DNA from: Candidatus Pacearchaeota archaeon
GTDB lineage: Archaea; Nanobdellota; Nanobdellia; Pacearchaeales; GW2011-AR1
NCBI GenBank assembly: GCA_023144035.1
Contig: JAGLGM010000003.1
Span: forward strand, 15,876 to 79,875
Direction of reading: 5' to 3'
DNA: 64,000 nt
Made by a program: the position numbers and the translations under genes. The number at the start of each line of letters is the position of its first letter. Positions within the stretch are counted from its first letter, which is position 1. The notes beneath the pieces are model-generated. The model ran no database searches, was not told where the DNA came from, and saw nothing but the letters and a program-made list of their open reading frames with translations. Below, in pieces: positions 1 through 64,000 of this stretch.

Positions 1-613
1 ATGAAACTTTTACAGAATCTTTATTTTCTTCAAAATGTCCAAATAACTTTTCGTAAAGTTCTTTTATTTTATCTTTAATACTAAAATTCTTTTTTGGAAG
101 TGAAATTCCTACTTCTCTAAGTGCATTTTTATTTATAATTTCTTTCTTAATTCTTCTATTTTCTGTCACAATTGCTTTATTTAATGCTTCCATTAATTCT
201 TGAAGTGTGACTTTTTTAACTCTTGACATAGGGGTTTTAGGAACTAAAATGGGGATTTCTTCATCTAATTCAATTCTTTCTAAAACATGTTTTTTTTGTT
301 CTTTTGCACCAAACAAGATTTCATCTATGCTCTTCAAATGTTTGTTTAAAAGAATTTCTGACTTAATTCTTAATAAAAGTGCAGCTGCTAATAATACTTT
401 ACTAGATACAAAAAAATCTGCTTCTTCTAAATTTTGTATTTTTTCTAAATATCTTTCTGTTAAAATAGTAATATTTATGTTCCAAGGGTCTAATTGTTCT
501 GTATTTATGAGATCATAGATTATTTCTTGCCAACCTATTTCTCTATTAAATAATAAATCATGAACTTGGTCTTGTTTTATACTATTTTTTGAAGGATCAA
601 CCTCTTTTTCCAT
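1..613 (-). CDS. scpA: Segregation and condensation protein A (ScpA kleisin), N-terminal part; gene runs off the window start
   Basis: Minus-strand frame from ATG (complement of 611-613) reads MEKEVDPSKNSIKQDQVHDLLFNREIGWQEIIYDLINTEQLDPWNINITILTERYLEKIQNLEEADFFVSSKVLLAAALLLRIKSEIL..., the ScpA N-terminal motif (LDPW-I-I). Absent from the ORF track only because no stop lies inside the window. Confidence 0.6.
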   Translation of the reverse strand, partial: MEKEVDPSKNSIKQDQVHDLLFNREIGWQEIIYDLINTEQLDPWNINITILTERYLEKIQNLEEADFFVSSKVLLAAALLLRIKSEILLNKHLKSIDEILFGAKEQKKHVLERIELDEEIPILVPKTPMSRVKKVTLQELMEALNKAIVTENRRIKKEIINKNALREVGISLPKKNFSIKDKIKELYEKLFGHFEENKDSVKVS

Positions 614-645
614 TTAATATATAGAATTTTAGATTTTATAAATAT

Positions 646-682
646 GTGTAGTGGATAAAGATTAAAGATGTAGTGGATAAAT
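646..682. repeat. Two direct copies of tgtagtggataaa spaced about 22 bp, in the scpA upstream spacer
   Basis: gtgtagtggataaag at 646-660 and atgtagtggataaat at 668-682. Confidence 0.3.
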
Positions 683-859
683 AGATAACTGATGTGTTTT
701 AAAAGGAGTTACCTGCATTACTACTTTGGGTTAAGTACTGCCTGTCATTCTATAAGGGTAACATGATAGAAAGGTTTAAATAGTTCATGAGACTCTATTT
801 TATATCACCTCTTTTTGCCCAGGAGACGCTTCAGATCAGCTTTTTGTCGATTTGAAGAT

Positions 860-874
860 TCTCCCAGGGTTATA
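860..874. repeat. attL-like 15-bp direct repeat
   Basis: Exact match to 9051-9065. Confidence 0.55.
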
Positions 875-905
875 TGTTTTACTTTAAAACTCTATGAATA
901 TAATA

Positions 906-1145
906 TTATTTTTCGTTATTTTTTAACGTAATTAACCTCCTTCTAATTGTATGTTTTTGACCAAATAAATCGAATGTATACTCTTTTTTAACATCATCTG
1001 GAAACGCCTTTTCTAATTTTGCTTGAATCCATTTACCTAATGGTGCAATTAACTTATTTCTAAAATCTTCTAAATCTACATCTTTAAAATCTTTATCGGA
1101 TAAAAATTCAATTTCAATTCTATATGCTTTTGTTTTATTTTTCAT
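906..1145 (-). CDS. Hypothetical small protein, possible partner of the upstream RHH protein; start at 1145 (MKNKTKAYRIEIEF...) or 1163
   Basis: ORF track 906..1163. The internal ATG at 1145 overlaps the TGA of the upstream small ORF as ATGA (translational coupling). Confidence 0.45.
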   Translation of the reverse strand: MKNKTKAYRIEIEFLSDKDFKDVDLEDFRNKLIAPLGKWIQAKLEKAFPDDVKKEYTFDLFGQKHTIRRRLITLKNNEK

Positions 1146-1279
1146 TTTTGTTTCTTCTTCCAAAAATCTATTAATCTTACAACAACATCATCATATGTTT
1201 CTCTTCTAGATTGTTTCAACTTATCTAATTTTATTTTAGTTTTCTCTTCTAAACCGACTAACTTAAGTGGTTTTTTCAT
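1142..1279 (-). CDS. Ribbon-helix-helix (CopG/Arc-like) small DNA-binding protein, 45 aa
   Basis: Hand translation MKKPLKLVGLEEKTKIKLDKLKQSRRETYDDVVVRLIDFWKKKQK* gives a beta-strand then two helices typical of RHH. Below the ORF-track size cutoff. Confidence 0.4.
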   Translation of the reverse strand: MKKPLKLVGLEEKTKIKLDKLKQSRRETYDDVVVRLIDFWKKKQK

Positions 1280-1320
1280 ATATTTTAATAGATTTTAATG
1301 TATTTAAATCTTTATATGAT

Positions 1321-1468
1321 ATAGAATGTGTGTTTTTCCGTCGCTGTTATATAAAATAGATTATATATAATTTATTATAAGAGTGTTTATATACGATAAA
1401 ACATTAAAATATATATAAGTCAAAAAAATAAGATAACTAAATGTCCATTTTGCGACGCTGTTTATAAT
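1321..1468. promoter_or_regulatory. Iteron-like repeated motif cg(t/a)cgctgtt(t)ata(t)aaat upstream of the Rep operon; possible origin or operator
   Basis: tttccgtcgctgttatataaaat (about 1326-1348) and ttttgcgacgctgtttataataaat (about 1447-1471) in an AT-rich spacer. Confidence 0.3.
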
Positions 1469-1540
1469 AAATTGAAAGACTTCTGATAGATAATAAATAC
1501 CTTTGATATTTTACAGAATTGAAAAAGGAGGTAAAAGAAG

Positions 1541-1747
1541 ATGGACATAAAACAAATAAAAAAATATGAAAATAAAAAAGTAAGAGTATTTCTTAATACT
1601 AACGATTATACTTATATTCTTGATAGTTTACAAATTATTGACGATGAAGTAGAAGGATTTGATATTAAAAATAGGAAGATAACATTATCTCCTGAAATAA
1701 TTATAGGGATTATTCCATTATCGGGAATAAGCGATGGTCAACACTGA
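1541..1747 (+). CDS. Hypothetical protein (element)
   Basis: ORF track. Overlaps Rep start by 14 nt. N-terminus (KQIKKY) echoes the N-terminus of the next ORF (EQIKKY). Confidence 0.4.
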   Translation: MDIKQIKKYENKKVRVFLNTNDYTYILDSLQIIDDEVEGFDIKNRKITLSPEIIIGIIPLSGISDGQH

Positions 1748-3320
1748 ACAAATTAAAAAGTATGGATCTCTTAATGAAATTGAAAGAGTTATTTATAAAA
1801 TACAGGAAAGAGGATATGAAGATTCTAATAAAAAAGAACATGAGTGGGATTTCTTTAGTGATGCTGGATTAAATGACGAAGTAATATTTGATAAATTTTC
1901 TATTAGTTCAAATATTACTGATAATGAAAGAAAAACATTTTTCAATCTTAAACAAGAAGACCAATATAAATTTATAGATAATGCTCGACAATGTTTTTGT
2001 GAAAAAAATGGAAAATATAGTGAATATTTATTAATGAAACAAAGAGAAGAATTAGAAAAAAATAATTTAATTGTTCCTGAAGAAATAAAAAATATTGAGG
2101 AATTTATACAAAATAATTCAGTTAGTAAATTGAAAAGGATGAAAGATAAAATTTTAATTGATATATCTAATATAGATGATGAAGTTACACAAACTTATTT
2201 TATTAGAATGTTAGCTGAAAAGACAAAATTAGTATATAAATCATTATATAAAAAAATAATTGAATTAAAAGATGAATATAAAGTGAGAGTTACAACATCT
2301 GTATCTGATTTATTAGGTATGAATGTTCCAGAAGTAGATTATTATATTGAAAATTTAATTCCAAAAGGATGTTTAATTTTATTCGGTGGAAAACCAGGAC
2401 AAGCTAAAAGTTTAACAACTCAGCATATGTTTTTGAGTTTATTTACAGATAGTTATTTAGATAAGTTTAAAGTAAATAATAACAATAACAATATAAAATT
2501 ATTAGTATATGATTTAGAAAATAATTTAGAACATGTTTTAGCGCCAAGACTTCAATATATTGCTAAAGGTTTAGGATTAACACAAGACGATTTAAAAGAT
2601 AAATTTGATGTTTATGCTGATTTTAATAAGAATAATATGAAATTTGAACTAGAAAGAACTAAAGATTTTGATATAATTATCTTTGATAGTTATAAGAGAT
2701 TTTTAAGAGGAACTGAAAATGATTCTACAGTAACAGATAAATTTTATCAAGAATTCTTGAAACCTTTAACAGATGCAGGAAAAACAATAGTAATAATTCA
2801 TCATTTTAAGAAATCTAATATGGAAGACTTAAGTGAAGAGTTTTTATTAGATTTGTTTCGTGGTTCATCAGATATTGCTTCACAAATTGATTTAGGTTTT
2901 GGAGTATTTAGAACTCCAGAAATTATTAGTGATGATTGTAAAACTACTAGATTTGAAACTTTTATTACTAAAATTAAAAATCGGAGAGGTTTGCCTGTTA
3001 AATCTTTTACATATAAAGTATTAAAAGATGATAATGAAAAGAAAACTACATTTGAATTTGGTGAATTTGGACATATTACATCACCAAAAGAAAGAAATAA
3101 GATATTAATTTGTAAGTTTATTGAAAGTAAAAATGATAAAGTTCCAAGACAGAATATAATTGATTATATGAAAAATGAAACTAATGGTCAGTTATCAGAT
3201 ATATCTGTCATTAATTATTTAAAGGAATTAGTTTCGGAACAGATATTAAGTCAACCGAACCATGGATTTTACAAGTCAAAACAATTTCAGAACATAGAGT
3301 TGGAAGAGGTAAAGAAGTAG
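1734..3320 (+). CDS. RecA-like P-loop NTPase, replication-associated (DnaB/RepA-like helicase of mobile elements)
   Basis: Walker A GGKPGQAKS, Walker B IIIFDSY; element context. Confidence 0.6.
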   Translation: MVNTEQIKKYGSLNEIERVIYKIQERGYEDSNKKEHEWDFFSDAGLNDEVIFDKFSISSNITDNERKTFFNLKQEDQYKFIDNARQCFCEKNGKYSEYLLMKQREELEKNNLIVPEEIKNIEEFIQNNSVSKLKRMKDKILIDISNIDDEVTQTYFIRMLAEKTKLVYKSLYKKIIELKDEYKVRVTTSVSDLLGMNVPEVDYYIENLIPKGCLILFGGKPGQAKSLTTQHMFLSLFTDSYLDKFKVNNNNNNIKLLVYDLENNLEHVLAPRLQYIAKGLGLTQDDLKDKFDVYADFNKNNMKFELERTKDFDIIIFDSYKRFLRGTENDSTVTDKFYQEFLKPLTDAGKTIVIIHHFKKSNMEDLSEEFLLDLFRGSSDIASQIDLGFGVFRTPEIISDDCKTTRFETFITKIKNRRGLPVKSFTYKVLKDDNEKKTTFEFGEFGHITSPKERNKILICKFIESKNDKVPRQNIIDYMKNETNGQLSDISVINYLKELVSEQILSQPNHGFYKSKQFQNIELEEVKK

Positions 3321-3535
3321 TATAATATGTCTATATTATATATATTTATTATTTTATTTATATTTTATATATAATTAGAATCAAACATATAGAGAATCTA
3401 TATAATATAGGCAATGTGTTGGCGCAAAAAACAATCTAATAGGTGGTTAAAACGCAGAAATTCAACTAAAAACTAAAAATATATTTTAATATATTTATAT
3501 AAATAAAAAGGGAATAGAGTATTTAAATTTTTAAA

Positions 3536-3772
3536 ATGGAAGAAAAAAAGAAAATATCGACAACATTCGCGAGAATTGGAAGTATGGGTAAATCAAAAAT
3601 AATTACAATCCCAAAATCTATAAAAGATATGAATGCAGGGGACGAAGTTTTAATTATCAAAATGAATATGGAATTAATTGACTATCTTAAAAAATTAGTT
3701 GAAAAAGATTTTGTCAAACATAATATAAAACTTGAGTGGATTGATTATTTAAGGCGAAAAAGATTTAGTTAA
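3536..3772 (+). CDS. AbrB/SpoVT/MazE-type swapped-hairpin DNA-binding protein
   Basis: RIGSMGKSKIITIPKSIKDMNAGDEVLI motif. Confidence 0.5.
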   Translation: MEEKKKISTTFARIGSMGKSKIITIPKSIKDMNAGDEVLIIKMNMELIDYLKKLVEKDFVKHNIKLEWIDYLRRKRFS

Positions 3773-4329
3773 TACCCAACAGCTTCCACACCATATTCGG
3801 CTTGCTCTCTTGTAAACCCCCCATATTCTAATTGTTCAATTAATCCCTCTCGTGAAAATGGCATAATATCTAAATAAGATTGAGCCGTTAATGTAGCTTG
3901 TTCATTCCAATCAGCCCCACAATTATCTACTCCATATAATGCTTGTTCATGAGTGTATCCCTCATATTCTAATTGTTCAATTAATCCATTATAAGAGAAA
4001 GACATAACGTTCAGATAAGATAATGCACTGTCCAATGCATTCTTTTCACCTATTGTTGTTTCATCAGATTCTTTTACAGCTGGTGTTGTTGTTTGTGTTG
4101 GTGTTGTTGTTTGAGTATTTGAATTATCTGTTGATACAAGATTTTCTGAATTATAATTATCTGAAATTGTATTGGTCTCTTGGGTTTCCTCTTCAAAAGT
4201 CTTCACAACATTAGCAGTTTGAGAAAATGAATCAGATATAACATTGACTACACCCAAAAACATGAAACCTACAATTACCCAAAACCACCATTTTTGATAG
4301 AAGGTTTTATCCTTTTTTTGTTTTTCCAT
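3769..4329 (-). CDS. Ltp-family (prophage superinfection-exclusion lipoprotein-like) membrane protein with two Ltp repeats
   Basis: N-terminal TM helix, Thr/Pro-rich linker (TQTTTPTQTTTP), then two repeats: SALSYLNVMSFSYNGLIEQLEYEGYTHEQALYGVDNCGADWNEQA and AQSYLDIMPFSREGLIEQLEYGGFTREQAEYGVEA. Confidence 0.6.
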   Translation of the reverse strand: MEKQKKDKTFYQKWWFWVIVGFMFLGVVNVISDSFSQTANVVKTFEEETQETNTISDNYNSENLVSTDNSNTQTTTPTQTTTPAVKESDETTIGEKNALDSALSYLNVMSFSYNGLIEQLEYEGYTHEQALYGVDNCGADWNEQATLTAQSYLDIMPFSREGLIEQLEYGGFTREQAEYGVEAVGY

Positions 4330-4330
4330 T

Positions 4331-4882
4331 TTAATAATAATTTACCTCAATTTCATCTTCTCCATATCCTGTAATAATGCAATCAGATATTTTTTTATCA
4401 GATTCTTTAATATAAATTTCTATAATGGCTTTAGTTAATTCATAATCTTCTAATCCATTTTCATTTACTTCAACATCTTCTACTTTTTCCCCTTCTTCAT
4501 CTTTTACTGTAAATTCCATTTCATTCCATTCTTCAACTAAATTGTTAAAATCTTCTGACGCAGTATCATTAAAACCTAATGAAGCCACCCCACACATTAT
4601 CTCAGTCATTAATTCAGTCGCATCTCCAAAAAAATCATTATAAATTATTTCTTCTTCAAAATAAAGTCTCATATCCAGTGAAACTTCTTTTGTTAATGAA
4701 TTTTTAGTAAGGATCACTGTACTATTTTCATCCGAGTATTCTATAATTTCTATGTTAGATTTATTTGATTGTTTATTAAACAAGAAAAAAGATAAAACTA
4801 TAATCAAAATAATAACTGCAACTCCTCCTATGATTAAACTTTTATTTTTTATATTTAATTTAGATGTCATTAATTGCCCCAA
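4331..4882 (-). CDS. Membrane-anchored hypothetical protein (N-terminal TM, acidic C-terminal domain)
   Basis: ORF track; hydrophobic segment IIGGVAVIILIIVLSFFLF. Confidence 0.45.
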   Translation of the reverse strand: MGQLMTSKLNIKNKSLIIGGVAVIILIIVLSFFLFNKQSNKSNIEIIEYSDENSTVILTKNSLTKEVSLDMRLYFEEEIIYNDFFGDATELMTEIMCGVASLGFNDTASEDFNNLVEEWNEMEFTVKDEEGEKVEDVEVNENGLEDYELTKAIIEIYIKESDKKISDCIITGYGEDEIEVNYY

Positions 4883-5631
4883 TTCTTAATCAAACCTTTA
4901 GGAAGATTTTCAATAAAAGTAACAATTTTATCAACAATAGATTCGAGCCAAGAAGTTCTATTTTCTAATTCTACATTTTGTTCTTCTAATTCTTCAACTT
5001 TTTGTTCAAGTTCAGCAACTCTTAATTCTAATTCGTTTGGTTGTGGAGGTTCTTCAGATTCTTCTTGTTCTGTGCAAATTATAAAATTATCATAATCCAT
5101 ATGACCTATTCCATTATGACCAAAAACTGTACCAATATAAACTTCATGTTCAACATTATTATTTATTGTATGTGTAGTTACTTCATTAAATGTGATTTGT
5201 CCTTCTCCAAATTCTATTTTATTATGATATTTTTCAAAAGGACGACAAACTCCATCCCAACATCCTCCTAATCCAAATCGGTATTGATTATCCACTAAGA
5301 ACATATTCACTGAATTTCCTTCTGCATAAATAAAATTAATATCATATTCCAACATATCTCCTGCTTTGAATTTATATTTTGGGACTAAATATGTTCTATG
5401 GTCTCCGAGAATTGAATCCTGTCTTGTATGAAAATTTTCTAAATCAGCATCTAATCCAGAATCAGCTATAAATGGTTGTCCTTCATAATCTTTCCTAATT
5501 TCCCATTTACTTGTATCTAAAGTATCAGATGAAAAATCATCATAAACTTCACAAACTTGCACAGCACTAATTAAACTAATCAATAAAATTGGTAGAATTA
5601 AAGTTAATACAATTTTGCTCTGTTTTCTCAT
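4870..5631 (-). CDS. Secreted hypothetical protein with signal peptide and C-terminal coiled coil
   Basis: N-terminal signal KIVLTLILPILLISLISA; heptad-like ELELRVAELEQKVEELEEQNVELENR. Confidence 0.45.
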   Translation of the reverse strand: MRKQSKIVLTLILPILLISLISAVQVCEVYDDFSSDTLDTSKWEIRKDYEGQPFIADSGLDADLENFHTRQDSILGDHRTYLVPKYKFKAGDMLEYDINFIYAEGNSVNMFLVDNQYRFGLGGCWDGVCRPFEKYHNKIEFGEGQITFNEVTTHTINNNVEHEVYIGTVFGHNGIGHMDYDNFIICTEQEESEEPPQPNELELRVAELEQKVEELEEQNVELENRTSWLESIVDKIVTFIENLPKGLIKNWGN

Positions 5632-5703
5632 GTATTTATATTTTATTTAGATTATTTAAATCTTTTTATCTGTTACGCTTCTGTCACTCTTTCTTTTTAA
5701 GAA

Positions 5704-5943
5704 TTGTTACGCTATTGTTTCATGAAAAAAGAGTTAAAATTGGAGATATTCTTAAAGAAAAGTGAATTAAGAAGAAATGTTTGGAAACAATTAGATAAAT
5801 CAAAAACTGCTTCTGAAATTTCTAACGAAGTAGATAAGCATAGAAGTGCTGTAAGCAGAGTTCTTTTAGACATGCAAAAAGCAGGATTTGTGAAATGTAT
5901 TAATCCAGAAGATAAGAGTTTCAGGTGTTATGTGAAGAGATAG
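5704..5943 (+). CDS. Winged-helix transcription regulator (ArsR/MarR-like); start may be the internal MKKELK
   Basis: TASEISNEVDKHRSAVSRVLLDMQKAGFV HTH. Confidence 0.5.
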   Translation: MLRYCFMKKELKLEIFLKKSELRRNVWKQLDKSKTASEISNEVDKHRSAVSRVLLDMQKAGFVKCINPEDKSFRCYVKR

Positions 5944-6135
5944 AAAAATTACAAATAATAGAGCTTTTATTTTGTTATAATTTTCCCTCTATAAAAACAC
6001 CAAAAAACAGGCAAATACTTGATATAACGAGAGAAAAAGAGGTTACCTATACTATTTATCAACTAAGAGAAGTTGTTATGTTTTTAGAGTTGTTATATAA
6101 TTATAAAAATTGTACTTTAATAGTTATTTTAGAAA

Positions 6136-6495
6136 ATGGCAAATGAAACTAAGGCAATTAAAAATATAAAAGTAACAAAAAGGGAATGGAATAATGTTGG
6201 AAACCTTATTGATTTCTTAAAATTTAGATATAAAAAGGAAGATGATTTTGTTAAATGGTTAATAGGAATCGCTTTAGTATTTTTATTTTCTTCTAGTGTG
6301 ACAAATGTTCTAGAGAGTCAAACAGATTGGATTAGAACCACTGGAGTTGTTATTTTTATTGCTTCTATAGTATTTATTGTTCTATTACTTATTATTCAAC
6401 ATTATATTGATAAAGCTCAAATAGAAGTTATGAAATATCTCTACAAACAAAAAGATAAAAAGAAAAAGGTAAAAGGAAAAACTAAGAAGAAATAG
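6136..6495 (+). CDS. Small membrane protein with Lys-rich tail
   Basis: Two hydrophobic helices, KKKKVKGKTKKK tail. Confidence 0.4.
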   Translation: MANETKAIKNIKVTKREWNNVGNLIDFLKFRYKKEDDFVKWLIGIALVFLFSSSVTNVLESQTDWIRTTGVVIFIASIVFIVLLLIIQHYIDKAQIEVMKYLYKQKDKKKKVKGKTKKK

Positions 6496-6709
6496 AAAAT
6501 TAATGACCTATTGGGCCCCTGAATATTTCTTTAAACATTAATATCAAAAAAGTTAATAATATTGCCGAAAAAATTATCTCAAACCATTTTCTCTTTATAA
6601 ATTTTAAAAACTTATTCATAAAGATTCTACGAATTTATTATATTTAAATATGGGCGTTTCTAAAAAGAAAAGTATAAAATTGTTGGATTCTTAATTATCT
6701 TGATTAAAA

Positions 6710-7726
6710 ATGCCTAGTTTTGAAGAAATATTTGGATTAGCAACATATTTGAAAGAAATAGAAAATTTAAAAATTAATTTAAGAGTTAATTTTAATGGAG
6801 TATTATTAACTGCTTTGTATTTTAAAAATAAGTCTGAAGAAAAAGAAAGAAAAGATAAATTTTTTAATAGAAATAAAGAGATAATTGAAGAAATAAATAA
6901 AGAGATAAATAAATTTAATTTAAAATTAAAGGAAAAATACAAGTTTTTGCCTCTAAAGTCTCTTGAAATAATTAATCTTGAATATATTAAAAAAATAATT
7001 TATGAACATCAAGGAAAAGATTCAACTTCAAGAAAATACACTCTTCTCCAACTAAATAATTGTTTATTAGATTTTGAAAATTCGATTAAGAATTTTCTTG
7101 ACTCCTTTGAAATCCAATTGATACCATTTAAAGGGAGAGACGTTACAGATTTTCTTAATGAAGAAAATGGAATAATGGTAAAAGAAGCTTTTGATATTTA
7201 TAGTATTGGATATTTCGGAACTGCTGTTTTCTTAATGGGAAAATGTCTTGAAAAAAACATCACAGATTTTCTTAAAAAGAATGTTAATAAAAATAAAATA
7301 AAATATCCTTTAAATGAAATTGAGAAATGTACTTTCCATCAAAAAATAAACATCTTAAAAAATGAAACTTTTATTTCTGAATCAGATTATTCTAAGATTA
7401 TGTCTATCAAATGGGAGAGAAATATTGCAGTTCATCCTTCTAAAAAAGAAGAAATAGAAAAATTGATGGCAGATTCTAGTGGGACAATAACTCTCTGTAT
7501 TAATCAGATTATTAATTTCCAAAAGAAAATAGAAGAAGTGAAAAGTGAGGCTGAAATCCAAGAAGAAAAAGCAAGAGAATTGCTTGGGGGAACGTCGGGA
7601 GGAGGAATTCCAATATTATATGGAAAAACTCCAGAAGAAAATTTAGAATTGCTTAAAAGCTATGGTGGGAAAAGAATAGAAGAAATGAGGGAAAAATTAA
7701 GAAAAGAAATTGAAGAAACAAAATAA
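6710..7726 (+). CDS. Hypothetical protein with HEPN-like Rx4H motif (possible RNase / abortive-infection-type)
   Basis: KWERNIAVHP (R-x4-H) in the C-terminal half; coiled-coil-rich; adjacent to integrase. Confidence 0.4.
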   Translation: MPSFEEIFGLATYLKEIENLKINLRVNFNGVLLTALYFKNKSEEKERKDKFFNRNKEIIEEINKEINKFNLKLKEKYKFLPLKSLEIINLEYIKKIIYEHQGKDSTSRKYTLLQLNNCLLDFENSIKNFLDSFEIQLIPFKGRDVTDFLNEENGIMVKEAFDIYSIGYFGTAVFLMGKCLEKNITDFLKKNVNKNKIKYPLNEIEKCTFHQKINILKNETFISESDYSKIMSIKWERNIAVHPSKKEEIEKLMADSSGTITLCINQIINFQKKIEEVKSEAEIQEEKARELLGGTSGGGIPILYGKTPEENLELLKSYGGKRIEEMREKLRKEIEETK

Positions 7727-7739
7727 AAAATAAATTTGT

Positions 7740-8900
7740 TTATACCCCTAACTGACTTTCAATACTCTCTAAGATTTCACCTTCTTCTGTGATTTCAAAG
7801 ACTTCTGGATTTTCCTTCATTCTTCTATGTAATTTTTCATTAAACTTTATAATATCTCTTATTTTTTCTTCAAACCTTTTCTCCATATCTTCCATCTTGA
7901 TTTCTAACTCATGCTTTTTTTCTTCCGAGATTTCTTCAACATGATACACTTGTGATAAAACTGCATCACGCATATCATCATTATCTATATGAGTGTATCT
8001 TGCACCAATATTTGAATTTGGTGAATGTCCTGAAAACTTTTTTGCTAATGGGTTCGAAATTGTCTTATACATTTGAGTTAACTTTGTATGTCTAAATAGA
8101 TAAGGAAATATCGGTTTAGTTATTCCTGCTTTCTTTCCAAGTTCTTTAAAATACATAGACATGCCTGAACTACTAACTGGCTTACTTCTATTTCTTGGAG
8201 TCGGAAAGATAAAATCATTGTCTGAAACATTGGGAAAAGGAAACTCTTGTTTATATCTCTTCAAATGAATTATAGATTCATTCAAAGGAATTGTTCTTCC
8301 TCTACTTGTTTTAGAACTAAATAAAGACATTTCTTTACTTTCAAGATTTATAGAACTCCATTTTGCTGTTCTAACTTCTTCTGTTCTTGCCCCAGTTTCA
8401 GAAAGTAGACTAATTAATGCCTTATATCTTAGTTTTTCGGCTGTTCTAATTAATAATTCAAGCTCTTCAGCAGTAACTAAACTATTTTTGTTTATTTTTC
8501 TGTCTATCTCTTCTCTCTTTTTCTTAATATCTATTAGTTCTTTAAATCTTGATGACCAATCGTCATAATGAAACTTCAAAAACCTCTTTAGAACCTTCTT
8601 AATATCGTTTTGAGTAGGCACAGATATTGAAGAATTGTTAAGAATTACTAAAAATTCTCTCAAATCTTTTAATTCCAGATTGTAAAGAGATTTTTCCATA
8701 ACATCATAAATTTGATACATTTTCCTTTCAATCATATCAAGAGCGTGTGAACAAGCTGACATGCCACAATAATCTACAAAAGATTCTATAGTTTCTTTAT
8801 CTTTATCAGACATAGATTTACCAATTGTCTCTTTCAGAGTTATAATCTTACCATTAACTCTTCTCTTTTTTAAGTTATAATTTGGAAATTCTTTTTTCAT
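7740..8900 (-). CDS. Tyrosine recombinase / phage-type integrase
   Basis: LLSETGARTEEV (Arg box I), FRHT (box II), GHSPNSNIGARYTHI (catalytic Tyr region). Confidence 0.8.
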   Translation of the reverse strand: MKKEFPNYNLKKRRVNGKIITLKETIGKSMSDKDKETIESFVDYCGMSACSHALDMIERKMYQIYDVMEKSLYNLELKDLREFLVILNNSSISVPTQNDIKKVLKRFLKFHYDDWSSRFKELIDIKKKREEIDRKINKNSLVTAEELELLIRTAEKLRYKALISLLSETGARTEEVRTAKWSSINLESKEMSLFSSKTSRGRTIPLNESIIHLKRYKQEFPFPNVSDNDFIFPTPRNRSKPVSSSGMSMYFKELGKKAGITKPIFPYLFRHTKLTQMYKTISNPLAKKFSGHSPNSNIGARYTHIDNDDMRDAVLSQVYHVEEISEEKKHELEIKMEDMEKRFEEKIRDIIKFNEKLHRRMKENPEVFEITEEGEILESIESQLGV

Positions 8901-9050
8901 TTTATCCTCATTGTTTATTAAAATTTTGAAAAATATTTATTATAAATAAAACGATTTTTTCGTTTAAAAATACATTTAAAATACTTTATAAATAATCTAT
9001 TATATATAATAAATTATAATTCATAGAGTTTTTTAAGTAAATCTTAATAA

Positions 9051-9065
9051 TCTCCCAGGGTTATA
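9051..9065. repeat. attR-like 15-bp direct repeat
   Basis: Exact match to 860-874. Confidence 0.55.
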
Positions 9066-9178
9066 ATCACTTTAAATCATATTTAATAGAAAAGTCGTGG
9101 ATTAAGTATTTAGTTTTTATTATATGCTCCCACGCATCACATTCTTAAGAAATTAATTTATAAAATAAATAGAAATTA

Positions 9179-9622
9179 TTAGTCTTTAAACTTTTCTAAA
9201 TAAAATTCTTTCTTCTCAAAATTCATAACTAAATTATATTTTCTTTCTCTTAAAAAATCAGTTCCTATTATTATTGGAAAATGTCCCAATTCGCTTTCTT
9301 TCTTTTTAGAAGTAGGTTTTAAAACTACACAAGGAAAAGGTTCTATAACCATTTCTTCTTTTTCATTTATAATTATAAACTCAAAATTATTTACTTCATA
9401 AGCATTATATTTCATACCTCCTAAACAAACTATTTTAGAAAACTTTTTATTAAAAGGAGTTTGTAATCTCAAAGCTTTATCATATGGAATAACTGTTTTT
9501 GGACTTCCAGTATCTATTACAAAAGTATCAGGAATCATATTTTTTCTATAGCTTCTTAAAAGAGCAACATTTCCATATTGTTCTTCATTATCATTACCTA
9601 TGTTTATTAAAGGTATTCTCAT
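9179..9622 (-). CDS. Retropepsin-like (clan AA) aspartic protease
   Basis: FVIDTGSPKTVIP, the D-T/S-G active-site signature. Confidence 0.55.
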   Translation of the reverse strand: MRIPLINIGNDNEEQYGNVALLRSYRKNMIPDTFVIDTGSPKTVIPYDKALRLQTPFNKKFSKIVCLGGMKYNAYEVNNFEFIIINEKEEMVIEPFPCVVLKPTSKKKESELGHFPIIIGTDFLRERKYNLVMNFEKKEFYLEKFKD

Positions 9623-9858
9623 TAGAAAATAACAATTTCTTTACCAGAACTAACTTGTTTAATTAAAAGATTGTTACTATCAATCTTTTTATATTTAAGA
9701 GAAGAAAGCAACTCATTCATATTTTTCCCATTAGCAACTACCTTTTGACTTTTAATTGCTACCACATCTCCTAAAAACTTCTCTTTTATTTTATTTAAAT
9801 TAAGAATAAACCATTTAAGATCTTCTGAAGAATCTTTGAGAATTTGTAATTCTTCCAT
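9622..9858 (-). CDS. Hypothetical small protein, translationally coupled (TAATG) to the aspartic protease
   Basis: ORF track; its stop overlaps the protease start. Confidence 0.4.
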   Translation of the reverse strand: MEELQILKDSSEDLKWFILNLNKIKEKFLGDVVAIKSQKVVANGKNMNELLSSLKYKKIDSNNLLIKQVSSGKEIVIF

Positions 9859-9895
9859 ATAAATTATATGTGAAAAATATTTATAAACCTATTCA

Positions 9896-10177
9896 TTATT
9901 CTTTCTTTTCTTCTTTAACTTCAGGTGTTTCTGTTTGTACTTCAACTGCTTTACCTTCTCCGGAGGAGACCCCGTTGGGGCCAAATTCAGAATAATGACA
10001 TTTACCGCAGTATTTTCTGTCTTTAGCATTCATTAAAAAGATACCAGGACCACATCTTGGACAATTTCTCTCACGTGTAATCTTGTCACCTTCAATTTTA
10101 TACTTAGTATATTTTTTACTAGTTGGCTTATTTTTGTGAGGTTTCTTTCCTTTTTTTACTGATTTTTTTACTCCCAT
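9896..10177 (-). CDS. rps27ae: Ribosomal protein S27ae
   Basis: C4 zinc motif CPRCGPGIFLMNAKDRKYCGKCHY; Lys-rich N-terminus. Confidence 0.75.
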   Translation of the reverse strand: MGVKKSVKKGKKPHKNKPTSKKYTKYKIEGDKITRERNCPRCGPGIFLMNAKDRKYCGKCHYSEFGPNGVSSGEGKAVEVQTETPEVKEEKKE

Positions 10178-10710
10178 TATTCTGTTTTCTCCTCTGGTTT
10201 AGATTCTTCTTTATTTTTAGAAACAGGTTCTTCAGGTTTTGTTGATTCTGAGTTACTCTTATCTTGAGAAACATTAGCATCCTCTTGTGGAACTTCTACA
10301 GGTTGTTCTGCTGGTTTTTCTTCAGGAACTTTAGCAGGTTCTGGTTGAGCTTCAGGTGCTGGTTGCTCTACTGGTTTTGGTTCTTCAACAGATACAGCTT
10401 CTTCAACTGGTTTAGGTTCTTCAGCAGGTTTTTCAGGTTCTTTAATTGCGTCTTTTTTTGATTGTCCTTCTGTACTTAATTTATCTTGTTCAGAATTATA
10501 AATGTGTGCAGATATTGTAAAACTCTTTGATCCAAATTTACCTAATATTTTTTTTATTCTTATATTTTCTTTAGCTGTAGAAAATTTTTCAGTAATAATC
10601 TTTCTTGCATCTGAATGACTTGGAGTAATTTCTGCATTAATTGTAAATTTAACTTCTCTTCTTTTAAACAAAGAGTTTTTCTTTTCTTCAATTATATTAA
10701 AATTTTCCAT
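10177..10710 (-). CDS. rps24e: Ribosomal protein S24e with Pro/Glu/Lys-rich C-terminal low-complexity extension
   Basis: LFKRREVKFTINAEITPSHSDARKIITEKF is S24e-like; PEPKPVEE repeats in the tail. Confidence 0.7.
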   Translation of the reverse strand: MENFNIIEEKKNSLFKRREVKFTINAEITPSHSDARKIITEKFSTAKENIRIKKILGKFGSKSFTISAHIYNSEQDKLSTEGQSKKDAIKEPEKPAEEPKPVEEAVSVEEPKPVEQPAPEAQPEPAKVPEEKPAEQPVEVPQEDANVSQDKSNSESTKPEEPVSKNKEESKPEEKTE

Positions 10711-10715
10711 AAGAA

Positions 10716-10907
10716 TTACCTAGTTTTAATTGCAAAATTTCCTTTTTTATTAATATTTAATTTTTGTGCTATCTCTGACTTTTCAGGATTTAAGATTACA
10801 ATCCTTCCCTTGAACCCTTCTGTATTTTCCTTTGATTCACATTCAGGACATTTTTCTCCTGTTTCAAAGATTCTATTACAAACTTTGCATGCTTTATCTT
10901 TTGCCAT
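10716..10907 (-). CDS. spt4: Transcription elongation factor Spt4 (RpoE'')
   Basis: MAKDKACKVCNRIFETGEKCPECES zinc ribbon; position between rpoE and S24e. Confidence 0.75.
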   Translation of the reverse strand: MAKDKACKVCNRIFETGEKCPECESKENTEGFKGRIVILNPEKSEIAQKLNINKKGNFAIKTR

Positions 10908-11512
10908 TATTTTTTCCCTCCTTTACCTTTAACTGCTTTTTCTTCTGCTTTAGCAATTTTTTCAGCGTCTTTTTGTTTTTTAATTTTATCTTCTTGAACC
11001 CATTCTGTTTTTCCTAAACCTGGTTGCCTCATTGTTAAACCTAATTTTGGTTCATCACCTTTGTGACTTATTGCAACTATTCTTGCCATACATAAATCTC
11101 CTGATTTTAAACCTCTCTTACTTGCTTTTCCAAGTAAAGAATTTGCTTTACTAAAACTTACAAAATCATTCATTGTTTGACTTATATGAATCATTCCTCT
11201 CATCATTCCCATATCAATGAAAGCTCCAAAATTTGTAATCTCTGCAATGATTCCATAAACAAGTTCTTGTAATTCTGGTTTCCAAGCAAGTAATTTAAAT
11301 TTTGAATTATAATAAGCTGCCCCATCTCCTGGAATTATTACTCCTTCTCCGACTTCTGTAACCTCGATAACAGCTACAACTCTTCCTAATTCTTTATCAT
11401 AATAATCTGTGTAAGTTTCTCTAAGTTGTTTATCAACAGCTTCTGCAGTAGGCAAACCAAACCACTTTGGCTCTACTCTTACATAGTCTTCGACATCAGT
11501 TAAATAAAACAT
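10907..11512 (-). CDS. rpoE: RNA polymerase subunit E' (Rpb7 homolog, S1 domain)
   Basis: N-terminal Rpb7-like fold plus S1 domain (GDLCMARIVAISHKGDEPKLGLTMRQPGLGK). Confidence 0.8.
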   Translation of the reverse strand: MFYLTDVEDYVRVEPKWFGLPTAEAVDKQLRETYTDYYDKELGRVVAVIEVTEVGEGVIIPGDGAAYYNSKFKLLAWKPELQELVYGIIAEITNFGAFIDMGMMRGMIHISQTMNDFVSFSKANSLLGKASKRGLKSGDLCMARIVAISHKGDEPKLGLTMRQPGLGKTEWVQEDKIKKQKDAEKIAKAEEKAVKGKGGKK

Positions 11513-11591
11513 AAAAATTATAGTAGAAATTGGTTTAAAAAGGTTGTCCTGTATAAAATAAATCTTTTTAAGGGAAAAAACGATTCATTAA

Positions 11592-11937
11592 TCATGGGAA
11601 ATTTTAGCAAGTGATCATGATGCAGCAATAATATTAATTATAGAAGAATATAAGAAATTACAATCTCACAATCCTAACCATGAATTATTAAAATATATTA
11701 CCAATATAAATAGCAATGGTTTTGATTATGTTCAAAAAGAATATGAAGAATTTGTTGATAGGTTTGAAACACCAGAAGATAAAAAAGAGGAATATATTAA
11801 GGTAGCAAAAGTTATGGCTTTATATTTTGTTGGTTTAAAAAAGGCTGTCGATAAAATAGAAGGAATTAATCATTCTCCAAAACCAAAAGAAACAGATACT
11901 AAACCTGTAAAATCATTAGATGATTTGCCTTTTTAAT
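11592..11937 (+). pseudogene. Possible decayed/frameshifted gene (long open frames with no start codon and a +1 shift near 11817-11822)
   Basis: An 85-codon stop-free frame (…EEYKKLQSHNPNHELLKYITNINSNGFDYVQKEYEEFVDRFETPEDKKEEYIKVAKVMA) continues in the +1 frame (LYFVGLKKAVDKIEGINHSPKPKETDTKPVKSLDDLPF*) after a T-run. No in-frame ATG/GTG/TTG. Confidence 0.3.
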
Positions 11938-12309
11938 TTATTGAAGCTCTAATTTCTTTTTTCCTCTTATTATTAATTTAGAATTGTCTAATTTATCTTT
12001 AATTTCCTTATCTAATGTAGCAATGACAAGTCTTGGATGTTCCTTTGCATATTTAATTAAACCTTTATCAACATATTTTCCTCGAATATCTATTTCTTTA
12101 AACTTGTTTTTTTCTAAAATTACTTGAGATAATCTTGCATCATCTCTAAACTTAAGTTTCTTTGTGGAATTTGCAACTCTTTTAATCTCTTCTATAACTT
12201 GTGTTGGAATTAAAATAGTTAAGCCCATATTAGGAATGTCTCTAAAGAAATCTATCTTTTGTTTTACACATGTCATAATAAAATTAGTATCTAAAATTAC
12301 TTGTTTCAT
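11938..12309 (-). CDS. PIN-domain protein (Fcf1/VapC-like ribonuclease) upstream of rpoE
   Basis: VILDTNFIM N-terminal acidic motif; size about 120 aa as in archaeal Fcf1-like PIN proteins. Confidence 0.6.
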   Translation of the reverse strand: MKQVILDTNFIMTCVKQKIDFFRDIPNMGLTILIPTQVIEEIKRVANSTKKLKFRDDARLSQVILEKNKFKEIDIRGKYVDKGLIKYAKEHPRLVIATLDKEIKDKLDNSKLIIRGKKKLELQ

Positions 12310-12359
12310 AATTATATTAAAAGATTAACCTTTAAATAATCTTTTTTCTTCATCTTCGT

Positions 12360-12923
12360 ATGCAAGAAAAAGAGAACATACTTAAAATTCTTGAAGGAAC
12401 AAAAACTTCTATTCAAAAAGGAGATGTTGTGACTATTAAAAATCTAAGCAATCAAACAACAAATACTGCTGCTTTAACACATGATCCAGATAATATTGCT
12501 ATTGCTGTTATTGTTTATACTATAAGTAAACTTTTTGAAAGACAAGATTATCAAAAATTACCTGGGTGGCAAGAATTTTATAATACTATTTTCAAATGTA
12601 TAGATAATTCAATAATTTCTATTAAAAATAATGATGATGCACAAATAAAAACAAATTTAGATTGCTTAAGAACCTCACTTGTAAAAGTTTCTGGAAATTT
12701 GAAAAAACATATTCAAGATGTTTTTAGAAAAGCTAGTATAAATAAAGCATCTAAGATTTATGAACACGGTATTTCTATGGAGAAAACAGCAAAACTTCTT
12801 GGAATTACAATGTTTGAACTTGCAAGTTATTCTGGTCAAAGAGAACAAGTTTCAGAAACCCCAATTATTAAAGGAGTTGATGTTAAATCAAGAATTAATC
12901 TTGCAATGGAGATGTTTAAATGA
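12360..12923 (+). CDS. Hypothetical protein with C-terminal HTH-like segment
   Basis: ORF track; ISMEKTAKLLGITMFEL. Confidence 0.4.
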   Translation: MQEKENILKILEGTKTSIQKGDVVTIKNLSNQTTNTAALTHDPDNIAIAVIVYTISKLFERQDYQKLPGWQEFYNTIFKCIDNSIISIKNNDDAQIKTNLDCLRTSLVKVSGNLKKHIQDVFRKASINKASKIYEHGISMEKTAKLLGITMFELASYSGQREQVSETPIIKGVDVKSRINLAMEMFK

Positions 12924-13600
12924 ATCCAGTAATTATCTTCGACGCAAGCACATTAATAAGTTTTTCAATGGCTGGGTTAATTCCTGAAATAAGAGAATTA
13001 AAAAAAATATTCAAAGGCAAATTTATTATTAGTGAAGATGTAAAAAAAGAAGCAATAGACACTCCGCTTAAAATAAAAAGATTTCAACTTGAAGCTTTAA
13101 AAATAAAGCAATTATTAGATGAAAATATTTTGGAATTACCTATTTCATTAGGATTAGATGATAAACTTATTAAAACAAAAACTCAAGAAATTTTAGATAT
13201 GGCAAATACCACTATTTATGGAGCTGATAAAGATATACATTTAATTGACTTAGGTGAATCTTCTGCTCTTGCAATAAGTAAAATATTAAATGATAAAAAA
13301 ATAGAGAATGTTATTGCAATTGATGAGAGAACTACTCGTAGTCTTGCTGAAACTCCAAATGAATTAAAAAAATACTTAGAAGGAAAATTGCATGCAAAAA
13401 TGACTGTTAAACAAGAGAAAGTAGATTTTTTTAAACAATTTAAATTTATTAGATCAGTAGAACTTATTTATGTTGCATATAAAAAAGGTATTTTAAAATT
13501 AAAAGGTTCTGAAAATCTTAGTGCTATTCTTTATGCTTTAAAATATAAAGGGTGTGCTGTTTCTGGGAAGGAGATTCAAGAGATAAGGAATTTGGCATAG
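12920..13600 (+). CDS. Hypothetical protein, possible PIN-like N-terminal domain
   Basis: VIIFDASTLISF N-terminus, later acidic residues; overlaps upstream ORF by 4 nt (operon). Confidence 0.4.
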   Translation: MNPVIIFDASTLISFSMAGLIPEIRELKKIFKGKFIISEDVKKEAIDTPLKIKRFQLEALKIKQLLDENILELPISLGLDDKLIKTKTQEILDMANTTIYGADKDIHLIDLGESSALAISKILNDKKIENVIAIDERTTRSLAETPNELKKYLEGKLHAKMTVKQEKVDFFKQFKFIRSVELIYVAYKKGILKLKGSENLSAILYALKYKGCAVSGKEIQEIRNLA

Positions 13601-13637
13601 ATAAAGCTTAAAAATTAGATATTTCTTGTAATAATAT

Positions 13638-13726
13638 GGATGCGTAAGTTAATGTTAGACTATGTGGCTCCAGAATTTTTAACATGGAGTTACCACAAAG
13701 CGAGGGTTAGATTCCCTCCGTGTCCA
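13638..13726 (+). tRNA. tRNA-Trp (anticodon CCA at 13670-13672) with 18-nt intron (13674-13691) after position 37
   Basis: Acceptor ggatgcg/cgtgtcc (two G-U), discriminator A, D-stem agtt/gact, anticodon stem tgtgg/ccaca, loop ctCCAg, T-arm gaggg-ttagatt-ccctc. Intron atggag pairs with anticodon-loop ctcca (BHB-like). Confidence 0.6.
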
Positions 13727-13785
13727 TTGTATCTATTATTTTGCAAGACAATAATTCTTATAAAAGATTTTGAAAGTTTATCTCT

Positions 13786-14022
13786 ATGGGAATTTCAAAA
13801 CTTGTTGGACTAATTAGAAAAAATATAACGAGTGTAGATATTCGTCCTAGAAATAAACAATATGCTTTTGTTCTTAACCAAAATTCTAAAGAAATATTGG
13901 TTTCACATTTTCAATATAATTCCTCTCAAGAAGCAAAAGAAGAAGGAAACCAATTTATTAAAGAAATGAGGAGTGGAAATTTTAAAGAAATTCCTTCGGA
14001 CATTGCATCGGAATATTTATAA
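13786..14022 (+). CDS. Hypothetical small protein
   Basis: ORF track only. Confidence 0.3.
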   Translation: MGISKLVGLIRKNITSVDIRPRNKQYAFVLNQNSKEILVSHFQYNSSQEAKEEGNQFIKEMRSGNFKEIPSDIASEYL

Positions 14023-14044
14023 ACACATATGAATATATCTTCAT

Positions 14045-14338
14045 ATGAATTGTAACACATATCATGTATTTTTTAGAAATCTTGCAAATCCTATTAAGAC
14101 AAAGATAATCACTGCATTAAAAGAAAAAGAAAGTTCTGTTAGTGAATTATCTAAAAAATTAAAGATAGAACAAAGTAAATTATCTCATGCTTTATCTTCT
14201 TTAAGATGTTGTAATTTAGTTCTTGTGAAACAAAAAGGAAAAAATAGAATATATAGTTTAAATAAAAAAACAATAATTCCTATTCTTAAAATAATCGATA
14301 AACATAAATGTAATTATTGTAAGGCTTGTGGAAAATAA
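14045..14338 (+). CDS. ArsR/SmtB-family transcription regulator
   Basis: LANPIKTKIITALKEKESSVSELSKKLKIEQSKLSHALSSLRCCNLV; overlaps next gene. Confidence 0.65.
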   Translation: MNCNTYHVFFRNLANPIKTKIITALKEKESSVSELSKKLKIEQSKLSHALSSLRCCNLVLVKQKGKNRIYSLNKKTIIPILKIIDKHKCNYCKACGK

Positions 14339-15497
14339 AATGAAACAAATATATTTAGATAATGCTGCGACTACAAAGATGGATGGAAAAGTAGTTGGTG
14401 CTATGCTTCCTTATTTTGAAGGAAAATATGGGAATGCCTCATCACAACATCTTATAGGGCAAGAAGCAAAAAATGCTTTAAATAAATCTAGAAGAATAAT
14501 TGCAAGAGCAATTTCTGCTCGTAGTGATGAAATTATTTTTACTTCTGGAGGAACAGAATCAAATAATCTTGCGTTAAAAGGATTATTTTTAGAAAATTAT
14601 CCTGAAAAAAATCACATTATTACAACAAAAATAGAACATGATTGTACATTAAACACTTGTAAGTGGCTTGAAAAACAAGGGGCAAAAGTAACTTATTTAG
14701 ATGTTGATAAAGAAGGCTTTGTAAATGTAAAAGATATTGAAAAAGTAATAACAGATAAAACTTTTTTAGTAACAATAATTCATGCAAACAATGAAATAGG
14801 AACAATTCAAAATTTAGAAGAAATTGGAAAAATTTGTAAATCAAAAGAAGTTTTATTTCATACAGATGCTTGTCAAAGTTTCACAAAAGTTAATATTAAT
14901 GTTAAAAAACAAAATCTAGATTTAGTAACTTTAAATGCACATAAAATTCATGGTCCAAAAGGAGTGGGTGTTTTATATATTAAAAGAGGAATTAAAATTG
15001 CGCCTTTATCACATGGAGGAGGACATGAACAAGGATTTAGAAGTGGAACTGAAAATATCCCTGGAATAATTGGTTTTGTAAAAGCTGTAGAAATTGTAAA
15101 ATCAAAAGATGTTAAAAAAATGGAAATGCTTAGAGATAGATTAATTAGAGGATTATTAAAAATTCCAAATGTAACTTTAAATGGACCTATAAAAAATAGG
15201 TTATGTAATAATGTAAATGTATCTTTTAATAATATTGAAGGAGAAGCCATAGGAGGTTATTTAGAAAATCAAGGAATTTATACTTCTACAGGATCTGCAT
15301 GCATGTCTCATTCTTTAGAAACAAGTCATGTCTTAAAAGCATTAGGTCTACCTCCTTTAAAATCAAATAGTTCAATTAGATTAAGTTTGAGTAAATTTAC
15401 AACAGAACAAGATATTGATTATGTATTAGATAAAATTCCTAAAATAGTAAATAAATTGAGGAAAATAAGTCCTTTAGTTGGAGGTAATAGATGGTAA
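14328..15497 (+). CDS. iscS: Cysteine desulfurase (NifS/IscS family, PLP-dependent)
   Basis: IYLDNAATT, SGGTESNN, HKIHGPKGVG (PLP-Lys), SACMS active-site Cys. Confidence 0.85.
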   Translation: MENKMKQIYLDNAATTKMDGKVVGAMLPYFEGKYGNASSQHLIGQEAKNALNKSRRIIARAISARSDEIIFTSGGTESNNLALKGLFLENYPEKNHIITTKIEHDCTLNTCKWLEKQGAKVTYLDVDKEGFVNVKDIEKVITDKTFLVTIIHANNEIGTIQNLEEIGKICKSKEVLFHTDACQSFTKVNINVKKQNLDLVTLNAHKIHGPKGVGVLYIKRGIKIAPLSHGGGHEQGFRSGTENIPGIIGFVKAVEIVKSKDVKKMEMLRDRLIRGLLKIPNVTLNGPIKNRLCNNVNVSFNNIEGEAIGGYLENQGIYTSTGSACMSHSLETSHVLKALGLPPLKSNSSIRLSLSKFTTEQDIDYVLDKIPKIVNKLRKISPLVGGNRW

Positions 15498-16236
15498 AAT
15501 GGAAGACAAAGAAATAAAAAAAATAGTTAAAAATGCTTATTCAGAAATAGCTTCAAAAAAATGCGGTTGCCAATGTGGATGTGATTCTTCTGAAAAAGAA
15601 ATCGCAGAACAAATTGGTTATTCAAAAAAAGAAATAAATAATTTCTCAGATGCAAATTTAGGATTAGGTTGTGGAAATCCTGTTGCATTATCTAAAATAA
15701 AAAAAGGAGAAATTGTTTTAGATTTAGGAAGTGGAGCAGGTTTTGATGCTTTTCTTGCTGTTCAAAAAGTTGGAAAAACAGGAAAAGTTATTGGCGTGGA
15801 TATAACTGAAAAAATGATTGAAAAAGCAAAAGCTAATGCTAAAAGATATGGATATGAAAATGTTGAATTTAAATTAGGAGATATTGAAAGTTTACCTTTA
15901 GAAGATAATTCAGTTGATGTTATAATTAGTAATTGCGTTATTAATCTTGTTCCAGATAAAGAAAAAGTTTTTTCAGAAAGCTACAGAGTTTTAAAAAAAG
16001 GCGGAAAAATTTATGTTTCAGATATTGTTTTATTAAAAGAACTTTCTGAAGAACAAAAAAAAGATGAAAAATTATTGTCTGGGTGTGTTGCAGGAGCTTT
16101 GCAAAAAGAAGATTATATTGAAAAAATAAAAAAAGTAGGTTTTAAAGTTAAAATTCTTGGTGAAGATAAAGAAATAAGTAAAACTCAATATCAAGGAATT
16201 GATTTAGAAAGTTTGAAATTAGAGGGAATAAAATGA
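15478..16236 (+). CDS. SAM-dependent methyltransferase, ArsM/UbiE-like, with N-terminal Cys cluster
   Basis: VLDLGSGAGFDAFLA (motif I), GVDITEKM, DVIISNCVINLVPDKEKVF; CGCQCGCDS near N-terminus. Confidence 0.6.
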   Translation: MEVIDGKMEDKEIKKIVKNAYSEIASKKCGCQCGCDSSEKEIAEQIGYSKKEINNFSDANLGLGCGNPVALSKIKKGEIVLDLGSGAGFDAFLAVQKVGKTGKVIGVDITEKMIEKAKANAKRYGYENVEFKLGDIESLPLEDNSVDVIISNCVINLVPDKEKVFSESYRVLKKGGKIYVSDIVLLKELSEEQKKDEKLLSGCVAGALQKEDYIEKIKKVGFKVKILGEDKEISKTQYQGIDLESLKLEGIK

Positions 16237-16430
16237 AAATCACAAATAAAACAAAAATAAACAAATTGCTTGAAAAAAATCCTGAAGCAGCTGAAATTTT
16301 ATTTGAAGCTGGTATGGGTTGTGTGGGTTGTTCTATGGCTATGCATGAAACAATTGAACAAGGTTGTTTAGCACATGGAATGACAAAAAAACAAATTGAA
16401 AAATTAATTAAGGAGTTAAATAAGAAATGA
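16233..16430 (+). CDS. DUF1858-type redox disulfide small protein
   Basis: GMGCVGCSMAMHETIEQGCLAHG. Confidence 0.5.
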   Translation: MKITNKTKINKLLEKNPEAAEILFEAGMGCVGCSMAMHETIEQGCLAHGMTKKQIEKLIKELNKK

Positions 16431-18004
16431 TGAAATATTCTAAAAAAGTTATGTGTGAATTTCTCAAACCTAAAAACATGGGAGAAATAAAAAATCCAGA
16501 TGGAGTTGGAAAAATTGGAAATCCTACTTGTTTACTTCCAGATGAAAAAATTTGGTTAAATGAAAGTTTTGAAGCAATTAAAAAAACAAATAAAGGAGAT
16601 ATGGTTTTATCACATGATTCTACTGAAAATAAGATTTTAGGAAAATTTTCTAGAGAATATAAAGGAGAAATAATCAGACTAAAAAATGCGCTTGGGAATA
16701 TTTTTCTTACTCCAGAACATCTTGTTTTTGCAATGCGTATTCCAAAAGGAGATAAATTTAAAAGAAATAAAGGTAAAAAACAATTGATTCCTTCATGGTA
16801 TCATGCTGAATATTTGAAAAAAGGGGACATAATATTATATCCTTTTTCAAGAAAAGAAAAAAATATTAAATATTTGACAATAGATATCCCAAAACCCAAA
16901 TATGATTTTAGGAGCAAAAATATTCCAAGTAAAATCTCTCTTAACATGGATCTTTTGAGGCTTTTTGGTTACTTTCTCTCGGAAGGAAATATTCAAGATA
17001 AACCATCTAAAACATATATTTCTTTTGCGTTGCATATTAAGGAGAAAGAAATTGTCGAAGACATAAGAAAGATTGTTAAAAGATTATTTGATTTAGAAAT
17101 AAAATCCAAAGAAAGAATAAAGGAAAATGGGGTCGTTGTTTATATTTACCATGCTCAATTAGCAAGATGGTTTAAAAAATTATTTGGAAATGGTACTCAA
17201 AATAAATATTTACCTGAATTTATAATGCAATTACCCATATCAAAACAAAAAGCATTGATAAAAGGTTTGTGGAAAGGAGATGGATGCATCAATGTGAATC
17301 GTATTGGACCAAGAGCAGGCTATGTTACAATTTCATATAGATTATCTCAACAAATAAAAATCCTTTTACTAAGGCAAAAAATAATCTCTTCATTTTATAT
17401 TGAAAAAGAAAAAAAATCCAAATGGGCTAATCATAAAGAAGCTTATAGAATTCATGTGGGACAAAGAGATTCTCTAAAAAAATTATGTAAAATTTTAAAT
17501 TTAAAACATTGCTCAAAATCTTATGAGTCTATTAGTTCTTGGATTAACAATAATTTTTTATATACCCCTATAACTAAAATAGAAAGAAAAAATTATAAAG
17601 GAAAAGTATATAATTTAGAAGTTGAAAAGACCCATTCATTTATTTCAGAAAGTTTTTGTCTTCATAATTGTGGCGATGTTATGTGGGTTTATATTAAAGT
17701 TAAAAATGATAAAATTACAAAAATCAAATTTAAAACATTTGGATGTGCTGCTGCAATTGCAACATCTTCTATGGTTACTCAACTTGCTAAAGGAAAAACA
17801 ACTAAAGATGCTAAAAAAATTAAAATAAAAGATGTGGCATCTTCTTTAAAAGGATTACCTCCTCTAAAAATGCATTGTAGTGAACTTGCAACAGATGCTT
17901 TAAAATTAGCAATTAAAGATTATGAAAAAAAGAAAACTAATAAAAAGAAAAATGAAAATAGAACAAAAAGTAAAACAAACTTTGAAAAAGATAAAGTTAA
18001 ATAA
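16427..18004 (+). CDS. iscU: Fe-S cluster scaffold IscU/NifU-N, interrupted by an intein; Lys-rich C-terminal tail overlaps the next gene
   Basis: N-extein YSKKVMCEFLKPKNMGEIKNPDGVGKIGNPT; C-extein CGDVMWVYIKVKNDKITKIKFKTFGCAAAIATSSM…LPPLKMHCSELATDALKLAIKDY. Confidence 0.8.
   Translation: MMKYSKKVMCEFLKPKNMGEIKNPDGVGKIGNPTCLLPDEKIWLNESFEAIKKTNKGDMVLSHDSTENKILGKFSREYKGEIIRLKNALGNIFLTPEHLVFAMRIPKGDKFKRNKGKKQLIPSWYHAEYLKKGDIILYPFSRKEKNIKYLTIDIPKPKYDFRSKNIPSKISLNMDLLRLFGYFLSEGNIQDKPSKTYISFALHIKEKEIVEDIRKIVKRLFDLEIKSKERIKENGVVVYIYHAQLARWFKKLFGNGTQNKYLPEFIMQLPISKQKALIKGLWKGDGCINVNRIGPRAGYVTISYRLSQQIKILLLRQKIISSFYIEKEKKSKWANHKEAYRIHVGQRDSLKKLCKILNLKHCSKSYESISSWINNNFLYTPITKIERKNYKGKVYNLEVEKTHSFISESFCLHNCGDVMWVYIKVKNDKITKIKFKTFGCAAAIATSSMVTQLAKGKTTKDAKKIKIKDVASSLKGLPPLKMHCSELATDALKLAIKDYEKKKTNKKKNENRTKSKTNFEKDKVK
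16529..17668 (+). other. Intein (380 aa) with LAGLIDADG homing-endonuclease domain, inserted in IscU between GNPT and CGD
   Basis: Starts CLLPDEKIWLN (block A), LTPEHLVFA (block B TxxH), LFGYFLSEGNI and LIKGLWKGDGC (LAGLIDADG blocks). Ends …VYNLEVEKTHSFISESFCLHN followed by extein Cys. Confidence 0.75.
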
Positions 18005-18770
18005 AAAAGAAAAAATCATAGTTGCACTTTCTGGTGGAAAAGACTCAACTGTAACTGCTTATCTTTTAAAGAAATTAGGATATAATATTGAAGGATTTCA
18101 TATTAATTTAAGAATTGGAAAATATAGTGAAGATTGCTTAGAAGCTATAGAGAAATTATGTAAAGACCTTAAGATTAAACTTCATGTCTATGATATGAAA
18201 AATGAAATGGGAAGTGGAATGTGTTATCTCAGAACATCTATTCAATCAAGCCCAGGCAAAGGTAGACTAAAAAATTGTGCTATTTGCGGAGTTATTAAAA
18301 AATGGATTTTAAATAGAGAAGTGAGAAAATTAAAAGCTGATAAAATTGCGACAGGTCATAATTTAGATGATGAAGCTCAAACATTTTTAATGAATATCTT
18401 TAAAGGAAGTCCAAAATTAAGTGTAAACTCAGGTCCAATAACATTAAATATGCATGACGAAAAATTTATTCCAAGAATAAAACCTTTATTTTATGTTGCT
18501 GAAAATGATATTAGAGAATATTCAAAAAAAAATAAACTTCCTGTAAATTATGGGGCTTGTCCGTGTGCATTAGATTCTTATAGAATTCAAGTTAGGAAAT
18601 TCCTTGACACTTTATCTAAAAAAGATAAAGAAAACATTGTAAAAAACTTTGATAAATTACTTAAAAAAATTTCAAAATCAAAAGATGACAAAATAACTTA
18701 TTGTGAAATGTGTGGTGAACCTTCTAGAAATAATATCTGTAAAAAATGTGAATTAATGAAGATCGTCTAA
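17922..18770 (+). CDS. tRNA 2-thiolation PP-loop ATPase (TtuA/NcsA/Ncs6 family); true start probably internal, around 17952
   Basis: SGGKDS PP-loop, CAICG and C-terminal CEMCGEPSRNNICKKC zinc fingers. Confidence 0.7.
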   Translation: MKKRKLIKRKMKIEQKVKQTLKKIKLNKKEKIIVALSGGKDSTVTAYLLKKLGYNIEGFHINLRIGKYSEDCLEAIEKLCKDLKIKLHVYDMKNEMGSGMCYLRTSIQSSPGKGRLKNCAICGVIKKWILNREVRKLKADKIATGHNLDDEAQTFLMNIFKGSPKLSVNSGPITLNMHDEKFIPRIKPLFYVAENDIREYSKKNKLPVNYGACPCALDSYRIQVRKFLDTLSKKDKENIVKNFDKLLKKISKSKDDKITYCEMCGEPSRNNICKKCELMKIV

Positions 18771-19856
18771 CCAAATTGCATCTTTTTTTAATCTTCTTTT
18801 GAAAAAAGATTCAAAATCATTTTGATTTTTGTTTTGATGCCATTTAAAATAAATATCTTTTCCAATAATTCCTATAATTTCTGCCTTTCCTTCTGCATGA
18901 GACATACAATATTTTATTCTTCTACAAATTATATTTCCATGTGTTTTCTTTTTTGCATCAGAGAAAATTTTTACTCCTTTTTCTAATGAAACTGAGAAAT
19001 GTTTTTTTACTCTTTTAACAGGTCTACATTGAAATAAATAATAAGGAAGAACTCCAACTTCAATTAATTTATTCCACAACTCTGCAAGAATATCTGCTTT
19101 ATCATTTACTCCTTTTAATAAAACAGTTTGGTTATATGCTGTTGCTCCTGCATCTAAAAATCTTTTAACTGCTCTAACAGATTCTTTTGTGATTTCTCTT
19201 GGATGATTAAAATGAGTTACAAGACAAATTCTTTTTTTCTTTGTAAATTTTTTAACCATTTTTATTAATTTATGACCTTTATTTATTCTTTCAGGAAATA
19301 CAACTGGCACTCTAGAAGCAATTCTGATATATTTTACATGAGGAATAGTTGAAATTTCTTCGAAAAACTTTTCTAAAACTTCTGATGTTAAAGCTAATGC
19401 ATCTCCTCCACTTAAAATAATATTATCAATTTCTTTATGATTTCTTACATAATCAATTGATTCTTTAAATCTTCTAACAACTTCATTACTAGGTAAACCT
19501 GCAAGTCTTTTTCTAAAACAGTGTCTACAATAAGCAGTACATCTATTTGTAGTTAATATTAAAGCAGTTTGAGGATATTTATGTTGTAAACCTACAGTTT
19601 TAACATTAGAGGATTCACAACTTGCATCATAATCTCCTTCTAAATCTAATTCTCCTTTTGAAGGAATAATCATTTTTTTAATTGGATCTTTTTCATCTTT
19701 AGGATTAATAAGAGAAAGATAATATTTAGTAATCTTCATAGGATGAATTTTATGAATCTCTTTTATTACTTTTTCTTCGTCTTTAGAAAGAGGAAGATAT
19801 TGTTTTAACTCCTCTATTGTTGTTATAAAATGGTGATTTTTAAACTTAAAACTCAT
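18753..19856 (-). CDS. Radical SAM enzyme, lysine 2,3-aminomutase (KamA/EpmB) family
   Basis: TNRCTAYCRHCFRKR CxxxCxxC; KamA-like length. Confidence 0.7.
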   Translation of the reverse strand: MSFKFKNHHFITTIEELKQYLPLSKDEEKVIKEIHKIHPMKITKYYLSLINPKDEKDPIKKMIIPSKGELDLEGDYDASCESSNVKTVGLQHKYPQTALILTTNRCTAYCRHCFRKRLAGLPSNEVVRRFKESIDYVRNHKEIDNIILSGGDALALTSEVLEKFFEEISTIPHVKYIRIASRVPVVFPERINKGHKLIKMVKKFTKKKRICLVTHFNHPREITKESVRAVKRFLDAGATAYNQTVLLKGVNDKADILAELWNKLIEVGVLPYYLFQCRPVKRVKKHFSVSLEKGVKIFSDAKKKTHGNIICRRIKYCMSHAEGKAEIIGIIGKDIYFKWHQNKNQNDFESFFKRRLKKDAIWLDDLH

Positions 19857-19925
19857 AAATTAAAAAAGTAAAAATCGTTTATAACTCTTCTTATTTTAAG
19901 AAATATAAATTATAAAAATAAAAAA

Positions 19926-20186
19926 TTATTTCTTTTTCTTAACTGATTTCTTTGCTTTTTTTGGTTTAACAGCTTTGTATTTTAGTTTTGAAAATACAAA
20001 AATATACAATATTGGCAAGATACCTACACTATTAATTACAGCTATTACAATAAACCAAATTAAATTATTATTTCTTGCTGATTTCCATAGAGCTAATAAT
20101 TTCCATACAGCACTCCAAAGAAGAATTATTATAAGTAACCAAGTAGCAATTCCAACTTGAGCAGCAATTGTTTCTAAATATTCCAT
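19926..20186 (-). CDS. Small membrane protein with Lys-rich tail
   Basis: Two TM helices, KPKKAKKSVKKKK. Confidence 0.4.
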   Translation of the reverse strand: MEYLETIAAQVGIATWLLIIILLWSAVWKLLALWKSARNNNLIWFIVIAVINSVGILPILYIFVFSKLKYKAVKPKKAKKSVKKKK

Positions 20187-20326
20187 TTTTACCTCCTAAT
20201 TATCTCAAAGATAGTTTAATTTAAAAAATTATCTTGTTGGGCAAGAGAGTGGTTACTAACCTTTAAATACTATTTGGCTTTAATAATATTCCACTATACA
20301 AGTTATAGTAATAAAAAGAATGTGAT

Positions 20327-20342
20327 ATACAATATATTGTAT
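20327..20342. promoter_or_regulatory. NrdR-box-like perfect 16-bp palindrome atacaatatattgtat upstream of nrdR-nrdJ, nested in an outer inverted repeat ctatacaag/cttgtatag (20294-20358)
   Basis: Perfect palindrome about 50 nt upstream of nrdR ATG; resembles the bacterial NrdR box consensus acaC-AtATaT-Gtgt. Confidence 0.5.
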
Positions 20343-20391
20343 GTTATATCTTGTATAGAAATAAAAGAGGAAACTGTATACTAAATAAAAA

Positions 20392-20829
20392 ATGGATTGT
20401 CCATATTGTTCACACATAAATTCAAAAGTAACAGATAAAAGAAAATCTCCACAAGGGGTAAGAAGAAGGAGAGAATGTCTCAAATGTAAAAAGAGGTTTA
20501 CTACATATGAGAAAACAGAAAAAGGAGACCTCTATGTAATAAAAAAACAAGGACAAAGAGAAAAATTTAATAGAGATAAATTAGAATCTGGAATTGAAAG
20601 AGCATTTGAAAAAAGACCTGTTTCAAGAGATAAAGTTCAAAAGATGATTAATGAAATAGAAGAACAAATAAGAAAAAGAGGTAAAAAAGAAATAAAGAGT
20701 TCAATTATAGGTGATTTAGTATCTAAAAAGATAAAAAGACTAGATAAGGTTGCTTATATTAGGTTTGCTTCAGTCTATAGAGACTTTGAAGATATTAAAG
20801 ATTTTAAAAAGGAGTTAAAAGAATTATAA
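20392..20829 (+). CDS. nrdR: Transcriptional repressor NrdR (zinc ribbon plus ATP-cone)
   Basis: MDCPYCSHINSKVTDKRKSPQGVRRRRECLKCKKRFTTYE. Confidence 0.85.
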   Translation: MDCPYCSHINSKVTDKRKSPQGVRRRRECLKCKKRFTTYEKTEKGDLYVIKKQGQREKFNRDKLESGIERAFEKRPVSRDKVQKMINEIEEQIRKRGKKEIKSSIIGDLVSKKIKRLDKVAYIRFASVYRDFEDIKDFKKELKEL

Positions 20830-20831
20830 AA

Positions 20832-23800
20832 ATGATTGAAAAAATAAGTGGTTTAGAAAATAAAACATTTACTCCTGAATATTCTGTTATAAAATTCACA
20901 GACAATCCTTTAAAATATTCTCCAAGAGAATTAAAATCATATGATGAAGATAGGCATATAAAAATTGATGATGCTTATAGTCTTGTTGATTCTCAAAAAA
21001 TAGATAGTTTAAGTTCTGAAAAATTAAGAGAAGCTGTAAATTCCGGAGACATAAGAATTTATGATTTTAAAGAAGAAAAATGTTTAGATAGATTAGATTT
21101 AGGAAAAGTTTACAATAATCCAATTAAAGAAAAACAAGGACTTGAAATTAATAGATATTTTACTCAAGAAGGTGAAAACCCTTTTGATTCAGTTGAATTT
21201 AAAAAAAGAGATTTTCAAATAGTAGATAAAGATACAAAAAAAATTATTTTCGAGATGAAAAATACAGAGTTTCCAGAATGGATAGATGAAACTTCAGCCA
21301 CCATTGTTGCAAATAAATATTTTTTTAATCCAGATAAAAAAGAATGGAAACAAAAAATAAAAAATAAGCTTGGAAGAGATCATGAATATTCTCTTAAACA
21401 TCTTAATAGTAGAGTTACTGATTTTATTACAGGAGAAGGTTGGAAATTAGGTTATTTTAAATCAGAAAAAGATAGAGAAATATTTAGAGACGAACTTAAC
21501 TTCATACAAATTAATGGAATAGGTTCTTTTAATTCCCCAGTACAATTTAATGCAGGATTATTTAATTCATATGGTATTCAAGGAAGTTCTGGAATAAATT
21601 ATTGGAATGATCCTGAAACAGGAGAGGTGAAAAAAGTTGTTAATGGAGAATATATACACCCTCAATTACATGCTTGTTTTATTAAAGGACCAAATGATGA
21701 TTTAGAAAGTATTTTACAACATGGAATTGATGAAGGAGCTATTTTTGCTTCTGGTTCTGGAATAGGTCAAGACATTGGAGTTTTAAGAGAAGGAGGAGGA
21801 ACTCTTTCAGGAGGAGGAAAAGCTTCTGGTCCAAAAAGTTTTACTATTTGGTATGATAAAGGAGCAGGAACAATTAAATCAGGAGGTAAAACAAGAAGAG
21901 CTGCTAGAATGACAATTATGAGGCAAGATCATCCAGATATTCAAGAATTTGTTGGAATGAAAATTGCTGAAGATAAAAAAGCTTTAACCTTAATACAAAA
22001 TGGATATGAGAATGGAATGGATGGTGAAGCTTATACAACTGTTTCCCTTCAAAATACTAATTTTTCAGTTAGATTAGATGATTATTTCTTTAAAACTCTT
22101 GATCAAGGAGGAAAAATTGAATTAAGAGGAATAAAAGATAAAAAAGTAAAGGGGAAAGTTTCTGCTGATTCTCTTTTAAAAGAAATTTCTTTTGGAAGTT
22201 GGAGAATTGGAGATCCAGCAGTTCAATATGATAGTCAAATTCAAAAAATGCATACTTCTAAAAATTCAGGGAAAATAAAATCAAGTAATCCTTGTGGAGA
22301 ATTTATGAATATTGATAATACTTCTTGTAATCTTTATGCTAATAGGTTAACAGCATTTATAGATGAAAATGGAAATTTTGATGTTGAAAAATATAAATAT
22401 TCTGTAAGAATTGCTGCAATTGCTCAAGATATTGCTAATAAAGCAGCTTCTTATCCTGTTAAAGATATAGCGTCTATAAGTCCAGAATTTAGTTCAATTG
22501 GTCAAGGATTTGCTGATTTAGGTTCTTTATTAATGAGAAAAGGATTAGCTTATGATTCTGACGAAGCAAGATCATTAACTGCAGCTATTTCTGCTTTAAT
22601 GACTGGTACTGTTTATGAGACTTCAATTGAAATGGCTGAAAAATTAGGAACTTTTGAACATTATGAATTTAATCAACAACCTATGCTAAATGTAATGAAA
22701 AAACATAAAAAAAATCTTAAAGATGTTGATTGGGAAAAAATGGAAGATCCTAATTTGAAAAGAGCAGCTTATAAATCTTGGAACAATATCCTTAAAGAAG
22801 GAAAAGAACATGGTTTTAGAAATTCTCAAACAACTGTTTTAGCTCCAACTGGAACAACCTCTTTTTTAATGGGCTGTAGCACCACAGGTATTGAACCTGC
22901 ATTTTCTTTGAGTACTACAAAAAATCTTGCTGGAGGAGGCCATGTAACAATTACAAATAAAGATGTTAAATTTTCATTAAATAATTTAGGATATTCTGAA
23001 GAAAACATAAAAGATATTTCAAAATTTGTTGAAAAATATAATACTTTAATTGATGCACCTCATTTAAATCCAGAACATTATCCTATATTTGACACTGCTA
23101 TAGGGAATAATGGAAAAGGAAGTATTAGTTTAGAAGGACATATGAAAATGATGGGAGCTGCACAACCTTTTATTTCTGGAGCTATTTCAAAAACAAATAA
23201 CCTTCCAAAAGAATCAACTGTTAAAGATATTTATGATGGCTATCTTTTAGGAGATGAACTTGATTTAAAAGGAGTTACAATCTTTAGGAGTAGTAGTAAA
23301 CCTGTTGCTGCATATGGAGATTCTGAAGTAGGTGTTAAATTAAAAAGAGGAGAAAAAGAAGAATTACCTTTTAGTGGAGATAGTTTTAGACAAGAAATTA
23401 AAATAAATCAAGCTCCTTTTTTAATAAACATTGGAGAATATGAAGATGGAAGACCAGGAGAAATTGTTATTAATTCATATACTTCTGATTCAACATTAGG
23501 AGCTGTTTTAAGAACAGCAGGAATTTCTGCATCTAGTGCCCTTAAGAGAGGGTCTGATCTAGAAGATGTTTTTAAAGGATGGATAGGCCATGGTTTTGAA
23601 CCTCGTGGTCTTGTAAAAATTGAAAATTCAAAAGGAGTAATAAAACCCCACCCTTATATAAAAGAAGCTTCTTCTCCATTAGATTTTGCAGGAAGATTAG
23701 CCCTTTTACATTATAAAGGTGAAAAAGATTTTGCAACAGAACCAGATCAAGTTAATTTAGGTGATTTAAGAGGTGCAAAGAATGGGGCATTTAAAACATA

Positions 23801-24029
23801 TCAAAGAATGGAAGTAGATGAATGGAATATTGATGATGTTTTAAAAGATGCTGAAACAGGAGGTTTTGTTAATGAGAGTGAGTTTTCAAATGGAAATAAA
23901 AAGAAAAAAAATGGGAATAATAAAGGACTTCTTTGCACTACCGGTTGTGGAGGATTAATGGTTCAAACAGGACCTAATTGCTTCCAATGTAATAGTTGTG
24001 GAGAAAAACGTGGAGGATGTGGAGGATAG
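20832..24029 (+). CDS. nrdJ: Ribonucleotide reductase, class II (B12-dependent, NrdJ-type) with C-terminal Cys-rich tail
   Basis: NPCGEF active site; C-terminal CTTGCGGLMVQTGPNCFQCNSCGEKRGGCGG; 3 nt downstream of nrdR (operon). Confidence 0.8.
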   Translation: MIEKISGLENKTFTPEYSVIKFTDNPLKYSPRELKSYDEDRHIKIDDAYSLVDSQKIDSLSSEKLREAVNSGDIRIYDFKEEKCLDRLDLGKVYNNPIKEKQGLEINRYFTQEGENPFDSVEFKKRDFQIVDKDTKKIIFEMKNTEFPEWIDETSATIVANKYFFNPDKKEWKQKIKNKLGRDHEYSLKHLNSRVTDFITGEGWKLGYFKSEKDREIFRDELNFIQINGIGSFNSPVQFNAGLFNSYGIQGSSGINYWNDPETGEVKKVVNGEYIHPQLHACFIKGPNDDLESILQHGIDEGAIFASGSGIGQDIGVLREGGGTLSGGGKASGPKSFTIWYDKGAGTIKSGGKTRRAARMTIMRQDHPDIQEFVGMKIAEDKKALTLIQNGYENGMDGEAYTTVSLQNTNFSVRLDDYFFKTLDQGGKIELRGIKDKKVKGKVSADSLLKEISFGSWRIGDPAVQYDSQIQKMHTSKNSGKIKSSNPCGEFMNIDNTSCNLYANRLTAFIDENGNFDVEKYKYSVRIAAIAQDIANKAASYPVKDIASISPEFSSIGQGFADLGSLLMRKGLAYDSDEARSLTAAISALMTGTVYETSIEMAEKLGTFEHYEFNQQPMLNVMKKHKKNLKDVDWEKMEDPNLKRAAYKSWNNILKEGKEHGFRNSQTTVLAPTGTTSFLMGCSTTGIEPAFSLSTTKNLAGGGHVTITNKDVKFSLNNLGYSEENIKDISKFVEKYNTLIDAPHLNPEHYPIFDTAIGNNGKGSISLEGHMKMMGAAQPFISGAISKTNNLPKESTVKDIYDGYLLGDELDLKGVTIFRSSSKPVAAYGDSEVGVKLKRGEKEELPFSGDSFRQEIKINQAPFLINIGEYEDGRPGEIVINSYTSDSTLGAVLRTAGISASSALKRGSDLEDVFKGWIGHGFEPRGLVKIENSKGVIKPHPYIKEASSPLDFAGRLALLHYKGEKDFATEPDQVNLGDLRGAKNGAFKTYQRMEVDEWNIDDVLKDAETGGFVNESEFSNGNKKKKNGNNKGLLCTTGCGGLMVQTGPNCFQCNSCGEKRGGCGG

Positions 24030-24107
24030 GTAAGTGCGAATAATTCTTTCTTAAAGTATATTTCAAATTACAATTATTCTTAAAAAGCGTTAAAGGAATT
24101 TAATTTT

Positions 24108-24614
24108 ATGAAAAAAAGAAAGATTCCTAATTGGGATGATTATTTTATGTCAATGGTTTATCTTGTTGCATCAAAAAGTAAAGATGAAAGAACTCATATT
24201 GGAGCAATTATTGTAGGTGAAAATAAAGAAGTTGTTTCTTTAGGTTACAATAGTTTTCCTAGAGGGCTTAATGATAATATTTCTAAAAGGCAAGAAAAAC
24301 CAGAAAAAGATTATTGGTTTGAACATGCTGAAAGAAATGCTATTTACAATGCAACTTTAATTGGAACTTCTTTAAATGGATGTAAAATGTATACAAATGG
24401 TATTCCTTGCATGGATTGTGCAAGAGGTATTGTTCAATCGGGAATTCTTGAAGTTATTGTAGATAAAAAATGGAATGAAAGTAATACAGGAGATGATTTA
24501 GAACATTCAAAAAGAACAATTCAAATGTTTAAAGAAACAGGTGTTAAATTAAGATATTGGAAAGGAAAACTTTTGAAGATTGAAAAGTTTCGAGGAAAAA
24601 AGGCCTTGAAATAA
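24108..24614 (+). CDS. dCMP deaminase (ComEB-type)
   Basis: HAERNAI and PCMDCARGI zinc-binding motifs. Confidence 0.8.
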   Translation: MKKRKIPNWDDYFMSMVYLVASKSKDERTHIGAIIVGENKEVVSLGYNSFPRGLNDNISKRQEKPEKDYWFEHAERNAIYNATLIGTSLNGCKMYTNGIPCMDCARGIVQSGILEVIVDKKWNESNTGDDLEHSKRTIQMFKETGVKLRYWKGKLLKIEKFRGKKALK

Positions 24615-24686
24615 AACATCTATCACAATTAAACTTAAAAAGAAACTTATCTCAGAGATAAGATAAAAAAGGAGATTAATAAAAAA

Positions 24687-25262
24687 ATGCCAATTTCAGC
24701 TTTAAAATTATTAGAATTAAATGAAAAATATAATTTAATTGAAAATCTTTCTGAAAGAGAATTATTAAATCCAGAAGGTGTTGGAACAGATCTTAGAGTT
24801 GGTGAAGTTTACAAAATAATAGAGCCAGGATTCTTAGGAATTGACGAAAGACACACTCCAGCAATTAAAAAAGTAGCAGATATAAATGAAGGAGATAAAA
24901 AAGTAGTTTTAAATCCTGGAGCATATGTTTTAGTTAAAACAATGGAAAGACTTAATGTTCCAGCTGAAAAAATCTCTCTTGAAACATGGAAAGCGTCTAG
25001 ATATCTTATGCCTGTTGTTTATCCTAGGAGCACTTTACAAAGATGTGGAATTGCTTTATTTAGAACAAAAACAGACCCAGGATATTCAGGAGAATTAACT
25101 TTTGGTTTAACAAATTTAGGAAACCAGAAATTCACATTTGAATTAGGTGCTAGAATGTTTAATGTTGTGTTTGAACCTGTAATAGGTGATATAAACAGAG
25201 CTTATAGTGGACAACACAATCAAGGCAGAGTTAGTGGCGGAGTAACTGAATTTCAGAATTGA
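24687..25262 (+). CDS. dCTP deaminase / dUTPase-family protein
   Basis: DPGYSGELTFGLTNLGNQKFTFELGARMFNVVF resembles the dCTP deaminase C-terminal motif. Confidence 0.55.
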   Translation: MPISALKLLELNEKYNLIENLSERELLNPEGVGTDLRVGEVYKIIEPGFLGIDERHTPAIKKVADINEGDKKVVLNPGAYVLVKTMERLNVPAEKISLETWKASRYLMPVVYPRSTLQRCGIALFRTKTDPGYSGELTFGLTNLGNQKFTFELGARMFNVVFEPVIGDINRAYSGQHNQGRVSGGVTEFQN

Positions 25263-25335
25263 TTTTTTTATAAAATTTAAATAATTCTTAAAATATATTT
25301 TAGATTGCTATTATATTTATAAAAGAAACTTAGTT

Positions 25336-27033
25336 ATGAATAAGATGACAATAAAACACGGTGATCAAACCTATATGACTGATAATGATCTTACAATAAA
25401 GATTATGGGTCTTTGGCCAAGTTTTAATATATCTAATCCTGAGTTAAAAAAAGAATTTGAAAAGAAATTTGGAAGAGGATTTTTAGGAGGAGATGATTTG
25501 GTTTCTTATGCACAACCTCTTGTTTCGAGTGGAATGGATTTTGAAAAATTAGAAGAAACAATCTTTGGAGACATGTATAATGAAGAAGGAAAAAATTTTG
25601 AAGATATTTTATTTAATAAAACTGCAACAGGAATTGGAAGAGGACATTCTTTAGGAGGGTTATCTGGAGTTGTTCTAGGAGTTCATGGAACAAAAATGAT
25701 TGATTCTGGATTAACAGGATTATGTTCTTCAAGATCTTTAGTTACAAGTAGCAGAAGAAGGGAAACTGGAACAGCAGATATTGCAATCCCAGAAAGCTTA
25801 CAAAAACATCCAAAATTACTCAAAAAATATATGCAAATTTCTGAGGAAGTTTTCAACTTAGGAAAAGAATTTAAAGAAAAATTTGGAAAAATGGGAGGAG
25901 TTGAAACTTTCAATAAAGTTATTCCTTATAATAATCCTGCTGATTTATTTATTGTTTTACCCTTAGATACAATGGCTACCATTACTGCAGAAGTTAGAGA
26001 AGATGCTTTGAATCCAAATGGAACTTTTCTTCCTAGAGAAATACATGCATTATCTGCAATGTTTCCAGAAATAACAAAAGAAATTGGTCAAAGTACTATG
26101 TATAAACAAAGAATTGAAGTTCCAAGAGATAATTATATGCATTATAATGTTTTCAAAGACCCTGGTTTTCCGAACCATGCACTTGAACTTGGAACGGAAT
26201 TAGGTTTGGAAAATATTGATCCTCTTGTTGTAAATACTTTTTTTGACAACACTAAAGGATTTCGTGTTGCTGCAAATTATGCTTTAGAAGCAATTAAACA
26301 AGCACAAAAAAGTGATAATCCAAAAGAACTTCATGAAAAATCATTAGAAGCAATGTATGCTTTGAGAAAATTTGCTAATGAATACAATGAATCAGTAAGA
26401 ATTCAAATAGGAGACACTTTGTCTTGGAGAGTCTGGTCTGAACAAAAAAGACATTCAACCTTAAGACAAACTGTTGAATCTGTTTATTCTGGAGCTGAAA
26501 GAGCTTTAAAAGGAATTACTCCTCTTTGGCCAACTATTGAAGTAGCATATAATGAAAACGATTTTGAAAAATTAAATGGGGTATTGAGTGAATTAGAAAA
26601 AAATATTATTATTGATAATAGGCTAAAAAGAAAACCTGAAGTTATAATTCCTTATGCTTATCACACTGCAAAACAATTAATGCTTTATCAAGAATTTTTA
26701 GATGCAGGTATTCCTGCAAGGGATGCTTTATTTGCTGTTCCAAAAAATATTAGATTAAGAACTTCTGAGAATTATGATTTAACTAATTTAATTGATTTAG
26801 AATTTCCTTTAAGACTTTGTAATACTTGTGAACCTGAAAGAAAAGCTAGTTCTTGGAAAAAAAGAGAAATTATCGTTGAAGAACTTCCTGATTTAGAGCC
26901 TTTCTTAAAATCAAAATGTAATGTTGGTTTTTGTACTGAAGGAAAATATTGTAATCAAATTACAGATATGAGAGAGTATGATGAAGGATTACATAAGGCA
27001 ACTAAACAATATATGTTAGATAAAGCTAAATAA
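25336..27033 (+). CDS. Hypothetical 565-aa protein inside the dNTP-metabolism block; C-terminal Cys cluster
   Basis: ORF track; CNTCEPERK…CNVGFCTEGKYCNQ. Confidence 0.45.
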   Translation: MNKMTIKHGDQTYMTDNDLTIKIMGLWPSFNISNPELKKEFEKKFGRGFLGGDDLVSYAQPLVSSGMDFEKLEETIFGDMYNEEGKNFEDILFNKTATGIGRGHSLGGLSGVVLGVHGTKMIDSGLTGLCSSRSLVTSSRRRETGTADIAIPESLQKHPKLLKKYMQISEEVFNLGKEFKEKFGKMGGVETFNKVIPYNNPADLFIVLPLDTMATITAEVREDALNPNGTFLPREIHALSAMFPEITKEIGQSTMYKQRIEVPRDNYMHYNVFKDPGFPNHALELGTELGLENIDPLVVNTFFDNTKGFRVAANYALEAIKQAQKSDNPKELHEKSLEAMYALRKFANEYNESVRIQIGDTLSWRVWSEQKRHSTLRQTVESVYSGAERALKGITPLWPTIEVAYNENDFEKLNGVLSELEKNIIIDNRLKRKPEVIIPYAYHTAKQLMLYQEFLDAGIPARDALFAVPKNIRLRTSENYDLTNLIDLEFPLRLCNTCEPERKASSWKKREIIVEELPDLEPFLKSKCNVGFCTEGKYCNQITDMREYDEGLHKATKQYMLDKAK

Positions 27034-27058
27034 AAACGTTTATAAAAATTATTAATAA

Positions 27059-27994
27059 TTATAGCAACCTCACCAACCATTTCTTATCTAAATATTTTTT
27101 TGTTATAGTTTCTTTCAAATTTATTCCTGCACTCATATCAATTGAAGAAGGCATTAACAGATTTTTCTTATAATCTGGAGGAGAGATAGTTAGTTGCATT
27201 CCTTTTGCCCAATAAAATTTTCTAAATAAAAAACCTTCTGAATCTTTTGAGGTTGGATCTTCTTCAAGAATGTAAGATATTTCATCTTTTTCAAATAATT
27301 CTTTAAAACTAAATCCTATATTATTTAAAGATTTTAAAATAGATTTTTTAATAATTTTATTTACCTCTTCTTTGTTCTTATTTGAAAAAAGAGTAATTAA
27401 ATCAATATCTAAATAAGATTTTCCCATTATTTCTTTTGCTAAAAGTGGTTTCGGGCTTCCCCTTTTACAAGCAGATCCTGTTAAATAAATTTCATTACAC
27501 ATTGATTTAATTTGGTTGACAAATTCAAGAATGAACTTTTGATCTATCTCTGTTAAATATCCCTTAAAATACTTGTCAAAGCGTTTACTATCTGAAATTA
27601 AAGGAATTTCGTTAAAAGAAGTGTATGCATTTATTATATTACTAAGATTTAATGAATATGTTTTTTTTGAATCATCAAAAAAATAAAAAACTGCTTTAAA
27701 ATCTTCTTGAGAATGGGGTTGCAAAATTTTTGAACAATTTTCACAAGGAATAGCTCTTTTTACATTCTCTGGTTTTCCATTTGCCATAAGATGTATTTCT
27801 TTTATCTTAAAATCTTCTTTATCTTTTCTAGCTTTACTAACTGCTATATCTTCGGCATGCAAAATCCTCTCTTCTTTTTCAACATTATATCCTTCATATA
27901 ATTTATTTTCTTTTGTTATTAAGATACATCCAACTTTTCTACTTGTTAATGGAGCTTGTGCTTTTTTTATAAGTTTTATTAGTTGCTCGTGCAT
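27059..27994 (-). CDS. Fusion protein: N-terminal cytidine/deoxycytidylate-deaminase-fold domain plus C-terminal minimal nucleotidyltransferase (Pol-beta superfamily) domain
   Basis: HAEDIAV … PCENCSKIL (CDA zinc motifs); LTGSACKRGS…SYLDIDLI (GS-x-DxD NTase motif). Confidence 0.55.
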   Translation of the reverse strand: MHEQLIKLIKKAQAPLTSRKVGCILITKENKLYEGYNVEKEERILHAEDIAVSKARKDKEDFKIKEIHLMANGKPENVKRAIPCENCSKILQPHSQEDFKAVFYFFDDSKKTYSLNLSNIINAYTSFNEIPLISDSKRFDKYFKGYLTEIDQKFILEFVNQIKSMCNEIYLTGSACKRGSPKPLLAKEIMGKSYLDIDLITLFSNKNKEEVNKIIKKSILKSLNNIGFSFKELFEKDEISYILEEDPTSKDSEGFLFRKFYWAKGMQLTISPPDYKKNLLMPSSIDMSAGINLKETITKKYLDKKWLVRLL

Positions 27995-28099
27995 ATATGA
28001 TTGAGCTAAATTTTCTTTTTAAACAATTATGTTTTCAGAAACATATATTCATCTTTTCAAATAAAAACTTTTATAAATCACCTTATTCTACAGAAAACT

Positions 28100-28417
28100 A
28101 TGGAACATGTAAAAGAATTGACAAATGGTATGTTTGATGACTTTATTAAAGAGGGATTAGTATTAATCGACTTTTTTGCTGATTGGTGTATGCCTTGTTT
28201 AATGATGGTTCCAATATTAGAAGAAGTAGGAGAAAAACTTGGTGAAAAAGTTAAGATAGGTAAAGTTGATGTTGGAGAAAATCAAGATATTGCTAGCAAG
28301 TTTGGAGTTAGTTCTATTCCTAATTTTGTATTATTTAAAGATGGTGAAGTAATTGAACAATTTACAGGTTCAATATCTGCAGAAGAACTTGAAGAGAAAC
28401 TAAATAAACATCTCTAA
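28100..28417 (+). CDS. Thioredoxin
   Basis: WCMPC active site in a thioredoxin-fold-length protein. Confidence 0.75.
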   Translation: MEHVKELTNGMFDDFIKEGLVLIDFFADWCMPCLMMVPILEEVGEKLGEKVKIGKVDVGENQDIASKFGVSSIPNFVLFKDGEVIEQFTGSISAEELEEKLNKHL

Positions 28418-28427
28418 GTTAATTCTA

Positions 28428-29003
28428 TTAAAATACTTCTTTAAACACTTCGTTCATATATTTAATAGCCCAGTTTCTTAAAAATAATGCTCCTGGAAGA
28501 GAATCTATATTGTGGGAAGAATATGTAAAATATTTTGAATGTCCTTCAATTAGTGCTTTAAATTCTTCTGTTTTTTCTTCTGTGAATTTTATATAGGAGT
28601 TAGGAACAAGTGTTTCGCAATTGTAATCCTCTTTATTAAAATATAAACTTCCCCCTCCATCTCTGCTTATTGAAAATCCACTTACAAATCCATTTTCTTG
28701 AACCATAATATTATCTTCCCAACCTCTAAAAATTTGATATCCTGTCCTCTGAATTATTTTTGGCTTTTCTTTAAGAAATACTTCTTCAAACCATTCTTTT
28801 TTATCTTGATCTTTTTCTATTTTTACATATTCTTTTAGATCAGCATACCATTCTTCTGCTACTTGTGGGAAAATCTTTTTTGCAATTAAAGGATCTAAAT
28901 TTATACTTTCATCTAAAAGTTTTGAATGAATAGGTATTTGAAAACAAGATCCATATAAAATAGGCAATTCTTCTTTTTTTAGAAAGAGTTGTTCAAGTTT
29001 CAT
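28428..29003 (-). CDS. Hypothetical protein
   Basis: ORF track only. Confidence 0.4.
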   Translation of the reverse strand: MKLEQLFLKKEELPILYGSCFQIPIHSKLLDESINLDPLIAKKIFPQVAEEWYADLKEYVKIEKDQDKKEWFEEVFLKEKPKIIQRTGYQIFRGWEDNIMVQENGFVSGFSISRDGGGSLYFNKEDYNCETLVPNSYIKFTEEKTEEFKALIEGHSKYFTYSSHNIDSLPGALFLRNWAIKYMNEVFKEVF

Positions 29004-29171
29004 ATAAAAATCGTTATTTTTTAAGATTATAAAGATAATTATGCTGAAGAATAATTTTATAAAGCAAATTCCTCTAAATTAATCATGGCTCTGTAGCTTC
29101 CCAAGGGATGACTTACATTTTATGTAAGCCTCAGCCTCTAAGTTGCTTCGCACTCGCCATAAACAAAATAC

Positions 29172-29264
29172 GGCTCCGTAGCTCAGCCTGGCAGAGCACT
29201 GGACTTTTAGTTGGTAAAACAAGAAGTTATCCAGGTGTCGAGGGTTCAAATCCCCCCGGGGCCA
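29172..29264 (+). tRNA. tRNA-Lys (anticodon TTT at 29206-29208) with 19-nt intron (about 29210/11 to 29228/29)
   Basis: Acceptor ggctccg/cggggcc, discriminator A, D-arm gctc-agcctggca-gagc, anticodon stem ctgga/tccag, loop cTTTTag, T-arm gaggg-ttcaaat-ccccc (one A-C mismatch). Intron aagaagt pairs with actttt. Confidence 0.7.
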
Positions 29265-29319
29265 TTTTTCTAAACAAAAATCTATTAAAGGAATTTTCAC
29301 CCCAAGGGGTTTCCCAATA

Positions 29320-29391
29320 GGATGACTCTGGTGAGCCTTCCACAAAGGATGACTCTGGTGAGCCTTCCTCACAGGATGACTCTGGTGAGCC
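29320..29391. repeat. 27-nt tandem repeat, 2.7 copies (ggatgactctggtgagccttcc-caca-)
   Basis: ggat starts at 29320, 29347, 29374; copies differ only in the last about 6 nt. Confidence 0.7.
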
Positions 29392-29413
29392 TCAAATCCC
29401 CCCGGGGCCATTT
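29392..29413. repeat. 22-bp exact duplicate of the tRNA-Lys 3' end (tcaaatccccccggggccattt), att-like scar
   Basis: Identical to 29246-29267. Confidence 0.7.
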
Positions 29414-29528
29414 ATCAATTAATAAGGAATTAACAGAAAGATTTAAAAACTAAATTTAAGTATCTTTTATTATTATAAAGTTGTTAAATTGTTAGGTAAA
29501 ACTATGCAATTTCACTTAAAAATCCCTC

Positions 29529-29735
29529 ATGCACATCTTACAACCCAAACATTCTAAACTTAATGAAAAAGAAATTCAAGAATTGTTAACAGATTTAAAT
29601 CTTTCTAAAGCACAATTACCTAAAATTCTATTTACAGATGCTGGTTTACCAGAAGGATGTGAAATAGGAGATGTGCTTAAAATAGAAAGAAAAGAAGGAG
29701 ATAAAGTTAATATATACTTTAGAGTGGTTGTTTAA
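29529..29735 (+). CDS. rpoH: RNA polymerase subunit H (Rpb5 homolog)
   Basis: MHILQPKHSKLNEKEIQELLTDLNLSKAQLPKI…; directly precedes rpoB. Confidence 0.8.
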   Translation: MHILQPKHSKLNEKEIQELLTDLNLSKAQLPKILFTDAGLPEGCEIGDVLKIERKEGDKVNIYFRVVV

Positions 29736-32700
29736 ATGGTAAAAGACAGTCAACATTTAATTGTTAAAAAATACTTGAAAGGTCATTCTCTAGTTGAATC
29801 TAATATAAAATCATTTAATAATTTTATAGAAAAAAGAATACAAGAGATTGTTAATGAAATCTCTGAAGGAATAGAAAGTGATGATTTTGAAATTAATTTA
29901 GGAAAGATAAAAGTTGGTAGTCCAAAAGTTATTGAAGCTGATGGAAGTTCTTCATTAATTATGCCTTCTGAAGCAAGATTAAGAAATTTAACTTATTCTG
30001 CTCCTATTACATTAGAAATTACAGTTAGAAAAGATGATCAAGTTGATTCTGAAACTGTTGAAATTGGAAGAATACCTATAATGGTAAAGAGTAAAGTTTG
30101 TAATACTGCTGGAATGAGTCAAGAAGAATTAATTGCAAATTATAATGATGGTATGGACCCTGGAGGATATTTTATAATTAAAGGTAATGAAAGAGTTATG
30201 GTTATGGCAGAAGATCTTGCAGAAAACCAACCATTTGTAGAAACAAATAAAAAAGATATATTAATTTTAAAAATGTTTTCTTCAAAAGGAACATACAGAA
30301 TCCCTGTTAATTTAATTGAAAATAAAGAAGGTATTTTTGAATTATCATTTAGTAGATTTAGAGATTTGCCAGCAATTGTAATCTTAAAAGCTTTAGGTTT
30401 AACAAAAGAATCAGATATTGCAAAATATATTGGAAAGGAAACAGACAGTGTTATTGTTAACTTATATGAATTTGTTAATTTAGCAACTAGGGAAGATGCA
30501 ATTATGTATATTGCTGAAAAAACAAATCTTCAAGGTACAAAAAAAGAAATTTTAGATAGAGCAAAACAAAGAATTGATTCTTATCTTTTTCCACATATTG
30601 GAAATAAAAAAGAAGATAGGATGAAAAAAGCAGTAACTCTTTGTAAATTAATTAAACAGTTTTTAATTGCTAAAGAAAATCCTCAATTAAGAACAGATAA
30701 AGATCATTATGCTAATAAAAGAGTTAGACTTTCAGGTGATTTATTATCAACATTATTTAGAGTAAATTTAGGTATTTTAATTAGAGATATTCAATATTCG
30801 TTGCAAAAATCAGCAAAAAGAAAAAAATTCTTTTCAATTAAGGTTCTTGCTAAATCTACTTTATTTTCACATAGAGTTGAATCTGCAATTGCTACAGGAA
30901 GTTGGACTGGTGAAAGAAGTGGAATTACACAAAATATGGATAAGACAAATTATCTTGCGACAATTTCTCAACTACAAAGAGTTTCAAGTATGCTTCCAAG
31001 TGATCAAGAAAATTTTATGGCAAGAACATTACATCCAACTCATTATGGAAGATTCTGTCCAATAGAAACTCCAGAAGGAACAGAAATTGGATTAAGAAAA
31101 AATCTTGCATTATTAAGTCAAGTATCAACAAGAACTGATTTAAATGAAGATAAATTTTTAAAAGAATTAGAATCTTTAGGATTAAATAAAGAAGGTGTTA
31201 AAGGACGTGAAGTTTTCTTTAATGGAAGATTTGTTGGAAGTATTGAAAACCACAATGACTTTGTTCAAGAAATTAGGGAAAAAAGAAGAAATAATGAACT
31301 GCCTCTTCAAATGAGTATAAGAGATGATGAAAGTTTTCAAACTATTTCAATTTCAACAGAACCTGGAAGGGTTTTAAGACCATTAATAATTTTAGAAAAT
31401 GGAGCTCCAAGATTAAAAAATGAACATTTAATTCAATTAGAACAAAATGAAATACAATGGGAAGATTTAATTAAAAAAGGTATTATTGAATATCTTGATG
31501 CTGCCGAGGAAGAAAATACTTTAGTTGCATTATATGAAGAAGAATTAACTCCTAAACATACACATCTTGAAATAGACAATATTGCTTTATTTGGTGTTGT
31601 TACTGGATTAGTTCCATATGGAAATCATGATCAAAGTTCAAGATTAAATAGAGGAAGTAAAACACAAAAACAAGCTTTAGGTTTATATTCTGCTAATTAT
31701 TTGTGTAGAACTGATACAGATGTAAGTATTTTACAATATCCTCAAAAACCGATTGTAAGAAGTTTCATATATGATACATTAAATACTTATCCTGCTGGAC
31801 AAAATCTTACTGTTGCTATAATGACTTATGAAGGTTATAACATGGAAGATGCTTTAGTATTTAATAAAGGAAGTGTTGATAGAGGTGTTGGAAGAAGTTT
31901 TTATTATAGGCCTTATTCTGCAGTTGAAATGAATTATGCTGGTGGATTAAAAGATGAAATTGCAATTCCTGAAAAAGATGCTTCTGGTTATAAAATGGAA
32001 TCAAGTTATAGATTTTTAGAAAATGATGGTGTTATTTTCCCTGAAGCAGAAATAAAAGAAGGAGAAGTTTTAATTGGAAAAATGTCTCCTCCAAAATTCC
32101 TATCAGAAGCGAGAGAAATTTCAGTTAGAACAAAAAAAGAATCAAGTGTAACAATGAGACAAGAAGAAAAAGGAATTGTTGATGCTGTTTTTGTTACAGA
32201 AGATTCTGAAGGAAATAAAATTGTTCAAGTTAAAACAAGAGATCAAAGAGTTCCTGAATTAGGTGATAAATTTGCAACTTCTCACGGTCAAAAAGGTGTT
32301 ATAGGTATGATTATTCCTGAAAATGATATTCCTTTTACATCAAATGGTATTAAACCAGATGTTATGTTTAATCCTCATGGTCTTCCAAGCCGTATGACTG
32401 TCGGTTATTTATTAGAATTATTAGCGGGTAAAGTTGGTTGTCTAAAAGGTGAAGTTATAGACGGTACTTCTTTCTCAGGTACAAGTAAAAAAGAATTAGG
32501 AAAACAATTAGAACAATTAGGATTTAGATTTGATGGAAAAGAAACAATGTATAATGGTATTACTGGAAAAAAAATGGAAGCAAAAATATTTGTTGGAAAT
32601 TTATATTATCTTAAACTTAAATATATGGTTGGAAATAAAATTCACGGTAGAGCTTCTGGAAAAGTTGCATTATTAACTAGACAACCTATTGAAGGTAGAT

Positions 32701-32993
32701 CAAGAGGAGGAGCTTTAAGATTAGGTGAAATGGAACAGCAAGCTTTAGTTGCTCATGGTGCTTCTTTATTATTAAAAGAAAGATATGATTCTGATAAAGT
32801 TGTATTACCAATTTGTACAAAGTGTGGTTCAATCGGTATTGATGACAATATACGAAATAAAATTATTTGTCCTATGTGTGGAAGTGAAGAAATTGAGCCT
32901 GTTGAAGTTTCTTATGCTTTCAAATTATTATTAGAAGAATTACAAGGTTTACATATTCATAGTAAATTTGACTTAAAAAATAAATACGAATAG
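29736..32993 (+). CDS. rpoB: RNA polymerase subunit B (unsplit B''+B')
   Basis: Full-length beta-like subunit with C-terminal zinc motif CTKCGS…CPMCGS. Confidence 0.95.
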   Translation: MVKDSQHLIVKKYLKGHSLVESNIKSFNNFIEKRIQEIVNEISEGIESDDFEINLGKIKVGSPKVIEADGSSSLIMPSEARLRNLTYSAPITLEITVRKDDQVDSETVEIGRIPIMVKSKVCNTAGMSQEELIANYNDGMDPGGYFIIKGNERVMVMAEDLAENQPFVETNKKDILILKMFSSKGTYRIPVNLIENKEGIFELSFSRFRDLPAIVILKALGLTKESDIAKYIGKETDSVIVNLYEFVNLATREDAIMYIAEKTNLQGTKKEILDRAKQRIDSYLFPHIGNKKEDRMKKAVTLCKLIKQFLIAKENPQLRTDKDHYANKRVRLSGDLLSTLFRVNLGILIRDIQYSLQKSAKRKKFFSIKVLAKSTLFSHRVESAIATGSWTGERSGITQNMDKTNYLATISQLQRVSSMLPSDQENFMARTLHPTHYGRFCPIETPEGTEIGLRKNLALLSQVSTRTDLNEDKFLKELESLGLNKEGVKGREVFFNGRFVGSIENHNDFVQEIREKRRNNELPLQMSIRDDESFQTISISTEPGRVLRPLIILENGAPRLKNEHLIQLEQNEIQWEDLIKKGIIEYLDAAEEENTLVALYEEELTPKHTHLEIDNIALFGVVTGLVPYGNHDQSSRLNRGSKTQKQALGLYSANYLCRTDTDVSILQYPQKPIVRSFIYDTLNTYPAGQNLTVAIMTYEGYNMEDALVFNKGSVDRGVGRSFYYRPYSAVEMNYAGGLKDEIAIPEKDASGYKMESSYRFLENDGVIFPEAEIKEGEVLIGKMSPPKFLSEAREISVRTKKESSVTMRQEEKGIVDAVFVTEDSEGNKIVQVKTRDQRVPELGDKFATSHGQKGVIGMIIPENDIPFTSNGIKPDVMFNPHGLPSRMTVGYLLELLAGKVGCLKGEVIDGTSFSGTSKKELGKQLEQLGFRFDGKETMYNGITGKKMEAKIFVGNLYYLKLKYMVGNKIHGRASGKVALLTRQPIEGRSRGGALRLGEMEQQALVAHGASLLLKERYDSDKVVLPICTKCGSIGIDDNIRNKIICPMCGSEEIEPVEVSYAFKLLLEELQGLHIHSKFDLKNKYE

Positions 32994-32996
32994 CGA

Positions 32997-33037
32997 AGGA
33001 CACCTCGCGGTTTCCTACCGCACTACCTTCCCTTAAA
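32997..33037 (+). other. 41-nt conserved element in the rpoB-rpoA spacer; second copy inside the tRNA-Ser intron
   Basis: aggacacctcgcggtttcctaccgcactaccttcccttaa vs 61964-62004 aggacacctcaacggtttcctaccgcactaccttcccttaa (2 mismatches); relatively GC-rich. Confidence 0.5.
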
Positions 33038-33062
33038 AATAAAAAACCAAAAAACAAATAAA

Positions 33063-36000
33063 ATGGCAAAAGCAGTTAGAAAAAAAATAGGAGAAATTAA
33101 ATTTTCTTTAATTAGTCCTGACCAAATCAAAAAAATATCTTCTGCTAAAATTGTAACTCCTGAACTTTATGATATTGACGGTTATCCTGTTGATGGTGGT
33201 TTAATGGATTTAAGATTAGGTGCTATTGATCCTGGTGTAAGATGTAGAACTTGTGGGGGAAGATTAAAAGAATGTTTAGGACACCCAGGAAGTATTGATT
33301 TAGCTAGACCAGTTATTCACTTAAAATATATTCCTTTAATTGAAATGTGTTTAAGATGTTTTTGTCATGATTGTGGTAAATTAATGTTAGAAGATAAAAA
33401 TTTAGAAAAATTAGCTCCAAGTCAAAGAGCTAAAAAAGCAAAAGATTCTAAAAAATGTCCTCATTGTCAAGCAACTCAAACTAAAACTAAGTTAGATAAA
33501 CCTACAAATTTCTTTAAAGGAAAAACAAGAATATTTCCAACAGAAGTTAGAGAACTTTTAGTGAATATTTCTAATGACGAATTAAAAAAAATTGGAGTTG
33601 ATCCAGATAATTGTAGGCCTGAATGGGCTGTTTTAACTGCATTATTAGTTCCACCTGTAACAGTAAGACCAAGTATTATTTTAGAATCAGGTGAAAGAAG
33701 TGAAGATGATTTAACACATAAACTTTCAGATATTATTAGGGCTAATCAAAGACTATGGGAAAATTTAAATGCAGGTGCTCCTGAAGTTATTATTGAGGAT
33801 TTATGGGATTTGTTACAATTTCATATAACAACTTTCTTTGATAATACAACAACAAGAATTCCTCCTGCAAGACATAGAAGCGGTCAACCTTTAAAGACAA
33901 TTACAGAAAGAATAAAAGGTAAAGAAGGAAGAATTAGAAAAAATATTGCAGGTAAAAGAGTGAATTATTCTGGTAGAACTGTTATTTCTCCTGACCCTTA
34001 TATTAATATAAATGAAGTAGGAATTCCACATGAAATTGCAAGAATTGTTACTGTTTCTGAAATAGTTAATGATCTTAATCTTGAGAAATTAAAGGATTTA
34101 GTAAGGCAAGGAGAAACATATCCTGGTGCAAATTATGTTATACGTCCTGATGGAAAAAGAAAAAAAATAACAGAAGAATTAAGAGAAGAAATTATTAGTG
34201 AACTTTCTCCAGGTTATCAAGTTGAAAGGCATTTACAAAATGGAGATATTGTATTATTTAATAGACATCCAAGTCTTCACAGGGGAAGTCTTATGGCTCA
34301 CTATGTAAAAGTATTGCCTGGAAGAACATTTAGATTACATCCTGCTGCTGCTACTCCTTATAATGCTGATTTTGATGGTGATGAAATGAACATACACTCT
34401 CCACAAACAGAAGAAGCAAGAGCAGAAGCAAAAATACTTTTAGATGTTAAAAGAAATCTTATGTCTCCTAAAAATAATACAAATTTAGTTGGGTGTATTG
34501 GAGATGCTATTACTGGAAATTATTTATTAGGTTTTAATGAACTTTCTAAAGAAGATACAAATCAACTTTTATACAAATCAGGATTAGATTATTCTGTTTC
34601 AAAAAAAATGGTTTCTGGACTTGAAATCTTCTCGAAAATATTACCTAAAGTTAATTTTTCAAATGATTCTATAACAATTAAAGATGGAGAAATTACTAAA
34701 GGAGTTATAGATAAAACTACTTTTGGTGATGAAGATGGAGACTTAGTTAAAGAACTTGATAAAACTGTAGGTAGAACTGAAACTTTTGAAACTATTAAAC
34801 GAGCTTTTAATTTAGGTAAAAATTATCTTACTGATCATGGAATTACAACTTCTGTTGAAGATTTAGATTTAGATGAAAAAGTAATTGAAGCTGGTGAAGA
34901 AATAATTAAAAAAGCTGAGAAAAAAACAAATGAATTAATTTTATCTTATAATGAAGGAACTTTAGAAAGTATTCCTGGAAAAACAAAGGAAGAATCAAGA
35001 GAAATAAAAATCTTACAATCTTTAAATGAAGTAAGAACAAAAATTGGAGAAATTGTTAAACGAGAATTCCCTGCTTCAAATCCAGTTAACCATATGATTA
35101 AATCTGGAGGAGGAGGAAATATTCTTAATATTACTCAAATGGCTTCATGTGTTGGTCAACAAGCTTTAGGAAATCGTAGAGTTGATTTTGGTTATACAGG
35201 AAGAACACTTTCATTTTTCCAAAAAGGAGATTTATCTCCAAAATCAAGAGGTTTTATTAGAAATTCTTTTATTAAAGGTTTAAGGCCAGATGAATTCTTT
35301 TTCCAAGCAATTACAGGAAGAGATTCGCTTATGGATACTGGTTTGAGAACACCTAAATCAGGTTATTTATATAGAAGATTAGCAAATGCTTTACAAGATT
35401 TGAGAAAAGAATATGATGGAACAATTAGAGATAGTAATAATAATATTATTCAATTTAAATATGGAGATGATGGATTAGATGTTACCAAACTCCATATTAA
35501 AGGAGAATTAGATTCTGGAGAAGCAATAGGAATTGTTACTGCACAATCATTTGGAGAAGCTTCAACACAAATGGTTTTAAGAACATTCCATATGGCAGGT
35601 GTAGCAGAGATGCAAGTTACCCAAGGTTTACCAAGAATTATAGAAATTTTTGATGCAAGAAAAAAACCTTCTTCACCTAAAATGGAAGTTTATCTAAATA
35701 AAGAATTTAACAATGAAAAAAATGCAAAAATCTTTGCTGAAAAAATTAAAGAAGTTAAATTACAAGAAATTTCTTCTGAAATTATATTGGATTTTGGAAA
35801 TAAAAAAATTGAAATAAAAATTGATGATAAAGGATTAAAACAAACTCATGCTTCTATAAATAAAATTGTTGAAAGATTAAATGAAGCTGGATTTAAAGTT
35901 AAAGAAAAATCAAATTCAATAATTTTAAACGTTGCTGAATTTGAATTTAGAGAAATATATAAACTTAAAGAAAAATTAAAAGAAACTATAATTTCAGGCA

Positions 36001-36551
36001 TTAAAGATATTAAACAAGTTTTAATTGTAAAAAAAGATAGAGATTTTGTTGTAACTACTTTAGGAACAAATCTAAAAGAAATGATAAATATGAAAGAAGT
36101 TAATAAAGATAAATTAATTTCAAATGATTTTTATGAAATGGCTGATGTGTTTGGAATTGAATCTGCTCGTCAATTAATAATTAATGAAATTTCAGAAGTT
36201 CTTAAAAGTCAAGGATTAGATATTGATATAAGACATCTTAAATTAGTTGCAGATGCTATGACTAATTCTGGTGGAGTTAAAGGAGTTACAAGAATGGGTA
36301 TTATTGCTCTAAAATCTTCAATATTAGCAAGAGCTACTTTCGAAACTCCTGTTAAGCAATTTGTGAATGCTACTCTAAAAGGAAGCGGAGATAAATTAGC
36401 AAGTGTTATTGAAAATATTTTACTTAATCAACCAGTGCCAATTGGAACTGGTCTACCTGGACTTCTTGTTAAAGTTGTTGGACCTTTAATAAAAAAAGAG
36501 GAAGATAAGAAAAAAGCTAAAACAAAGGTTGTTGAAGAGGTCAACAAATAA
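33063..36551 (+). CDS. rpoA: RNA polymerase subunit A, apparently unsplit (A' and A'' regions in one 1162-aa ORF)
   Basis: Zinc motifs at N-terminus, NADFDGDEMN catalytic loop, then trigger-loop/A''-type region (AQSFGEASTQMVLRTFHMAGVA) in the same frame. Confidence 0.9.
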   Translation: MAKAVRKKIGEIKFSLISPDQIKKISSAKIVTPELYDIDGYPVDGGLMDLRLGAIDPGVRCRTCGGRLKECLGHPGSIDLARPVIHLKYIPLIEMCLRCFCHDCGKLMLEDKNLEKLAPSQRAKKAKDSKKCPHCQATQTKTKLDKPTNFFKGKTRIFPTEVRELLVNISNDELKKIGVDPDNCRPEWAVLTALLVPPVTVRPSIILESGERSEDDLTHKLSDIIRANQRLWENLNAGAPEVIIEDLWDLLQFHITTFFDNTTTRIPPARHRSGQPLKTITERIKGKEGRIRKNIAGKRVNYSGRTVISPDPYININEVGIPHEIARIVTVSEIVNDLNLEKLKDLVRQGETYPGANYVIRPDGKRKKITEELREEIISELSPGYQVERHLQNGDIVLFNRHPSLHRGSLMAHYVKVLPGRTFRLHPAAATPYNADFDGDEMNIHSPQTEEARAEAKILLDVKRNLMSPKNNTNLVGCIGDAITGNYLLGFNELSKEDTNQLLYKSGLDYSVSKKMVSGLEIFSKILPKVNFSNDSITIKDGEITKGVIDKTTFGDEDGDLVKELDKTVGRTETFETIKRAFNLGKNYLTDHGITTSVEDLDLDEKVIEAGEEIIKKAEKKTNELILSYNEGTLESIPGKTKEESREIKILQSLNEVRTKIGEIVKREFPASNPVNHMIKSGGGGNILNITQMASCVGQQALGNRRVDFGYTGRTLSFFQKGDLSPKSRGFIRNSFIKGLRPDEFFFQAITGRDSLMDTGLRTPKSGYLYRRLANALQDLRKEYDGTIRDSNNNIIQFKYGDDGLDVTKLHIKGELDSGEAIGIVTAQSFGEASTQMVLRTFHMAGVAEMQVTQGLPRIIEIFDARKKPSSPKMEVYLNKEFNNEKNAKIFAEKIKEVKLQEISSEIILDFGNKKIEIKIDDKGLKQTHASINKIVERLNEAGFKVKEKSNSIILNVAEFEFREIYKLKEKLKETIISGIKDIKQVLIVKKDRDFVVTTLGTNLKEMINMKEVNKDKLISNDFYEMADVFGIESARQLIINEISEVLKSQGLDIDIRHLKLVADAMTNSGGVKGVTRMGIIALKSSILARATFETPVKQFVNATLKGSGDKLASVIENILLNQPVPIGTGLPGLLVKVVGPLIKKEEDKKKAKTKVVEEVNK

Positions 36552-36598
36552 TTATTTACTATATAAATCTTTAAAAAGTATAAATAGAAATTTATTCT

Positions 36599-36799
36599 AT
36601 GGAAGATTTTATTATAAATCCTATTAAGGTAGATTTTAATCCTGAAAAAATTACTGACTTGGAAGTTAGAGAAGTTTTTGCTGATGAGAGGGCAAGAACT
36701 CTTTGGTTAGCAATTAAACCACGGCATTTAACAGACCAATATTTTAATAGAAATTGTTTAAGTGCTGGAAAAAGTATTAAAAAAGGAATTGATAATTAA
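36599..36799 (+). CDS. Hypothetical small protein at the position where L30e normally sits (not L30e-like)
   Basis: ORF track only. Confidence 0.3.
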   Translation: MEDFIINPIKVDFNPEKITDLEVREVFADERARTLWLAIKPRHLTDQYFNRNCLSAGKSIKKGIDN

Positions 36800-36967
36800 A
36801 CTCAATTAGAAACTCTTCTTCTTTTTAATTTTGAACATAACTATAGTAAAGAATTTATAAATGAATTATTCCCCTATGTTACTGGGCAAAAAACTTTAGA
36901 ATATGAAGTTATTCAGAAATAATCGACGATAAAAAGGTTTAAAAACTAACCACTTCTAATCAGAATA

Positions 36968-37390
36968 TTGAAAATGGTGAACACTATTGATATGCAAGAT
37001 ATGAGATATTTAAATCTCTTCGGTAAAATTACAAGAATTAGTACAAGATATTGTTTCAAATATAATGAAGCTCTTATTTTTTGTGTTCCTAAAAGATTAA
37101 TTTCTCAAGCATTTGGTGAAAATGCAAAAAATGCAAAGCAAATGAGCCAAATATTAAATAAAAGAATAAAAATTATTGGTCTTCCAAAAGATGTAAAAGA
37201 TGCTAAATCATTTATTGCCGCTATTGTTAGCCCTGTTAGATTCAAAGAATTAGAAATTACTCCAAATGAAATAATCTTAACTGCAGGAAGTCAAAGTAAA
37301 GCAGCTTTAATTGGAAGAAATAAAAGAAGACTTCTAGAAATGCAAAAGATAATTAAAGATTTCTTCAAAAGAGACTTTAGAATAGTATAA
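36968..37390 (+). CDS. nusA: Archaeal NusA-like KH-domain protein
   Basis: KH motifs …[15 protein letters not shown]…; conserved position before rps12. Confidence 0.7.
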
Positions 37391-37431
37391 GAAATGTTTA
37401 TAAATCAATTTTCTCTCGATTAATTATTAAC

Positions 37432-37854
37432 ATGGGACTTAAATCAGCAACAAAAAGTATAAAAAATAGAAAAAAATTCCGATGGAAAGATCGGAAATAT
37501 AAAGTTAGAACTCTAAATCTTTATGCTAAATCAGATCCTTTAGAAGGAGCTAACCAAGCAAAAGGAATTGTTTTACAAAAAGTTCAGAAAGAAGCAAAGC
37601 AACCAAACTCAGCAATGAGAAAATGTTGCAAAGTTCAACTAAAGAAAAATGGTAAGCAAGTTACTGCTTTTATTCCTGGAAACTTAGCGCAAAAATTTGT
37701 TGATGAACACGACGAAGTTATGATTGAAAGAATTGGGGGAAAGCAAGGAAGAAGTAAAGGAGATATTCCAGGTGTTCGATTTCAAGTTATTCAAGTAAAT
37801 GATCAACCTTTAGCACGATTAGTTCGTGGTAAGATTGAAAAAGGTAGAAGATAA
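37432..37854 (+). CDS. rps12: Ribosomal protein S12
   Basis: [28 protein letters not shown]. Confidence 0.9.
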
Positions 37855-38179
37855 AATGGCTAAGAAATTATATATTCCAGAAGATAAAAGAATTGCTAAT
37901 TTAAATGAAATAAATAATACTCGTGAAAGATATAAATTAAAGAGTGAAAAATATTTGGAAATATTAGAATATGTTAAAGGAATTAAAGGATTAACTATTA
38001 ATGAAGGAGAAATTCTTTCTACTTTTGAAGGTGTAGAAGGTCAAGGAAGAATAGATTTTGTAAGACTTCCTAAAAATACAAATGGAAATATAGGTTATGA
38101 TAAAAACATGAAATTTTCTGAAGATAATAAATTAAATGAGGAAATCCATAAAGGTCTTGTGGATTTATTAAATGAATAA
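37826..38179 (+). CDS. Hypothetical protein inserted between rps12 and rps7; start probably at 37856 (MAKKL…)
   Basis: ORF track; no recognisable motif. Confidence 0.4.
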
Positions 38180-38810
38180 AATGGAAGAGCAAATTCAAAC
38201 ATTAAAATCAGAAAAAATAAATTTTAAAATATTTGATTTATATGATATCACTGAAATAAAAGTAGAAGATCCTGGGTTAAAAAATACAATTAATCTTGAA
38301 CCTAAATTAGTTTTGAAAGATTATGGAAGAAATTTTCAAAAGTTTGGGCAATTAAAAGTAAATATTGTTGAAAGATTGATGAATCGAGTTGCTGTTGCAG
38401 GACATAGAGGGAAAAAACATAAAATAATTGTTGGAAGAGCAACAGGAAAATATACAAGGAATATGAATATTGTTCTTAAAGCATTTAAATTAGTTGAAAA
38501 AAGAACAAATCAAAATCCTGTTAAAGTATTTGTTAAAGCAATTGAAAACTCTGCTCCAAAAGATGAAGTTACTGTTATTGAATATGGAGGAGCAAGATAT
38601 CCTCAAGCAGTTGATGTATCGCCTTTAAGAAGAGTTAACTTAGCTTTAAAGCATATTGTTCATGGATCTTCAGATAAATCTTTTAATAAAAAGAAAAGTT
38701 ATTCTCAAGCATTAGCAGAAGAAATTATTATGGCTTCTGAAGAAAATGGTGAAAGCTTTGCAATTAAAAAGAAAAAAGAAAGCGAGGCTCAAGCTGACTC
38801 AGCGCGATAA
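38172..38810 (+). CDS. rps7: Ribosomal protein S7
   Basis: …RVAVAGHRGKKHKIIVGRATGKYTRNM…AIENSAPKDEV… is S7-like. Confidence 0.85.
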   Translation: MNKMEEQIQTLKSEKINFKIFDLYDITEIKVEDPGLKNTINLEPKLVLKDYGRNFQKFGQLKVNIVERLMNRVAVAGHRGKKHKIIVGRATGKYTRNMNIVLKAFKLVEKRTNQNPVKVFVKAIENSAPKDEVTVIEYGGARYPQAVDVSPLRRVNLALKHIVHGSSDKSFNKKKSYSQALAEEIIMASEENGESFAIKKKKESEAQADSAR

Positions 38811-38862
38811 TAACTTTTAGAAAACAATAATTCTTATAAATCTTATTTTAACTTATTCTTAT

Positions 38863-39168
38863 ATGTCAAAAGAAAAATCAAGAGAAACTACAAAAATTTA
38901 TAATAAAAAACATAGTATTCCAAAGTGTATGGTTCCTTTTTTAGATGCTTTAGAATTTATAAAATATGTTGAAAGAATTGGTCTTGGTTCTTATAGAAAA
39001 ATAAAATCAAATGAATCAACTTTAGATTTGAAAGGATATGATGAATTAAAACATTCTTATAAAGTAATTATAAGACATAATCATTTTCAGCAGGAATTTA
39101 TTTTAAGTGTAAATAAAGATAAAAAAGATATCTTCAAAAAAGTGTTGGAAAATTACCTCGGAGATTAA
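38863..39168 (+). CDS. Hypothetical protein between rps7 and aEF-2
   Basis: ORF track only. Confidence 0.4.
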   Translation: MSKEKSRETTKIYNKKHSIPKCMVPFLDALEFIKYVERIGLGSYRKIKSNESTLDLKGYDELKHSYKVIIRHNHFQQEFILSVNKDKKDIFKKVLENYLGD

Positions 39169-39213
39169 CTCCTGCAAAACTTTATAAACTATTTTTTAAA
39201 TTAACTTATATAC

Positions 39214-41394
39214 ATGGCAACAGAAGAAGATTTTGTAAAATTAATGAAAGAACAAGACAAAATTAGAAATATAGCAATTGCTGCACATATTGATCATGGT
39301 AAAACTACTTTCTCTGATAATTTGCTTTTAGGAGCAGGAATGATGTCACAAGAAGAAGCTGGAAAAGCTTTGAAACTTGATTTTCACGAGGATGAATCTT
39401 CAAGAGGAATTACTATTGATTCTGCATCTGTAAGTATGATTCATAATGTTGGTGGAGAAGATCATTTAATTAATTTAATTGATACGCCAGGGCATGTTGA
39501 TTTTGGTGGAGATGTTACAAGAGCTATGAGGGCTGTTGATGGTTGTATTGTTTTATCATGTGCTGTAGAAGGTGTAATGCCTCAAACAGAAACAGTTTTA
39601 AGACAAGCTTTAAAAGAATTAGTAAAACCTGTTTTATTCATAAATAAAGTTGACAGATTAATCAAAGAAGTTAAACTAACTCCTCAAGAAATGGAAAAAA
39701 AATTCCTTTCTATTATTGAACATATTAATGAATTAATTGAAAACATTGCTCCTGAAGGATATAAAGAAAAATGGAAAGTAGGTGTTGGAGAAGGAAGTGT
39801 TGCTTTTGGTTCTGCATTTCATAATTGGGCTTTGAGTTTCCCATATATGAAGAAAAAAGGATTAACTTTCAAAGATATAATTGATGCTTACAGTGAAGAA
39901 GATGAAAATAAACTAAAACAAAATATTAAAGAATTAGCTGAAAAAGCACCATTACATGAAGTTGTTTTAGAGATGAGTGTTAAACATCATCCAAATCCTG
40001 TTGATGCTCAAAAATATAGAATCCCTAAACTATGGCATGGAGAACATGATTCTGAAGTTGGAAAATCATTAATAAATTGTAATCCTAACGGACCTCCTGT
40101 TTTTATGCCTATTAAAATTGTAGTTGATAAACATGCAGGTGAAGTTGCTGCAGGAAGATTATTTTCAGGAACTATAAAACAAGGTGACGAAGTTTATATG
40201 AATCTTGCAAAAAGAAATGTTAGAGCACAGCAAGTTTCTGTTTACAAAGGTGCACAAAGAATGATTGTTAATGAAGTTAGTGCTGGAAATATTGTTGGAA
40301 TTGTTGGATTAAAAGATACTTTTGCAGGTGAAACAGTTAGTAAAGAACCAATGGAACCTTTAGAAGCAATTAAACATTTGTTTGATCCTGTTGTTACAAA
40401 ATCAATTGAAGCTAAAAAAGCAGCTGACCTTCCTAGATTAGTTGAAGTCTTAAAACAAGTTGGAAAAGAAGACCCTTCTATTAAAATTGAAATTAATGAA
40501 CAAACAGGAGAAAGTTTAATGTCTGGTATGGGAGAATTACACTTAGAAATTATAGAAAATAGAATTAAAACTGAAAAAGGTTTAGATGTTAAAACTTCTG
40601 CTCCTATTATTGTATATAGAGAAACAGTTACAAAAGCTTCTGAAACAAAAGAAGGAAGAAGTCCAAATAAACATAATAGTTTCTATATTAAACTTGAACC
40701 TTTAGAAGATAATATTTATGAAGCAATTAGAAGCGGAGTTTTGCCAGAAGGAAGAGTAAAGAAAAAAAGTACTGCTGTTGCAGAAGTTTTATCAGGACTA
40801 GGTTGGAGTGGAGATCAAATTAGAAATGTTAGAAATGTTTACAAAGGAAATGTTTTCTTAGATGAAACACGAGGAGAAGTTCATATTGGGGAAGTTATTG
40901 AAATGGTTTTAGATGCTTTTGAAATGGTTATGGATGCTGGTCCTTTAGCACGTGAACCATGTATGAAAGTAAAAGCTTCATTAATGGATATTAGACTTCA
41001 CGAAGATGCTATTCACAGAGGTCCTGCACAAGTTTATCCTGCTGTAAGAGAAGGTGTAACAGAAGCTATTAAAACTGCTGGTGCTGCTCTTTTTGAACCA
41101 TTACAAGTTCATGTTATTGAAGCTCCTGATAAATTTACAGGAGTAATGACAAAATTAGTTGGAAGTAAAAGAGGACAAATGATTGATATGTCACAAGAAG
41201 GAACACTTTCAAAAGTAAAGGCAAAGATTCCTGTGGCTGAAATGCTTGGATGGTCAAATGATCTTAGGTCTGCAACAGAAGGTAGAGGAACATCTTCAAT
41301 CTTAGAACAAGATTTTGAAAGAATTCCAACAAATCTACAAGCAACTGTTATAAAGAAAATAAGAGATAGAAAAGGTTTAGCTGTTAATCAGTAA
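39214..41394 (+). CDS. fusA: Translation elongation factor 2 (aEF-2)
   Basis: AHIDHGKTT, DTPGHVDF, NKVDR G-motifs; diphthamide-region HRGPAQ. Confidence 0.95.
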   Translation: MATEEDFVKLMKEQDKIRNIAIAAHIDHGKTTFSDNLLLGAGMMSQEEAGKALKLDFHEDESSRGITIDSASVSMIHNVGGEDHLINLIDTPGHVDFGGDVTRAMRAVDGCIVLSCAVEGVMPQTETVLRQALKELVKPVLFINKVDRLIKEVKLTPQEMEKKFLSIIEHINELIENIAPEGYKEKWKVGVGEGSVAFGSAFHNWALSFPYMKKKGLTFKDIIDAYSEEDENKLKQNIKELAEKAPLHEVVLEMSVKHHPNPVDAQKYRIPKLWHGEHDSEVGKSLINCNPNGPPVFMPIKIVVDKHAGEVAAGRLFSGTIKQGDEVYMNLAKRNVRAQQVSVYKGAQRMIVNEVSAGNIVGIVGLKDTFAGETVSKEPMEPLEAIKHLFDPVVTKSIEAKKAADLPRLVEVLKQVGKEDPSIKIEINEQTGESLMSGMGELHLEIIENRIKTEKGLDVKTSAPIIVYRETVTKASETKEGRSPNKHNSFYIKLEPLEDNIYEAIRSGVLPEGRVKKKSTAVAEVLSGLGWSGDQIRNVRNVYKGNVFLDETRGEVHIGEVIEMVLDAFEMVMDAGPLAREPCMKVKASLMDIRLHEDAIHRGPAQVYPAVREGVTEAIKTAGAALFEPLQVHVIEAPDKFTGVMTKLVGSKRGQMIDMSQEGTLSKVKAKIPVAEMLGWSNDLRSATEGRGTSSILEQDFERIPTNLQATVIKKIRDRKGLAVNQ

Positions 41395-42304
41395 ATCCAA
41401 AGCTTTCTAAATTATCTTTTAATGTTTTAATTAAAAAAGGAAAAATTAATGAATAATCTTCATCATTTGATTTTCTTACTGCCTTTAAATATTGTTGACG
41501 TTGTTTTTTATAGATATTAATCCAAGGATAATCTTTTTTATTTAATAAAAAGTTCATAATAAGTCGTGAAACCCTTCCATTACCATCAATAAAAGGATGA
41601 ATTGTAACAAATTTCAGAGATACTAAAGTTGCTAATTCTAATGAGTGATATTTTGTTTTATTTTTTTTATACCAATAAACTAAATTCTTAATTAATTGAG
41701 GAACTTTTTCTGAAGTAGGAAATCTAACATTGCTTCCAAAAATTTTAACTTGTGTTTCTCTATATCTTCCTGCAAATCTTTCAGATATTTCTTTTAAAAT
41801 AATTAAATGTAATTTTAAAATAAAATTCTCACTAAAATCTCCTTTATAATTTTTAATAAATTCTAATGCTTTTATGTGGTTTTTTGCTTCATAAATTTCT
41901 CTTAATGTTTTTCCTTCAGGTGAAAGATTCTCATTTACTACTAATGAAGTTTCTTCTAAAGATAAAGAATTACCTTCAATTGCGTTACTATTATAAGTTA
42001 ATTCAGTAAAGAAAGAATTTTCAAGTCTTTCGAATTCTTCTTGGTTTAATTTTTTTATTTTCTCATTAAAAACTTTCTTATTTTTTTCTATCTCTTTTAT
42101 CTGTTCTTTAGTTAAGAAGAGATACTTTTTTTCTGTAATTAATTCTTCTTCAAATTTTTCTTTTAATTCTGAAACTTTGCTTTTTGATATATTTCCTACC
42201 CCTATAAACTTGCTTTTTTTTGACCATTTATTTTTTTCCCTTCTATTATAAATAAGATAATTCTTTTTATTCCCTTTAATATTTCTTATTTCATGATATA
42301 CCAT
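41384..42304 (-). CDS. Fic-family protein (AMPylator type) with intrinsic inhibitory motif
   Basis: HPFIDGNGRVSRL Fic motif; SNAIEGN matches the (S/T)xxxE(G/N) inhibitory helix; convergent with fusA, overlapping by 11 nt. Confidence 0.8.
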   Translation of the reverse strand: MVYHEIRNIKGNKKNYLIYNRREKNKWSKKSKFIGVGNISKSKVSELKEKFEEELITEKKYLFLTKEQIKEIEKNKKVFNEKIKKLNQEEFERLENSFFTELTYNSNAIEGNSLSLEETSLVVNENLSPEGKTLREIYEAKNHIKALEFIKNYKGDFSENFILKLHLIILKEISERFAGRYRETQVKIFGSNVRFPTSEKVPQLIKNLVYWYKKNKTKYHSLELATLVSLKFVTIHPFIDGNGRVSRLIMNFLLNKKDYPWINIYKKQRQQYLKAVRKSNDEDYSLIFPFLIKTLKDNLESFGFTD

Positions 42305-42388
42305 AAAAGATTATGTGGGCACATCTTTATAAACCTTTTTATTTGTGCCCATATTGATTTCTTAAAAATTACTAATAAACAAATTAAT

Positions 42389-43192
42389 CTAAATCAAAAC
42401 ACTAACCATCATTAAAATTGCAAAGATTAATACAAACCATCCAAAATTAATCTTCTTTGATAACTTCATTAAAATTGCTATTGTCAAAAGTCCAAAAACA
42501 AATGAAGCTAAAATTCCAAAGATTGCTGTGCTTGAGAAAACAACATCTCCTACATTAAGAAAAAGATTCCCTAATAAAATAATTGGAAGACTTAATAAAA
42601 AACTTAAACGAAGGGCAGTTGTGTCATCAAACTTTTTTAATAATAAAGTTGAAACAGTTATTCCTGAACGAGAGATTCCTGGAAGTGCTGAAACTCCTTG
42701 AACAAATCCAAGCAAAATAGAATCTTTATTTTTAATCTCTCTTTCTTTTCTCAATCCTTTTGATTTTGCTTTTAATTGTAAAATTCCTGTAAATAATAAA
42801 AGAAGTCCTATTGCAAAAGTAATTGTTTTTCCTGTGATTACTAATTGGTCTTGAAAGTTTTTTAACCCTATTAAGATTCCTAAACCAACTATTCCACTAA
42901 TTATCGTCGCTATTAATAAAAATTTAAATATTTCTTGATTTTCTGGACTTGCTTTTTTAAATTTAAACAAGGTTTTTATTAGAGCATAAACATCTTTTCT
43001 AAAATAAATTAATGCTGCAAAGAAAGTTCCTATATGAAAAAATAATGCTGTTTCAATTAAAACTCCTATATTAGTAATTCCAAAAAAGTTTGCCATAATT
43101 AATGTCAAAAAAGCACTTGAACTTACAGGTAACCATTCTGTTATTCCTTGAACTATTCCTAAAATTAATTGTTGAATTATTGTTAATTCCAT
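42389..43192 (-). CDS. uppP: Undecaprenyl-diphosphatase (UppP/BacA)
   Basis: Eight-TM profile; PGISRSGITVS motif. Confidence 0.85.
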   Translation of the reverse strand: MELTIIQQLILGIVQGITEWLPVSSSAFLTLIMANFFGITNIGVLIETALFFHIGTFFAALIYFRKDVYALIKTLFKFKKASPENQEIFKFLLIATIISGIVGLGILIGLKNFQDQLVITGKTITFAIGLLLLFTGILQLKAKSKGLRKEREIKNKDSILLGFVQGVSALPGISRSGITVSTLLLKKFDDTTALRLSFLLSLPIILLGNLFLNVGDVVFSSTAIFGILASFVFGLLTIAILMKLSKKINFGWFVLIFAILMMVSVLI

Positions 43193-43294
43193 AAAGATAG
43201 AAAGTTTGGTAATTAATAAATTTAACTTAAAAACTATGGCGCTTACGCCGCCGTCTAGGATAGTAATGAATATTCTTGGGGGGAATTTTTAAAA

Positions 43295-44485
43295 TTAAAA
43301 AAGAATATCAAGTCCATTCTCTTTTCTTTCATTCTCTTCTTTCTTCAACCTTATTGTATTTTTTCTCCTTTCAATTCCTCTTTGTTTATTTTCTTCTTTT
43401 AACATCTTTAGAATATTGTTATGAGGAACTTGATTTCTATGGGTAATTCTTGTATTATATTCCCTTAAAAATTCAAAATTTGTCCAACCTTTTTTTTGGG
43501 CTTCAACTATAAGTTCTGTTTCTAAAACTGCACGTTCATATCTCTTAAAAGTTTTTTCATTTTTATAAATAAAATTTTCATTATTTCCAAAAAAAGCATT
43601 ATAGTCTAATTTTCTCCAATTTCTTCTTCTTATAGCTTCAGAAGTTAAGATTACATCGGTTAGGGAATATGTTGATTTTTTTTCTTGTTCTGGATGCTTC
43701 CAGCATTTTTTCCCAAAATAGTTATTAGGATTTAATATTCTTGAGAAATGTTCAAAATCTAAAAAGTATTTTTCTCCTTTTTTAATCCACCTAAAAGAAG
43801 GATTTTTAGAATGGATTCTGTATGCTTCATGGGGATATAAAAAACCCTTTTCTTGATTAAAATTGCGTGTATTTTCAGGATGATATTCTGGATAAGCTTT
43901 CCATAAATCTTCAAAGGAATCAAATTTAAAATTTTGTGAATCGAATTGAACAACTTCTACTTCCAAAATTTCATTCACTTTTGTACAATTAAAATCTTCT
44001 TTTGTAACTTCTTTATTTAGAATTTTTCTAATAATAAAAGAATTTTTTTTGTTTTTGTATTTATCTGGGATTTGAATCTCTGTAAAATGGCCTTGCCAAA
44101 CATATTCTCCCACGTTATGCCCTTTAAAAAGATTTTCTTCAAATTCAGATAAATCTATCGATTCATATTGCATTTCAGTTTTTCCTACACTCTGATGAGA
44201 TTTTTCAATAACATTATAAAAATTTTTCCGAATTAATTCTCTTTTTGAAGAATATTTATATTCTTCATCCCAATATTTTTCCTTATTTTCTAAATATTGT
44301 TTGGTATGTTCCAAATTAAATAATCTTGAAAACCCATGAAGTCCAGAATTTAACTCCTCTCCGATTCCTAATGGGCCTCTTAATTTTATTTTATCAAATT
44401 TGTCTAAGACTTCTTCTTTTGTAAGTCCTTTTGGATTTTCATACATTGTTGCAACAACAACAAGCATGTCAGTTGGAGCCCCCAT
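43295..44485 (-). CDS. Hypothetical protein (396 aa)
   Basis: ORF track only. Confidence 0.45.
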   Translation of the reverse strand: MGAPTDMLVVVATMYENPKGLTKEEVLDKFDKIKLRGPLGIGEELNSGLHGFSRLFNLEHTKQYLENKEKYWDEEYKYSSKRELIRKNFYNVIEKSHQSVGKTEMQYESIDLSEFEENLFKGHNVGEYVWQGHFTEIQIPDKYKNKKNSFIIRKILNKEVTKEDFNCTKVNEILEVEVVQFDSQNFKFDSFEDLWKAYPEYHPENTRNFNQEKGFLYPHEAYRIHSKNPSFRWIKKGEKYFLDFEHFSRILNPNNYFGKKCWKHPEQEKKSTYSLTDVILTSEAIRRRNWRKLDYNAFFGNNENFIYKNEKTFKRYERAVLETELIVEAQKKGWTNFEFLREYNTRITHRNQVPHNNILKMLKEENKQRGIERRKNTIRLKKEENERKENGLDILF

Positions 44486-44596
44486 AAAAAATCTATAAAG
44501 TGATAGCTTAAAAAGATTATTGTGATTAATTTAAAAATTCCAGATGTTCTGTAATAGGAGAACCCCCACTCCAGAAGATTAAAAATATTTTTATAA

Positions 44597-44857
44597 TTAT
44601 CTATATTTCAAAGTTAGAAATAAAACTGTTGTTGTTCCAAAACATGCTATTAAAAAACTTATAATCACAGGCCATTCTTGTAAAATTAATCCATAAGCTA
44701 ACCAAACATATGCTCCGATTGTAAAAACTAAAATAAATATCAAGCTAATATCTTTAGCACTTTTTCTTTTGTAAATTTTATAGGCTTGAGAAAAATGACT
44801 AAGACTCATAATTATCCCTGTAATACTTGCTAAAATACTTACAATTGTTAATAACAT
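44597..44857 (-). CDS. PQ-loop / SemiSWEET-like 3-TM membrane protein
   Basis: SQAYKIYKRKSAKDISL (PQ-loop-like) between TM helices; about 86 aa. Confidence 0.45.
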   Translation of the reverse strand: MLLTIVSILASITGIIMSLSHFSQAYKIYKRKSAKDISLIFILVFTIGAYVWLAYGLILQEWPVIISFLIACFGTTTVLFLTLKYR

Positions 44858-44934
44858 AATTGGTAAAATAAAACTAAGTTATTAAATATTTTGAATTTCA
44901 TTAAATTTATAAGTAGTCTAAGTATTGAAATTTT

Positions 44935-45369
44935 ATGGACTTACAAACCAATGAATATAGGAAAAAATTAGAATTAATGGTTTCTGAAAAATATGGTTGT
45001 GATAGTAAATTAGAAGGGTTAGAAGGAATTGAACTCATTGAAAAAAGAGATTTTCAGAAAGATTCGATGAAAGGTTTTAATTGCTTTGTTTATTTCTTTG
45101 GACTTGGAAATAATATTCCTTTTGATTTAGAAACATATTCATTTTGGTCACCTACAAAAGGATATTCTGAAGTTGAAATTCCAGAAAGAAAGGATATGGT
45201 TTTGTATATTGATACTAAATTAGAAAAAGAACCTTCTCACATTGGATTTTATGAGGGTGAAAATAAAGTTAGGTCAAAATGGGCTTTTGGAAATATCTAC
45301 ATGCATGAATTAAATTTGGTTCCAGAATGTTACGGCGATACTATTAAATTTTTTAAAAAAGATAATTGA
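44935..45369 (+). CDS. Hypothetical protein, possible NlpC/P60-like Cys-His fold
   Basis: Cys (GFNCFVYF) then His (SHIGFY, YMHEL) in order. Confidence 0.3.
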   Translation: MDLQTNEYRKKLELMVSEKYGCDSKLEGLEGIELIEKRDFQKDSMKGFNCFVYFFGLGNNIPFDLETYSFWSPTKGYSEVEIPERKDMVLYIDTKLEKEPSHIGFYEGENKVRSKWAFGNIYMHELNLVPECYGDTIKFFKKDN

Positions 45370-45441
45370 AATTCTGAACAAATTTTTTTTAAAAATTCCT
45401 TAAGCAAAAAGTTTATAAAGTAAATTTTAGTAAAGTTAATT

Positions 45442-46725
45442 ATGGCAAAAGAAAAACCAAATATGAATACTGTTTTTGTTGGACATGTTGATGCAGGAAA
45501 ATCAACAATAGTTGGACAAACAATGTTTCAATCAGGAGTTGTTCCTGAACAAGAAATGAAAAAATTAAGAGAAGAAGCTGAAAAACATGGTAAAATTGGT
45601 TTTGAATTCGCATATATTATGGATAAAATTAAAGAGGAAAGAGAAAGAGGAGTTACTATTGATTTAGCATATAAGAAACTTATGACTCCAAAAAGACAAA
45701 TTACAATCATTGACGCACCTGGACACAGAGACTTTGTTAAGAACATGATTACTGGTGCTTCGCAAGCAGATGCTGCTTTCTTGGTTATTGCTGCTCCTGC
45801 AGGTGTTCAACCACAAACAACTGAACATTTATGGTTATTACGAACAATGGGTGTTAAGAACTTATGTATTGCTGTAAATAAAATGGATGCTGTTGATTAT
45901 AAAGAAGATAAATTTAATGAAGTTAAAAAAGGTGTTGGAGAATTATTAACACAAGTAGGTATTAATGCTGAACAAACTACTTTTATTGCATGTTCTGGAT
46001 TAAAAGGAGATAATATTGTTGAAAAATCAAAAAATATGGATTGGTATAAAGGACCAACAATATTTGAACAATTTGATTTATTCCCTAGTGTTGAATTACC
46101 AACTAATTTACCAATGAGAATGCCTGTTCAAGATGTTTATGAAATTACAGGTATTGGTACTGTTCCTGTTGGAAAAATTGAAACAGGAGTTATGACTCTT
46201 GGTCAAAAAGTTAAAGTGTTGCCTGGACGAACTGGAGATGGTATTGACGGTGAAGTTAAAACTATAGAAATGCATCATGAACAAATGCAAGAAGCTCAAG
46301 CAGGAGATAATGTAGGTATTAATGTTAGAGGAGTAGGTAAAAAAGATATTGCAAGAGGGGATGTTATTTGTGAAGCTGCAAACCCAATTCCAATTGTTGA
46401 AGAATTTATTGCACAAATTGCAGTTATTAATCACCAAACTGTATTAGCTAAAGGATACACGCCTGTATTCCATATACACACAGCTCAAGTACCTTGTCAA
46501 TTTATAGAATTAATAGAACAAATTGATCCTAAAACTGGTGAAGTTATTAAAGAAAATCCTGATTTCTTAAAAAATGGAGATGTTGCTAAAGTTAGAGTTA
46601 AGCCTCAAGGAAGATTAGCTTTAGAAACTCAAAAAGACAACCCATATACTTCAAGATTTGCAGTTAGAGATGCAGGTGCAACTGTTGCTGCTGGTATGTG
46701 TATTGAAATTACTAAGAAGAAATAA
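45442..46725 (+). CDS. tuf: Translation elongation factor 1-alpha (aEF-1alpha)
   Basis: GHVDAGKST, DAPGHRDF, NKMD. Confidence 0.95.
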   Translation: MAKEKPNMNTVFVGHVDAGKSTIVGQTMFQSGVVPEQEMKKLREEAEKHGKIGFEFAYIMDKIKEERERGVTIDLAYKKLMTPKRQITIIDAPGHRDFVKNMITGASQADAAFLVIAAPAGVQPQTTEHLWLLRTMGVKNLCIAVNKMDAVDYKEDKFNEVKKGVGELLTQVGINAEQTTFIACSGLKGDNIVEKSKNMDWYKGPTIFEQFDLFPSVELPTNLPMRMPVQDVYEITGIGTVPVGKIETGVMTLGQKVKVLPGRTGDGIDGEVKTIEMHHEQMQEAQAGDNVGINVRGVGKKDIARGDVICEAANPIPIVEEFIAQIAVINHQTVLAKGYTPVFHIHTAQVPCQFIELIEQIDPKTGEVIKENPDFLKNGDVAKVRVKPQGRLALETQKDNPYTSRFAVRDAGATVAAGMCIEITKKK

Positions 46726-46771
46726 GTCTAAAAAAATGATTGACTTTAGAGAATAGTTCTAAAAAATTAAG

Positions 46772-47026
46772 ATGACAAATGAACAAAATATGTCTGATGT
46801 CTTTTCTAGAAATAAGATTAAATTAGAAAGATTACTTAAAGAAGTTAATTTAACCCCTCAAATGAAAGAAGTTATCCAAGTATCACTAGATTTTGCATAT
46901 GCTGCTGCATATTCTTTAAAAACTTGTGAGAAGGATGAATCTGATTGTAATGCTCAAATATATATTCAAGGTTATGAATCTGTGAAAAGGTTAATTGATG
47001 AAAAGAAGACTTCTGAACCTCAATAA
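46772..47026 (+). CDS. Hypothetical small protein
   Basis: ORF track only. Confidence 0.35.
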   Translation: MTNEQNMSDVFSRNKIKLERLLKEVNLTPQMKEVIQVSLDFAYAAAYSLKTCEKDESDCNAQIYIQGYESVKRLIDEKKTSEPQ

Positions 47027-47057
47027 TTCTTAAATACCTATTATAATTTAATAATTC

Positions 47058-47636
47058 ATGTTAGGAAGTGAATTATCTAAATCAGATGTTGAATCAAAAT
47101 TAATTGGAAAAGGAGATTTTGTGAACATTGATTATTTAAGCAAACTTTTGAATGAAAAACTTCATAGAGATACTAAAAAATTTGTTTATTTGAAATTAAT
47201 AGAGATTTATGATAGGAAAAAAATGTTTAATGATGTTGCAAAAATGTATGAAGGAATTGCAAAAATATCAATTGCTTTTTCAGAACAAATAAAAAACCAC
47301 TTAAATGCTACTCAATATTATATTAAGGCTGGATTTTTTGATAAAGCAAATTATTCTATGAGAAATGCTTTAAATGAAGCTAATTCTGTTGAAAGAGAAG
47401 AAATTAACTTTTCTGTTAAAGAATTTTATAAAAAACAAGCAGAAGAACATGAAAGAGAACTAAAAAGAAATCATGCTGCAAAAATATACGAGAAACTACT
47501 TGAAATGAATATAACAGACCAAGAAAGAAAAGAAATCAAAGAAAAATTAATGGAATTATATGAAAAATTAGGAAGATTAAAAGAATTTTATGCTATGAAA
47601 AAGTTTGAGGAAAAAGAATTTAGACTAAGTCCTTAA
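47058..47636 (+). CDS. Hypothetical helical protein
   Basis: ORF track only. Confidence 0.4.
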   Translation: MLGSELSKSDVESKLIGKGDFVNIDYLSKLLNEKLHRDTKKFVYLKLIEIYDRKKMFNDVAKMYEGIAKISIAFSEQIKNHLNATQYYIKAGFFDKANYSMRNALNEANSVEREEINFSVKEFYKKQAEEHERELKRNHAAKIYEKLLEMNITDQERKEIKEKLMELYEKLGRLKEFYAMKKFEEKEFRLSP

Positions 47637-47707
47637 AGTAAATTTTTGTCCATAAACCGTCTATAAACTTTTCTAATCAAATAAACAACAGGAGGTAAAT
47701 TTAAAAA

Positions 47708-47911
47708 ATGAAAAAACCTAATAAAGATATAAAAAAAGAGGATGAAATGGCTAAGAGAAACAATGTAATTGATGGATGGGGTTTAATAATTTTGATTATT
47801 GGATTGGCAATGAAATTTTTAAGTCAAGATAATAATATTGCTAATGTGGGATTATTACTTATAATTGTAGGAGTTATAAGAATCTTTTATGTCTTAATTA
47901 AACATGGATAA
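47708..47911 (+). CDS. Small membrane protein
   Basis: Two hydrophobic helices. Confidence 0.35.
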   Translation: MKKPNKDIKKEDEMAKRNNVIDGWGLIILIIGLAMKFLSQDNNIANVGLLLIIVGVIRIFYVLIKHG

Positions 47912-48098
47912 AAAATTAACTTGGAGCGTTGTTGTATTTTTATATGTAAGAGCTATTGCTGGACTCATAATTATCTTTTATCCTTTTCAGCCGACATACT
48001 TAAACGCTATCTTATCTACAATAGGGGCGTTAATTTTATTTACTTCGGGTTTAGAGATAAAATTCTCACACATACTTAAATCAGTAACCAAATCGTAA
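47904..48098 (+). CDS. Small membrane protein
   Basis: Two hydrophobic helices; overlaps previous by 8 nt. Confidence 0.35.
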   Translation: MDKKLTWSVVVFLYVRAIAGLIIIFYPFQPTYLNAILSTIGALILFTSGLEIKFSHILKSVTKS

Positions 48099-48100
48099 AA

Positions 48101-49126
48101 TTAATTAGAATATCTCCCAATCACAGTCAAATTATAACACAAAGATTTTAATAACATTTCATTATCCTTTGCTGTGTCGGTTTTTGTTCGCAACCAATTA
48201 GTAAGTTTCTTTTTCATAACTGAAAAAACAGATTCAACTAAAACCCTATAACGATACGATTCATGCCAAATTTCCTCTTCATTTTTATACAGATGGAAAG
48301 CATCACTCCATGCTTTACTCTTTGGATGTTTACCTGTTATATTTGATTTGAAATCAATAAAAACTTCCTTTATTCCAAGTTCCTGACATAAAGAATAATT
48401 ATCTTTGCTTAAATAACCTGCATCAGCGAGACATTTTTCGATAAGAAAACCATTTTTACAAACATTAGAAACAATCTCATTAAACATAGGACAATCATGT
48501 TGAGTTCCATGAGTTGGAATAGCATAAGCAATTATTTTGCTGTTTGTTAAACAACCAATATGTAACTTTTTAGTTTTGGTTAATGAGGGGGCAGAAGGAT
48601 TAGATTTTGGTTTATTTGAATAACCCCCAACATACATTTTAAGTCCGAACCAAGTTGAGTCTATAGCCAAAGTATTTTCCTGATTAAGAAAAGGCATAGC
48701 AGAAATTTGTATTAATTTGCTTAACTTTTTTGTTAAGGTCTTGTCATTCATATATTTACTTAAAGTGCTTCGTTTGGGTATTGATGAAATTACACCTAAA
48801 CTTTTTGCTAAAAGTAAGTCTGATTGAACTCTACGATAAGAAAGACCATTCAAAGATAGGATTAATAATGATTTGAAAATATCATTTAAATTGAATCTTG
48901 GTCTTCCTTCATATTGAGGCATGTTCAAAACAGCATTATCAATAAATTCAGAGCAAATTTTTAGAAATCTTGCTCTTTCAGTTTCAAGGTAATTTTCTTG
49001 TTTTTTAAGCACAGGAAGTGTAGTAGTCATTGTCATTTTATATATATTTAGACTGAATATTATTAAATAATAATGATATAAAGGTATATAAATGTATCTA
49101 TTTTTGATAATATATAGTCTGAACAT
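48101..49126 (-). CDS. DDE transposase (IS4/IS5-like, DDE_Tnp_1 type); true start probably internal (MTMTTTLPVL…)
   Basis: LAIDSTWF (D), CLADAGYLSKDN (D), YRYRVLVESVFSVMKKKL (E, Y-R-E-K). Confidence 0.65.
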   Translation of the reverse strand: MFRLYIIKNRYIYIPLYHYYLIIFSLNIYKMTMTTTLPVLKKQENYLETERARFLKICSEFIDNAVLNMPQYEGRPRFNLNDIFKSLLILSLNGLSYRRVQSDLLLAKSLGVISSIPKRSTLSKYMNDKTLTKKLSKLIQISAMPFLNQENTLAIDSTWFGLKMYVGGYSNKPKSNPSAPSLTKTKKLHIGCLTNSKIIAYAIPTHGTQHDCPMFNEIVSNVCKNGFLIEKCLADAGYLSKDNYSLCQELGIKEVFIDFKSNITGKHPKSKAWSDAFHLYKNEEEIWHESYRYRVLVESVFSVMKKKLTNWLRTKTDTAKDNEMLLKSLCYNLTVIGRYSN

Positions 49127-49150
49127 TATATTAATTAATAATAAAAAGAC
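48101..49150. mobile_element. Putative IS element; ends not defined
   Basis: Transposase ORF; AT-rich ends with ttaatta-containing imperfect inverted sequence and two agactgaa(t/c)att repeats at 49059-49125. Confidence 0.4.
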
Positions 49151-49155
49151 TGAAA

Positions 49156-49518
49156 ATGATTAAAAAAACCAAAAGTTTATATAATAAAAAGTCTAAGTAT
49201 TATAGACTAATAATGAAAATGAAAGAAAAAATCAATCCAGATGAGAGTATAATGTTTCTTAAAAAAAAGATAATAGACGCTTTAGGAGAGAGCAAAGAAG
49301 TAAGAGAATCTAAGAAAGTATTTTTCGACAAAAAAGCAAATCAATTTTCAATCAAAATCCCAAAATCTTTAGCATTAAAATCAGGTCTTAATGATTCCAG
49401 TATTTTTGATTTAGTACTTAAAACAAAAAAAGATGAAACATTAGACAAAATTAAGAAGTCAAAATTAGTAATTTTCTTAAAAGAAAATGATAACAAACAA
49501 AGAGAAAATAGTAGTTAA
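49156..49518 (+). CDS. Hypothetical protein
   Basis: ORF track only. Confidence 0.35.
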   Translation: MIKKTKSLYNKKSKYYRLIMKMKEKINPDESIMFLKKKIIDALGESKEVRESKKVFFDKKANQFSIKIPKSLALKSGLNDSSIFDLVLKTKKDETLDKIKKSKLVIFLKENDNKQRENSS

Positions 49519-49756
49519 TAAAAAAGCTATGGAAATACTTAAAAGTATTCATAATAGCGAAGGGTCTATGACTGCTAATAAGATATCAGAAAAAACAGGT
49601 ATTGCTTATGTTACTGTTCAAAAATATCTTAAAGCATTAAAAGAGACGAAGTTAGTTGTTCAAAAAGAAAAGGGAGCAAAGAAAAAGAAAGGACAAAAGA
49701 GTAAGAGTATCCATTATAGTTTGAATTATAATTATCTTCATTCAAAAGAAATTTAA
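49487..49756 (+). CDS. Winged-HTH DNA-binding protein
   Basis: ANKISEKTGIAYVTVQKYLKALKETKLV. Confidence 0.45.
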   Translation: MITNKEKIVVNKKAMEILKSIHNSEGSMTANKISEKTGIAYVTVQKYLKALKETKLVVQKEKGAKKKKGQKSKSIHYSLNYNYLHSKEI

Positions 49757-49776
49757 AAATAAAAATTAATTTGGAT

Positions 49777-50232
49777 TTATTCAACTTGGTCTATGGTTGT
49801 TGTTACTGTATAAGTTCCAGTTTCCAACATACTATCTAATTCATATGAAACATAAAGTCTTACCCAATTCTGAGAGGTAGCATTCTCATATTTTCCTGAG
49901 AGAGTTATTGTTTCACCTTCTAATAAAATATTGTAAAAAAGGTTAGGTTCATATTCATATTCATAAACTACATTTATTCCGTCAGGAGCATCATTAGATA
50001 CTGTAATAGTTATAGGAAAGTTTGCATCATTTTGTATTAAAACATTTTCCCCTGTTCCAACAGTTTCTCCCGCCATTGCATCAAAAGTATATGATAAATC
50101 TCCTGTAACTGTAATTGGTTGAATTACTTCAATATCTGCTGTTATTTGTGCATAATAAAGCATTAATCCTGCCTCAACTACTGTTAAAATAACTCCAACA
50201 ATAATAATTGCTATTAAAAATTTCTTATTCAT
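49777..50232 (-). CDS. Secreted/membrane-anchored hypothetical protein
   Basis: N-terminal hydrophobic anchor LIAIIIVGVILTVVEAGLMLYYA. Confidence 0.4.
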   Translation of the reverse strand: MNKKFLIAIIIVGVILTVVEAGLMLYYAQITADIEVIQPITVTGDLSYTFDAMAGETVGTGENVLIQNDANFPITITVSNDAPDGINVVYEYEYEPNLFYNILLEGETITLSGKYENATSQNWVRLYVSYELDSMLETGTYTVTTTIDQVE

Positions 50233-50264
50233 TTTCGCTTATTTAACCTCCCTTTCAACTTTAT

Positions 50265-50573
50265 TCATTTTAAGAATGTAATCAGTTTAGTTAATGGGGA
50301 AATCCCCCCTCTTACAATGCCTTTTAAGAAAGGTTTATCTCTAATAAAATCTGCAATTGGAGGACTATTATTATAATAGAAATTAACAAATCCTTTTCCA
50401 AAAGAATTTTTTAGCAAGTTGTTATCTCTCCAATATCTTAAAACCCTGACTTGTTCGCTATCTTTACCATAACAAGCAGTTGCTATAAAACAGCCTTTAG
50501 TCTTAATCCTCCTCGTATGCCCTCTCACTTTCACATATTTATATCCCATTTTATACCTTGTCAAATATGACAA
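50265..50573 (-). CDS. Hypothetical protein with CFIATAxYG motif
   Basis: KGCFIATACYGKDSEQVRVLRYWRDN. Confidence 0.35.
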   Translation of the reverse strand: MSYLTRYKMGYKYVKVRGHTRRIKTKGCFIATACYGKDSEQVRVLRYWRDNNLLKNSFGKGFVNFYYNNSPPIADFIRDKPFLKGIVRGGISPLTKLITFLK

Positions 50574-50878
50574 TCTGTATATTTAAATATTTCGGTAATA
50601 TAAACAATATGACAAAGATTGACATACTCAAATTAAAGAATGTCTTTTCTGCATTAGCTAATGAAAAAAGAATTAGGATAATTGAATTATGTTCTCAAAA
50701 AGGAAGAACGGTAACAGAATTAAGTAAGTTATTGAAACTAAATTATAGTATAACTGTTGAATATACAAGTATGTTAGCTAAGGTAAATCTTGTAGAAAAG
50801 AAGCGTAATAAAGATAGAACAGTCAGTGTAAAGTCTTTAATTAAACTGAATAATTGTGGAGAGATTAAAAAAATTTAA
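50558..50878 (+). CDS. ArsR-type HTH regulator; start probably 50609 (MTKIDIL…)
   Basis: VFSALANEKRIRIIELCSQKGRTVTELSKLLKLNYSITVEYTSMLAKVNLV. Confidence 0.55.
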   Translation: MSNMTICIFKYFGNINNMTKIDILKLKNVFSALANEKRIRIIELCSQKGRTVTELSKLLKLNYSITVEYTSMLAKVNLVEKKRNKDRTVSVKSLIKLNNCGEIKKI

Positions 50879-51090
50879 TAGACAGTTTATGGACAGAAAA
50901 GACTTTGTGGACTTAGTCAAGAATTTAGTAAGCTTTAAAAACCTACTCCGGTTCTAATTTATATTAGAAAGATACAATAGATTATTATTAATCACGATCA
51001 CAATTAATTTCAGATTTATACTTTGTCTTTGAGGGTGAACTGACATAAGTCAGTTATTTTTCTAATAAATTAAATTAAATAGGAGAAAAA

Positions 51091-52251
51091 ATGGCAAAAA
51101 TAAGTCCAGTATCGATAAAATACATGATACATTTAACTTTTATAGCCGAAGGTGCATTAGAAAAACCAGATGTAATTGGTGCTTTATTTGGTCAAACAGA
51201 AGGTTTACTTGGTGCTGATTTAGAAATGAGGGAATTACAAAAAGAAGGAAAAATTGGTAGAATTGAAGTTGATTTAGAAAGAAAAGATAGAAAAACAACT
51301 GGAAAAATCAAAATTCCTACTGCCTTAGATCAATCAGAAACAACTTTAATTGCAGCTGCTGTTGAAACTATTGAAAGAATTGGACCATGTGACTCTCAAA
51401 TTGAAGTTGAAAGAGTTGAAGATATTAGAGGGAGTAAGAGAGATTACATTGTTGAAAGAGCTAAAAAATTAATGCAAGAAATTGAAGGCTCAACAGATTC
51501 TAGAGAAATTTCAAATGAAATTAAAGATTCTAAAAAAATTGCTGGAGTTTCAGAATATGGAGATGATAAACTTCCTTGTGGAGATCTTTCTGGAAAAGAA
51601 GTAATTGTTGTTGAAGGTAGAGCAGATGTTATTAATTTATTAAGAAATGGCATTAAGAATGTAATTGCTATGAATGGTACAAAACTTCCTGATTCTATTA
51701 AGCAATTAAGTGAAGAAAAAGAGATAACTCTTTTTATTGATGGAGATAGAGGGGGAAAATTAATTGCTCAAAATGTTATGGATAATGCAAAAATAGTTTA
51801 CATTGCAGTAGCACCTGACGGAAAAGAAGTTGAAGAATTAACTGGAAAAGAAATCATCGCAAACTTAAGAAAGAAAGTTCCTGCAAAAGATTTCTTTTCT
51901 AAGGTTTCTTTTAAAGCAAGGAATGCTCCTTTACAAAACTCTGATACAAAAAAAGTTGAAAAGTTTGAACTAAATGAAGATGATAAAAATAAACTTAAAG
52001 AAATTTCTAAAAAAAATCAAGGTTCTGGAAAAGCAATTCTTTTAAATGATAAATTAGAAGAAATAAAATTAATTTCAACAAGAAGTTTAACTAGTTTTTT
52101 AAGAAGAAATAGATTAAATCCTTTAGCAATAGTAATTGACGGTCTTGTTACAAATTCGATTATTCAAGTTGCAGAAGAAATTAATTGTAAAGTTTTAGTT
52201 GCTAGTAACTTTGCAACAACTGATACAAATATTCAATTATTAAGTTTATGA
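51091..52251 (+). CDS. dnaG: Archaeal DnaG-type primase (TOPRIM)
   Basis: N-terminal MAKISPVSIKYMIHLTFIAEG…; TOPRIM EVIVVEGRADVINL … FIDGDRGG. Confidence 0.8.
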   Translation: MAKISPVSIKYMIHLTFIAEGALEKPDVIGALFGQTEGLLGADLEMRELQKEGKIGRIEVDLERKDRKTTGKIKIPTALDQSETTLIAAAVETIERIGPCDSQIEVERVEDIRGSKRDYIVERAKKLMQEIEGSTDSREISNEIKDSKKIAGVSEYGDDKLPCGDLSGKEVIVVEGRADVINLLRNGIKNVIAMNGTKLPDSIKQLSEEKEITLFIDGDRGGKLIAQNVMDNAKIVYIAVAPDGKEVEELTGKEIIANLRKKVPAKDFFSKVSFKARNAPLQNSDTKKVEKFELNEDDKNKLKEISKKNQGSGKAILLNDKLEEIKLISTRSLTSFLRRNRLNPLAIVIDGLVTNSIIQVAEEINCKVLVASNFATTDTNIQLLSL

Positions 52252-52292
52252 TTTTTAGAAAGATTTTTATATGAATTATTTATCTGGAAAGA

Positions 52293-52661
52293 ATGGTAAA
52301 CAAAAATAATGAAGAATCTGTAAGTGATAATTTCAAAGAAGCAAGAGGATTTGTTAAGAAGTGGTATGATTTAAATCTCACATTAATTGAACAAGTTGAA
52401 TTAAAAAAAATTGTTGAACACACAACCAACATTTATATTAATGATAAAAAAGAATATGGAAAAAAATATAGTAAATGGCAAATAAGACCTTCTCTAGAAG
52501 CTATGTATATTTTTATGAACAAAAACTATGGTACTCAAATTACAGATTATGGTAGTTTATATGAAATTAACTATAAAAGGAATCAAGATATGAATGAAAA
52601 AGGATATGACTCTTTTCCAGAATTTTTTAAAAAGATGCAAGAAGAAATGCACTTCCCTTAA
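52293..52661 (+). CDS. Hypothetical protein
   Basis: ORF track only. Confidence 0.4.
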   Translation: MVNKNNEESVSDNFKEARGFVKKWYDLNLTLIEQVELKKIVEHTTNIYINDKKEYGKKYSKWQIRPSLEAMYIFMNKNYGTQITDYGSLYEINYKRNQDMNEKGYDSFPEFFKKMQEEMHFP

Positions 52662-52804
52662 TTCTTTTTTACAAACAAGTCACTACATGTAACTAACAAT
52701 TAGGTATTTAGTAGTAACTATTAAATTACAACAGATAGTAAGATTTATAAATCAGAATATATGAATATAAATACAGAAAAAAATTCTGTATTAATTAAAT
52801 AAAA

Positions 52805-54010
52805 ATGAACACAAAAATGAACACAAAGAACCTTATGGTTTCTTTCTGTACTATTGCAATTGTTTTATTCTTAGTAGCTTTTGTTAGTGCTGCTGAGATA
52901 GCCACAATTGATTCTGTAGAAGTTAATGGTGTTGATACAAACGGATATAATGTTGCTGTTATTGCTGGTAATACTTTAAATATTGAAGTATTATTCACTG
53001 CTCTGTCAGATAATTCTAATGTAAGAATTGAAGCAGAACTTACAGGAACTAAAGTTGATGTTAGTGAAAAAACTGCATTCTTTGATGTTGAAGCTGACAA
53101 GACCTATCCAAAATCTCTTGAGTTAACTCTTCCTTACGAACTTAAAGATGTTCAAAGTGGAGATTTTAATCTTAATGTAAGAATTTGGAATAGTGAAACT
53201 GAGTCAGAATATAGCACTATTTTAAGAATTCAAAGACCTTCATTCAATGCAGATGTTATGTCTATAGAAGTTAGTCAAACTGTTGTTGCTGGTGAAATGC
53301 TACCAGTTGATGTTGTATTAAAGAACATTGGTTACAATGATCTTGATGATACATATGTTACTGTAAGTATTCCTGCACTTGGTATTGAAAAAACTTCTTA
53401 TTTTGGAGATATTGTATCTTTAGAAGATAATGACAATGATGATTTTGCTAAAGGAAGATTTTATTTAAGAGTTCCATACGAAGCTCTTGAAGGAATCTAT
53501 ACTATTGAAGTAGAAGTATCAAATGATGACTTAAACGTAATTGAATCTGAAGAAATTATTGTTAAAAATGATTTCTCAGCTGGAAACTTAATTGTAAATA
53601 GTTTTAGAAAAATTGTAGCAACTGGTCAAGATGCTGAATATAGTTTCATGATTGTAAACCCAACTAATCAGTTAAAGGTTTATCAAATCGTTACTGAATC
53701 TAACAGTAATCTTTATACAAATGCTAACACTGCTGTTATTGCTGTTCCTGCTGGAACAAGTAAGACAGTTACTGTAACTGCAAATGCTGTTGAAGAAGGT
53801 GAACACACTTTTAATGTGAATGTGCTTTCTGGAAACAACCTTGAAGGAGTTATTACATTTAGCCTTAATGCTGAAGGTAAACAATCAAACTCTATCGCAG
53901 TTTTAACAGTTATTTTAGCAATAGTATTTTTAGTATTACTAGTTGTTTTAATTGTATTACTAGGAAAGAAACCCCAAAAAACTGAAGAATTCGGAGAAAG
54001 TTATTACTAA
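52805..54010 (+). CDS. Cell-surface protein: signal peptide, Ig-like beta-rich body, C-terminal TM anchor
   Basis: Signal LMVSFCTIAIVLFLVAFVSA; C-terminal IAVLTVILAIVFLVLLVVLIVLLGKK. Confidence 0.55.
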   Translation: MNTKMNTKNLMVSFCTIAIVLFLVAFVSAAEIATIDSVEVNGVDTNGYNVAVIAGNTLNIEVLFTALSDNSNVRIEAELTGTKVDVSEKTAFFDVEADKTYPKSLELTLPYELKDVQSGDFNLNVRIWNSETESEYSTILRIQRPSFNADVMSIEVSQTVVAGEMLPVDVVLKNIGYNDLDDTYVTVSIPALGIEKTSYFGDIVSLEDNDNDDFAKGRFYLRVPYEALEGIYTIEVEVSNDDLNVIESEEIIVKNDFSAGNLIVNSFRKIVATGQDAEYSFMIVNPTNQLKVYQIVTESNSNLYTNANTAVIAVPAGTSKTVTVTANAVEEGEHTFNVNVLSGNNLEGVITFSLNAEGKQSNSIAVLTVILAIVFLVLLVVLIVLLGKKPQKTEEFGESYY

Positions 54011-54087
54011 TTCCTTTTTTATTTTTACTTTTTTTTAGTACTTTCTCCCTTTTTTATATTAATAAAATAAATATAATTTATAATAAA

Positions 54088-54264
54088 ATGACAAACGAAA
54101 ACTACAACGAAAAACAACCAGAATATAATCCTAAAATTGATTATGAAGATGATAATACTTTAGAACAAGTAATTAATTCTTCTAATTCTTTTCCAATGAC
54201 TGAGGAAGTAAAAGATTGTATAAGAATGGTTGATAGAGAAGCTAAGAGAATGAGACAAGAATAA
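54088..54264 (+). CDS. Possible small protein (58 aa)
   Basis: Hand-translated ATG…TAA frame MTNENYNEKQPEYNPKIDYEDDNTLEQVINSSNSFPMTEEVKDCIRMVDREAKRMRQE. Confidence 0.25.
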   Translation: MTNENYNEKQPEYNPKIDYEDDNTLEQVINSSNSFPMTEEVKDCIRMVDREAKRMRQE

Positions 54265-54276
54265 TTTTTAAGCTAA

Positions 54277-54885
54277 TCAAACAAATGGGACAAATATAAA
54301 GCCTTTTTTAGATCTCTTTATCTTAAAACCACCTCTTTTTCTTTCTATAATAACTAAATTTTGATTATATCTTGGACCAACAGGAGCTACAATTAATCCT
54401 TTATCTTTTAATTGAGATAAAACCTTTTTAGGAATAATTTCACAAGCAGCACTTATTAATATTTTATCAAATGGTGCTTTTTCTTTAAGTCCTTGCTTTC
54501 CATCTTTATTATAAACTTTTATATTTTTGTAATTTTTAGTATTTTCTTTTGATTTTTCTGCTAATTCAGGTATAATCTCTATCCCATAGATTTTTCCTTT
54601 CTTGCCTACAATTTCAGATATTAGAGCTAAAACATAACCACTTCCAGAACCAAGTTCTAGAACTTTTTGACCTAATTTTAAATCTAACATCTCTAACATA
54701 ACTGCTATTGTATATGGTTGAGAAATTGTCTGTGCTTTTCCTATTGAAAGAGGTGCATCTTCATATGCTCTATCTTTTAATTGATTTGAAATAAAATTCT
54801 CTCTTTTAACTTTTGAAAAAGCATCTAAGATATTCTCTGGGAAATTCTCTTGTTTTAGATGTTCTATAAGTTGGGGTTTGTTCAT
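54277..54885 (-). CDS. pcm: Protein-L-isoaspartate O-methyltransferase
   Basis: SQPYTIAVMLEML, VLELGSGSGY. Confidence 0.85.
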   Translation of the reverse strand: MNKPQLIEHLKQENFPENILDAFSKVKRENFISNQLKDRAYEDAPLSIGKAQTISQPYTIAVMLEMLDLKLGQKVLELGSGSGYVLALISEIVGKKGKIYGIEIIPELAEKSKENTKNYKNIKVYNKDGKQGLKEKAPFDKILISAACEIIPKKVLSQLKDKGLIVAPVGPRYNQNLVIIERKRGGFKIKRSKKGFIFVPFV

Positions 54886-55158
54886 TTTAAATCTTTAAAC
54901 TAATTATTTTCATTGCAAATTTTTATCTTTTGAAACATTTATTACACTCCAAATATTCTATTTGTTTTTCTTTTCTATTCCACTTAACCACATTAACTTT
55001 TTTTACCTAACAAATTTGTCTTTCCTACTTTAATATATCTTCCTTTGCCAATTGGAAATTTCATCTTTCCAAAATAATTTGCTCCAACATAGGTTTTATC
55101 TTTATTTAATTTTATTTTAAGATTCTCTCCACAAATTACACAATCTCTTTTAATAACA

Positions 55159-55539
55159 TTATTCAATATCTAAACTTATTTTAATTGCCAAATCAACTTG
55201 AGACATCAGATAAGGATTTAGCTTTGAAATTCTTTTTTTAATCATAGATTTATCAACTGTTCTTAATTGATTTAATAAAATATTTGAATCTAATTTGAGT
55301 TTTGAATCTTTTTTAGATAAAAAAACATTTGTGGGAAAGTTTTTTGTAAAATTTCTTGAAGTTATGGCAGCAACAATTATCACAGGACTATATTTATTAT
55401 AAAGATTATTTTGTATAACAATGGCTGGTCGAATCCCTCCTTGCTCTGAGCCTCTAACTGGTTCAAAATCAACAATAACTATGTCTCCTCTAGAGATCAC
55501 CTTCCCACTCCCACTTCGAAAGATCTTCCATTGCTTCAA
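55159..55539 (-). CDS. mazF: MazF/PemK-family endoribonuclease toxin
   Basis: GDIVIVDFEPVRGSEQGGIRPAIVIQNN. Confidence 0.75.
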   Translation of the reverse strand: MKQWKIFRSGSGKVISRGDIVIVDFEPVRGSEQGGIRPAIVIQNNLYNKYSPVIIVAAITSRNFTKNFPTNVFLSKKDSKLKLDSNILLNQLRTVDKSMIKKRISKLNPYLMSQVDLAIKISLDIE

Positions 55540-55750
55540 ATTCTTTTGTTATCTTTAAATTTTCTTCAGCCATTTCTTTACATCCTTCAATCATTAATTC
55601 TTTTCTCTCTTCTTTCTGAATTTTTACTGACTTTATTAAATTAAGAATTACTTCTTCATAACTTTGTCTTGGAGATTTTTTGTAAGAGTTAAGTGTTTCT
55701 TTTACTTGATTACTTAATTGAATTGTAGATATCATAATTCTATAGAACAA
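55490..55750 (-). CDS. Putative antitoxin partner of MazF
   Basis: Small acidic protein immediately upstream, overlapping mazF by 50 nt. Confidence 0.45.
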   Translation of the reverse strand: MFYRIMISTIQLSNQVKETLNSYKKSPRQSYEEVILNLIKSVKIQKEERKELMIEGCKEMAEENLKITKEFEAMEDLSKWEWEGDL

Positions 55751-55823
55751 CTATAGTATATAAATTTTTAGTTTGAAAATTAAATCTTTAAACTAATTAC
55801 TTTACTAATACCATCATGCATTA

Positions 55824-55942
55824 TGCGAAATATGGTTTATGAGCATTCGTGAAACGATTCTGAAAGAACTATGCGAAGCGACTATGTCTGCGAGCATCCT
55901 ATGAAATAGGTGCATGAAACAATTATATTTTAAGACTTATAA
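55824..55942. other. 119-bp relatively GC-rich insert with internal ~50-nt tandem duplication, flanked by a ~45-bp imperfect duplication of the SMC gene 3' end
   Basis: ttt(t)actaataccatcatgcatt at 55943-55965 (codes the SMC C-terminus) and again at 55802-55823. Between them tatgcgaa…gagcattc and tatgcgaa…gagcatcc units. Confidence 0.4.
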
Positions 55943-58796
55943 TTTTACTAATACCATCATGCATTGAGACTCCATAAAGATTTGTTGCGTTTGATATTAC
56001 CTCATCATTGTGTGTAATTACAATATATTGTCCTTTTTTCATATATTTTTGGAGAAGATTTGCTAAACGTTCTGAGTTTCTTTTATCTAATGCTGCGTCA
56101 ATTTCATCAAGAATATAAAAACAATAAGGATTTAATTCTTGAATTGCGAAAATTAATGACAAAGCTACTAACACTTGCTCCCCTCCTGAAAGAGACCTAA
56201 CATCAAAGTATTTTCCATGACCTGTTTTAACAATTATATTAACCCCTCCATCAAAAGGATCTTTTCTATTTTCTAAATCTAATGAAACTTGTCCTTTTGT
56301 GCTTAATAAAGTAAAATTGCTTGAAAACTTTTCATTTAATTCATCTAATGTTTTCAAAAAAACCTTTTTCTTTTTAATATCTATTTCATGAATTATTTTT
56401 AAAATTCCTTCTTTTTCTTTTGTAATAATTTCTGATTTATCTCTAACAGAATCATATTCTCTTTTTACAGAATCATAAACTTCCAAAGAACGCATATTAA
56501 TAGATCCTATTCTAGCCAACATGTCTTGTGTTTTTACTAATCTTTCTACAAGATTCTCTCTTTTTGATTTTATAACTTGAATATTTTTAAATTCTAATAA
56601 TTCTGTTTCGTGATTTTCAACAATCGCGTCTACTCTTGCTTTATCAATTTTAAAATTGTTTATATCTTGTTCAATATTATAAATAATATTTTTTTTATCT
56701 GATAATTCATATTCATTTTCTCTTATCTTTTTCTGAAAATTATCTTTTTCTGAAATTAATTGTTGAAACTTTTTACTTAATTCTTCTTCTTGTTTATTTT
56801 TTTTCTCGAGAATTTTTTCTTTTTCATCTATAACATTTTGAACTGCTTTTATTTCTTCATGTAAATCTTCTTGTTCCCTTAATAATTGCTTTAAGGATAT
56901 TTTTGACCTATCTAATTCTCTTTGTTTAAAAGATATTTCAGAATCAACATCTTCCTCGTTTCTTAAAGAAATTTCTTGAACTTCTACTCTTGTAGTTTCA
57001 TATTTTTGCTCAATATTTTGATTATCTTCAAAATTCCTTTCAAGCCTCTTTTTTATTTTATCTAATTCTGTAAACTCTTCTTTTGTCTTTTGAACTCTTT
57101 CTTGAATTTCTTTAAGTTGTTGTTTCTTTTCTCCTATATTTAAAAGTTTCATTAAATCAGATTCTCTTTTTGAGATTTCAGAAGTTAGTTGATCTATATC
57201 TTGTTTTATTAAATCTTTTTTATTATGAATATTTACTAATTCTTTATCTGATTTTTCAATATCTAAATTTAAATTATTTAACCTTGGTAAAGTGTCTTGA
57301 TTTATTTCATGAACATGTGCTTCTGTTATTTTGCTCTTACATATTGGACAAACATCCATTTTAGAAATATTTTCAATTAATTTGTTTTCTTTGTCAATTT
57401 CATTTTCATTTGCAGAAGATATTCTTTCTAATTCTATTTCTCTTTTATTTATAGAATCTAAAATTTCTTTTCTTTGTGCTAAAGATAATCTTAGAGATTC
57501 TACTTTTGTTTTATTAGTATTTTTATCAAATAATTCTTCATAAAGAATTTTCATTTGTCTTAATAAAAATTCAGATTCATTTTCATAATTCTTAAGGAGA
57601 GATGTTTTATCTTGAAATCTTTCTTTAATTGATTTTAATTCAGATTTAGCCATATAAAATTTTTTTCTTTGTTCTTCTAATTTTTCTAATTCTTGTTTTT
57701 TTAATTCAACTTCTTTATCTTTAAGTGTTTTTTTAGAGCTTGAACTTTTTGATACAGTTTTTTTTAAATCTTGAATATACTCTTCGGTTTCTTTAATAGT
57801 TTCTTCAAATTCTTGTTTTTGTTTTAATAGAACTGAATGTTTACTTCCATAATTCTCAGACCTTACACTTAATCCTGCAAGTTCTGCCCTAATATTTGCA
57901 ATTTCTTGATTAAGTTTTTCTTGTTCTAATCCAGTTGATTCTTGAATAGTTTTATTTATGTAATTAATTTTTGATTCAAAATTTTCTATATTTGTTCTTA
58001 AAATTATTATTGACTTCTTAATTTTATCAATTTCTTTATTCTTTTTAGCAATCTCTTCATTTATCTTTTCTATTTCTTTTTTATTTTTATTTATATCATA
58101 TGAAATTACACTTGCTTTCAATATCTTCACATCTTTCTCAAGTTTCTTAAATCTTAATGCTTGTTGCCTTTCTTTTTCTAAATTATTTAAATAAGCTGTC
58201 CTTTCTCTTAATATTGCTGCAACTTCTTTTAGTTTTTCCTCAGTTTTATTTAATTCTTTTAGTGATTTTTCTTTTCTTGATTCATAAATAGATATTCCTG
58301 AAACTTCTTCAAGTATCTTTCTTCTATCATCAGGATACATTCTTACAAAATTTTGAATTTCGCCTTGAAGAATTATATTAAAACCATTAGGATCAATTCC
58401 TGCTTGAGCAAGTAATCCTAAAACTTGCTGTCTTGTTTTTGTTTCATTATTTATCTTGTAAATGCTTTGCCCATTTTTTCTGACTATTCTTTTTATAGAA
58501 ACTTCATTTTTATCTATTGAAAAAGTTCTATTAGAATTATCAAAAACCATTTCAACACTTGCTTCTTTTGCAGGACTAGCTGCTTTTGTTCCTAAGAATA
58601 TTAAATTCCTTGCTTTTGCTGCTCTCATAGATTTTATACTTAATCTTCCTAAAACAAAACAAAGAGCGTCTGAGACATTTGATTTTCCGCTTCCATTTGG
58701 ACCTAAGATTACATTTATACCCTCTGTAAAAGGTATTTCTGTTTTTCTTGGAAAACTTTTAAATCCATGCATCACCAGTTTTTTTATATGAGCCAT
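55923..58796 (-). CDS. SMC-family ATPase with SMC-type heads and a central Rad50-like CPxC zinc-hook motif in place of a hinge (957 aa)
   Basis: N-terminal GPNGSGKSNVSDALCFVLG; C-terminal LSGGEQVLVALSLIFAI…LDEIDAALD; mid-protein MDVCPICKSKITEAHVHEI inside coiled coil. Confidence 0.8.
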   Translation of the reverse strand: MAHIKKLVMHGFKSFPRKTEIPFTEGINVILGPNGSGKSNVSDALCFVLGRLSIKSMRAAKARNLIFLGTKAASPAKEASVEMVFDNSNRTFSIDKNEVSIKRIVRKNGQSIYKINNETKTRQQVLGLLAQAGIDPNGFNIILQGEIQNFVRMYPDDRRKILEEVSGISIYESRKEKSLKELNKTEEKLKEVAAILRERTAYLNNLEKERQQALRFKKLEKDVKILKASVISYDINKNKKEIEKINEEIAKKNKEIDKIKKSIIILRTNIENFESKINYINKTIQESTGLEQEKLNQEIANIRAELAGLSVRSENYGSKHSVLLKQKQEFEETIKETEEYIQDLKKTVSKSSSSKKTLKDKEVELKKQELEKLEEQRKKFYMAKSELKSIKERFQDKTSLLKNYENESEFLLRQMKILYEELFDKNTNKTKVESLRLSLAQRKEILDSINKREIELERISSANENEIDKENKLIENISKMDVCPICKSKITEAHVHEINQDTLPRLNNLNLDIEKSDKELVNIHNKKDLIKQDIDQLTSEISKRESDLMKLLNIGEKKQQLKEIQERVQKTKEEFTELDKIKKRLERNFEDNQNIEQKYETTRVEVQEISLRNEEDVDSEISFKQRELDRSKISLKQLLREQEDLHEEIKAVQNVIDEKEKILEKKNKQEEELSKKFQQLISEKDNFQKKIRENEYELSDKKNIIYNIEQDINNFKIDKARVDAIVENHETELLEFKNIQVIKSKRENLVERLVKTQDMLARIGSINMRSLEVYDSVKREYDSVRDKSEIITKEKEGILKIIHEIDIKKKKVFLKTLDELNEKFSSNFTLLSTKGQVSLDLENRKDPFDGGVNIIVKTGHGKYFDVRSLSGGEQVLVALSLIFAIQELNPYCFYILDEIDAALDKRNSERLANLLQKYMKKGQYIVITHNDEVISNATNLYGVSMHDGISKIISLKI

Positions 58797-58835
58797 AAGG
58801 AAAAGAAAGAAGCTGGATTTTTAAAGATTAGGATA

Positions 58836-59528
58836 TTAAAAATCTAATTTTTTTTGCTCTGATTTTGCTTGAGCTTTTTTCCAAGTAATCCAATTTTTCC
58901 TAAATATTCCACTATCTTTATGTTTGCTTACATTTTTTGTTAAAAACTTTGAAGTTGAAGGATCAGAAGTATAACCAGAACCTATTTCTTCTCCATACTT
59001 TTTCTTAAGTTTATCCATTTCTTTTTCCCTTGTACTTTTAGCAAGGATAGAAGCAGCTGAAACAGAAACATGGTTTTTATCTGCTTTATGTTCACATACA
59101 ATATCTAAATTTGATAAATCTTTTACTTTTGTCATTAAAAAATCTCTCCACTTAATTATGCTTGTAGAAGGACAATCTACAACTACTTTTATTTTACAAG
59201 CTTCAGATTTATCTTTTAAAGATATTTCTTTATTTATTTTATTGATTATTTTAGCTGTCTTTATAGCTTCTAACATATTAAGATTTGTTCCTGAATCTTG
59301 TTTTTTATTTATTTCGTCTGCATCAGCTAATACAATTTCAAAACTTATTACTTCTTCTTTTATTTTTTGGGTTAAAAACTCCCTTCTTTTAGAAGTTAAT
59401 TGTTTAGAATCTCTTACACCTAATTTCTTAAATTTTCTTGCAGTTTTTTCGTCAATTAAACAACCTGCTAAAACCATTGGACCAATTACTGGACCCCTTC
59501 CTGCATCATCAATTCCTAACTCTAACAT
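58836..59528 (-). CDS. rnhB: Ribonuclease HII
   Basis: LGIDDAGRGPVIGPMVLAG. Confidence 0.85.
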   Translation of the reverse strand: MLELGIDDAGRGPVIGPMVLAGCLIDEKTARKFKKLGVRDSKQLTSKRREFLTQKIKEEVISFEIVLADADEINKKQDSGTNLNMLEAIKTAKIINKINKEISLKDKSEACKIKVVVDCPSTSIIKWRDFLMTKVKDLSNLDIVCEHKADKNHVSVSAASILAKSTREKEMDKLKKKYGEEIGSGYTSDPSTSKFLTKNVSKHKDSGIFRKNWITWKKAQAKSEQKKLDF

Positions 59529-59613
59529 GTGCTATAGAAAAACCTTTAGTTTTTTAAATTATTGTGTTATGTATTTGTTTTTGCTTATATTTAGGTAACT
59601 TGCGCATATTTCT

Positions 59614-60182
59614 TTAATTACAAACCCAAATATTATAAAAATTATAAACTCCTTTTATTTGCTCAACTAAATTCAAATCAGAATTTTTTATTAGTTTATC
59701 CATTCCTTTTTCAATATATTTTTTATATTTAGAATAATGTCCTGCTAGTATTTCATCAAACATAATTAAAGTTTTCTCAAGTTTGGAATTTGACGAAATA
59801 AAATCTATAAGAAAGGTCTTGTCAGAGATTTTTGAAATAATATTTAAGGTGTTTATTTGATCAAAGTAGTTCATAGTATGGATGCTAAACATTGCAACAG
59901 AATAATCAAAATGATTATCTTGATTAAATTGAGCCAAATGGATGGCTTCAAAGTCTAAATTAGAATAAATTCTTTTTTATTAGATTTTATCTTTTGATTA
60001 TTAATATCTATTCCTAAACCAGAGTTTATCTTAGAGGATAATTCAAAAAGTAATCCTCCATTACCACAACCAATATCAATCACTTTAGAATTTTCAGAAA
60101 TTAAATTATAAACTTGCGATATAATTTTTTGCTTCATATTTAAAAAATTAAGAATTAAAAATTTATTTTTCCTTATTATCAA
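59614..60182 (-). pseudogene. Class I SAM-methyltransferase apparently split by a stop and frameshift into 75-aa (59955-60182) and 107-aa (59614-59937) ORFs
   Basis: Upstream piece carries motif I VIDIGCGNGGLLFEL and GIDIN; the downstream piece is in another frame, 17 nt away. Confidence 0.35.
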
Positions 60183-60465
60183 TTAATGTTCTTGGGACTT
60201 CAATCAATACTTCATCTTCACCAATTTTCTTCTCCAAATCACCAAGCCCAACATTATTCAATGATTCTTTTGGTAATAATTTCCCAATAATTAAATAAAC
60301 ATCTTTGTCTTTTTTTGATTCAAAGATAGAAGGACAAGCACCTATAACACAATGATTATTACTTGGAGTTATTTCTTTAAATCCTTCATAAATTGCAGGA
60401 CAGGAAAGTATACCACACTTGTTTTCTTCAGGAGTTTTATCTTGGTAAATATAATTTATTTTCAT
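60163..60465 (-). CDS. Small protein with duplicated C-x4-CP-x-I-(Y/F)-E motif
   Basis: CGILSCPAIYE and CVIGACPSIFE. Confidence 0.4.
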   Translation of the reverse strand: MKINYIYQDKTPEENKCGILSCPAIYEGFKEITPSNNHCVIGACPSIFESKKDKDVYLIIGKLLPKESLNNVGLGDLEKKIGEDEVLIEVPRTLIDNKEK

Positions 60466-60561
60466 TGTAATAATTAAATGATAACCAATTATCTAAATCT
60501 TCCCATTAAAAAGTCCTAAATTATTCAAAATAATCACAAATTATTTAAAGTAATATGGGTT

Positions 60562-61527
60562 TTGATTAATATGGAATTAAAAGAAATTGACTTCAAATTA
60601 CTCAACTATTTATATCACAATTATAATGAACCTACATCAAAAATAGCGAAAAACACAAAAATATCAAGAGATAAAGTAGAATATCGTTTAAACAAATACA
60701 TTCAAACAAAACTCATAAAACAATTTGTCCCAATAATCAATTATTCTGAATTAGGATTTGAAAAACAAGTTATTTTATTCTTGAAATTTGAAACGCCAAA
60801 ACTAGCAGAAAAATTCGCCAAAACATTATCAAAAAACAAGAATTGTATCTCCTACGGAAAAATTCTGGAGAAATTTGACTTATATGTAAATGCAATTTTC
60901 AAGGACAATAATGAATTAGAGCAATTTATTTCACAATTATTTGAAGCAGAAAATAGATTGGCAAATTATCTTCTGATAAATCCTTCCTTTGCGGAGCTTT
61001 ATCCTTTAAAATTCATCGACAATAAAGAAAAAGAAAATTATGAACTTTTAAATATTTCAAGTAAAAAAATAAATTTTGATAAATTAGATTTTAAAATATT
61101 AAAAGAAATTTCAATTAACGGAAGAATAAAACTTTTAGACCTCTCCTTAAAATTAAAGGTTAATACAACAACAATTTTTTACAGATTAAAAAAATTAAAA
61201 GAAAACAAGATAATCTTAGGAAATCGGATACAATTCAGTAATAAAATTTTGGGTTATAATTATGGAGCAATCATTTTAAATATAAAAAAATTTTCAGAAG
61301 AAAACAAGCAAAAAATAAAACAATTCACAAGAAACTCAAAAAACACTAACTCTCTAATTTTGAATTTGCAAAAACCAAATTCAATAATACAATTTTTCTA
61401 CAAAGAAGAAAATGAAATAAAAAATGAAATAAGTAAAATAAAAAAACTATTTGAAAACGAGCAAATAGAAATAGAGTTAATTCATCTTGACGAAGAAGAA
61501 TACATAAATGTCTTGCCTTTTCTTTGA
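60562..61527 (+). CDS. Tandem Lrp/AsnC-family regulator (two HTH plus RAM-like units)
   Basis: IDFKLLNYLYHNYNEPTSKIAKNTKISRDKVEYRL and repeat LDFKILKEISINGRIKLLDLSLKLKVNTTTIFYRL. Confidence 0.55.
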   Translation: MINMELKEIDFKLLNYLYHNYNEPTSKIAKNTKISRDKVEYRLNKYIQTKLIKQFVPIINYSELGFEKQVILFLKFETPKLAEKFAKTLSKNKNCISYGKILEKFDLYVNAIFKDNNELEQFISQLFEAENRLANYLLINPSFAELYPLKFIDNKEKENYELLNISSKKINFDKLDFKILKEISINGRIKLLDLSLKLKVNTTTIFYRLKKLKENKIILGNRIQFSNKILGYNYGAIILNIKKFSEENKQKIKQFTRNSKNTNSLILNLQKPNSIIQFFYKEENEIKNEISKIKKLFENEQIEIELIHLDEEEYINVLPFL

Positions 61528-61641
61528 ATAATTTTCTTATTGAAAAATTAAATGGTTATTCACATTTTCAAAATCTTCTTTAAACTCACTTTGTTCGTTT
61601 ATTAGAAAGCTTTAAAAGTTGATTCACATATGATTTATTAT

Positions 61642-61772
61642 AGCGAGGTGGAGCAGTCTGGAGTGCTCGTCGGGCCCATAAGTAAATCCTTGCAGGATTT
61701 TTCATTCCTGCATAATCTTAGGATTATACGAGGAAACCCGGAGGTCGCGTGGTTCAAATCCCGCCCTCGCTA
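61642..61772 (+). tRNA. Initiator-type tRNA-Met (anticodon CAT at 61677-61679) with about 55-nt intron (61682-61736)
   Basis: A1:T72 acceptor agcgagg/cctcgct, discriminator A, D-arm gagc-agtctggagt-gctc, anticodon stem tcggg/cccgg (three G-C), loop ccCATaa, T-arm gcg[t]gg-ttcaaat-cccgc (single-nt bulge). Confidence 0.55.
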
Positions 61773-61921
61773 TTATATTCTTGCAAAATTTGAACAATTC
61801 CTTATTCAGCCATTGAAAAGCTTTTATTAATAATCTTTAAAATTATACTTCTCAATAAATTCACCCTCTCAAACTTTCTTAATAATTAACCTTAAATACT
61901 ATTAATTTATTCTATAATTAT

Positions 61922-62073
61922 GCCCAGATCGCATAGTGGTTATTGCACCGGATTGCTAAGCACAGGACACCTCAACGGTTTCCTACCGCACTACCTTCCC
62001 TTAATGGATTGTAGAAGTTAACGCAAAGATCCGGACCCTTCGGGGTGCGTAGGTTCGACTCCTACTCTGGGCG
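61922..62073 (+). tRNA. tRNA-Ser (anticodon GCT at 61955-61957) with about 70-nt intron (61960-62029) and long variable arm
   Basis: Acceptor gcccaga/tctgggc, discriminator G, D-loop with GG, anticodon stem ccgga/tccgg, loop ttGCTaa, variable arm acccttcggggtgc, T-arm gtagg-ttcgact-cctac. Intron 3' end gcaa pairs with ttgc (BHB-like). Confidence 0.65.
61964..62004 (+). other. Second copy of the 41-nt element, inside the tRNA-Ser intron
   Basis: See 32997-33037. Confidence 0.5.
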
Positions 62074-62173
62074 TTTATATTTTTCACTATTTGTATTGTG
62101 ACTCCTTTAGGCGTTTGTTTTTTCTTAAAAACAAAGGATTATAAATAATCCTTTATTAGATTTTTTATAAAAG

Positions 62174-63802
62174 ATGGTGAATGCTATATGGGTTGCTTTG
62201 ATTGGTATTATCTTCTTAATTGCAAATTACTTTTTATATGGAAAATATGTAGAAAATAAAATAAAACCTACTAACAAGAAAACTCCTGCTCATATAAATA
62301 AAGACAAAACAGACTTTTATCCTGCAAATAAATTCTTTTTATTTGGTCATCACTTTGCATCAATTGCAGGTGCAGGACCTATTATTGGACCTATCTTAGC
62401 TATTTCATATTTTGGATGGTTTTTTGTTGCTATTTGGATTGTATTAGGTACTGTTTTTATTGGAGCTGTTCATGATTATCTTAGTTTAATGATTTCTGTT
62501 AGAAATAAAGCAAAAGGAATATCACAAATAACTTCTAAAACTTTAAACAAAAAATCTGGAAAGGTTTTTGCAATAATGATTTATCTAACACTTTTATTAC
62601 TTGTAACTGTATTTTCTGTCTCTGCTGCAGATAGTATAATTGCACAACCAAGCTTAGTTATTCCTATAATTGCCATATCATTTATTGCTGTTTTTTTAGG
62701 TTTAGCAGTATATAAATTTAAAAAAAATGTTTTAATCTCAAGTTTAATTGCATTGGTTCTTGTTTTCTTTTTTATGTGGGTAGGATATAAAATTCCTCTT
62801 GCTTTACCATTTACACTTCAATTTCAAAAATTATTTTGGATAACAATTTTATTAGGTTATGGTGCAATTGCTTCTTTATTGCCTGTTTGGGTTTTCTTGC
62901 AACCTAGAGATTATTTAAGTTCTATTCAATTAATTTTATTTTTATTTCTTGGGTTTGTATCAATATTTGTTGTTAGACCAGAAATGGCTGTTCCAATGAT
63001 AATTAAAGGAAACCTTCCAATGTGGCCTATATTATTTATTACTGTTGCTTGTGGTGCAATCTCTGGATTTCATTCCCTTGTAGCTACTGGTACAACTTCT
63101 AAACAATTATCAAAAGAAAAACAAGGAAGATTTATTGGGTATGGTGGAATGATTGCAGAAGGTTTGTTAGCCCTATTAGTATTATTATTTGTTTCTACTC
63201 TTGCTTGGGATTCTGGGCCTTTAAACTTTTTGAATTCTTTAGATCAAGGGTGGATAATTGCATTTGGTAATGGTATAGGGAATATTGTTGGAAGCATAGG
63301 AATTCCTTTCTTAGGATTTGCAATTGCAAGTTTAATTGGTGTATTTATGGTAAATCAATTTATCTTAACTTCTTTAGATACTTCGACAAGATTATCAAGA
63401 TTAGTAGTTGCAAGCACTTTTAAGAAAAAGATATTTCAGAAAAAATGGTTTGGAGTATTAATCACAATTATTCCTGCTTATATTTTAGCTGTTACAAATT
63501 CTTATACAAACATATGGAGATTATTTGGAAGTGCCAATCAATTAATTGCAGCAATAGCATTGATAACAATCTCTGCTTATTTTATTGAACATAAAAAACA
63601 TATAAGATTCTTAATTATCCCTACAACCTTTATGGTGATTACTACAATTGCTGCATTAATTTATAGTTTATTTAATAAATCAGGATATCTTTTCACAGGG
63701 AGTTGGTTATTAGCCACTATCTCTATAATATTCCTTATATTAGCTGTAATTATTTCTTATGAGGGTTTTGAAATTATTAAGAAATATAAAAAGAGAATTT
63801 GA
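62174..63802 (+). CDS. cstA: Carbon starvation protein A (CstA-family peptide/pyruvate transporter)
   Basis: FGHHFASIAGAGPIIGPILAISYFGW…GAVHDY. Confidence 0.85.
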   Translation: MVNAIWVALIGIIFLIANYFLYGKYVENKIKPTNKKTPAHINKDKTDFYPANKFFLFGHHFASIAGAGPIIGPILAISYFGWFFVAIWIVLGTVFIGAVHDYLSLMISVRNKAKGISQITSKTLNKKSGKVFAIMIYLTLLLLVTVFSVSAADSIIAQPSLVIPIIAISFIAVFLGLAVYKFKKNVLISSLIALVLVFFFMWVGYKIPLALPFTLQFQKLFWITILLGYGAIASLLPVWVFLQPRDYLSSIQLILFLFLGFVSIFVVRPEMAVPMIIKGNLPMWPILFITVACGAISGFHSLVATGTTSKQLSKEKQGRFIGYGGMIAEGLLALLVLLFVSTLAWDSGPLNFLNSLDQGWIIAFGNGIGNIVGSIGIPFLGFAIASLIGVFMVNQFILTSLDTSTRLSRLVVASTFKKKIFQKKWFGVLITIIPAYILAVTNSYTNIWRLFGSANQLIAAIALITISAYFIEHKKHIRFLIIPTTFMVITTIAALIYSLFNKSGYLFTGSWLLATISIIFLILAVIISYEGFEIIKKYKKRI

Positions 63803-63825
63803 ATTAAAAAATATAAAAAATTTAA

Positions 63826-64000
63826 TTACTTACCTATTTCACTTGTTCTCTTATAACTAATATATAATTTATCTAAAATTTCTAAAGCTTTGTCTCTTTG
63901 TTCTGCTTTGCCCATTCCTTTCCAATCAATAACAGCAAAATCTACTTCTTCTTCTGTTTTCTCAATTGCTTCTTCAACCATTTCTTTTGTTAAAGGAAAA
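63826..64000 (-). CDS. Hypothetical protein, C-terminal part (gene starts beyond window end)
   Basis: Minus frame …TKEMVEEAIEKTEEEVDFAVIDWKGMGKAEQRDKALEILDKLYISYKRTSEIGK* ending at TAA (63826-63828). Confidence 0.4.
   Translation of the reverse strand, partial: FPLTKEMVEEAIEKTEEEVDFAVIDWKGMGKAEQRDKALEILDKLYISYKRTSEIGK

Follow-up and report, generated by a model that had tools for sequence, protein, structure and literature searches.

Gene content and ends of the locus

The window analysed here is the whole stretch of 64,000 nucleotides from a Candidatus Pacearchaeota archaeon. It contains a segment of about 8.2 kb (875-9065) that carries an intact tyrosine integrase gene and lies between host housekeeping genes (Table 1). 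The initial annotation had named scpA on the left and the protease and S27ae/S24e/spt4/rpoE on the right, and both flanks were confirmed: the full scpA gene on the source contig belongs to PF02616 (SMC_ScpA), and the genes on the right encode the protease, DUF5678, S27ae, S24e, Spt4 and RpoE´. The hairpin with T-run in the right flank is probably the terminator of the protease/S27ae operon.

Table 1. Features of the element and its flanks (positions counted from the first letter of the window).
Position	Strand	Feature	Details
1-613	-	Host scpA, 5´ part	left flank, outside the element; ATG at 613; runs past the window edge
719-763	n/a	Conserved block of DNA preceding the RNA promoter	TACTAC ... 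TGTCATT n6 AAGGGTAACA; alignment A1, 74 loci
768-782	+	Promoter of the small RNA gene	BRE-like AGAAAG and TATA box TTTAAATA
~804-874	+	Small RNA gene, ~70 nt	hairpin at 818-869 behind the 5´ tail AUCACCUCUUUUU; UU(AUA) follows
860-874	+	attL core, left 15-bp repeat	corresponds to the 3´ arm of the hairpin and a further 5 nt
881-899	+	Left inner inverted repeat ACTTTAAAACTCTATGAAT	reverse complement of 9019-9038, one indel
906-1163	-	ORF, 85 aa	no family match
1541-1747	+	ORF, 68 aa	N-terminus MDIKQIKKYE resembles MVNTEQIKKYG of the next gene; repeat D1
1734-3320	+	Replication protein, RecA-like AAA_25 helicase domain and C-terminal region	Pfam AAA_25 7.1e-16
3536-3772	+	ORF, 78 aa (earlier "AbrB")	tblastn match in related element L113, 49% identity
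3769-4329	-	Ltp-type surface lipoprotein, two Ltp repeats	Pfam Lipoprotein_Ltp 6.8e-30
4331-4882	-	ORF, 183 aa (p183), N-terminal membrane anchor	no family match
4870-5631	-	Secreted protein p253, 253 aa	signal peptide, concanavalin-A-like/GH16-like beta-sandwich, long C-terminal coiled coil
5704-5943	+	Winged-helix regulator, TrmB/ArsR type	Pfam TrmB 4.5e-5, HTH_5 9.4e-5
6136-6495	+	ORF, 119 aa (p119)	two hydrophobic segments
6710-7726	+	DUF4145 protein	Pfam DUF4145 4.1e-8; RNIAVH (Rx4H, HEPN-type) motif in the translation
7740-8900	-	Tyrosine integrase, 386 aa, intact	XerA-like catalytic domain; Pfam Phage_integrase PF00589 2.4e-24
9019-9038	+	Right inner inverted repeat ATTCATAGAGTTTTTTAAGT	pairs with 881-899
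9051-9065	+	attR core, right 15-bp repeat
9066-9178	n/a	Host right flank	hairpin ~9093-9140 (CGTGGA...TCCCACG), then T-run on the - strand

The 15-mer TCTCCCAGGGTTATA is present in exactly two copies on the + strand of the 64-kb window, offset by 8,191 bp, and no further copy was found there with up to two mismatches. At least two matches were not obtained in any of 100 dinucleotide shuffles. The direct repeats proposed in the initial annotation are thus exact and unique in the window, and the 15-mer is not the frequent word that would have spoken against them. A similarity of the bases following each copy, also proposed, is real: both copies are followed by ACTTTAAA, 6 nt past the left and 3 nt past the right one. 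Reading the sequence just inside both ends revealed an inverted repeat of 19-20 nt, which would flank the core in the circular form. Analogous arms flank the core in the attP sites of the integrase family and in the island L042, suggesting that the left inner repeat is a putative integrase-binding arm. A GC-skew discontinuity at the ends had been suggested as a check; base composition shows no break at 860 or 9065, and in this respect the element is not distinct from its surroundings.

Integrase and replication protein

The integrase gene is not split by the integration; it lies 150 bp from attR, and attP is located outside the ORF. R172, K197, Y267, R270, H292 and Y302 are invariant among 32 members of the integrase family, and the window protein has the full set of catalytic residues. 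The earlier proposal of a site-specifically integrated element with att repeats and a complete tyrosine integrase beside the right repeat is supported. Among solved structures and curated families, the catalytic domain is closest to archaeal XerA (best PDB relatives 4a8e, 1.5e-13, and 5hxy; NF040815, 96 bits). Unlike the XerA dimer resolvase, however, the protein reaches only 96 bits against an equivalog cut-off of 220 bits, is 100 aa longer and is encoded by a mobile element, beside the att site of that element; its family comprises about 40 sequences.

The RecA-like replication NTPase of the initial annotation was recovered by Pfam as AAA_25, which is the sole Pfam domain found in the protein; a Prim-Pol domain was not detected. 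Among its 26 homologs, 14 are annotated as Prim-Pol plus AAA_25, some of them encoded beside integrases, and most are 570-740 aa long. Such a Prim-Pol-helicase protein is also known from pRN1-type archaeal plasmids and integrated elements. Here the window protein differs, since it has no Prim-Pol and its alignment with Prim-Pol-bearing homologs, P0071 among those aligned, begins only at its residue 146. From its domain content it is a helicase-only version of the Prim-Pol-helicase family, in which the Prim-Pol domain has been lost or replaced. The lack of Prim-Pol makes autonomous replication doubtful. The iteron-like repeats described earlier were not confirmed as such: they are weak, with only two copies.

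These observations bear on the possibility that the element is a decaying, immobile remnant of an integrative plasmid, fixed in the population. The missing Prim-Pol and an apparently rearranged and duplicated N-terminus of the replication protein would fit such a history, as would the situation in the population: on all 12 contigs with the neighbouring protease gene, the element is present or the contig ends inside it, and neither an empty-site variant nor a circular form was seen among them. At the same site elsewhere, integrase-less islands and scar-like duplicated cores occur. On the other hand, the att repeats are still identical across 15 bp and the inner inverted arms nearly perfect, the integrase has kept its full length, none of the eleven ORFs is interrupted, and helicase-only proteins are also found among the 26 homologs. 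We consider a remnant the less likely state, though one to be taken seriously; this copy may still excise and replicate.

Cargo genes and the nature of the element

The other genes were in part correctly assigned before. The Ltp-type membrane protein (two Ltp domains), the winged-helix regulator and the HEPN-motif protein (DUF4145) were all recovered with Pfam, whereas the AbrB and RHH calls found no Pfam support at E<=0.01. The Ltp protein also matches phrog_4980, annotated as superinfection exclusion (3.1e-40), and the winged-helix regulator is 71% identical to an ORF of the family locus L162. An AlphaFold2 model of p253 (pLDDT 90.4) matched GH16 glucanases, the ERGIC-53 lectin and carbohydrate-binding modules in Foldseek, together with viral tail and structural proteins of the same fold; 26 homologs are present in DPANN. 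The cargo (Ltp, the secreted lectin-like p253 and the HEPN/DUF4145 protein) is of the surface/exclusion type.

The initial annotation had left open whether the segment is a provirus or an integrative plasmid. A provirus would be a temperate virus of Pacearchaeota with virion proteins too divergent to be recognised; Ltp, p183, p253 and p119 would then belong to its envelope, as in small archaeal viruses that resemble membrane vesicles. Four of the 11 ORFs do encode membrane or secreted proteins, Ltp matches phage superinfection-exclusion families and the p253 fold recurs in viral structural proteins. Relatives carry large unannotated proteins of 774-1076 aa, and one of them (L113) has a long array of small ORFs in one direction. 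But Pfam, PHROGs and NCBIfam revealed no virion gene in the element (capsid, portal, terminase, packaging ATPase or known archaeal virion proteins), p253, the one protein modelled, has a generic lectin fold, and IMG/VR, searched with a profile of the integrase family, gave only three matches, all distant (26-28% identity). In addition, family members have almost no genes in common beyond the integrase, and their replication modules (D5-like, AEP, Rep_1), which differ from that of the window element, are of plasmid type. We regard a provirus as unlikely; as the searches turned up neither capsid nor packaging genes nor any other virion hallmark, it lacks positive support, and integrative, plasmid-like element is the best label.

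A small RNA gene as the probable integration target

As noted before, there is no tRNA at the att site: ARAGORN detected none at either end of the element, and Rfam gave no tRNA match at E<=10 in 500-1100 and 8880-9400. A tmRNA was likewise considered as target and rejected, since ARAGORN and Rfam were negative and no resemblance was seen. The conclusion drawn earlier, that the target is intergenic, does not hold. The left repeat forms the 3´ end of a small RNA gene that is conserved and has a promoter of its own; the element is docked in the last 15 nt of this gene, not in a tRNA or in plain spacer. The start of the RNA is deduced from the promoter, and its 3´ end is approximate (871-880).

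With the covariance model R1, the gene is detected only once in the window (800-877, 85 bits). Among 80 scpA loci of related Pacearchaeota, 77 likewise contain a single copy by this model, and nucleotide identity among relatives is 70-82%. Behind an archaeal BRE/TATA promoter come the 5´ tail, which is 13 nt long and invariant, and a hairpin of 20 bp that shows covariation. In the hairpin, double changes occur at 14 of 19 pairs, and the covariation score of 0.444 compares with 0.157 for shuffles (none of 500 reached 0.444) and at most 0.146 for slid controls. The many G-U cells in the hairpin pairs fix the + strand. The promoter motif (C/A)GAAAg-N-TTTA(A/T)ATA is conserved across 74 loci (alignment A1), and the distance from the end of the TATA box to a conserved ATCACC is 21 nt, similar to the 23 nt at the tRNA at 61922. 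The block further upstream (719-763) shows no consensus RNA structure on either strand; in L046 and L090, which have the unit in inverted orientation, the block has moved together with the RNA gene. It is probably regulatory. Rfam contained no match to the RNA at E<=10 for the window copy and none at E<=1 for five homologous loci. With its promoter, its conservation and compensatory pairs on one strand, 804-874 has the appearance of a structured small RNA gene, and we infer that the RNA is expressed and functional.

The conserved hairpin could instead act at the DNA level or as a terminator, for example of the convergent ribosomal-protein operon, and the target would then be truly intergenic. 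In most genomes the hairpin does sit at the end of a convergent operon. However, on the + strand the hairpin has many G-U and U-G pairs and few non-pairs, and these G-U and U-G pairs would be A-C mismatches on the strand of the S27ae operon, which has its own hairpin and T-run farther downstream. The conserved BRE/TATA is correctly spaced upstream of the invariant tail, and in the two loci mentioned above the unit as a whole is turned around with respect to the neighbouring genes. A DNA-level or terminator element is thus very improbable, and the RNA gene is the preferred reading of the target.

Empty sites and related elements

In 63 of 80 species-level relatives, the genes rpoE´-spt4-S24e-S27ae lie immediately upstream of scpA, and the gap can be as short as 283 nt. 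The empty site for which an alignment to related genomes had been proposed is seen in two loci, L085 and L090, which come from other species and not from the same strain: the window flanks, joined at one core, are collinear with both. The flank at 9066-9178 is 72-73% identical to the DNA directly after the RNA gene in these loci. Right of the junction, identity was 80/111 and 83/113, compared with 59/113 and 50/103 for element DNA used as control (L085 and L090, respectively).

The same site has been used repeatedly. A 10.6-kb element at the same RNA (L152) has a 13-bp repeat and ends beside S27ae, four loci (L129, L145, L160, L015) carry an integrase gene directly after the RNA gene, and the 6.4-kb island L042, which is without integrase, has 16-bp repeats and inverted arms. 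In about 20 loci of integrase relatives, the core CTCC(C/T)AGGGTT was found ~20-85 nt before the start of the integrase gene, in most cases with inverted repeats on both sides. Two contigs with this core, L116 (12,147 bp) and L139 (9,514 bp), have terminal direct repeats and are read as circular assemblies; altogether, two or three contigs with core-bearing relatives look circular. The two closest integrase relatives (L113 and L117, 55-56% identity) have no recognisable core in their available sequence. More distant family members are located at tRNA-Glu (L135, with 15-bp repeats, and L156). A reading of the block as ordinary chromosome, with 15-bp repeats that arose by chance or as an artefact of duplication, can practically be dismissed: the background is AT-rich and repeat-prone, but the repeats are unique, relatives have empty sites, the core is common to the integrase family and parallel insertions carry their own repeats.

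Integration model and comparison with known systems

Taken together, we consider it highly probable that 875-9065 is an 8.2-kb integrative, plasmid-like element of Pacearchaeota (DPANN), inserted by integrase recombination between attP and an attB in an RNA gene. The integrase would have recombined the attP of the circular element with the chromosomal attB. In this model, attP comprises the core ~150 bp upstream of the integrase gene, between the 19-20-nt inverted arms, and attB would be the last 15 nt of the small, separately transcribed RNA gene, so that the core corresponds to the 3´ arm of the terminal hairpin of the RNA and a few bases. The exchange being conservative, the left junction would rebuild an intact RNA gene behind its own promoter, while the right junction would retain the 15-bp copy only. 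The strand-exchange point is one that we infer. Weighing against the model, neither a circular form nor an empty-site variant of this very element was seen, the available sequence of L113 and L117 has no recognisable core, the replication protein has no Prim-Pol, and base composition does not mark the element off.

This is a known mechanism, the targeting of the 3´ end of a stable RNA, here with a different RNA target. Bacterial islands and prophages integrate into tmRNA (ssrA) or small-RNA genes. The window element resembles these in using a stable RNA gene other than a tRNA as conserved docking site, with the 3´ end restored by the element, but it belongs to another domain of life and has another RNA as target and an integrase of another family. 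With elements that target tRNA genes it shares a tyrosine integrase beside attP, a short identical core in attP and attB, the overlap of the core with the 3´ part of a stable-RNA gene with dyad symmetry, a rebuilt target gene that keeps its promoter, and an intact integrase gene; even the integrase family itself has distant members at tRNA-Glu. In contrast to these elements, the target is a ~70-nt hairpin RNA that has no Rfam family. Since the core covers the 3´ arm of the terminal hairpin, the tRNA-type strategy appears to have been applied to a different stable RNA. In a 2021 review, the attB sites given for archaea are tRNA genes, intergenic regions and protein-coding genes; the term "non-coding RNA" is absent from it and DPANN are not mentioned. 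For tRNA genes, PMC8371274 cites Williams 2002.

The ~70-base RNA gene, previously unlisted and strongly conserved, is the docking site for a family of elements. By a narrow balance, we favour the wider view that this RNA is an undescribed, order-wide RNA with its own strong promoter, the invariant 13-nt 5´ tail and the covarying hairpin, that it is probably essential in Pacearchaeota, and that the DPANN element family moved from tRNA-Glu onto it. If this is true, the RNA would be a hot spot at which integration recurs, and it could be used to find plasmids and viruses of DPANN archaea.

Element ends and empty sites

The element is integrated at the 3' end of a small RNA gene and is bounded by two copies of an att core. 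An exact scan of the 64-kb window found this 15-mer, TCTCCCAGGGTTATA, exactly twice, spaced 8,191 bp apart and where the initial annotation had located it; no extra match appeared with up to two mismatches permitted, and 0 of 100 dinucleotide shuffles of the window yielded two matches. The likeness of the bases after each copy is real as well (ACTTTAAA). Immediately inside the element ends lies an inverted repeat of 19-20 nt, the arms of which would border the core in a circular form, as is usual for attP. The predicted attP junction is AAGTAAATCTTAATAATCTCCCAGGGTTATATGTTTTACTTTAAAAC and the predicted attB junction of the emptied site is GATTTGAAGATTCTCCCAGGGTTATAATCACTTTAAATC. Base composition showed no discontinuity at the ends, the element block being indistinguishable from its surroundings.

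The source contig (ENA ERZ23498471, scaffold_21, 142 kb, from a Pacearchaeota metagenome) has near-identical contigs in sister samples, all of which carry the element, and a search of same-population contigs found neither an empty site nor a circle. An uninterrupted site was found in other species. A scan with ScpA, using one genome per species, gave 80 loci (referred to by L numbers, as are related contigs) from MAGs labelled Pacearchaeota, Woesearchaeota and Nanoarchaeota, with ScpA identities of 63-83%. A sequence made by fusing the left flank (800-874) and the right flank (9066-9178) through one core was collinear with uninterrupted DNA of L085 and L090; right of the junction, 80/111 and 83/113 positions were identical, compared with 59/113 and 50/103 in a control with element DNA in place of the right flank. 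The 15-mer is thus no frequent word and the block is absent from relatives, so that neither of the two observations named beforehand as speaking against integration was made.

The housekeeping genes reported on both sides were recovered. The rpoE'-spt4-S24e-S27ae operon is located directly upstream of scpA in 63 of the 80 loci, with a gap between S27ae and scpA of 283 nt to 9.4 kb. The DUF5678/protease pair between attR and S27ae is found at the same place only in L083 among the 80 loci, so that these are variable genes rather than core synteny. Between attR and this pair lies a hairpin followed by a T-run, kept in L085 and L090, at which the protease/S27ae operon probably terminates. On the other side, GTAGTGGATAAA is present twice in the interval from the scpA start to the RNA gene, and relatives contain GTAGTGCCTA twice in the corresponding place (for example L042, 9745-9790); these pairs are probably a regulator-binding site common to the divergent promoters. 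Elsewhere in the window, three over-long tRNA genes presumably contain introns, ARAGORN detecting only one of them with its anticodon unnamed, and a NifU-like gene is listed as split by an intein.

Features of the element and its surroundings (window coordinates)
Feature	Position	Strand	Remarks
scpA	start at 613	-	left flank
GTAGTGGATAAA, two copies	648-659, 670-681		22 nt apart
Conserved DNA block	719-763		TACTAC ... TGTCATT n6 AAGnGTAACA
BRE/TATA box of RNA gene	768-782	+	(C/A)GAAAg-N-TTTA(A/T)ATA, conserved in alignment A1
Variable spacer		+	~21 nt, after BRE/TATA (A1)
Invariant 5' tail		+	ATCACCTCTTTTT (A1)
Hairpin of RNA	818-869	+	sole part with consensus structure in A1
GGGTT		+	after hairpin (A1)
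attL core	860-874		
Left inverted arm	881-899		ACTTTAAAACTCTATGAAT
Small ORF ahead of Rep	1541-1747		
Rep	1734-3320		AAA_25 RecA-like NTPase
p253	4870-5631		secreted, 253 aa
Double Ltp lipoprotein			matches Pfam and also phage superinfection-exclusion families
Winged-helix protein			TrmB/ArsR type
DUF4145 protein			Rx4H motif
Membrane or secreted proteins			several
Tyrosine integrase	7740-8900		intact; PF00589, 2.4e-24
Right inverted arm	9019-9038		ATTCATAGAGTTTTTTAAGT
attR core	9051-9065		
Hairpin, then T-run	9093-9140	-	CGTGGA...TCCCACG
DUF5678 gene and retropepsin-like aspartic protease	9179-9858		right flank
S27ae, S24e, Spt4, RpoE'			right flank, after the protease
Long tRNA genes	13638-13726, 29172-29264, 61922-62073		89, 93 and 152 nt
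NifU-like gene with intein	~16427-18004		LAGLIDADG endonuclease domain; 1619-3196 in gene table of source contig L001

The target is a predicted small RNA gene

ARAGORN and Rfam confirmed that neither end contains a tRNA, but the target is not intergenic as had been assumed, since the attL core is the 3' end of a conserved, predicted RNA gene with its own promoter. A stretch of 158 nt (~717-874) shows 70-82% nucleotide identity in almost all 80 loci, and the neighbouring intergenic DNA is unalignable. The tRNA gene at 61922 has much the same spacing from TATA box to start, which places the RNA start near 804. The core consists of the final 10 nt of the 3' arm of the RNA hairpin and five more bases, and the left junction retains the whole RNA gene downstream of its promoter.

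In the model-based alignment A5 (82 copies), 90.7% of the cells pair, compared with 75.5% in shuffles, and in 14 of the 19 hairpin pairs both partners have changed. Covariation scores 0.444, compared with 0.157 in shuffles (0/500 reach 0.444) and at most 0.146 in slid controls. The window plus strand has many G-U and U-G pairs but few non-pairs, identifying it as the predicted transcribed strand. Since this is opposite to the ribosomal-protein operon, the hairpin is not the terminator of that operon. In L046 and L090, the entire RNA unit is flipped relative to scpA, as would be expected of an independent gene. The covariance model R1 of the RNA matches the window just once (800-877, 85 bits), and 77 of the 80 loci likewise gave a single match each. 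Rfam returned no family for the window copy at E<=10, nor for five homologs at E<=1, and by eye none of the K-turn, C/D box, H/ACA, split-tRNA or SRP readings fits the hairpin.

That the 5' tail is invariant from genus to genus suggests that its function is important. The tail resembles the 3' end of 16S rRNA. A role as Shine-Dalgarno decoy is without support: the complementary GAGGTGAT is no commoner than shuffled 8-mers, with only about ten copies in 1.17 Mb of related loci, the RNA gene itself left aside, and one in the window. Upstream of the RNA promoter, a further DNA block is conserved; RNAalifold found no structure for it on either strand, and it was rejected as part of the RNA. A look-alike, CTCTTGTCATTCTAGAAGAG, is located at 5232-5260 of L116, about 25 nt from the attP core of this contig when read as circular.

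Gene content and replication module

Between the two repeats, 11 ORFs are open. The integrase next to the right repeat is complete, and the RecA-like NTPase, Ltp-type and HEPN-motif proteins as well as the secreted or membrane proteins of the initial annotation were all recovered. From its list of regulators only the winged-helix protein remained, Pfam being silent on AbrB and RHH at E<=0.01, and the iteron-like repeats upstream of Rep turned out to be merely two-copy repeats of 11-15 nt. PADLOC defence-system models gave only weak matches at the level of the winged helix.

Of 26 Rep homologs, 14 are annotated as fusions of Prim-Pol and AAA_25, and the majority have 570-740 aa; a PDB search for solved relatives found none. 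The Rep of the element is without a Prim-Pol domain, its alignment to the Prim-Pol homologs begins only at residue 146, and its N-terminal peptide is echoed by the small ORF ahead of it, which together indicate that the replication module is rearranged and make autonomous replication doubtful. The starts of the two ORFs (1532-1568 and 1728-1764) share 70% identity across 37 nt, and the N-terminal peptides that they encode are alike, a similarity that suggests a local duplication within the module.

The integrase family and its att core

A search of 5.8 billion proteins found about 40 integrase homologs, the nearest at 56% identity. R172, K197, Y267, R270, H292 and Y302 are invariant in the 32 aligned members. 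Among solved structures and curated families, archaeal XerA proteins come closest, with a score far under the equivalog cut-off. In relatives, a core motif, CTCC(C/T)AGGGTT, is repeatedly present some 20-85 nt before the integrase start, mostly between inverted repeats (for example GGGGTTTTCCTAAAAC-CCTCCCAGGGTT-TTAGGAAAACCCC in L131). It is found in both orientations relative to the integrase gene, that of the window being shared by L116, L120, L125, L126, L130 and L139. Terminal direct repeats are present in three contigs, L116 (12,147 bp), L139 (9,514 bp) and L159 (7,058 bp), which are read as circular assemblies; in L116 and L139 the core lies beside the integrase gene. L113 and L117 hold the nearest relatives of the integrase, but no att site was found on the sequence available for them. 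A profile search of IMG/VR with the integrase family gave three distant matches only, and the 22 matches to the 15-mer in IMG/VR were dismissed as chance, lacking the RNA gene, inverted arms and related proteins.

The same RNA is occupied in other genomes. L152 contains the RNA, then the integrase gene and, 10.6 kb away, a 13-bp repeat of the RNA end adjoining S27ae; in L129, L145, L160 and L015 the integrase gene is located directly 3' of the RNA. L042 has a 6.4-kb island without integrase (3103-9549) at the RNA 3' end, with 16-bp repeats and inverted arms; it encodes an LD-carboxypeptidase, a radical SAM enzyme, a methyltransferase and two class II aaRS-like proteins. In at least eight further genomes, the RNA is directly followed by an element-type arm (ACTTnAAAnCCCT-like). 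Duplicated cores near the RNA are 50-80 nt apart in L030, L069, L072, L086 and L088 and 1.46 kb apart in L023; the short-range duplications are possibly scars of past integrations followed by deletion. The site is thus used repeatedly. In L077, the RNA gene adjoins S27ae and, on its promoter side, is cut off from scpA by an 8.5-kb insert (1414-10001), a different insertion point within the locus; this insert encodes a wHTH homolog as well as a distant integrase (24% identity). More distant members of the family (33-37% identity) are located directly 3' of tRNA-Glu genes, in L135 with 15-bp repeats bounding 5.4 kb, showing that the family targets both tRNA and small RNA.

Discussion

Besides the integrase, family members have almost no gene in common. 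Replication modules vary from the AAA_25 helicase of the window to a D5-like primase-helicase (L139, L152), an AEP primase (L159) and a rolling-circle Rep_1 protein (L116). The secreted protein p253 has a confident model (pLDDT 90) with a signal peptide, a predicted concanavalin-A-like/GH16-like sandwich and, in addition, a long coiled coil. This architecture would suit a surface protein that binds carbohydrate as an oligomer and is not diagnostic of a virus. The initial annotation had left the choice between provirus and integrative plasmid. A provirus is unlikely, since no virion hallmark was found in the element with Pfam, PHROGs and NCBIfam. With the varied replication modules and the non-diagnostic p253, the element is therefore called integrative and plasmid-like, with surface and exclusion cargo.

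The mechanism matches that of tyrosine integrases which hit the 3' ends of stable-RNA genes and rebuild them, and its nearest parallel is found in bacterial elements that occupy genes for tmRNA or small RNAs. While the mechanism is known, new are the target class for archaea, the host group and the RNA, which is absent from Rfam. A 2021 review of archaeal tyrosine recombinases gives tRNA genes as the chief attB sites, with some intergenic or protein-coding ones; the term 'non-coding RNA' is absent from it, and DPANN goes unmentioned (PMC8371274). A literature search on integrative elements or small RNAs of DPANN archaea found nothing specific. The genomes of these archaea are very small and, to our knowledge, very few mobile elements are known from them and, apart from tRNA and rRNA, hardly any non-coding RNA has been described in the lineage.

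The locus provides a defined integrase/att system for Pacearchaeota, the core of which marks integrated and apparently free elements in metagenomes, and it adds an unlisted, very strongly conserved small RNA to this lineage. An archaeal integrase family that uses either a tRNA gene or another stable RNA informs how target specificity shifts.

Follow-up and report, generated by a model that had tools for sequence, protein, structure and literature searches.

The IscU gene is interrupted directly ahead of its first cluster ligand

How can an Fe-S scaffold gene carry a 380-aa interruption within the site at which the protein holds its cluster? This question is raised by an IscU/NifU-N scaffold ORF (nt 16427-18004) within a 64,000-nt stretch of Candidatus Pacearchaeota DNA (hereafter, the window; all features described lie on its plus strand), which encodes 525 aa including a 380-aa in-frame insert. 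A first-pass annotation, drawn from the sequence alone, had read the insert as an intein at nt 16529-17668. These boundaries proved exact to the base, and all of the peptides it quoted are present.

The start codon of the ORF and the stop codon of the DUF1858 gene before it share bases (ATGA). Its N-extein (aa 1-34, 16427..16528; MMKYSKKVMCEFLKPKNMGEIKNPDGVGKIGNPT) and its C-extein (aa 415-525 plus stop, 17669..18004), the latter with a Lys-rich tail (aa 505-525), share a Pfam NifU_N match (2.9e-37) that is broken into two stretches. Alignment to the intein-free IscU of Methanothrix thermoacetophila (7c8m; overall E 5e-38), a check proposed in the first-pass annotation, equated chain residues 6-38 with aa 3-35 and residues 38-128 with aa 415-505, mapping the insertion point immediately ahead of Cys38. 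C415 (17669-17671), D417 (17675-17677), C440 (17744-17746) and H483-C484 (17873-17878) align to C38, D40, C63, H106 and C107 of 7c8m; the Asp and the His correspond to the sites of the D40A, H106A and H106C variants deposited for the Methanothrix protein. All five residues, as well as G416, are the same in each of 126 sequences with and without the intein. The host gene thus has both the NifU_N domain and the three Cys, the Asp and the His of the cluster site that characterize the IscU/NifU N-terminal domain. The insertion had been described as adjacent to the cluster-binding cysteines; it does lie there, but is more than adjacent, as Cys415 is itself the first ligand and, by prediction, also the +1 splice nucleophile.

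Upstream of IscU lies its operon partner, a cysteine desulfurase of the IscS/NifS type (14328..15497; Pfam Aminotran_5, 8.3e-87), followed by a SAM-dependent methyltransferase (15478-16236; Methyltransf_31, 5.3e-42) and the small DUF1858 protein (16233-16430; DUF1858, 9.7e-15); relatives carry DUF1858 plus NUDIX between IscS and IscU instead of this methyltransferase-DUF1858 pair. The operon continues downstream with a PP-loop ATPase (TtcA/tRNA-thiolation-like; 17922..18770; ATP_bind_3, 4.9e-17), whose ORF shares 83 nt with the IscU tail. A phmmer search against all six-frame ORFs returned no further copies of the IscU intein in the window, and the usual intein hosts encoded there (class II RNR, RpoB, RpoA, EF-2 and SMC) are all uninterrupted.

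The insert has the anatomy of a class 1 intein with a two-motif LAGLIDADG endonuclease

The insert runs from Cys35 to Asn414 (16529..17668) between the junctions ...VGKIGNPT/CLLPDEK... and ...SFCLHN/CGDVMWVYIKV (slashes mark splice junctions) and contains the peptides LTPEHLVFA, LFGYFLSEGNI and LIKGLWKGDGC. The intein profile search likewise proposed in the first-pass annotation yielded matches above curated cut-offs to Pfam Intein_splicing (2.6e-11; 44 bits versus 35.8) and, over aa 393-415, to NCBIfam intein_Cterm TIGR01443 (32.5 bits versus 15.6). The N-terminal splicing (HINT) lobe spans aa 35-168 (16529..16930), with beta-strands E41-E151 in the structure model, and carries a basic loop (KGDKFKRNKGKK) as well as block B, LTPEHLV (16706..16726), with its TxxH motif Thr95-Pro-Glu-His98. 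The C-terminal splicing lobe (aa 361-414, 17507..17668) includes blocks F and G (VYNLEVEKTHSFISESFCLHN, 17606-17668) and ends in His413-Asn414.

To gauge conservation, we used an alignment of 120 sequences, comprising the window intein and 119 intein-containing homologues (56-83% identical; inteins of 380-415 aa). Cys1 (Cys35, 16529-16531), both Thr95 and His98 of block B, N396, E398, S404, the terminal H413 and N414, and C+1 (Cys415) were each retained in 120/120 sequences, so that the terminal residues whose absence would have spoken against an intein are universally present; the C...HN/C junctions of all 119 homologues are intact. Block F (VYNLEVEKTHSF) deviates at one position: F:4 is Asn, not Asp, in 120/120 sequences, while His403 is found in 115/120. 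Intein block F typically, though not obligatorily, has Asp at F:4 and a His at F:13. The Asn is a substitution shared by the whole family, whose inteins are otherwise intact, and it may alter the kinetics of splicing or how its steps are coordinated.

Between the splicing lobes, a LAGLIDADG homing-endonuclease domain occupies about aa 169-360 (16931..17506). Pfam LAGLIDADG_3 (6.2e-14; 52.5 bits versus a cut-off of 22.5) matches it in two stretches, bearing out the two blocks read initially. In motif 1 (LLRLFGYFLSEGNI, LFGYFLSEG; 16952..16993), which holds the putative catalytic Glu186, G181, Y182, E186 and G187 are invariant (120/120). Motif 2 (ALIKGLWKGDGCI, LIKGLWKGDG; 17252..17290) has W282, G284 and G286 in 120/120 sequences, and its putative catalytic Asp285 in 119/120, the sole exception being Glu. 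An acidic residue and a Gly close each motif, and the model shows a tandem fold, as in monomeric two-motif LAGLIDADG enzymes. Mini-inteins by definition lack the endonuclease domain and measure roughly 130-200 aa. That label, given in the first-pass annotation, has to be dropped: with 380 aa, a complete LAGLIDADG domain and both catalytic acids, the element is a full-length intein.

An AlphaFold2 model of the precursor (pLDDT 90.6; pTM 0.81) combines a HINT fold with a double alpha-beta-beta-alpha-beta-beta-alpha domain (aa 174-253 and aa 271-356), whose topology reads H174-186 E E H207-221 E E H243-253 and then H271-285 E E H304-316 E E H347-356. The top Foldseek matches were the TliVMA (1.4e-21), PI-SceI, PhoVMA, PI-PkoII and PI-PfuI inteins (E 1e-21 to 4e-14, probability 1.00), followed by IscU structures and by I-DmoI (target-normalised TM 0.72-0.75). 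The extein part superimposed on IscU structures with an rmsd of 0.9-1.6 A.

Alternatively, the insert could be a domain native to a longer form of IscU, or could have arisen as an artefact of assembly or of a frameshift. The unusual length of the ORF would fit such a reading, and the NCBI gene model starts at Met59 and names no intein. However, the splice-junction residues are invariant, the insert would part the cluster ligands of IscU, and hundreds of independent assemblies (JGI, ENA, NCBI, Logan) share the architecture. Moreover, the nearest 16 extein relatives (84-90% identity) are free of the insert, as are 7c8m and a syntenic locus (L001) with an IscU gene of 124 aa. When nt 16529-17668 are removed, the window CDS aligns gap-free to this 124-aa gene, whose empty site reads ...GGTAATCCTCAA/TGTGGAGATATTATGTGG... 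We thus regard a native domain or artefact as practically refuted. With an in-frame insert absent from close orthologues, Cys1, the TxxH motif, the His-Asn/Cys junction and the HINT fold all in place, the insert is very probably a canonical class 1 intein with a two-motif LAGLIDADG endonuclease, positioned ahead of the first ligand Cys of IscU.

IscU-site inteins are widespread and related to inteins of metabolic genes

The structural matches PI-SceI, TliVMA and PhoVMA (PDB 7qss/7qst), PI-PkoII (2cw7) and PI-PfuI (1dq3) share with the IscU intein an architecture in which a monomeric two-motif LAGLIDADG endonuclease interrupts the HINT domain. These VMA-type homing-endonuclease inteins reside in V-ATPase, DNA polymerase or RNR, are 12-19% identical to the IscU intein and usually have the block F Asp where the latter has Asn; among solved structures, PI-PkoII was the only intein matched by sequence (3.5e-07). 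IscU-hosted inteins headed the list of sequence matches (39-59% identity). The closest relatives outside IscU were DPANN-type metabolic-gene inteins (31-40% identical along all 380 aa; E 1e-59 to 1e-42), hosted by 2-oxoacid:ferredoxin oxidoreductase beta, UDP-glucose dehydrogenase, ferredoxin, pyridine-nucleotide disulfide oxidoreductase, methyltransferases and a glycosyltransferase. They resemble the IscU intein in size and LAGLIDADG_3 type, but differ in insertion site and host. Since the hosts of these relatives are metabolic (oxidoreductases, ferredoxin, methyltransferases, sugar enzymes), our data hint that the replication/repair bias of intein hosts may be weaker in DPANN-type lineages. 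In a census of cultured genomes, this bias amounted to 61-67% of inteins in COG category L (PMC4760082).

The first-pass annotation had implied that an intein in IscU is a rarity. This holds for the literature that we searched (on inteins with IscU/NifU, Fe-S cluster assembly and DPANN), which contained no description of an IscU/NifU intein; a supplement or InBase may list one. Likewise, IscU, NifU and COG0822 are absent from the main text, though not necessarily the supplements, of the main intein census (PMC4760082). The databases tell otherwise: clustered at 90% identity, sequences with an intein at the IscU site make up more than 119 clusters. GTDB has at least 517 relatives, and the site is occupied in at least 53 GTDB species representatives (53 among the 80 GTDB loci listed). 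Occupied hosts include DPANN phyla, Thermoplasmata, Bathyarchaeia, an Asgard chromosome and Omnitrophota bacteria, and some bacterial loci show an IscR-NifS-IscU context. We considered whether the loci labelled as bacterial might be mis-binned DPANN contigs. In one Omnitrophota locus (L049) the neighbours are of bacterial type (IscR/Rrf2, NifS and a bacterial-type MTHFS), so that this locus, at least, looks genuinely bacterial. The 'Saccharibacteria' and 'Patescibacteria' labels on other occupied loci may be wrong. What is new here is well supported to be the host protein and the insertion site, the kind of element being very well known. IscU, the central scaffold of ISC/NIF-type Fe-S assembly, thereby joins the list of intein hosts.

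Occupied and empty sites point to a probably mobile element under selection

The empty locus L001 and an occupied locus, L004, are both syntenic with the window, retain the cysteine desulfurase gene upstream and the PP-loop ATPase downstream of IscU, and derive from the same metagenome (3300028193). Flanking proteins of the three loci are mostly 77-91% identical, the window PP-loop ATPase reaching 66-68%. Compared with L004, the intein as a whole gave a dN/dS of 0.20 and its endonuclease domain one of 0.18; the intein is under purifying selection. The endonuclease domain is also the best-conserved part of the intein, with a mean identity to the query of 66% versus 56% for the N-lobe.

Across homologues, pairwise identities of inteins and exteins correlated weakly (rho 0.29), in an analysis that is noisy given the short exteins (about 121 aligned columns). 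Discordant pairs occur in both directions, for example exteins 98% and inteins 70% identical, or exteins 46% and inteins 73%. Synonymous divergence was lower in the intein (dS 0.45, CI 0.34-0.59) than in the host (0.65, CI 0.56-0.77), with marginally overlapping bootstrap intervals; this is suggestive of an intein younger than its host locus, but could also stem from codon usage. Because of residue invariance, the dN/dS values, the intein-free relatives, the coexistence of empty and occupied loci and the weak intein-extein correlation, our sequence comparisons indicate that the element is splicing-competent and probably still mobile. Occupation of the site across GTDB loci, bacterial ones included, and the existence there of a derivative that has no endonuclease also speak for mobility.

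For the window, L001 and L004 by themselves, the intein could simply have been inherited vertically and then lost precisely from L001, because it is about as diverged (83% aa identity between window and L004) as the genes that flank it (77-87%). This match in divergence would also fit a splicing-competent intein whose endonuclease is inactive in homing, fixed as a vertical passenger or kept for another role, and occasionally lost with precision. Presence across very distant lineages could then mean antiquity, and a 162-aa endonuclease-less mini derivative at the same IscU site (P0358) shows that loss of the endonuclease occurs. Yet a non-functional endonuclease domain should decay, whereas here the catalytic acids and glycine framework of both LAGLIDADG motifs are (nearly) invariant over 120 sequences and the domain is the most strongly conserved of the intein. 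Discordant intein and extein histories, as well as empty and occupied alleles side by side in one sample, also argue against a purely vertical passenger. We therefore consider a homing-inactive element a real but lesser possibility and favour a mobile intein.

Splicing is predicted to restore a standard IscU

Since the insert parts the ligand site, the 525-aa precursor should be unable to assemble a cluster. Following the standard class 1 intein pathway, splicing would begin with an N-S acyl shift at Cys35, aided by Thr95 and His98 of block B. Cys415 would then attack the thioester (trans-thioesterification), cyclisation of Asn414, aided by His413 and His403, would release the intein, and an S-N shift would create a normal Thr34-Cys415 peptide bond. 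The expected products are a functional 145-aa IscU, with the ligated junction peptide IGNPTCGDVMWVYIK spanning IGNPT-CGDVMW, and a free 380-aa endonuclease. The former would be an ordinary IscU whose ligands, Cys / Asp / Cys / His-Cys, are those of its intein-free counterparts, such as the proteins of M. thermoacetophila (7c8m), Archaeoglobus fulgidus (4eb5) and E. coli, all encoded by uninterrupted genes. The latter, through its putative catalytic residues Glu186 and Asp285, would cut intein-less IscU alleles at the sequence coding for the conserved G-N-P-x/C-G-D-[IV]-M, and repair off an occupied allele would copy the intein into the cut one.

The nearest precedent, likened here by description, is the Mycobacterium tuberculosis SufB (Pps1) intein, likewise of class 1, with Cys1 and Cys+1, and located in an Fe-S scaffold. 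Its host, however, belongs to the SUF system of another organism group, as opposed to the ISC/NIF-type system of IscU/NifU-N, and in the IscU intein, unlike that of SufB, the +1 nucleophile is itself a cluster-ligand Cys. For the SufB intein, it has been proposed that maturation of the scaffold becomes responsive to oxidative as well as nitrosative stress (Topilina 2015, as cited in PMC4760082; PMC8891592). By analogy, splicing of the IscU intein, and thus the supply of active IscU, might be set by redox state or metal via Cys35 and Cys415, along with the frequent Cys411. Both splice nucleophiles are Cys, the +1 Cys is a metal/cluster ligand beside Asp417, Cys411 is present in 85/120 sequences, and SufB provides a stress-sensitive example in another Fe-S scaffold. 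On the other hand, Cys1/Cys+1 is a very common intein configuration, and conservation of the homing site alone already predicts an insertion at the active site. Close relatives moreover do well without the intein, so that any regulatory role must be dispensable. Overall, we deem such a conditional switch improbable.

Its strongest form, in which the intein is more than a selfish passenger and acts as a post-translational gate on Fe-S biogenesis, appears quite doubtful to us. As the +1 nucleophile is the first cluster/metal ligand and both nucleophiles are Cys, splicing could be reversibly blocked by a Cys35-Cys415 disulfide, by metal or by a junction persulfide. If true, such a gate would couple scaffold supply to redox and iron status in genome-reduced archaea without elaborate regulators, and would explain why one site stays occupied across archaeal phyla and Omnitrophota bacteria. 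Whichever way the intein is regarded, a predicted splice nucleophile that doubles as a cluster ligand makes it a clean natural system for the question of redox and metal switching raised for SufB.

The element also affects gene annotation. The NCBI model of the window IscU gene begins inside the intein, and one homologue bears the name of another intein host; metabolic reconstructions of DPANN genomes could thereby be affected in their calls of IscU as present or absent.

The IscU gene of the window contains a full-length intein

The window is AT-rich (~26% GC) and archaeal in character. Translation and coordinate arithmetic place a 525-aa IscU ORF at 16427-18004 on the forward strand, in which an N-extein (aa 1-34) is followed by a 380-aa insert (nt 16529-17668, aa 35-414) and by a C-extein that begins with Cys415. 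This reproduces the ORF and insert claimed in the first-pass annotation, and every peptide quoted there is present in the translation. The protein is 100% identical to an NCBI ‘Candidatus Pacearchaeota archaeon’ protein across the NCBI-annotated part. NCBI models this exact protein (P0001) at 467 aa, under no other name than ‘iron-sulfur cluster assembly scaffold protein’; the modeled start, Met59, falls within the intein, and the model therefore lacks the N-extein entirely as well as intein residues 1-24.

Searches with intein-family models scored the insert above cut-off for Pfam Intein_splicing (44 bits; cut-off 35.8), for the NCBIfam intein C-terminal region (32.5 bits; cut-off 15.6) and for Pfam LAGLIDADG_3 (52.5 bits; cut-off 22.5), the latter in two stretches, confirming the two LAGLIDADG blocks initially read from the sequence. 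AlphaFold2, run on the entire precursor (126 input sequences; pLDDT 90.6, pTM 0.81), assembled a beta-rich HINT domain from aa 35-168 and 361-414, with a tandem alpha-beta-beta-alpha-beta-beta-alpha domain (aa 174-253 and 271-356) between its parts, while the two exteins jointly formed the IscU fold. Foldseek against the PDB returned homing-endonuclease inteins at the top—TliVMA (1.4e-21), then PI-SceI, PhoVMA, PI-PkoII and PI-PfuI—with IscU structures and I-DmoI, a free-standing LAGLIDADG enzyme, next in rank. That the insert is an intein is virtually certain, and we classify it as a full-length class-1 intein.

The element had originally been labeled a mini-intein. This is a misnomer for a 380-aa element whose endonuclease domain is complete by both LAGLIDADG_3 and the model, and the tandem domain rules that reading out. 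The family does include a naturally occurring mini derivative: in the metagenome protein P0358, a 292-aa IscU, this site is occupied by an intein of 162 aa from which the endonuclease domain has been cleanly deleted.

Insertion before a cluster-ligand cysteine

Pfam NifU_N matches the window ORF in two stretches (2.9e-37), and the C-extein is matched by the NCBIfam NifU_clost and IscU models. In an alignment with the solved intein-free Methanothrix IscU (7c8m), residues 6-38 pair with window aa 3-35 and residues 38-128 with aa 415-505, which places the insertion point immediately N-terminal to Cys38 of the intein-free protein. The same alignment equates D417 with D40, C440 with C63 and H483-C484 with H106-C107; deposited variants of the 7c8m protein (D40A, H106A, H106C) mutate the aligned Asp and His. 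In 126 sequences with and without the intein, none of the five ligand-site residues varies. Given this ligand set and the exact insertion point, Cys415 is predicted to be at once the +1 splice nucleophile and the first cluster-ligand cysteine. The insert had been described as adjacent to the cluster-binding cysteines; the 7c8m alignment upholds the site, though ‘adjacent’ understates it, as the +1 Cys would itself be a ligand.

Following the established class-1 pathway, Cys35 would undergo an N-S acyl shift aided by Thr95 and His98, Cys415 would perform trans-thioesterification, Asn414 would cyclize with help from His413 and His403, and an S-N shift would create the Thr34-Cys415 bond. Splicing is predicted to yield an IscU of 145 aa together with a free LAGLIDADG endonuclease in which Glu186 and Asp285 would be the metal-binding acids; this endonuclease would target empty alleles at the conserved sequence coding for GNPx|CGD[IV]M. 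In the M. tuberculosis SufB intein, two junction cysteines are reported to confer redox or metal control (PMC8891592; Topilina 2015 via PMC4760082). Such control through the junction cysteines is conceivable though unlikely for the IscU intein, and close relatives of the window protein dispense with the intein altogether.

Conservation of splicing and endonuclease residues

A first homologue search yielded 821 matches below 1e-5. The NifU_N plus LAGLIDADG_3 architecture was present in 120/120 of the matches listed, with Intein_splicing in nearly all. These 120 homologues span 424-554 aa and, identical P0001 aside, are 56-83% identical to the query; junctions were intact in all 119 non-identical ones, with inteins of 380-415 aa (median 380). 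In the columns of the 120-sequence alignment, Cys1, the Thr and His of TxxH, Glu186 (LAGLIDADG-1), His413, Asn414 and Cys415 were each conserved in 120/120, Asp285 (LAGLIDADG-2) in 119/120 with Glu as the single exception, and His403 in 115/120. Block F position 4, where Asp is the usual intein residue, was Asn396 in 120/120, a family-wide peculiarity.

Intein and exteins are equally conserved (mean identity to the query 63% versus 59-61%), and the endonuclease domain is the best-conserved large part of the intein (66%). Between the window and L004, a related occupied locus, the intein has a dN/dS of 0.20 and its endonuclease domain one of 0.18; the exteins, for comparison, have 0.13 and IscS has 0.14. 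Both splicing and endonuclease activity appear to be under purifying selection. The intein is very probably splicing-competent, and the endonuclease is rather likely to be still active.

Empty and occupied sites

Using the spliced 145-aa extein as query, we found intein-free IscU proteins with up to 91% identity. In the extein ranking, the 16 nearest relatives of the window protein all lack the intein (84-90%), and only then follows the first intein-containing entry (P0002, 84%). JGI metagenome 3300028193 contains both an empty locus (L001, 124-aa IscU) and the occupied L004 (503 aa, intein 83% identical to that of the window). Both share the gene order ORF187, ORF226, HTH, IscS, DUF1858, NUDIX, IscU, PP-loop ATPase, which is that of the window bar one swap; flanking proteins of the three loci are mostly 77-91% identical (window PP-loop ATPase 66-68%). 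After splicing, the window CDS aligned with the L001 gene with zero gaps, the empty site reading GGTAATCCTCAA|TGTGGAGATATTATGTGG.

Across the 120 occupied alleles, pairwise intein and extein identities were weakly correlated (Spearman 0.29), with some strongly discordant pairs in either direction: P0083/P0107 (exteins 98%, inteins 70%) and P0078/P0113 (exteins 46%, inteins 73%). For the trio of window, L001 and L004 only, vertical inheritance with one loss is still a tenable account; between window and L004, intein dS (0.45, bootstrap 0.34-0.59) lay below host dS (0.65, bootstrap 0.56-0.77; 990 codons), which is suggestive of mobility but not decisive. Strict vertical descent accounts less well for the combined pattern than does a homing cycle in which the intein is gained, spreads, loses its endonuclease and is finally lost precisely.

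Distribution across lineages and hosts

Scoring the 380-aa intein against 1.84 billion representatives at 50% identity returned 6,981 matches at E ≤ 1e-3 and 184 at E ≤ 1e-30. By a local IscU profile, 21 of the 150 best representatives were IscU-hosted (intein identity 67% down to 34%), with the break at profile position 35/36 wherever both exteins were present. The nearest non-IscU hosts were 2-oxoacid:ferredoxin oxidoreductase beta subunits, UDP-glucose dehydrogenase, one ferredoxin, pyridine-nucleotide disulfide oxidoreductase, methyltransferases and a glycosyltransferase. One intein-bearing IscU in a ‘Parcubacteria’ record (P0104) is misnamed ‘2-oxoglutarate ferredoxin oxidoreductase subunit beta’, a name probably transferred through the intein, since such beta subunits host its closest non-IscU relatives.

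A scan of GTDB species representatives detected at least 517 relatives, and 53 of the 80 loci listed were IscU-hosted at the same position. By record title—where the ‘Saccharibacteria’ or ‘Patescibacteria’ labels on some MAGs may be wrong—these include Nanoarchaeota, Woesearchaeota, Pacearchaeota, Diapherotrites (Iainarchaeum), Micrarchaeota, Aenigmatarchaeota, Altiarchaeota, Thermoplasmata, Methanomassiliicoccaceae, Bathyarchaeia and Nitrososphaerota. The closed Asgard chromosome CP147780.1 (Candidatus Atabeyarchaeum deiterrae, Atabeyarchaeia) has a same-site IscU intein, 49% identical (L079, 2318-3943), near genes for an HtrA-like protease, a MoeB/ThiF-like adenylyltransferase and UbiX. Three Omnitrophota MAGs (L049, Omnitrophica MHFL01000004.1, 2375-3928; L052; L054) have same-site inteins of ~40% identity. 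As the L049 context is bacterial-type (pyruvate kinase, Rrf2/IscR regulator, NifS, IscU with intein, bacterial-type MTHFS), the site appears to be occupied in both archaea and bacteria, and this IscR-NifS-IscU operon context suggests inter-domain transfer of the allele.

We found no description of an IscU/NifU intein in full-text literature on inteins, Fe-S cluster assembly and DPANN lineages. The main intein census assigns 61-67% of hosts to replication, recombination and repair, and its main text mentions neither IscU nor NifU (PMC4760082). Intein-bearing IscU sequences are already public, with precomputed Pfam architecture, and this kind of element is thoroughly understood; the novelty therefore lies in IscU as a host protein and in the insertion site.

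Genomic context

The intein-bearing IscU is part of a sulfur-mobilization operon comprising an IscS-type cysteine desulfurase (14328-15497), a SAM methyltransferase (15478-16236), DUF1858 (16233-16430) and a tRNA-thiolation-type PP-loop ATPase (17922-18770), on which a radical-SAM gene converges from the opposite strand. Between IscS and IscU, the window (15478-16430) encodes the methyltransferase then DUF1858, and L001 (5343-6004) and L004 (5114-5763) encode DUF1858 then a NUDIX hydrolase, a small gene replacement within an otherwise conserved operon. The window IscU ends in a Lys-rich tail (aa 505-525) not present in relatives; the opening 83 nt of the PP-loop ATPase ORF lie within this tail region (17922-18004), so either the end of IscU or the start of the ATPase may be mis-set.

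No second copy of the IscU intein was found within the 64-kb window, nor was any interruption seen in its classic intein hosts class II RNR, RpoB and RpoA. Three tRNA matches on the forward strand, at 13638-13726 (89 nt), 29172-29264 (93 nt) and 61922-62073 (152 nt), contain introns, judging by their lengths; ARAGORN recovered one of the three, with its anticodon not assigned. In archaea, RpoA is usually split into separate A' and A'' subunits; at 33063-36551 (+), a single 1162-aa ORF with RNA polymerase Rpb1 domains 1-5 looks like an unsplit RpoA.

Follow-up and report, generated by a model that had tools for sequence, protein, structure and literature searches.

Does the dATP-sensing repressor NrdR, studied almost solely in bacteria and partly as an antibacterial target, control an RNR operon in an archaeon of the DPANN group, and is the palindrome upstream of its gene the operator? 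The question is raised by a 64-kb stretch of Candidatus Pacearchaeota DNA (hereafter the window), in which an nrdR gene lies directly before a class II RNR gene. The literature gives differing accounts of archaeal NrdR: the protein has been called rare in archaea (PMC9110341, PMC12176259), was counted in 22% of archaeal genomes (PMC13584703), forms part of listed haloarchaeal nrdR–nrdAB operons (PMC3019208), and is stated to be absent from archaea in a recent preprint (bioRxiv 10.1101/2025.03.28.645925). The published NrdR-box surveys that were found had been run on bacterial genomes, and no paper linking NrdR with DPANN lineages was found in the literature searched; a 2026 MMBR review (PMC13602944) lay outside it. 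The initial annotation of this DNA, which considered NrdR mainly bacterial and its archaeal presence notable, overstated the point, as archaeal NrdR is already on record. Its central observation, that an archaeon carries an NrdR of bacterial type together with a cognate operator, proved genuine with respect to the protein, the site, and its conservation. The reading favored here, to which we assign a probability of roughly 0.8, is that the locus is an autoregulated nrdR–nrdJ operon of the Pacearchaeota under a canonical two-box NrdR operator.

Genomic setting and the nrdR–nrdJ gene pair

The host DNA is archaeal, as the window carries genes for RNA polymerase subunits of the Rpb2 and Rpb1 types, ribosomal proteins S12 and S7, aEF-2, and aEF-1alpha, arranged as is usual in archaea. 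Its three tRNA genes measure 89–152 nt, which is longer than uninterrupted tRNAs. A protein 100% identical to the NrdR of the window is recorded at NCBI under Candidatus Pacearchaeota archaeon. The GC content is even across the window (25–29%, overall 27%), and no compositional anomaly was found at nrdR–nrdJ. The two genes are as follows.

20392–20829, + strand: nrdR, 145 aa, repressor with a zinc ribbon and an ATP-cone
20832–24029, + strand: nrdJ, 1065 aa, class II (B12-dependent) RNR, second gene of the operon

Only 2 nt separate the nrdR stop codon from the nrdJ ATG (the gap was first given as 3 nt), which implies that the two genes are co-transcribed. Position 20294, where the feature was originally said to begin, belongs to the operator and not to the gene, which starts at 20392. 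The nrdJ product matches TIGR02504 (NrdJ_Z) with 441 bits against a cutoff of 400, in agreement with the class II assignment made at the outset, and contains the Ribonuc_red_2_N and barrel domains; a Pfam search of the protein found no ATP-cone.

The NrdR protein

The identity of the repressor is directly established. The protein scores 193.3 bits against TIGR00244 (cutoff 124.65), with residues 1–145 aligned to profile positions 1–147. The zinc ribbon (PF22811, 60.8 bits; cutoff 27.2) contains two CxxC motifs formed by C3, C6, C29, and C32, and is directly followed by the ATP-cone (PF03477, 79.9 bits), which spans residues 48–134 and covers profile positions 2–87 of 88. The two-domain composition proposed in the initial annotation is thereby borne out. 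The closest relative of solved structure is E. coli NrdR (9fvr), with approximately 50% identity over the full length (E 1e-44), and S. coelicolor NrdR (7p37) also aligns from end to end (E 3e-30).

The functional residues of NrdR have been defined in the S. coelicolor protein, in which R12, R26–29, and R37 contact the DNA backbone, D15 and R17 recognize bases, and V48, K50, R51, E56, F58, K62, F124, V127, and Y128 form the two nucleotide sites (PMC9110341). According to the alignment with 7p37, the DNA-contacting positions correspond in the archaeal protein to K12 (also a lysine in E. coli), D15, R17, R24–R27 (RRRR), and R35, and the nucleotide-binding positions correspond to V49, K51, K52 (a conservative change), E57, F59, K63, F125, V128, and Y129. 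As judged from this alignment, all the residues tied to function in PMC9110341 are either retained or conservatively replaced in the Pacearchaeota NrdR.

A two-box operator upstream of nrdR

The published NrdR site consists of two partly palindromic 16-bp boxes separated by a linker of 15–16 bp, with conserved box positions C4, A6, A8, T9, T11, and G13 and a dispensable central AT (PMC13584703); C4 and G13 are critical for NrdR binding (PMC9110341). A linker longer by one helical turn also qualifies. The following elements lie upstream of nrdR.

20296–20311, + strand: NrdR box 1, ATACAAGTTATAGTAA, with five of the six conserved positions (C4, A6, T9, T11, G13) and T at position 8
20312–20326, + strand: 15-bp linker, giving a start-to-start distance between boxes of 31 bp
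20327–20342, + strand: NrdR box 2, ATACAATATATTGTAT, a perfect palindrome with all six conserved positions
20341–20356, − strand: partial third box, ATACAAGATATAACAT, which has no G13

The architecture of the site is read directly from these positions. Box 2 is the perfect 16-bp palindrome on which the initial annotation was based, correctly placed at approximately 50 nt before nrdR (its end lies 49 nt from the ATG at 20392), and its resemblance to the NrdR box is complete at the conserved positions. The annotation saw a single box, however, and missed box 1, which was recovered by a repeat search as a direct repeat of box 2 (family D1) exactly 31 bp upstream. Scored with a leave-one-out matrix, box 2 is the best match in the entire window (23.3 bits), and box 1 reaches 12.9 bits.

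The outer inverted repeat described around the palindrome is real, with two 14-nt arms (20294–20307 and 20345–20358) that are 93% complementary, but it is not a separate element: its left arm is the 5′ half of box 1, and its right arm belongs to the partial third copy. This third copy seems to have arisen when the box 1 end and the linker were duplicated in part (direct repeat D2), and its role is doubtful. Comparable extra half-sites (TTGTAT, TTGTAC, or TTGTGT) occur in only 3 of 22 relatives (L015, L017, and L018; related loci are numbered with the prefix L).

Conservation of the operator among related archaea

A scan of one genome per species yielded 23 loci related to the window, 22 of them with a promoter. 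They are labelled Pacearchaeota, Woesearchaeota, or Nanoarchaeota, except for two other labels, which are probably binning errors. All 22 related promoters show the same order of elements, namely TTTAAATA, a variable T-rich spacer of approximately 26 nt, box 1, 15–16 nt, and box 2, and in most of them box 2 ends 12–15 nt before the ATG. The start-to-start distance between the boxes is 31 or 32 bp in every one of the 23 promoters (the window and its 22 relatives). Absence of the palindrome from orthologous promoters had been named beforehand as evidence against an operator; instead, the box is present in all 22 of the readable ones.

Across the 23 promoters, C4, A6, T11, and G13 of box 2 are invariant, and A8 and T9 are kept in 20 and 21 promoters, respectively. 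In box 1, C4 and A6 are present in all 23 promoters, G13 in 22, and T11 in 18. The spacer between the TATA box and box 1, the centers of the boxes, and the linker vary. Perfect palindromes are rare (6/23 for box 2 and 0/23 for box 1), which indicates that conservation concerns the positions contacted by the protein rather than hairpin formation.

The statistical weight of the site was assessed with a box-pair matrix built from the 22 other loci, with the window's own boxes left out. This clade-specific matrix was adopted because the published regular expression for box pairs (PMC13584703) is uninformative in AT-rich DNA, with 33 matches in the window against 27.5 in shuffled sequences at 27% GC. 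The pair before nrdR scores 36.1 bits, compared with 10.1 bits for the next candidate in the window and a maximum of 10.8 bits among 20 shuffles; no other site in the 64 kb exceeds the shuffle range. The same matrix found no NrdR sites upstream of the dCMP deaminase, dCTP deaminase, and ThyX-like genes of the 64-kb window. A lone match resembling box 1 at 52726–52741 (15.5 bits) was rejected, as it has no partner and falls within the shuffle range (mean maxima 13, largest 18.4).

Across 185 kb of related loci, every pair with more than 13 bits in both boxes is found immediately before nrdR, with a single such pair per locus in L001–L022. Lower-scoring pairs comprise two weak ones within coding regions (L002 and L008) and the diverged pair before nrdR in L026. 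The arrangement extends to more distant relatives: L024, with 57% NrdR identity and an nrdR–nrdD–nrdG cluster among genes for eIF-1A, NMD3, and eIF-2 beta, and L026, with 59% NrdR identity, both carry TTTAAATA and two boxes.

The promoter and the predicted transcription start

The operator lies within what appears to be an archaeal promoter region, and the elements around it are listed below.

20262–20269, + strand: predicted TATA box, TTTAAATA, preceded by an A-rich BRE-like stretch
20291–20292, + strand: predicted transcription start, from a −29/−30 spacing applied to the TATA box at 20262
20367–20370, + strand: Shine–Dalgarno-like GAGG, 21 nt before the nrdR ATG, with a putative role
20359–20366: weak TATA-like AAATAAAA, downstream of both boxes
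20803–20810: TTTAAAAA, exactly 29 nt upstream of the nrdJ ATG, in the 3′-terminal part of nrdR

An exact or near-exact copy of the 8-mer (TTTAAATA or TTTATATA) is found in all 23 promoters, and in 21 of them it starts 32–36 nt before box 1. Many apparently leaderless genes in the window have TTTAAATA, TTTAAAAA, or TTTATAAA starting 29–30 nt before the ATG, a spacing typical of leaderless archaeal transcripts. Because this TATA–ATG spacing can be applied to TTTAAATA at 20262, transcription of the operon is predicted to start near 20291, which would place box 1 at approximately +5 to +20 and box 2 at approximately +36 to +51. By this prediction, the leader of the nrdR operon would thus be unusually long for this genome and would contain the operator. 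Bacterial NrdR boxes overlap the transcription start (PMC9110341); the archaeal site lies directly upstream of nrdR–nrdJ, and its overlap with the start depends on the start predicted near 20291 from the TATA spacing. A scan for sigma-70 promoters and intrinsic terminators found none above chance, as expected for an archaeon. Window genes with a leader carry GGAG or GAGG 5–17 nt before the ATG. A role of the GAGG in the linker as the Shine–Dalgarno sequence of a small ORF or of a start codon further upstream was discarded, as no start codon lies at a workable distance.

Two further TATA-like elements may bear on how completely the operon is controlled. The weak AAATAAAA element could act as a promoter for a leaderless nrdR mRNA, which a block at +5 to +51 would not stop. 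The TTTAAAAA element before nrdJ is formed by the codons for D-F-K-K and is lost where those residues differ, and in three relatives (L005, L007, and L021) an intergenic TTTAAAAA is located at −29 to −31 before the RNR gene with no boxes nearby. Given these TTTAAAAA elements, some of the RNR expression may not depend on NrdR. In L024 and L026, the distance from the TATA box start to the boxes is only 12–16 nt, so the position of the operator relative to the basal promoter is not fixed across archaea.

Alternative readings of the palindrome

A palindrome in DNA of 27% GC could be a chance product, or ordinary promoter DNA that happens to resemble an NrdR box. On its own, the 16-bp palindrome is indeed not significant, since the window contains two perfect palindromes of this length and first-order Markov shuffles contain 4.3 on average, and the loose published expression finds nearly as many pairs in shuffled DNA as in the window. 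The features beyond chance expectation are the agreement with the NrdR box, the partner 31 bp upstream, the position, and the conservation. The pair reaches 36 bits with a matrix from which its own boxes were excluded, against a shuffle maximum of 10.8, it recurs in 22/22 related promoters as the sole pair in each locus with both boxes above 13 bits, and it stands directly before the gene for a protein that binds such boxes. The conservation data already refute this reading, to which we attach almost no probability.

The palindrome and the outer inverted repeat could instead act in the RNA, as a hairpin of the 5′ leader exerting translational or attenuation control. For the predicted leader (20290–20394), the computed fold is a nested hairpin with −18.7 kcal/mol and z = −3.4 relative to shuffles, and both boxes would be transcribed if the start lies near 20291. 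Yet the outer inverted repeat is missing in most relatives, in which 12 nt separate box 2 from the ATG, and box 1, although palindromic in none of the 23 promoters, keeps C4, A6, and G13 in 22–23 of them. Only six copies of box 2 are perfect palindromes, and the changes at its positions 7 to 10 are not compensatory. Two similar boxes spaced by 31–32 bp suit a protein tetramer rather than a hairpin, and no match to an Rfam family was found at the leader. A leader hairpin in place of a DNA operator is accordingly judged very unlikely, and the two-box NrdR operator remains the preferred reading.

Origin of nrdR and replacement of the RNR gene

The initial annotation also suggested that nrdR and nrdJ might have been acquired horizontally as a module. 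A recent transfer of both genes from a bacterium as one mobile unit would accord with the far higher frequency of NrdR in bacteria (77% of bacterial versus 22% of archaeal genomes; PMC13584703), with the existence of bacterial nrdR–nrdJ operons in S. coelicolor (PMC9110341) and in the bacterial-context locus L028, and with the frequent horizontal transfer of RNR genes (PMC3019208). However, NrdRs 74–100% identical to that of the window form more than 120 clusters (at 90% identity), and all the organism-named ones belong to Pacearchaeota or Nanoarchaeota. The identity to labelled bacterial and haloarchaeal NrdRs is only 41–54%, the GC content does not change at the locus, and the flanking genes are syntenic in the relatives, with an RNR of varying lineage or class between them. 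In a reduced neighbor-joining analysis with bootstrap, the kind of analysis that the initial annotation had proposed, the Pacearchaeota NrdRs form a clade with 100% bootstrap support and no sister group exceeds 12%. The tree shows neither a donor nor a direction of transfer. A recent joint transfer is very improbable. The identity is a uniform 41–54% to gammaproteobacterial, Firmicutes, and haloarchaeal NrdRs, as well as to NrdR-like genes in phage-collection records; an ancient transfer of nrdR alone into DPANN is possible.

The comparison of neighboring genes runs counter to the module proposal, as the lineage or class of the RNR varies behind syntenic NrdRs that are 74–87% identical. Upstream, the genes for a PP-loop ATPase and a DUF5652 protein are common to the relatives with 74–87% identical NrdR, and downstream, the dCMP deaminase and dCTP deaminase genes are common to several relatives. 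The RNRs of these relatives are 21–57% identical to the NrdJ of the window or are class III NrdD enzymes. The adjacent RNRs represent at least five class II lineages, 21–41% identical to one another, and in L010 and L022 a class III NrdD with an ATP-cone takes the place of the class II enzyme. In L002, the nrdR stop and the start of the RNR gene are joined in the same TAAAATG as in the window and the downstream genes are 81–85% identical to those of the window, yet the RNR itself is only 21% identical. Because the flanks and nrdR are kept and the RNR differs, the regulator and its operator are the stable part of the locus, behind which the enzyme gene has been replaced in place.

A broader reading can be built on this pattern, although we give it slightly less than an even chance. 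In Pacearchaeota-type DPANN, nrdR and its two-box operator may form a fixed dock, inherited vertically at one chromosomal site, into which RNRs of different lineages and classes have been swapped repeatedly (in L002, precisely at the start codon), and a bacterial-type dATP/ATP sensor may repress a TATA/BRE promoter from approximately +5 to +51. If this were true, NrdR would work on both the bacterial and the archaeal transcription machinery, and would be the only dATP feedback for RNRs without an ATP-cone.

Proposed mechanism and significance

The mechanism proposed for the operon follows by analogy from the S. coelicolor and E. coli proteins. With ATP alone, NrdR would form oligomers that do not bind DNA. 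Upon the accumulation of dATP, it would be loaded with dATP and ATP and form a tetramer, whose two zinc-ribbon pairs would occupy box 1 and box 2, at a distance of three helical turns, and impose a sharp bend on the DNA. As the boxes lie just downstream of the BRE and TATA elements, TBP and TFB could presumably still bind, and the recruitment or escape of the archaeal RNA polymerase would be the step that is blocked, shutting off both nrdR and the RNR gene. NrdR would in this way be the source of dATP feedback at the level of transcription, a role that would fall to it because NrdJ has no ATP-cone of its own.

The Pacearchaeota locus extends the known NrdR system and leaves its known mechanism unchanged. 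The additions are modest and concern where the operator lies with respect to an archaeal TATA box and how RNRs have been replaced behind a fixed regulator. Together with its 22 relatives, the locus offers a clean, conserved archaeal case with canonical two-box geometry, in which the relation of operator to TATA box can be read from the sequence, and it thereby makes testable how a repressor that evolved on sigma-dependent promoters silences a Pol II-like archaeal promoter. It also shows that a regulator and its operator can be more stable than the gene under their control, which bears on the exchange of RNRs in very small genomes.

Comparison with known systems

One of the closest parallels is the nrdRJ operon of S. 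coelicolor (7P37/7P3F/7P3Q; PMC9110341), in which nrdR is likewise followed by a class II RNR gene and autoregulation is exerted through two 16-bp boxes with a 15-bp linker around the transcription start (predicted in the archaeon). The two proteins share their domain architecture and the residues that contact DNA and nucleotides. The Streptomyces operon is transcribed from a sigma-70 promoter, in contrast to the TATA/BRE elements and Pol II-like polymerase of the archaeon, and the archaeal boxes lie downstream of the TATA box with no −35/−10 overlap. The archaeal protein, at 145 aa, does not have the long C-terminal tail of its S. coelicolor counterpart, and the score between the two is modest (E 3e-30).

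E. coli NrdR (9FVR; PMC12176259) is approximately 50% identical to the archaeal protein; the box definition and the need for a pair of boxes are common to both systems (PMC13584703). Its gene, however, does not adjoin an RNR gene, and the protein controls three separate RNR operons, whereas in the archaeon a single operon that includes nrdR carries the only site found in 64 kb.

Among archaea, the nrdR–nrdAB and nrdR–nrdBA operons on haloarchaeal plasmids and minichromosomes (PMC3019208) also have nrdR immediately ahead of RNR genes. Downstream of a TATA-like element, Halogeometricum pHBOR02 carries two NrdR-type boxes and Natronomonas PL131 carries at least one clear box. The haloarchaeal operons differ in encoding class I RNRs and in being judged recent transfers from bacteria, often on plasmids (PMC3019208), whereas the DPANN nrdR lies on the chromosome, keeps its synteny in many genomes, and is associated with RNRs of class II or class III. 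The haloarchaeal and DPANN NrdRs do not form a joint cluster in the tree.

With respect to the repression step, the closest archaeal counterparts are repressors such as MDR1, LrpA, and Phr, which bind at or just downstream of the transcription start and block the recruitment of RNA polymerase. The operator of the nrdR–nrdJ operon, located after the TATA box and predicted to lie over the transcription start, resembles theirs, and the step proposed to be blocked is the same. These repressors belong to families (DtxR, Lrp, and winged-helix types) unrelated to NrdR. Unlike them, NrdR combines a zinc ribbon with an ATP-cone, acts as a tetramer, responds to dATP and ATP, and wraps approximately 50 bp of DNA.

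Variation of the RNR gene behind nrdR

When the window is compared with the related loci that carry an nrdR promoter (L001–L022), nrdR, its operator, and the flanking genes are constant among the close relatives, whereas the slot for the ribonucleotide reductase (RNR) gene, which is occupied in the window by the class II gene nrdJ (20832–24029), varies. In these loci, the gene that follows nrdR belongs to one of at least five divergent class II lineages, or encodes the class III enzyme NrdD. The junction between the nrdR stop codon and the RNR start codon, TAAAATG, is identical in the window and in the related locus L002, and yet the RNR of L002 is just 21% identical to that of the window. In L002, an insertion of ~50 nt (4413–4467), which contains a small inverted repeat (TCGGAAATC...GATTTCCGA), breaks the 3′ end of nrdR, and a remnant of the original last codons of nrdR (KKELKEL and the stop codon) is retained directly before the RNR start.

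Two of the nrdR loci are deposited under bacterial labels: L006 (MFUP01000011.1, labelled Candidatus Nomurabacteria) and L023 (JAKAGC010000208.1, labelled Acidobacteria). The NrdR proteins of both loci share 78–81% identity with the archaeal clade. The L006 promoter exhibits the same arrangement of a TATA box and two NrdR boxes as its archaeal relatives, and the L006 NrdJ is 75–76% identical to the NrdJ proteins of L005 and L021, which are labelled Nanoarchaeota. Judged from these sequence comparisons, the two bacterial labels most likely reflect binning errors and would not constitute evidence of transfer.

Promoter-like and Shine–Dalgarno-like elements around nrdR–nrdJ

The elements considered in the window are the following:
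20233–20261, conserved upstream motif, about 13–29 nt upstream of the TATA box, compared with the same region of L001–L022
20367–20370, GAGG, 3′ of box 2
20803–20810, TTTAAAAA, within the 3′ end of nrdR

The upstream motif, approximately TGTTACT-TTTT-nn-AATAGTTA-n-AAAT, is conserved immediately 5′ of TTTAAATA in most of the related promoters. The motif differs from the pattern of the NrdR boxes, and may comprise a BRE together with the site of another factor.

The TTTAAAAA element lies exactly 29 nt 5′ of the nrdJ ATG, a distance equal to the leaderless-promoter spacing of this genome. The element consists of the D-F-K-K codons, and loci in which these residues differ lack it; in L005, L007, and L021, an intergenic TTTAAAAA is found at −29 to −31 from the RNR gene.

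A Shine–Dalgarno-like GAGG or GGAG lies within the 15–16 nt linker between the two boxes in ~13 of the 23 loci (L001, L002, L004, L008, L009, L011, L013, L015, L017–L020, and L022), ~35 nt upstream of the ATG, which is too distant for a normal ribosome-binding site. The GAGG of the window is located outside the linker, 21 nt before the ATG. The linkers of bacterial NrdR sites have been reported as not conserved.

Other genes and boxes in the window

Further features of the window are the following:
13638–13726, 29172–29264, and 61922–62073, tRNA genes (89, 93, and 152 nt)
16427–18004, IscU/NifU-type iron–sulfur scaffold gene, split by an intein that contains a LAGLIDADG homing endonuclease domain
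24108–27033, dNTP-metabolism gene cluster after nrdJ
33063–36551, single 1162-aa ORF with Rpb1 domains 1 to 5
52726–52741, lone box-1-like TTACAACAGATAGTAA, intergenic, 5′ of the gene at 52805–54010

The dNTP-metabolism cluster comprises the genes for a dCMP deaminase and for a dCTP deaminase/dUTPase-like protein, together with one for a 565-aa protein whose match to ThyX (Thy1) is sub-threshold only. The box-matrix scan of the window detected no NrdR box pair before these genes. A TATA-like element precedes the dCMP deaminase gene itself at −29. The lone TTACAACAGATAGTAA scores 15.5 bits, which falls within the range of the shuffles, and is not accompanied by a second box.

Each of the three tRNA genes matches the full 71-position tRNA model, which makes it very probable that all three carry introns; ARAGORN detected just one of the three, with its anticodon unassigned. 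In most archaea, the A′ and A″ subunits of RNA polymerase are encoded separately. As all five Rpb1 domains reside together in one ORF, the largest subunit appears to be unsplit in the window.

Comparison with haloarchaeal nrdR promoters

In the nrdR promoters of Halogeometricum and Natronomonas, which are located on haloarchaeal plasmids (L029 2900–3000 and L030 2900–3000), NrdR-type boxes lie ~20 nt 3′ of a GCTTTAT element; the Halogeometricum promoter has two boxes, each matching six of six positions, at a spacing of 30 bp. As the haloarchaeal promoters also place their boxes after GCTTTAT, the placement of NrdR boxes after the TATA box may be general in archaea.
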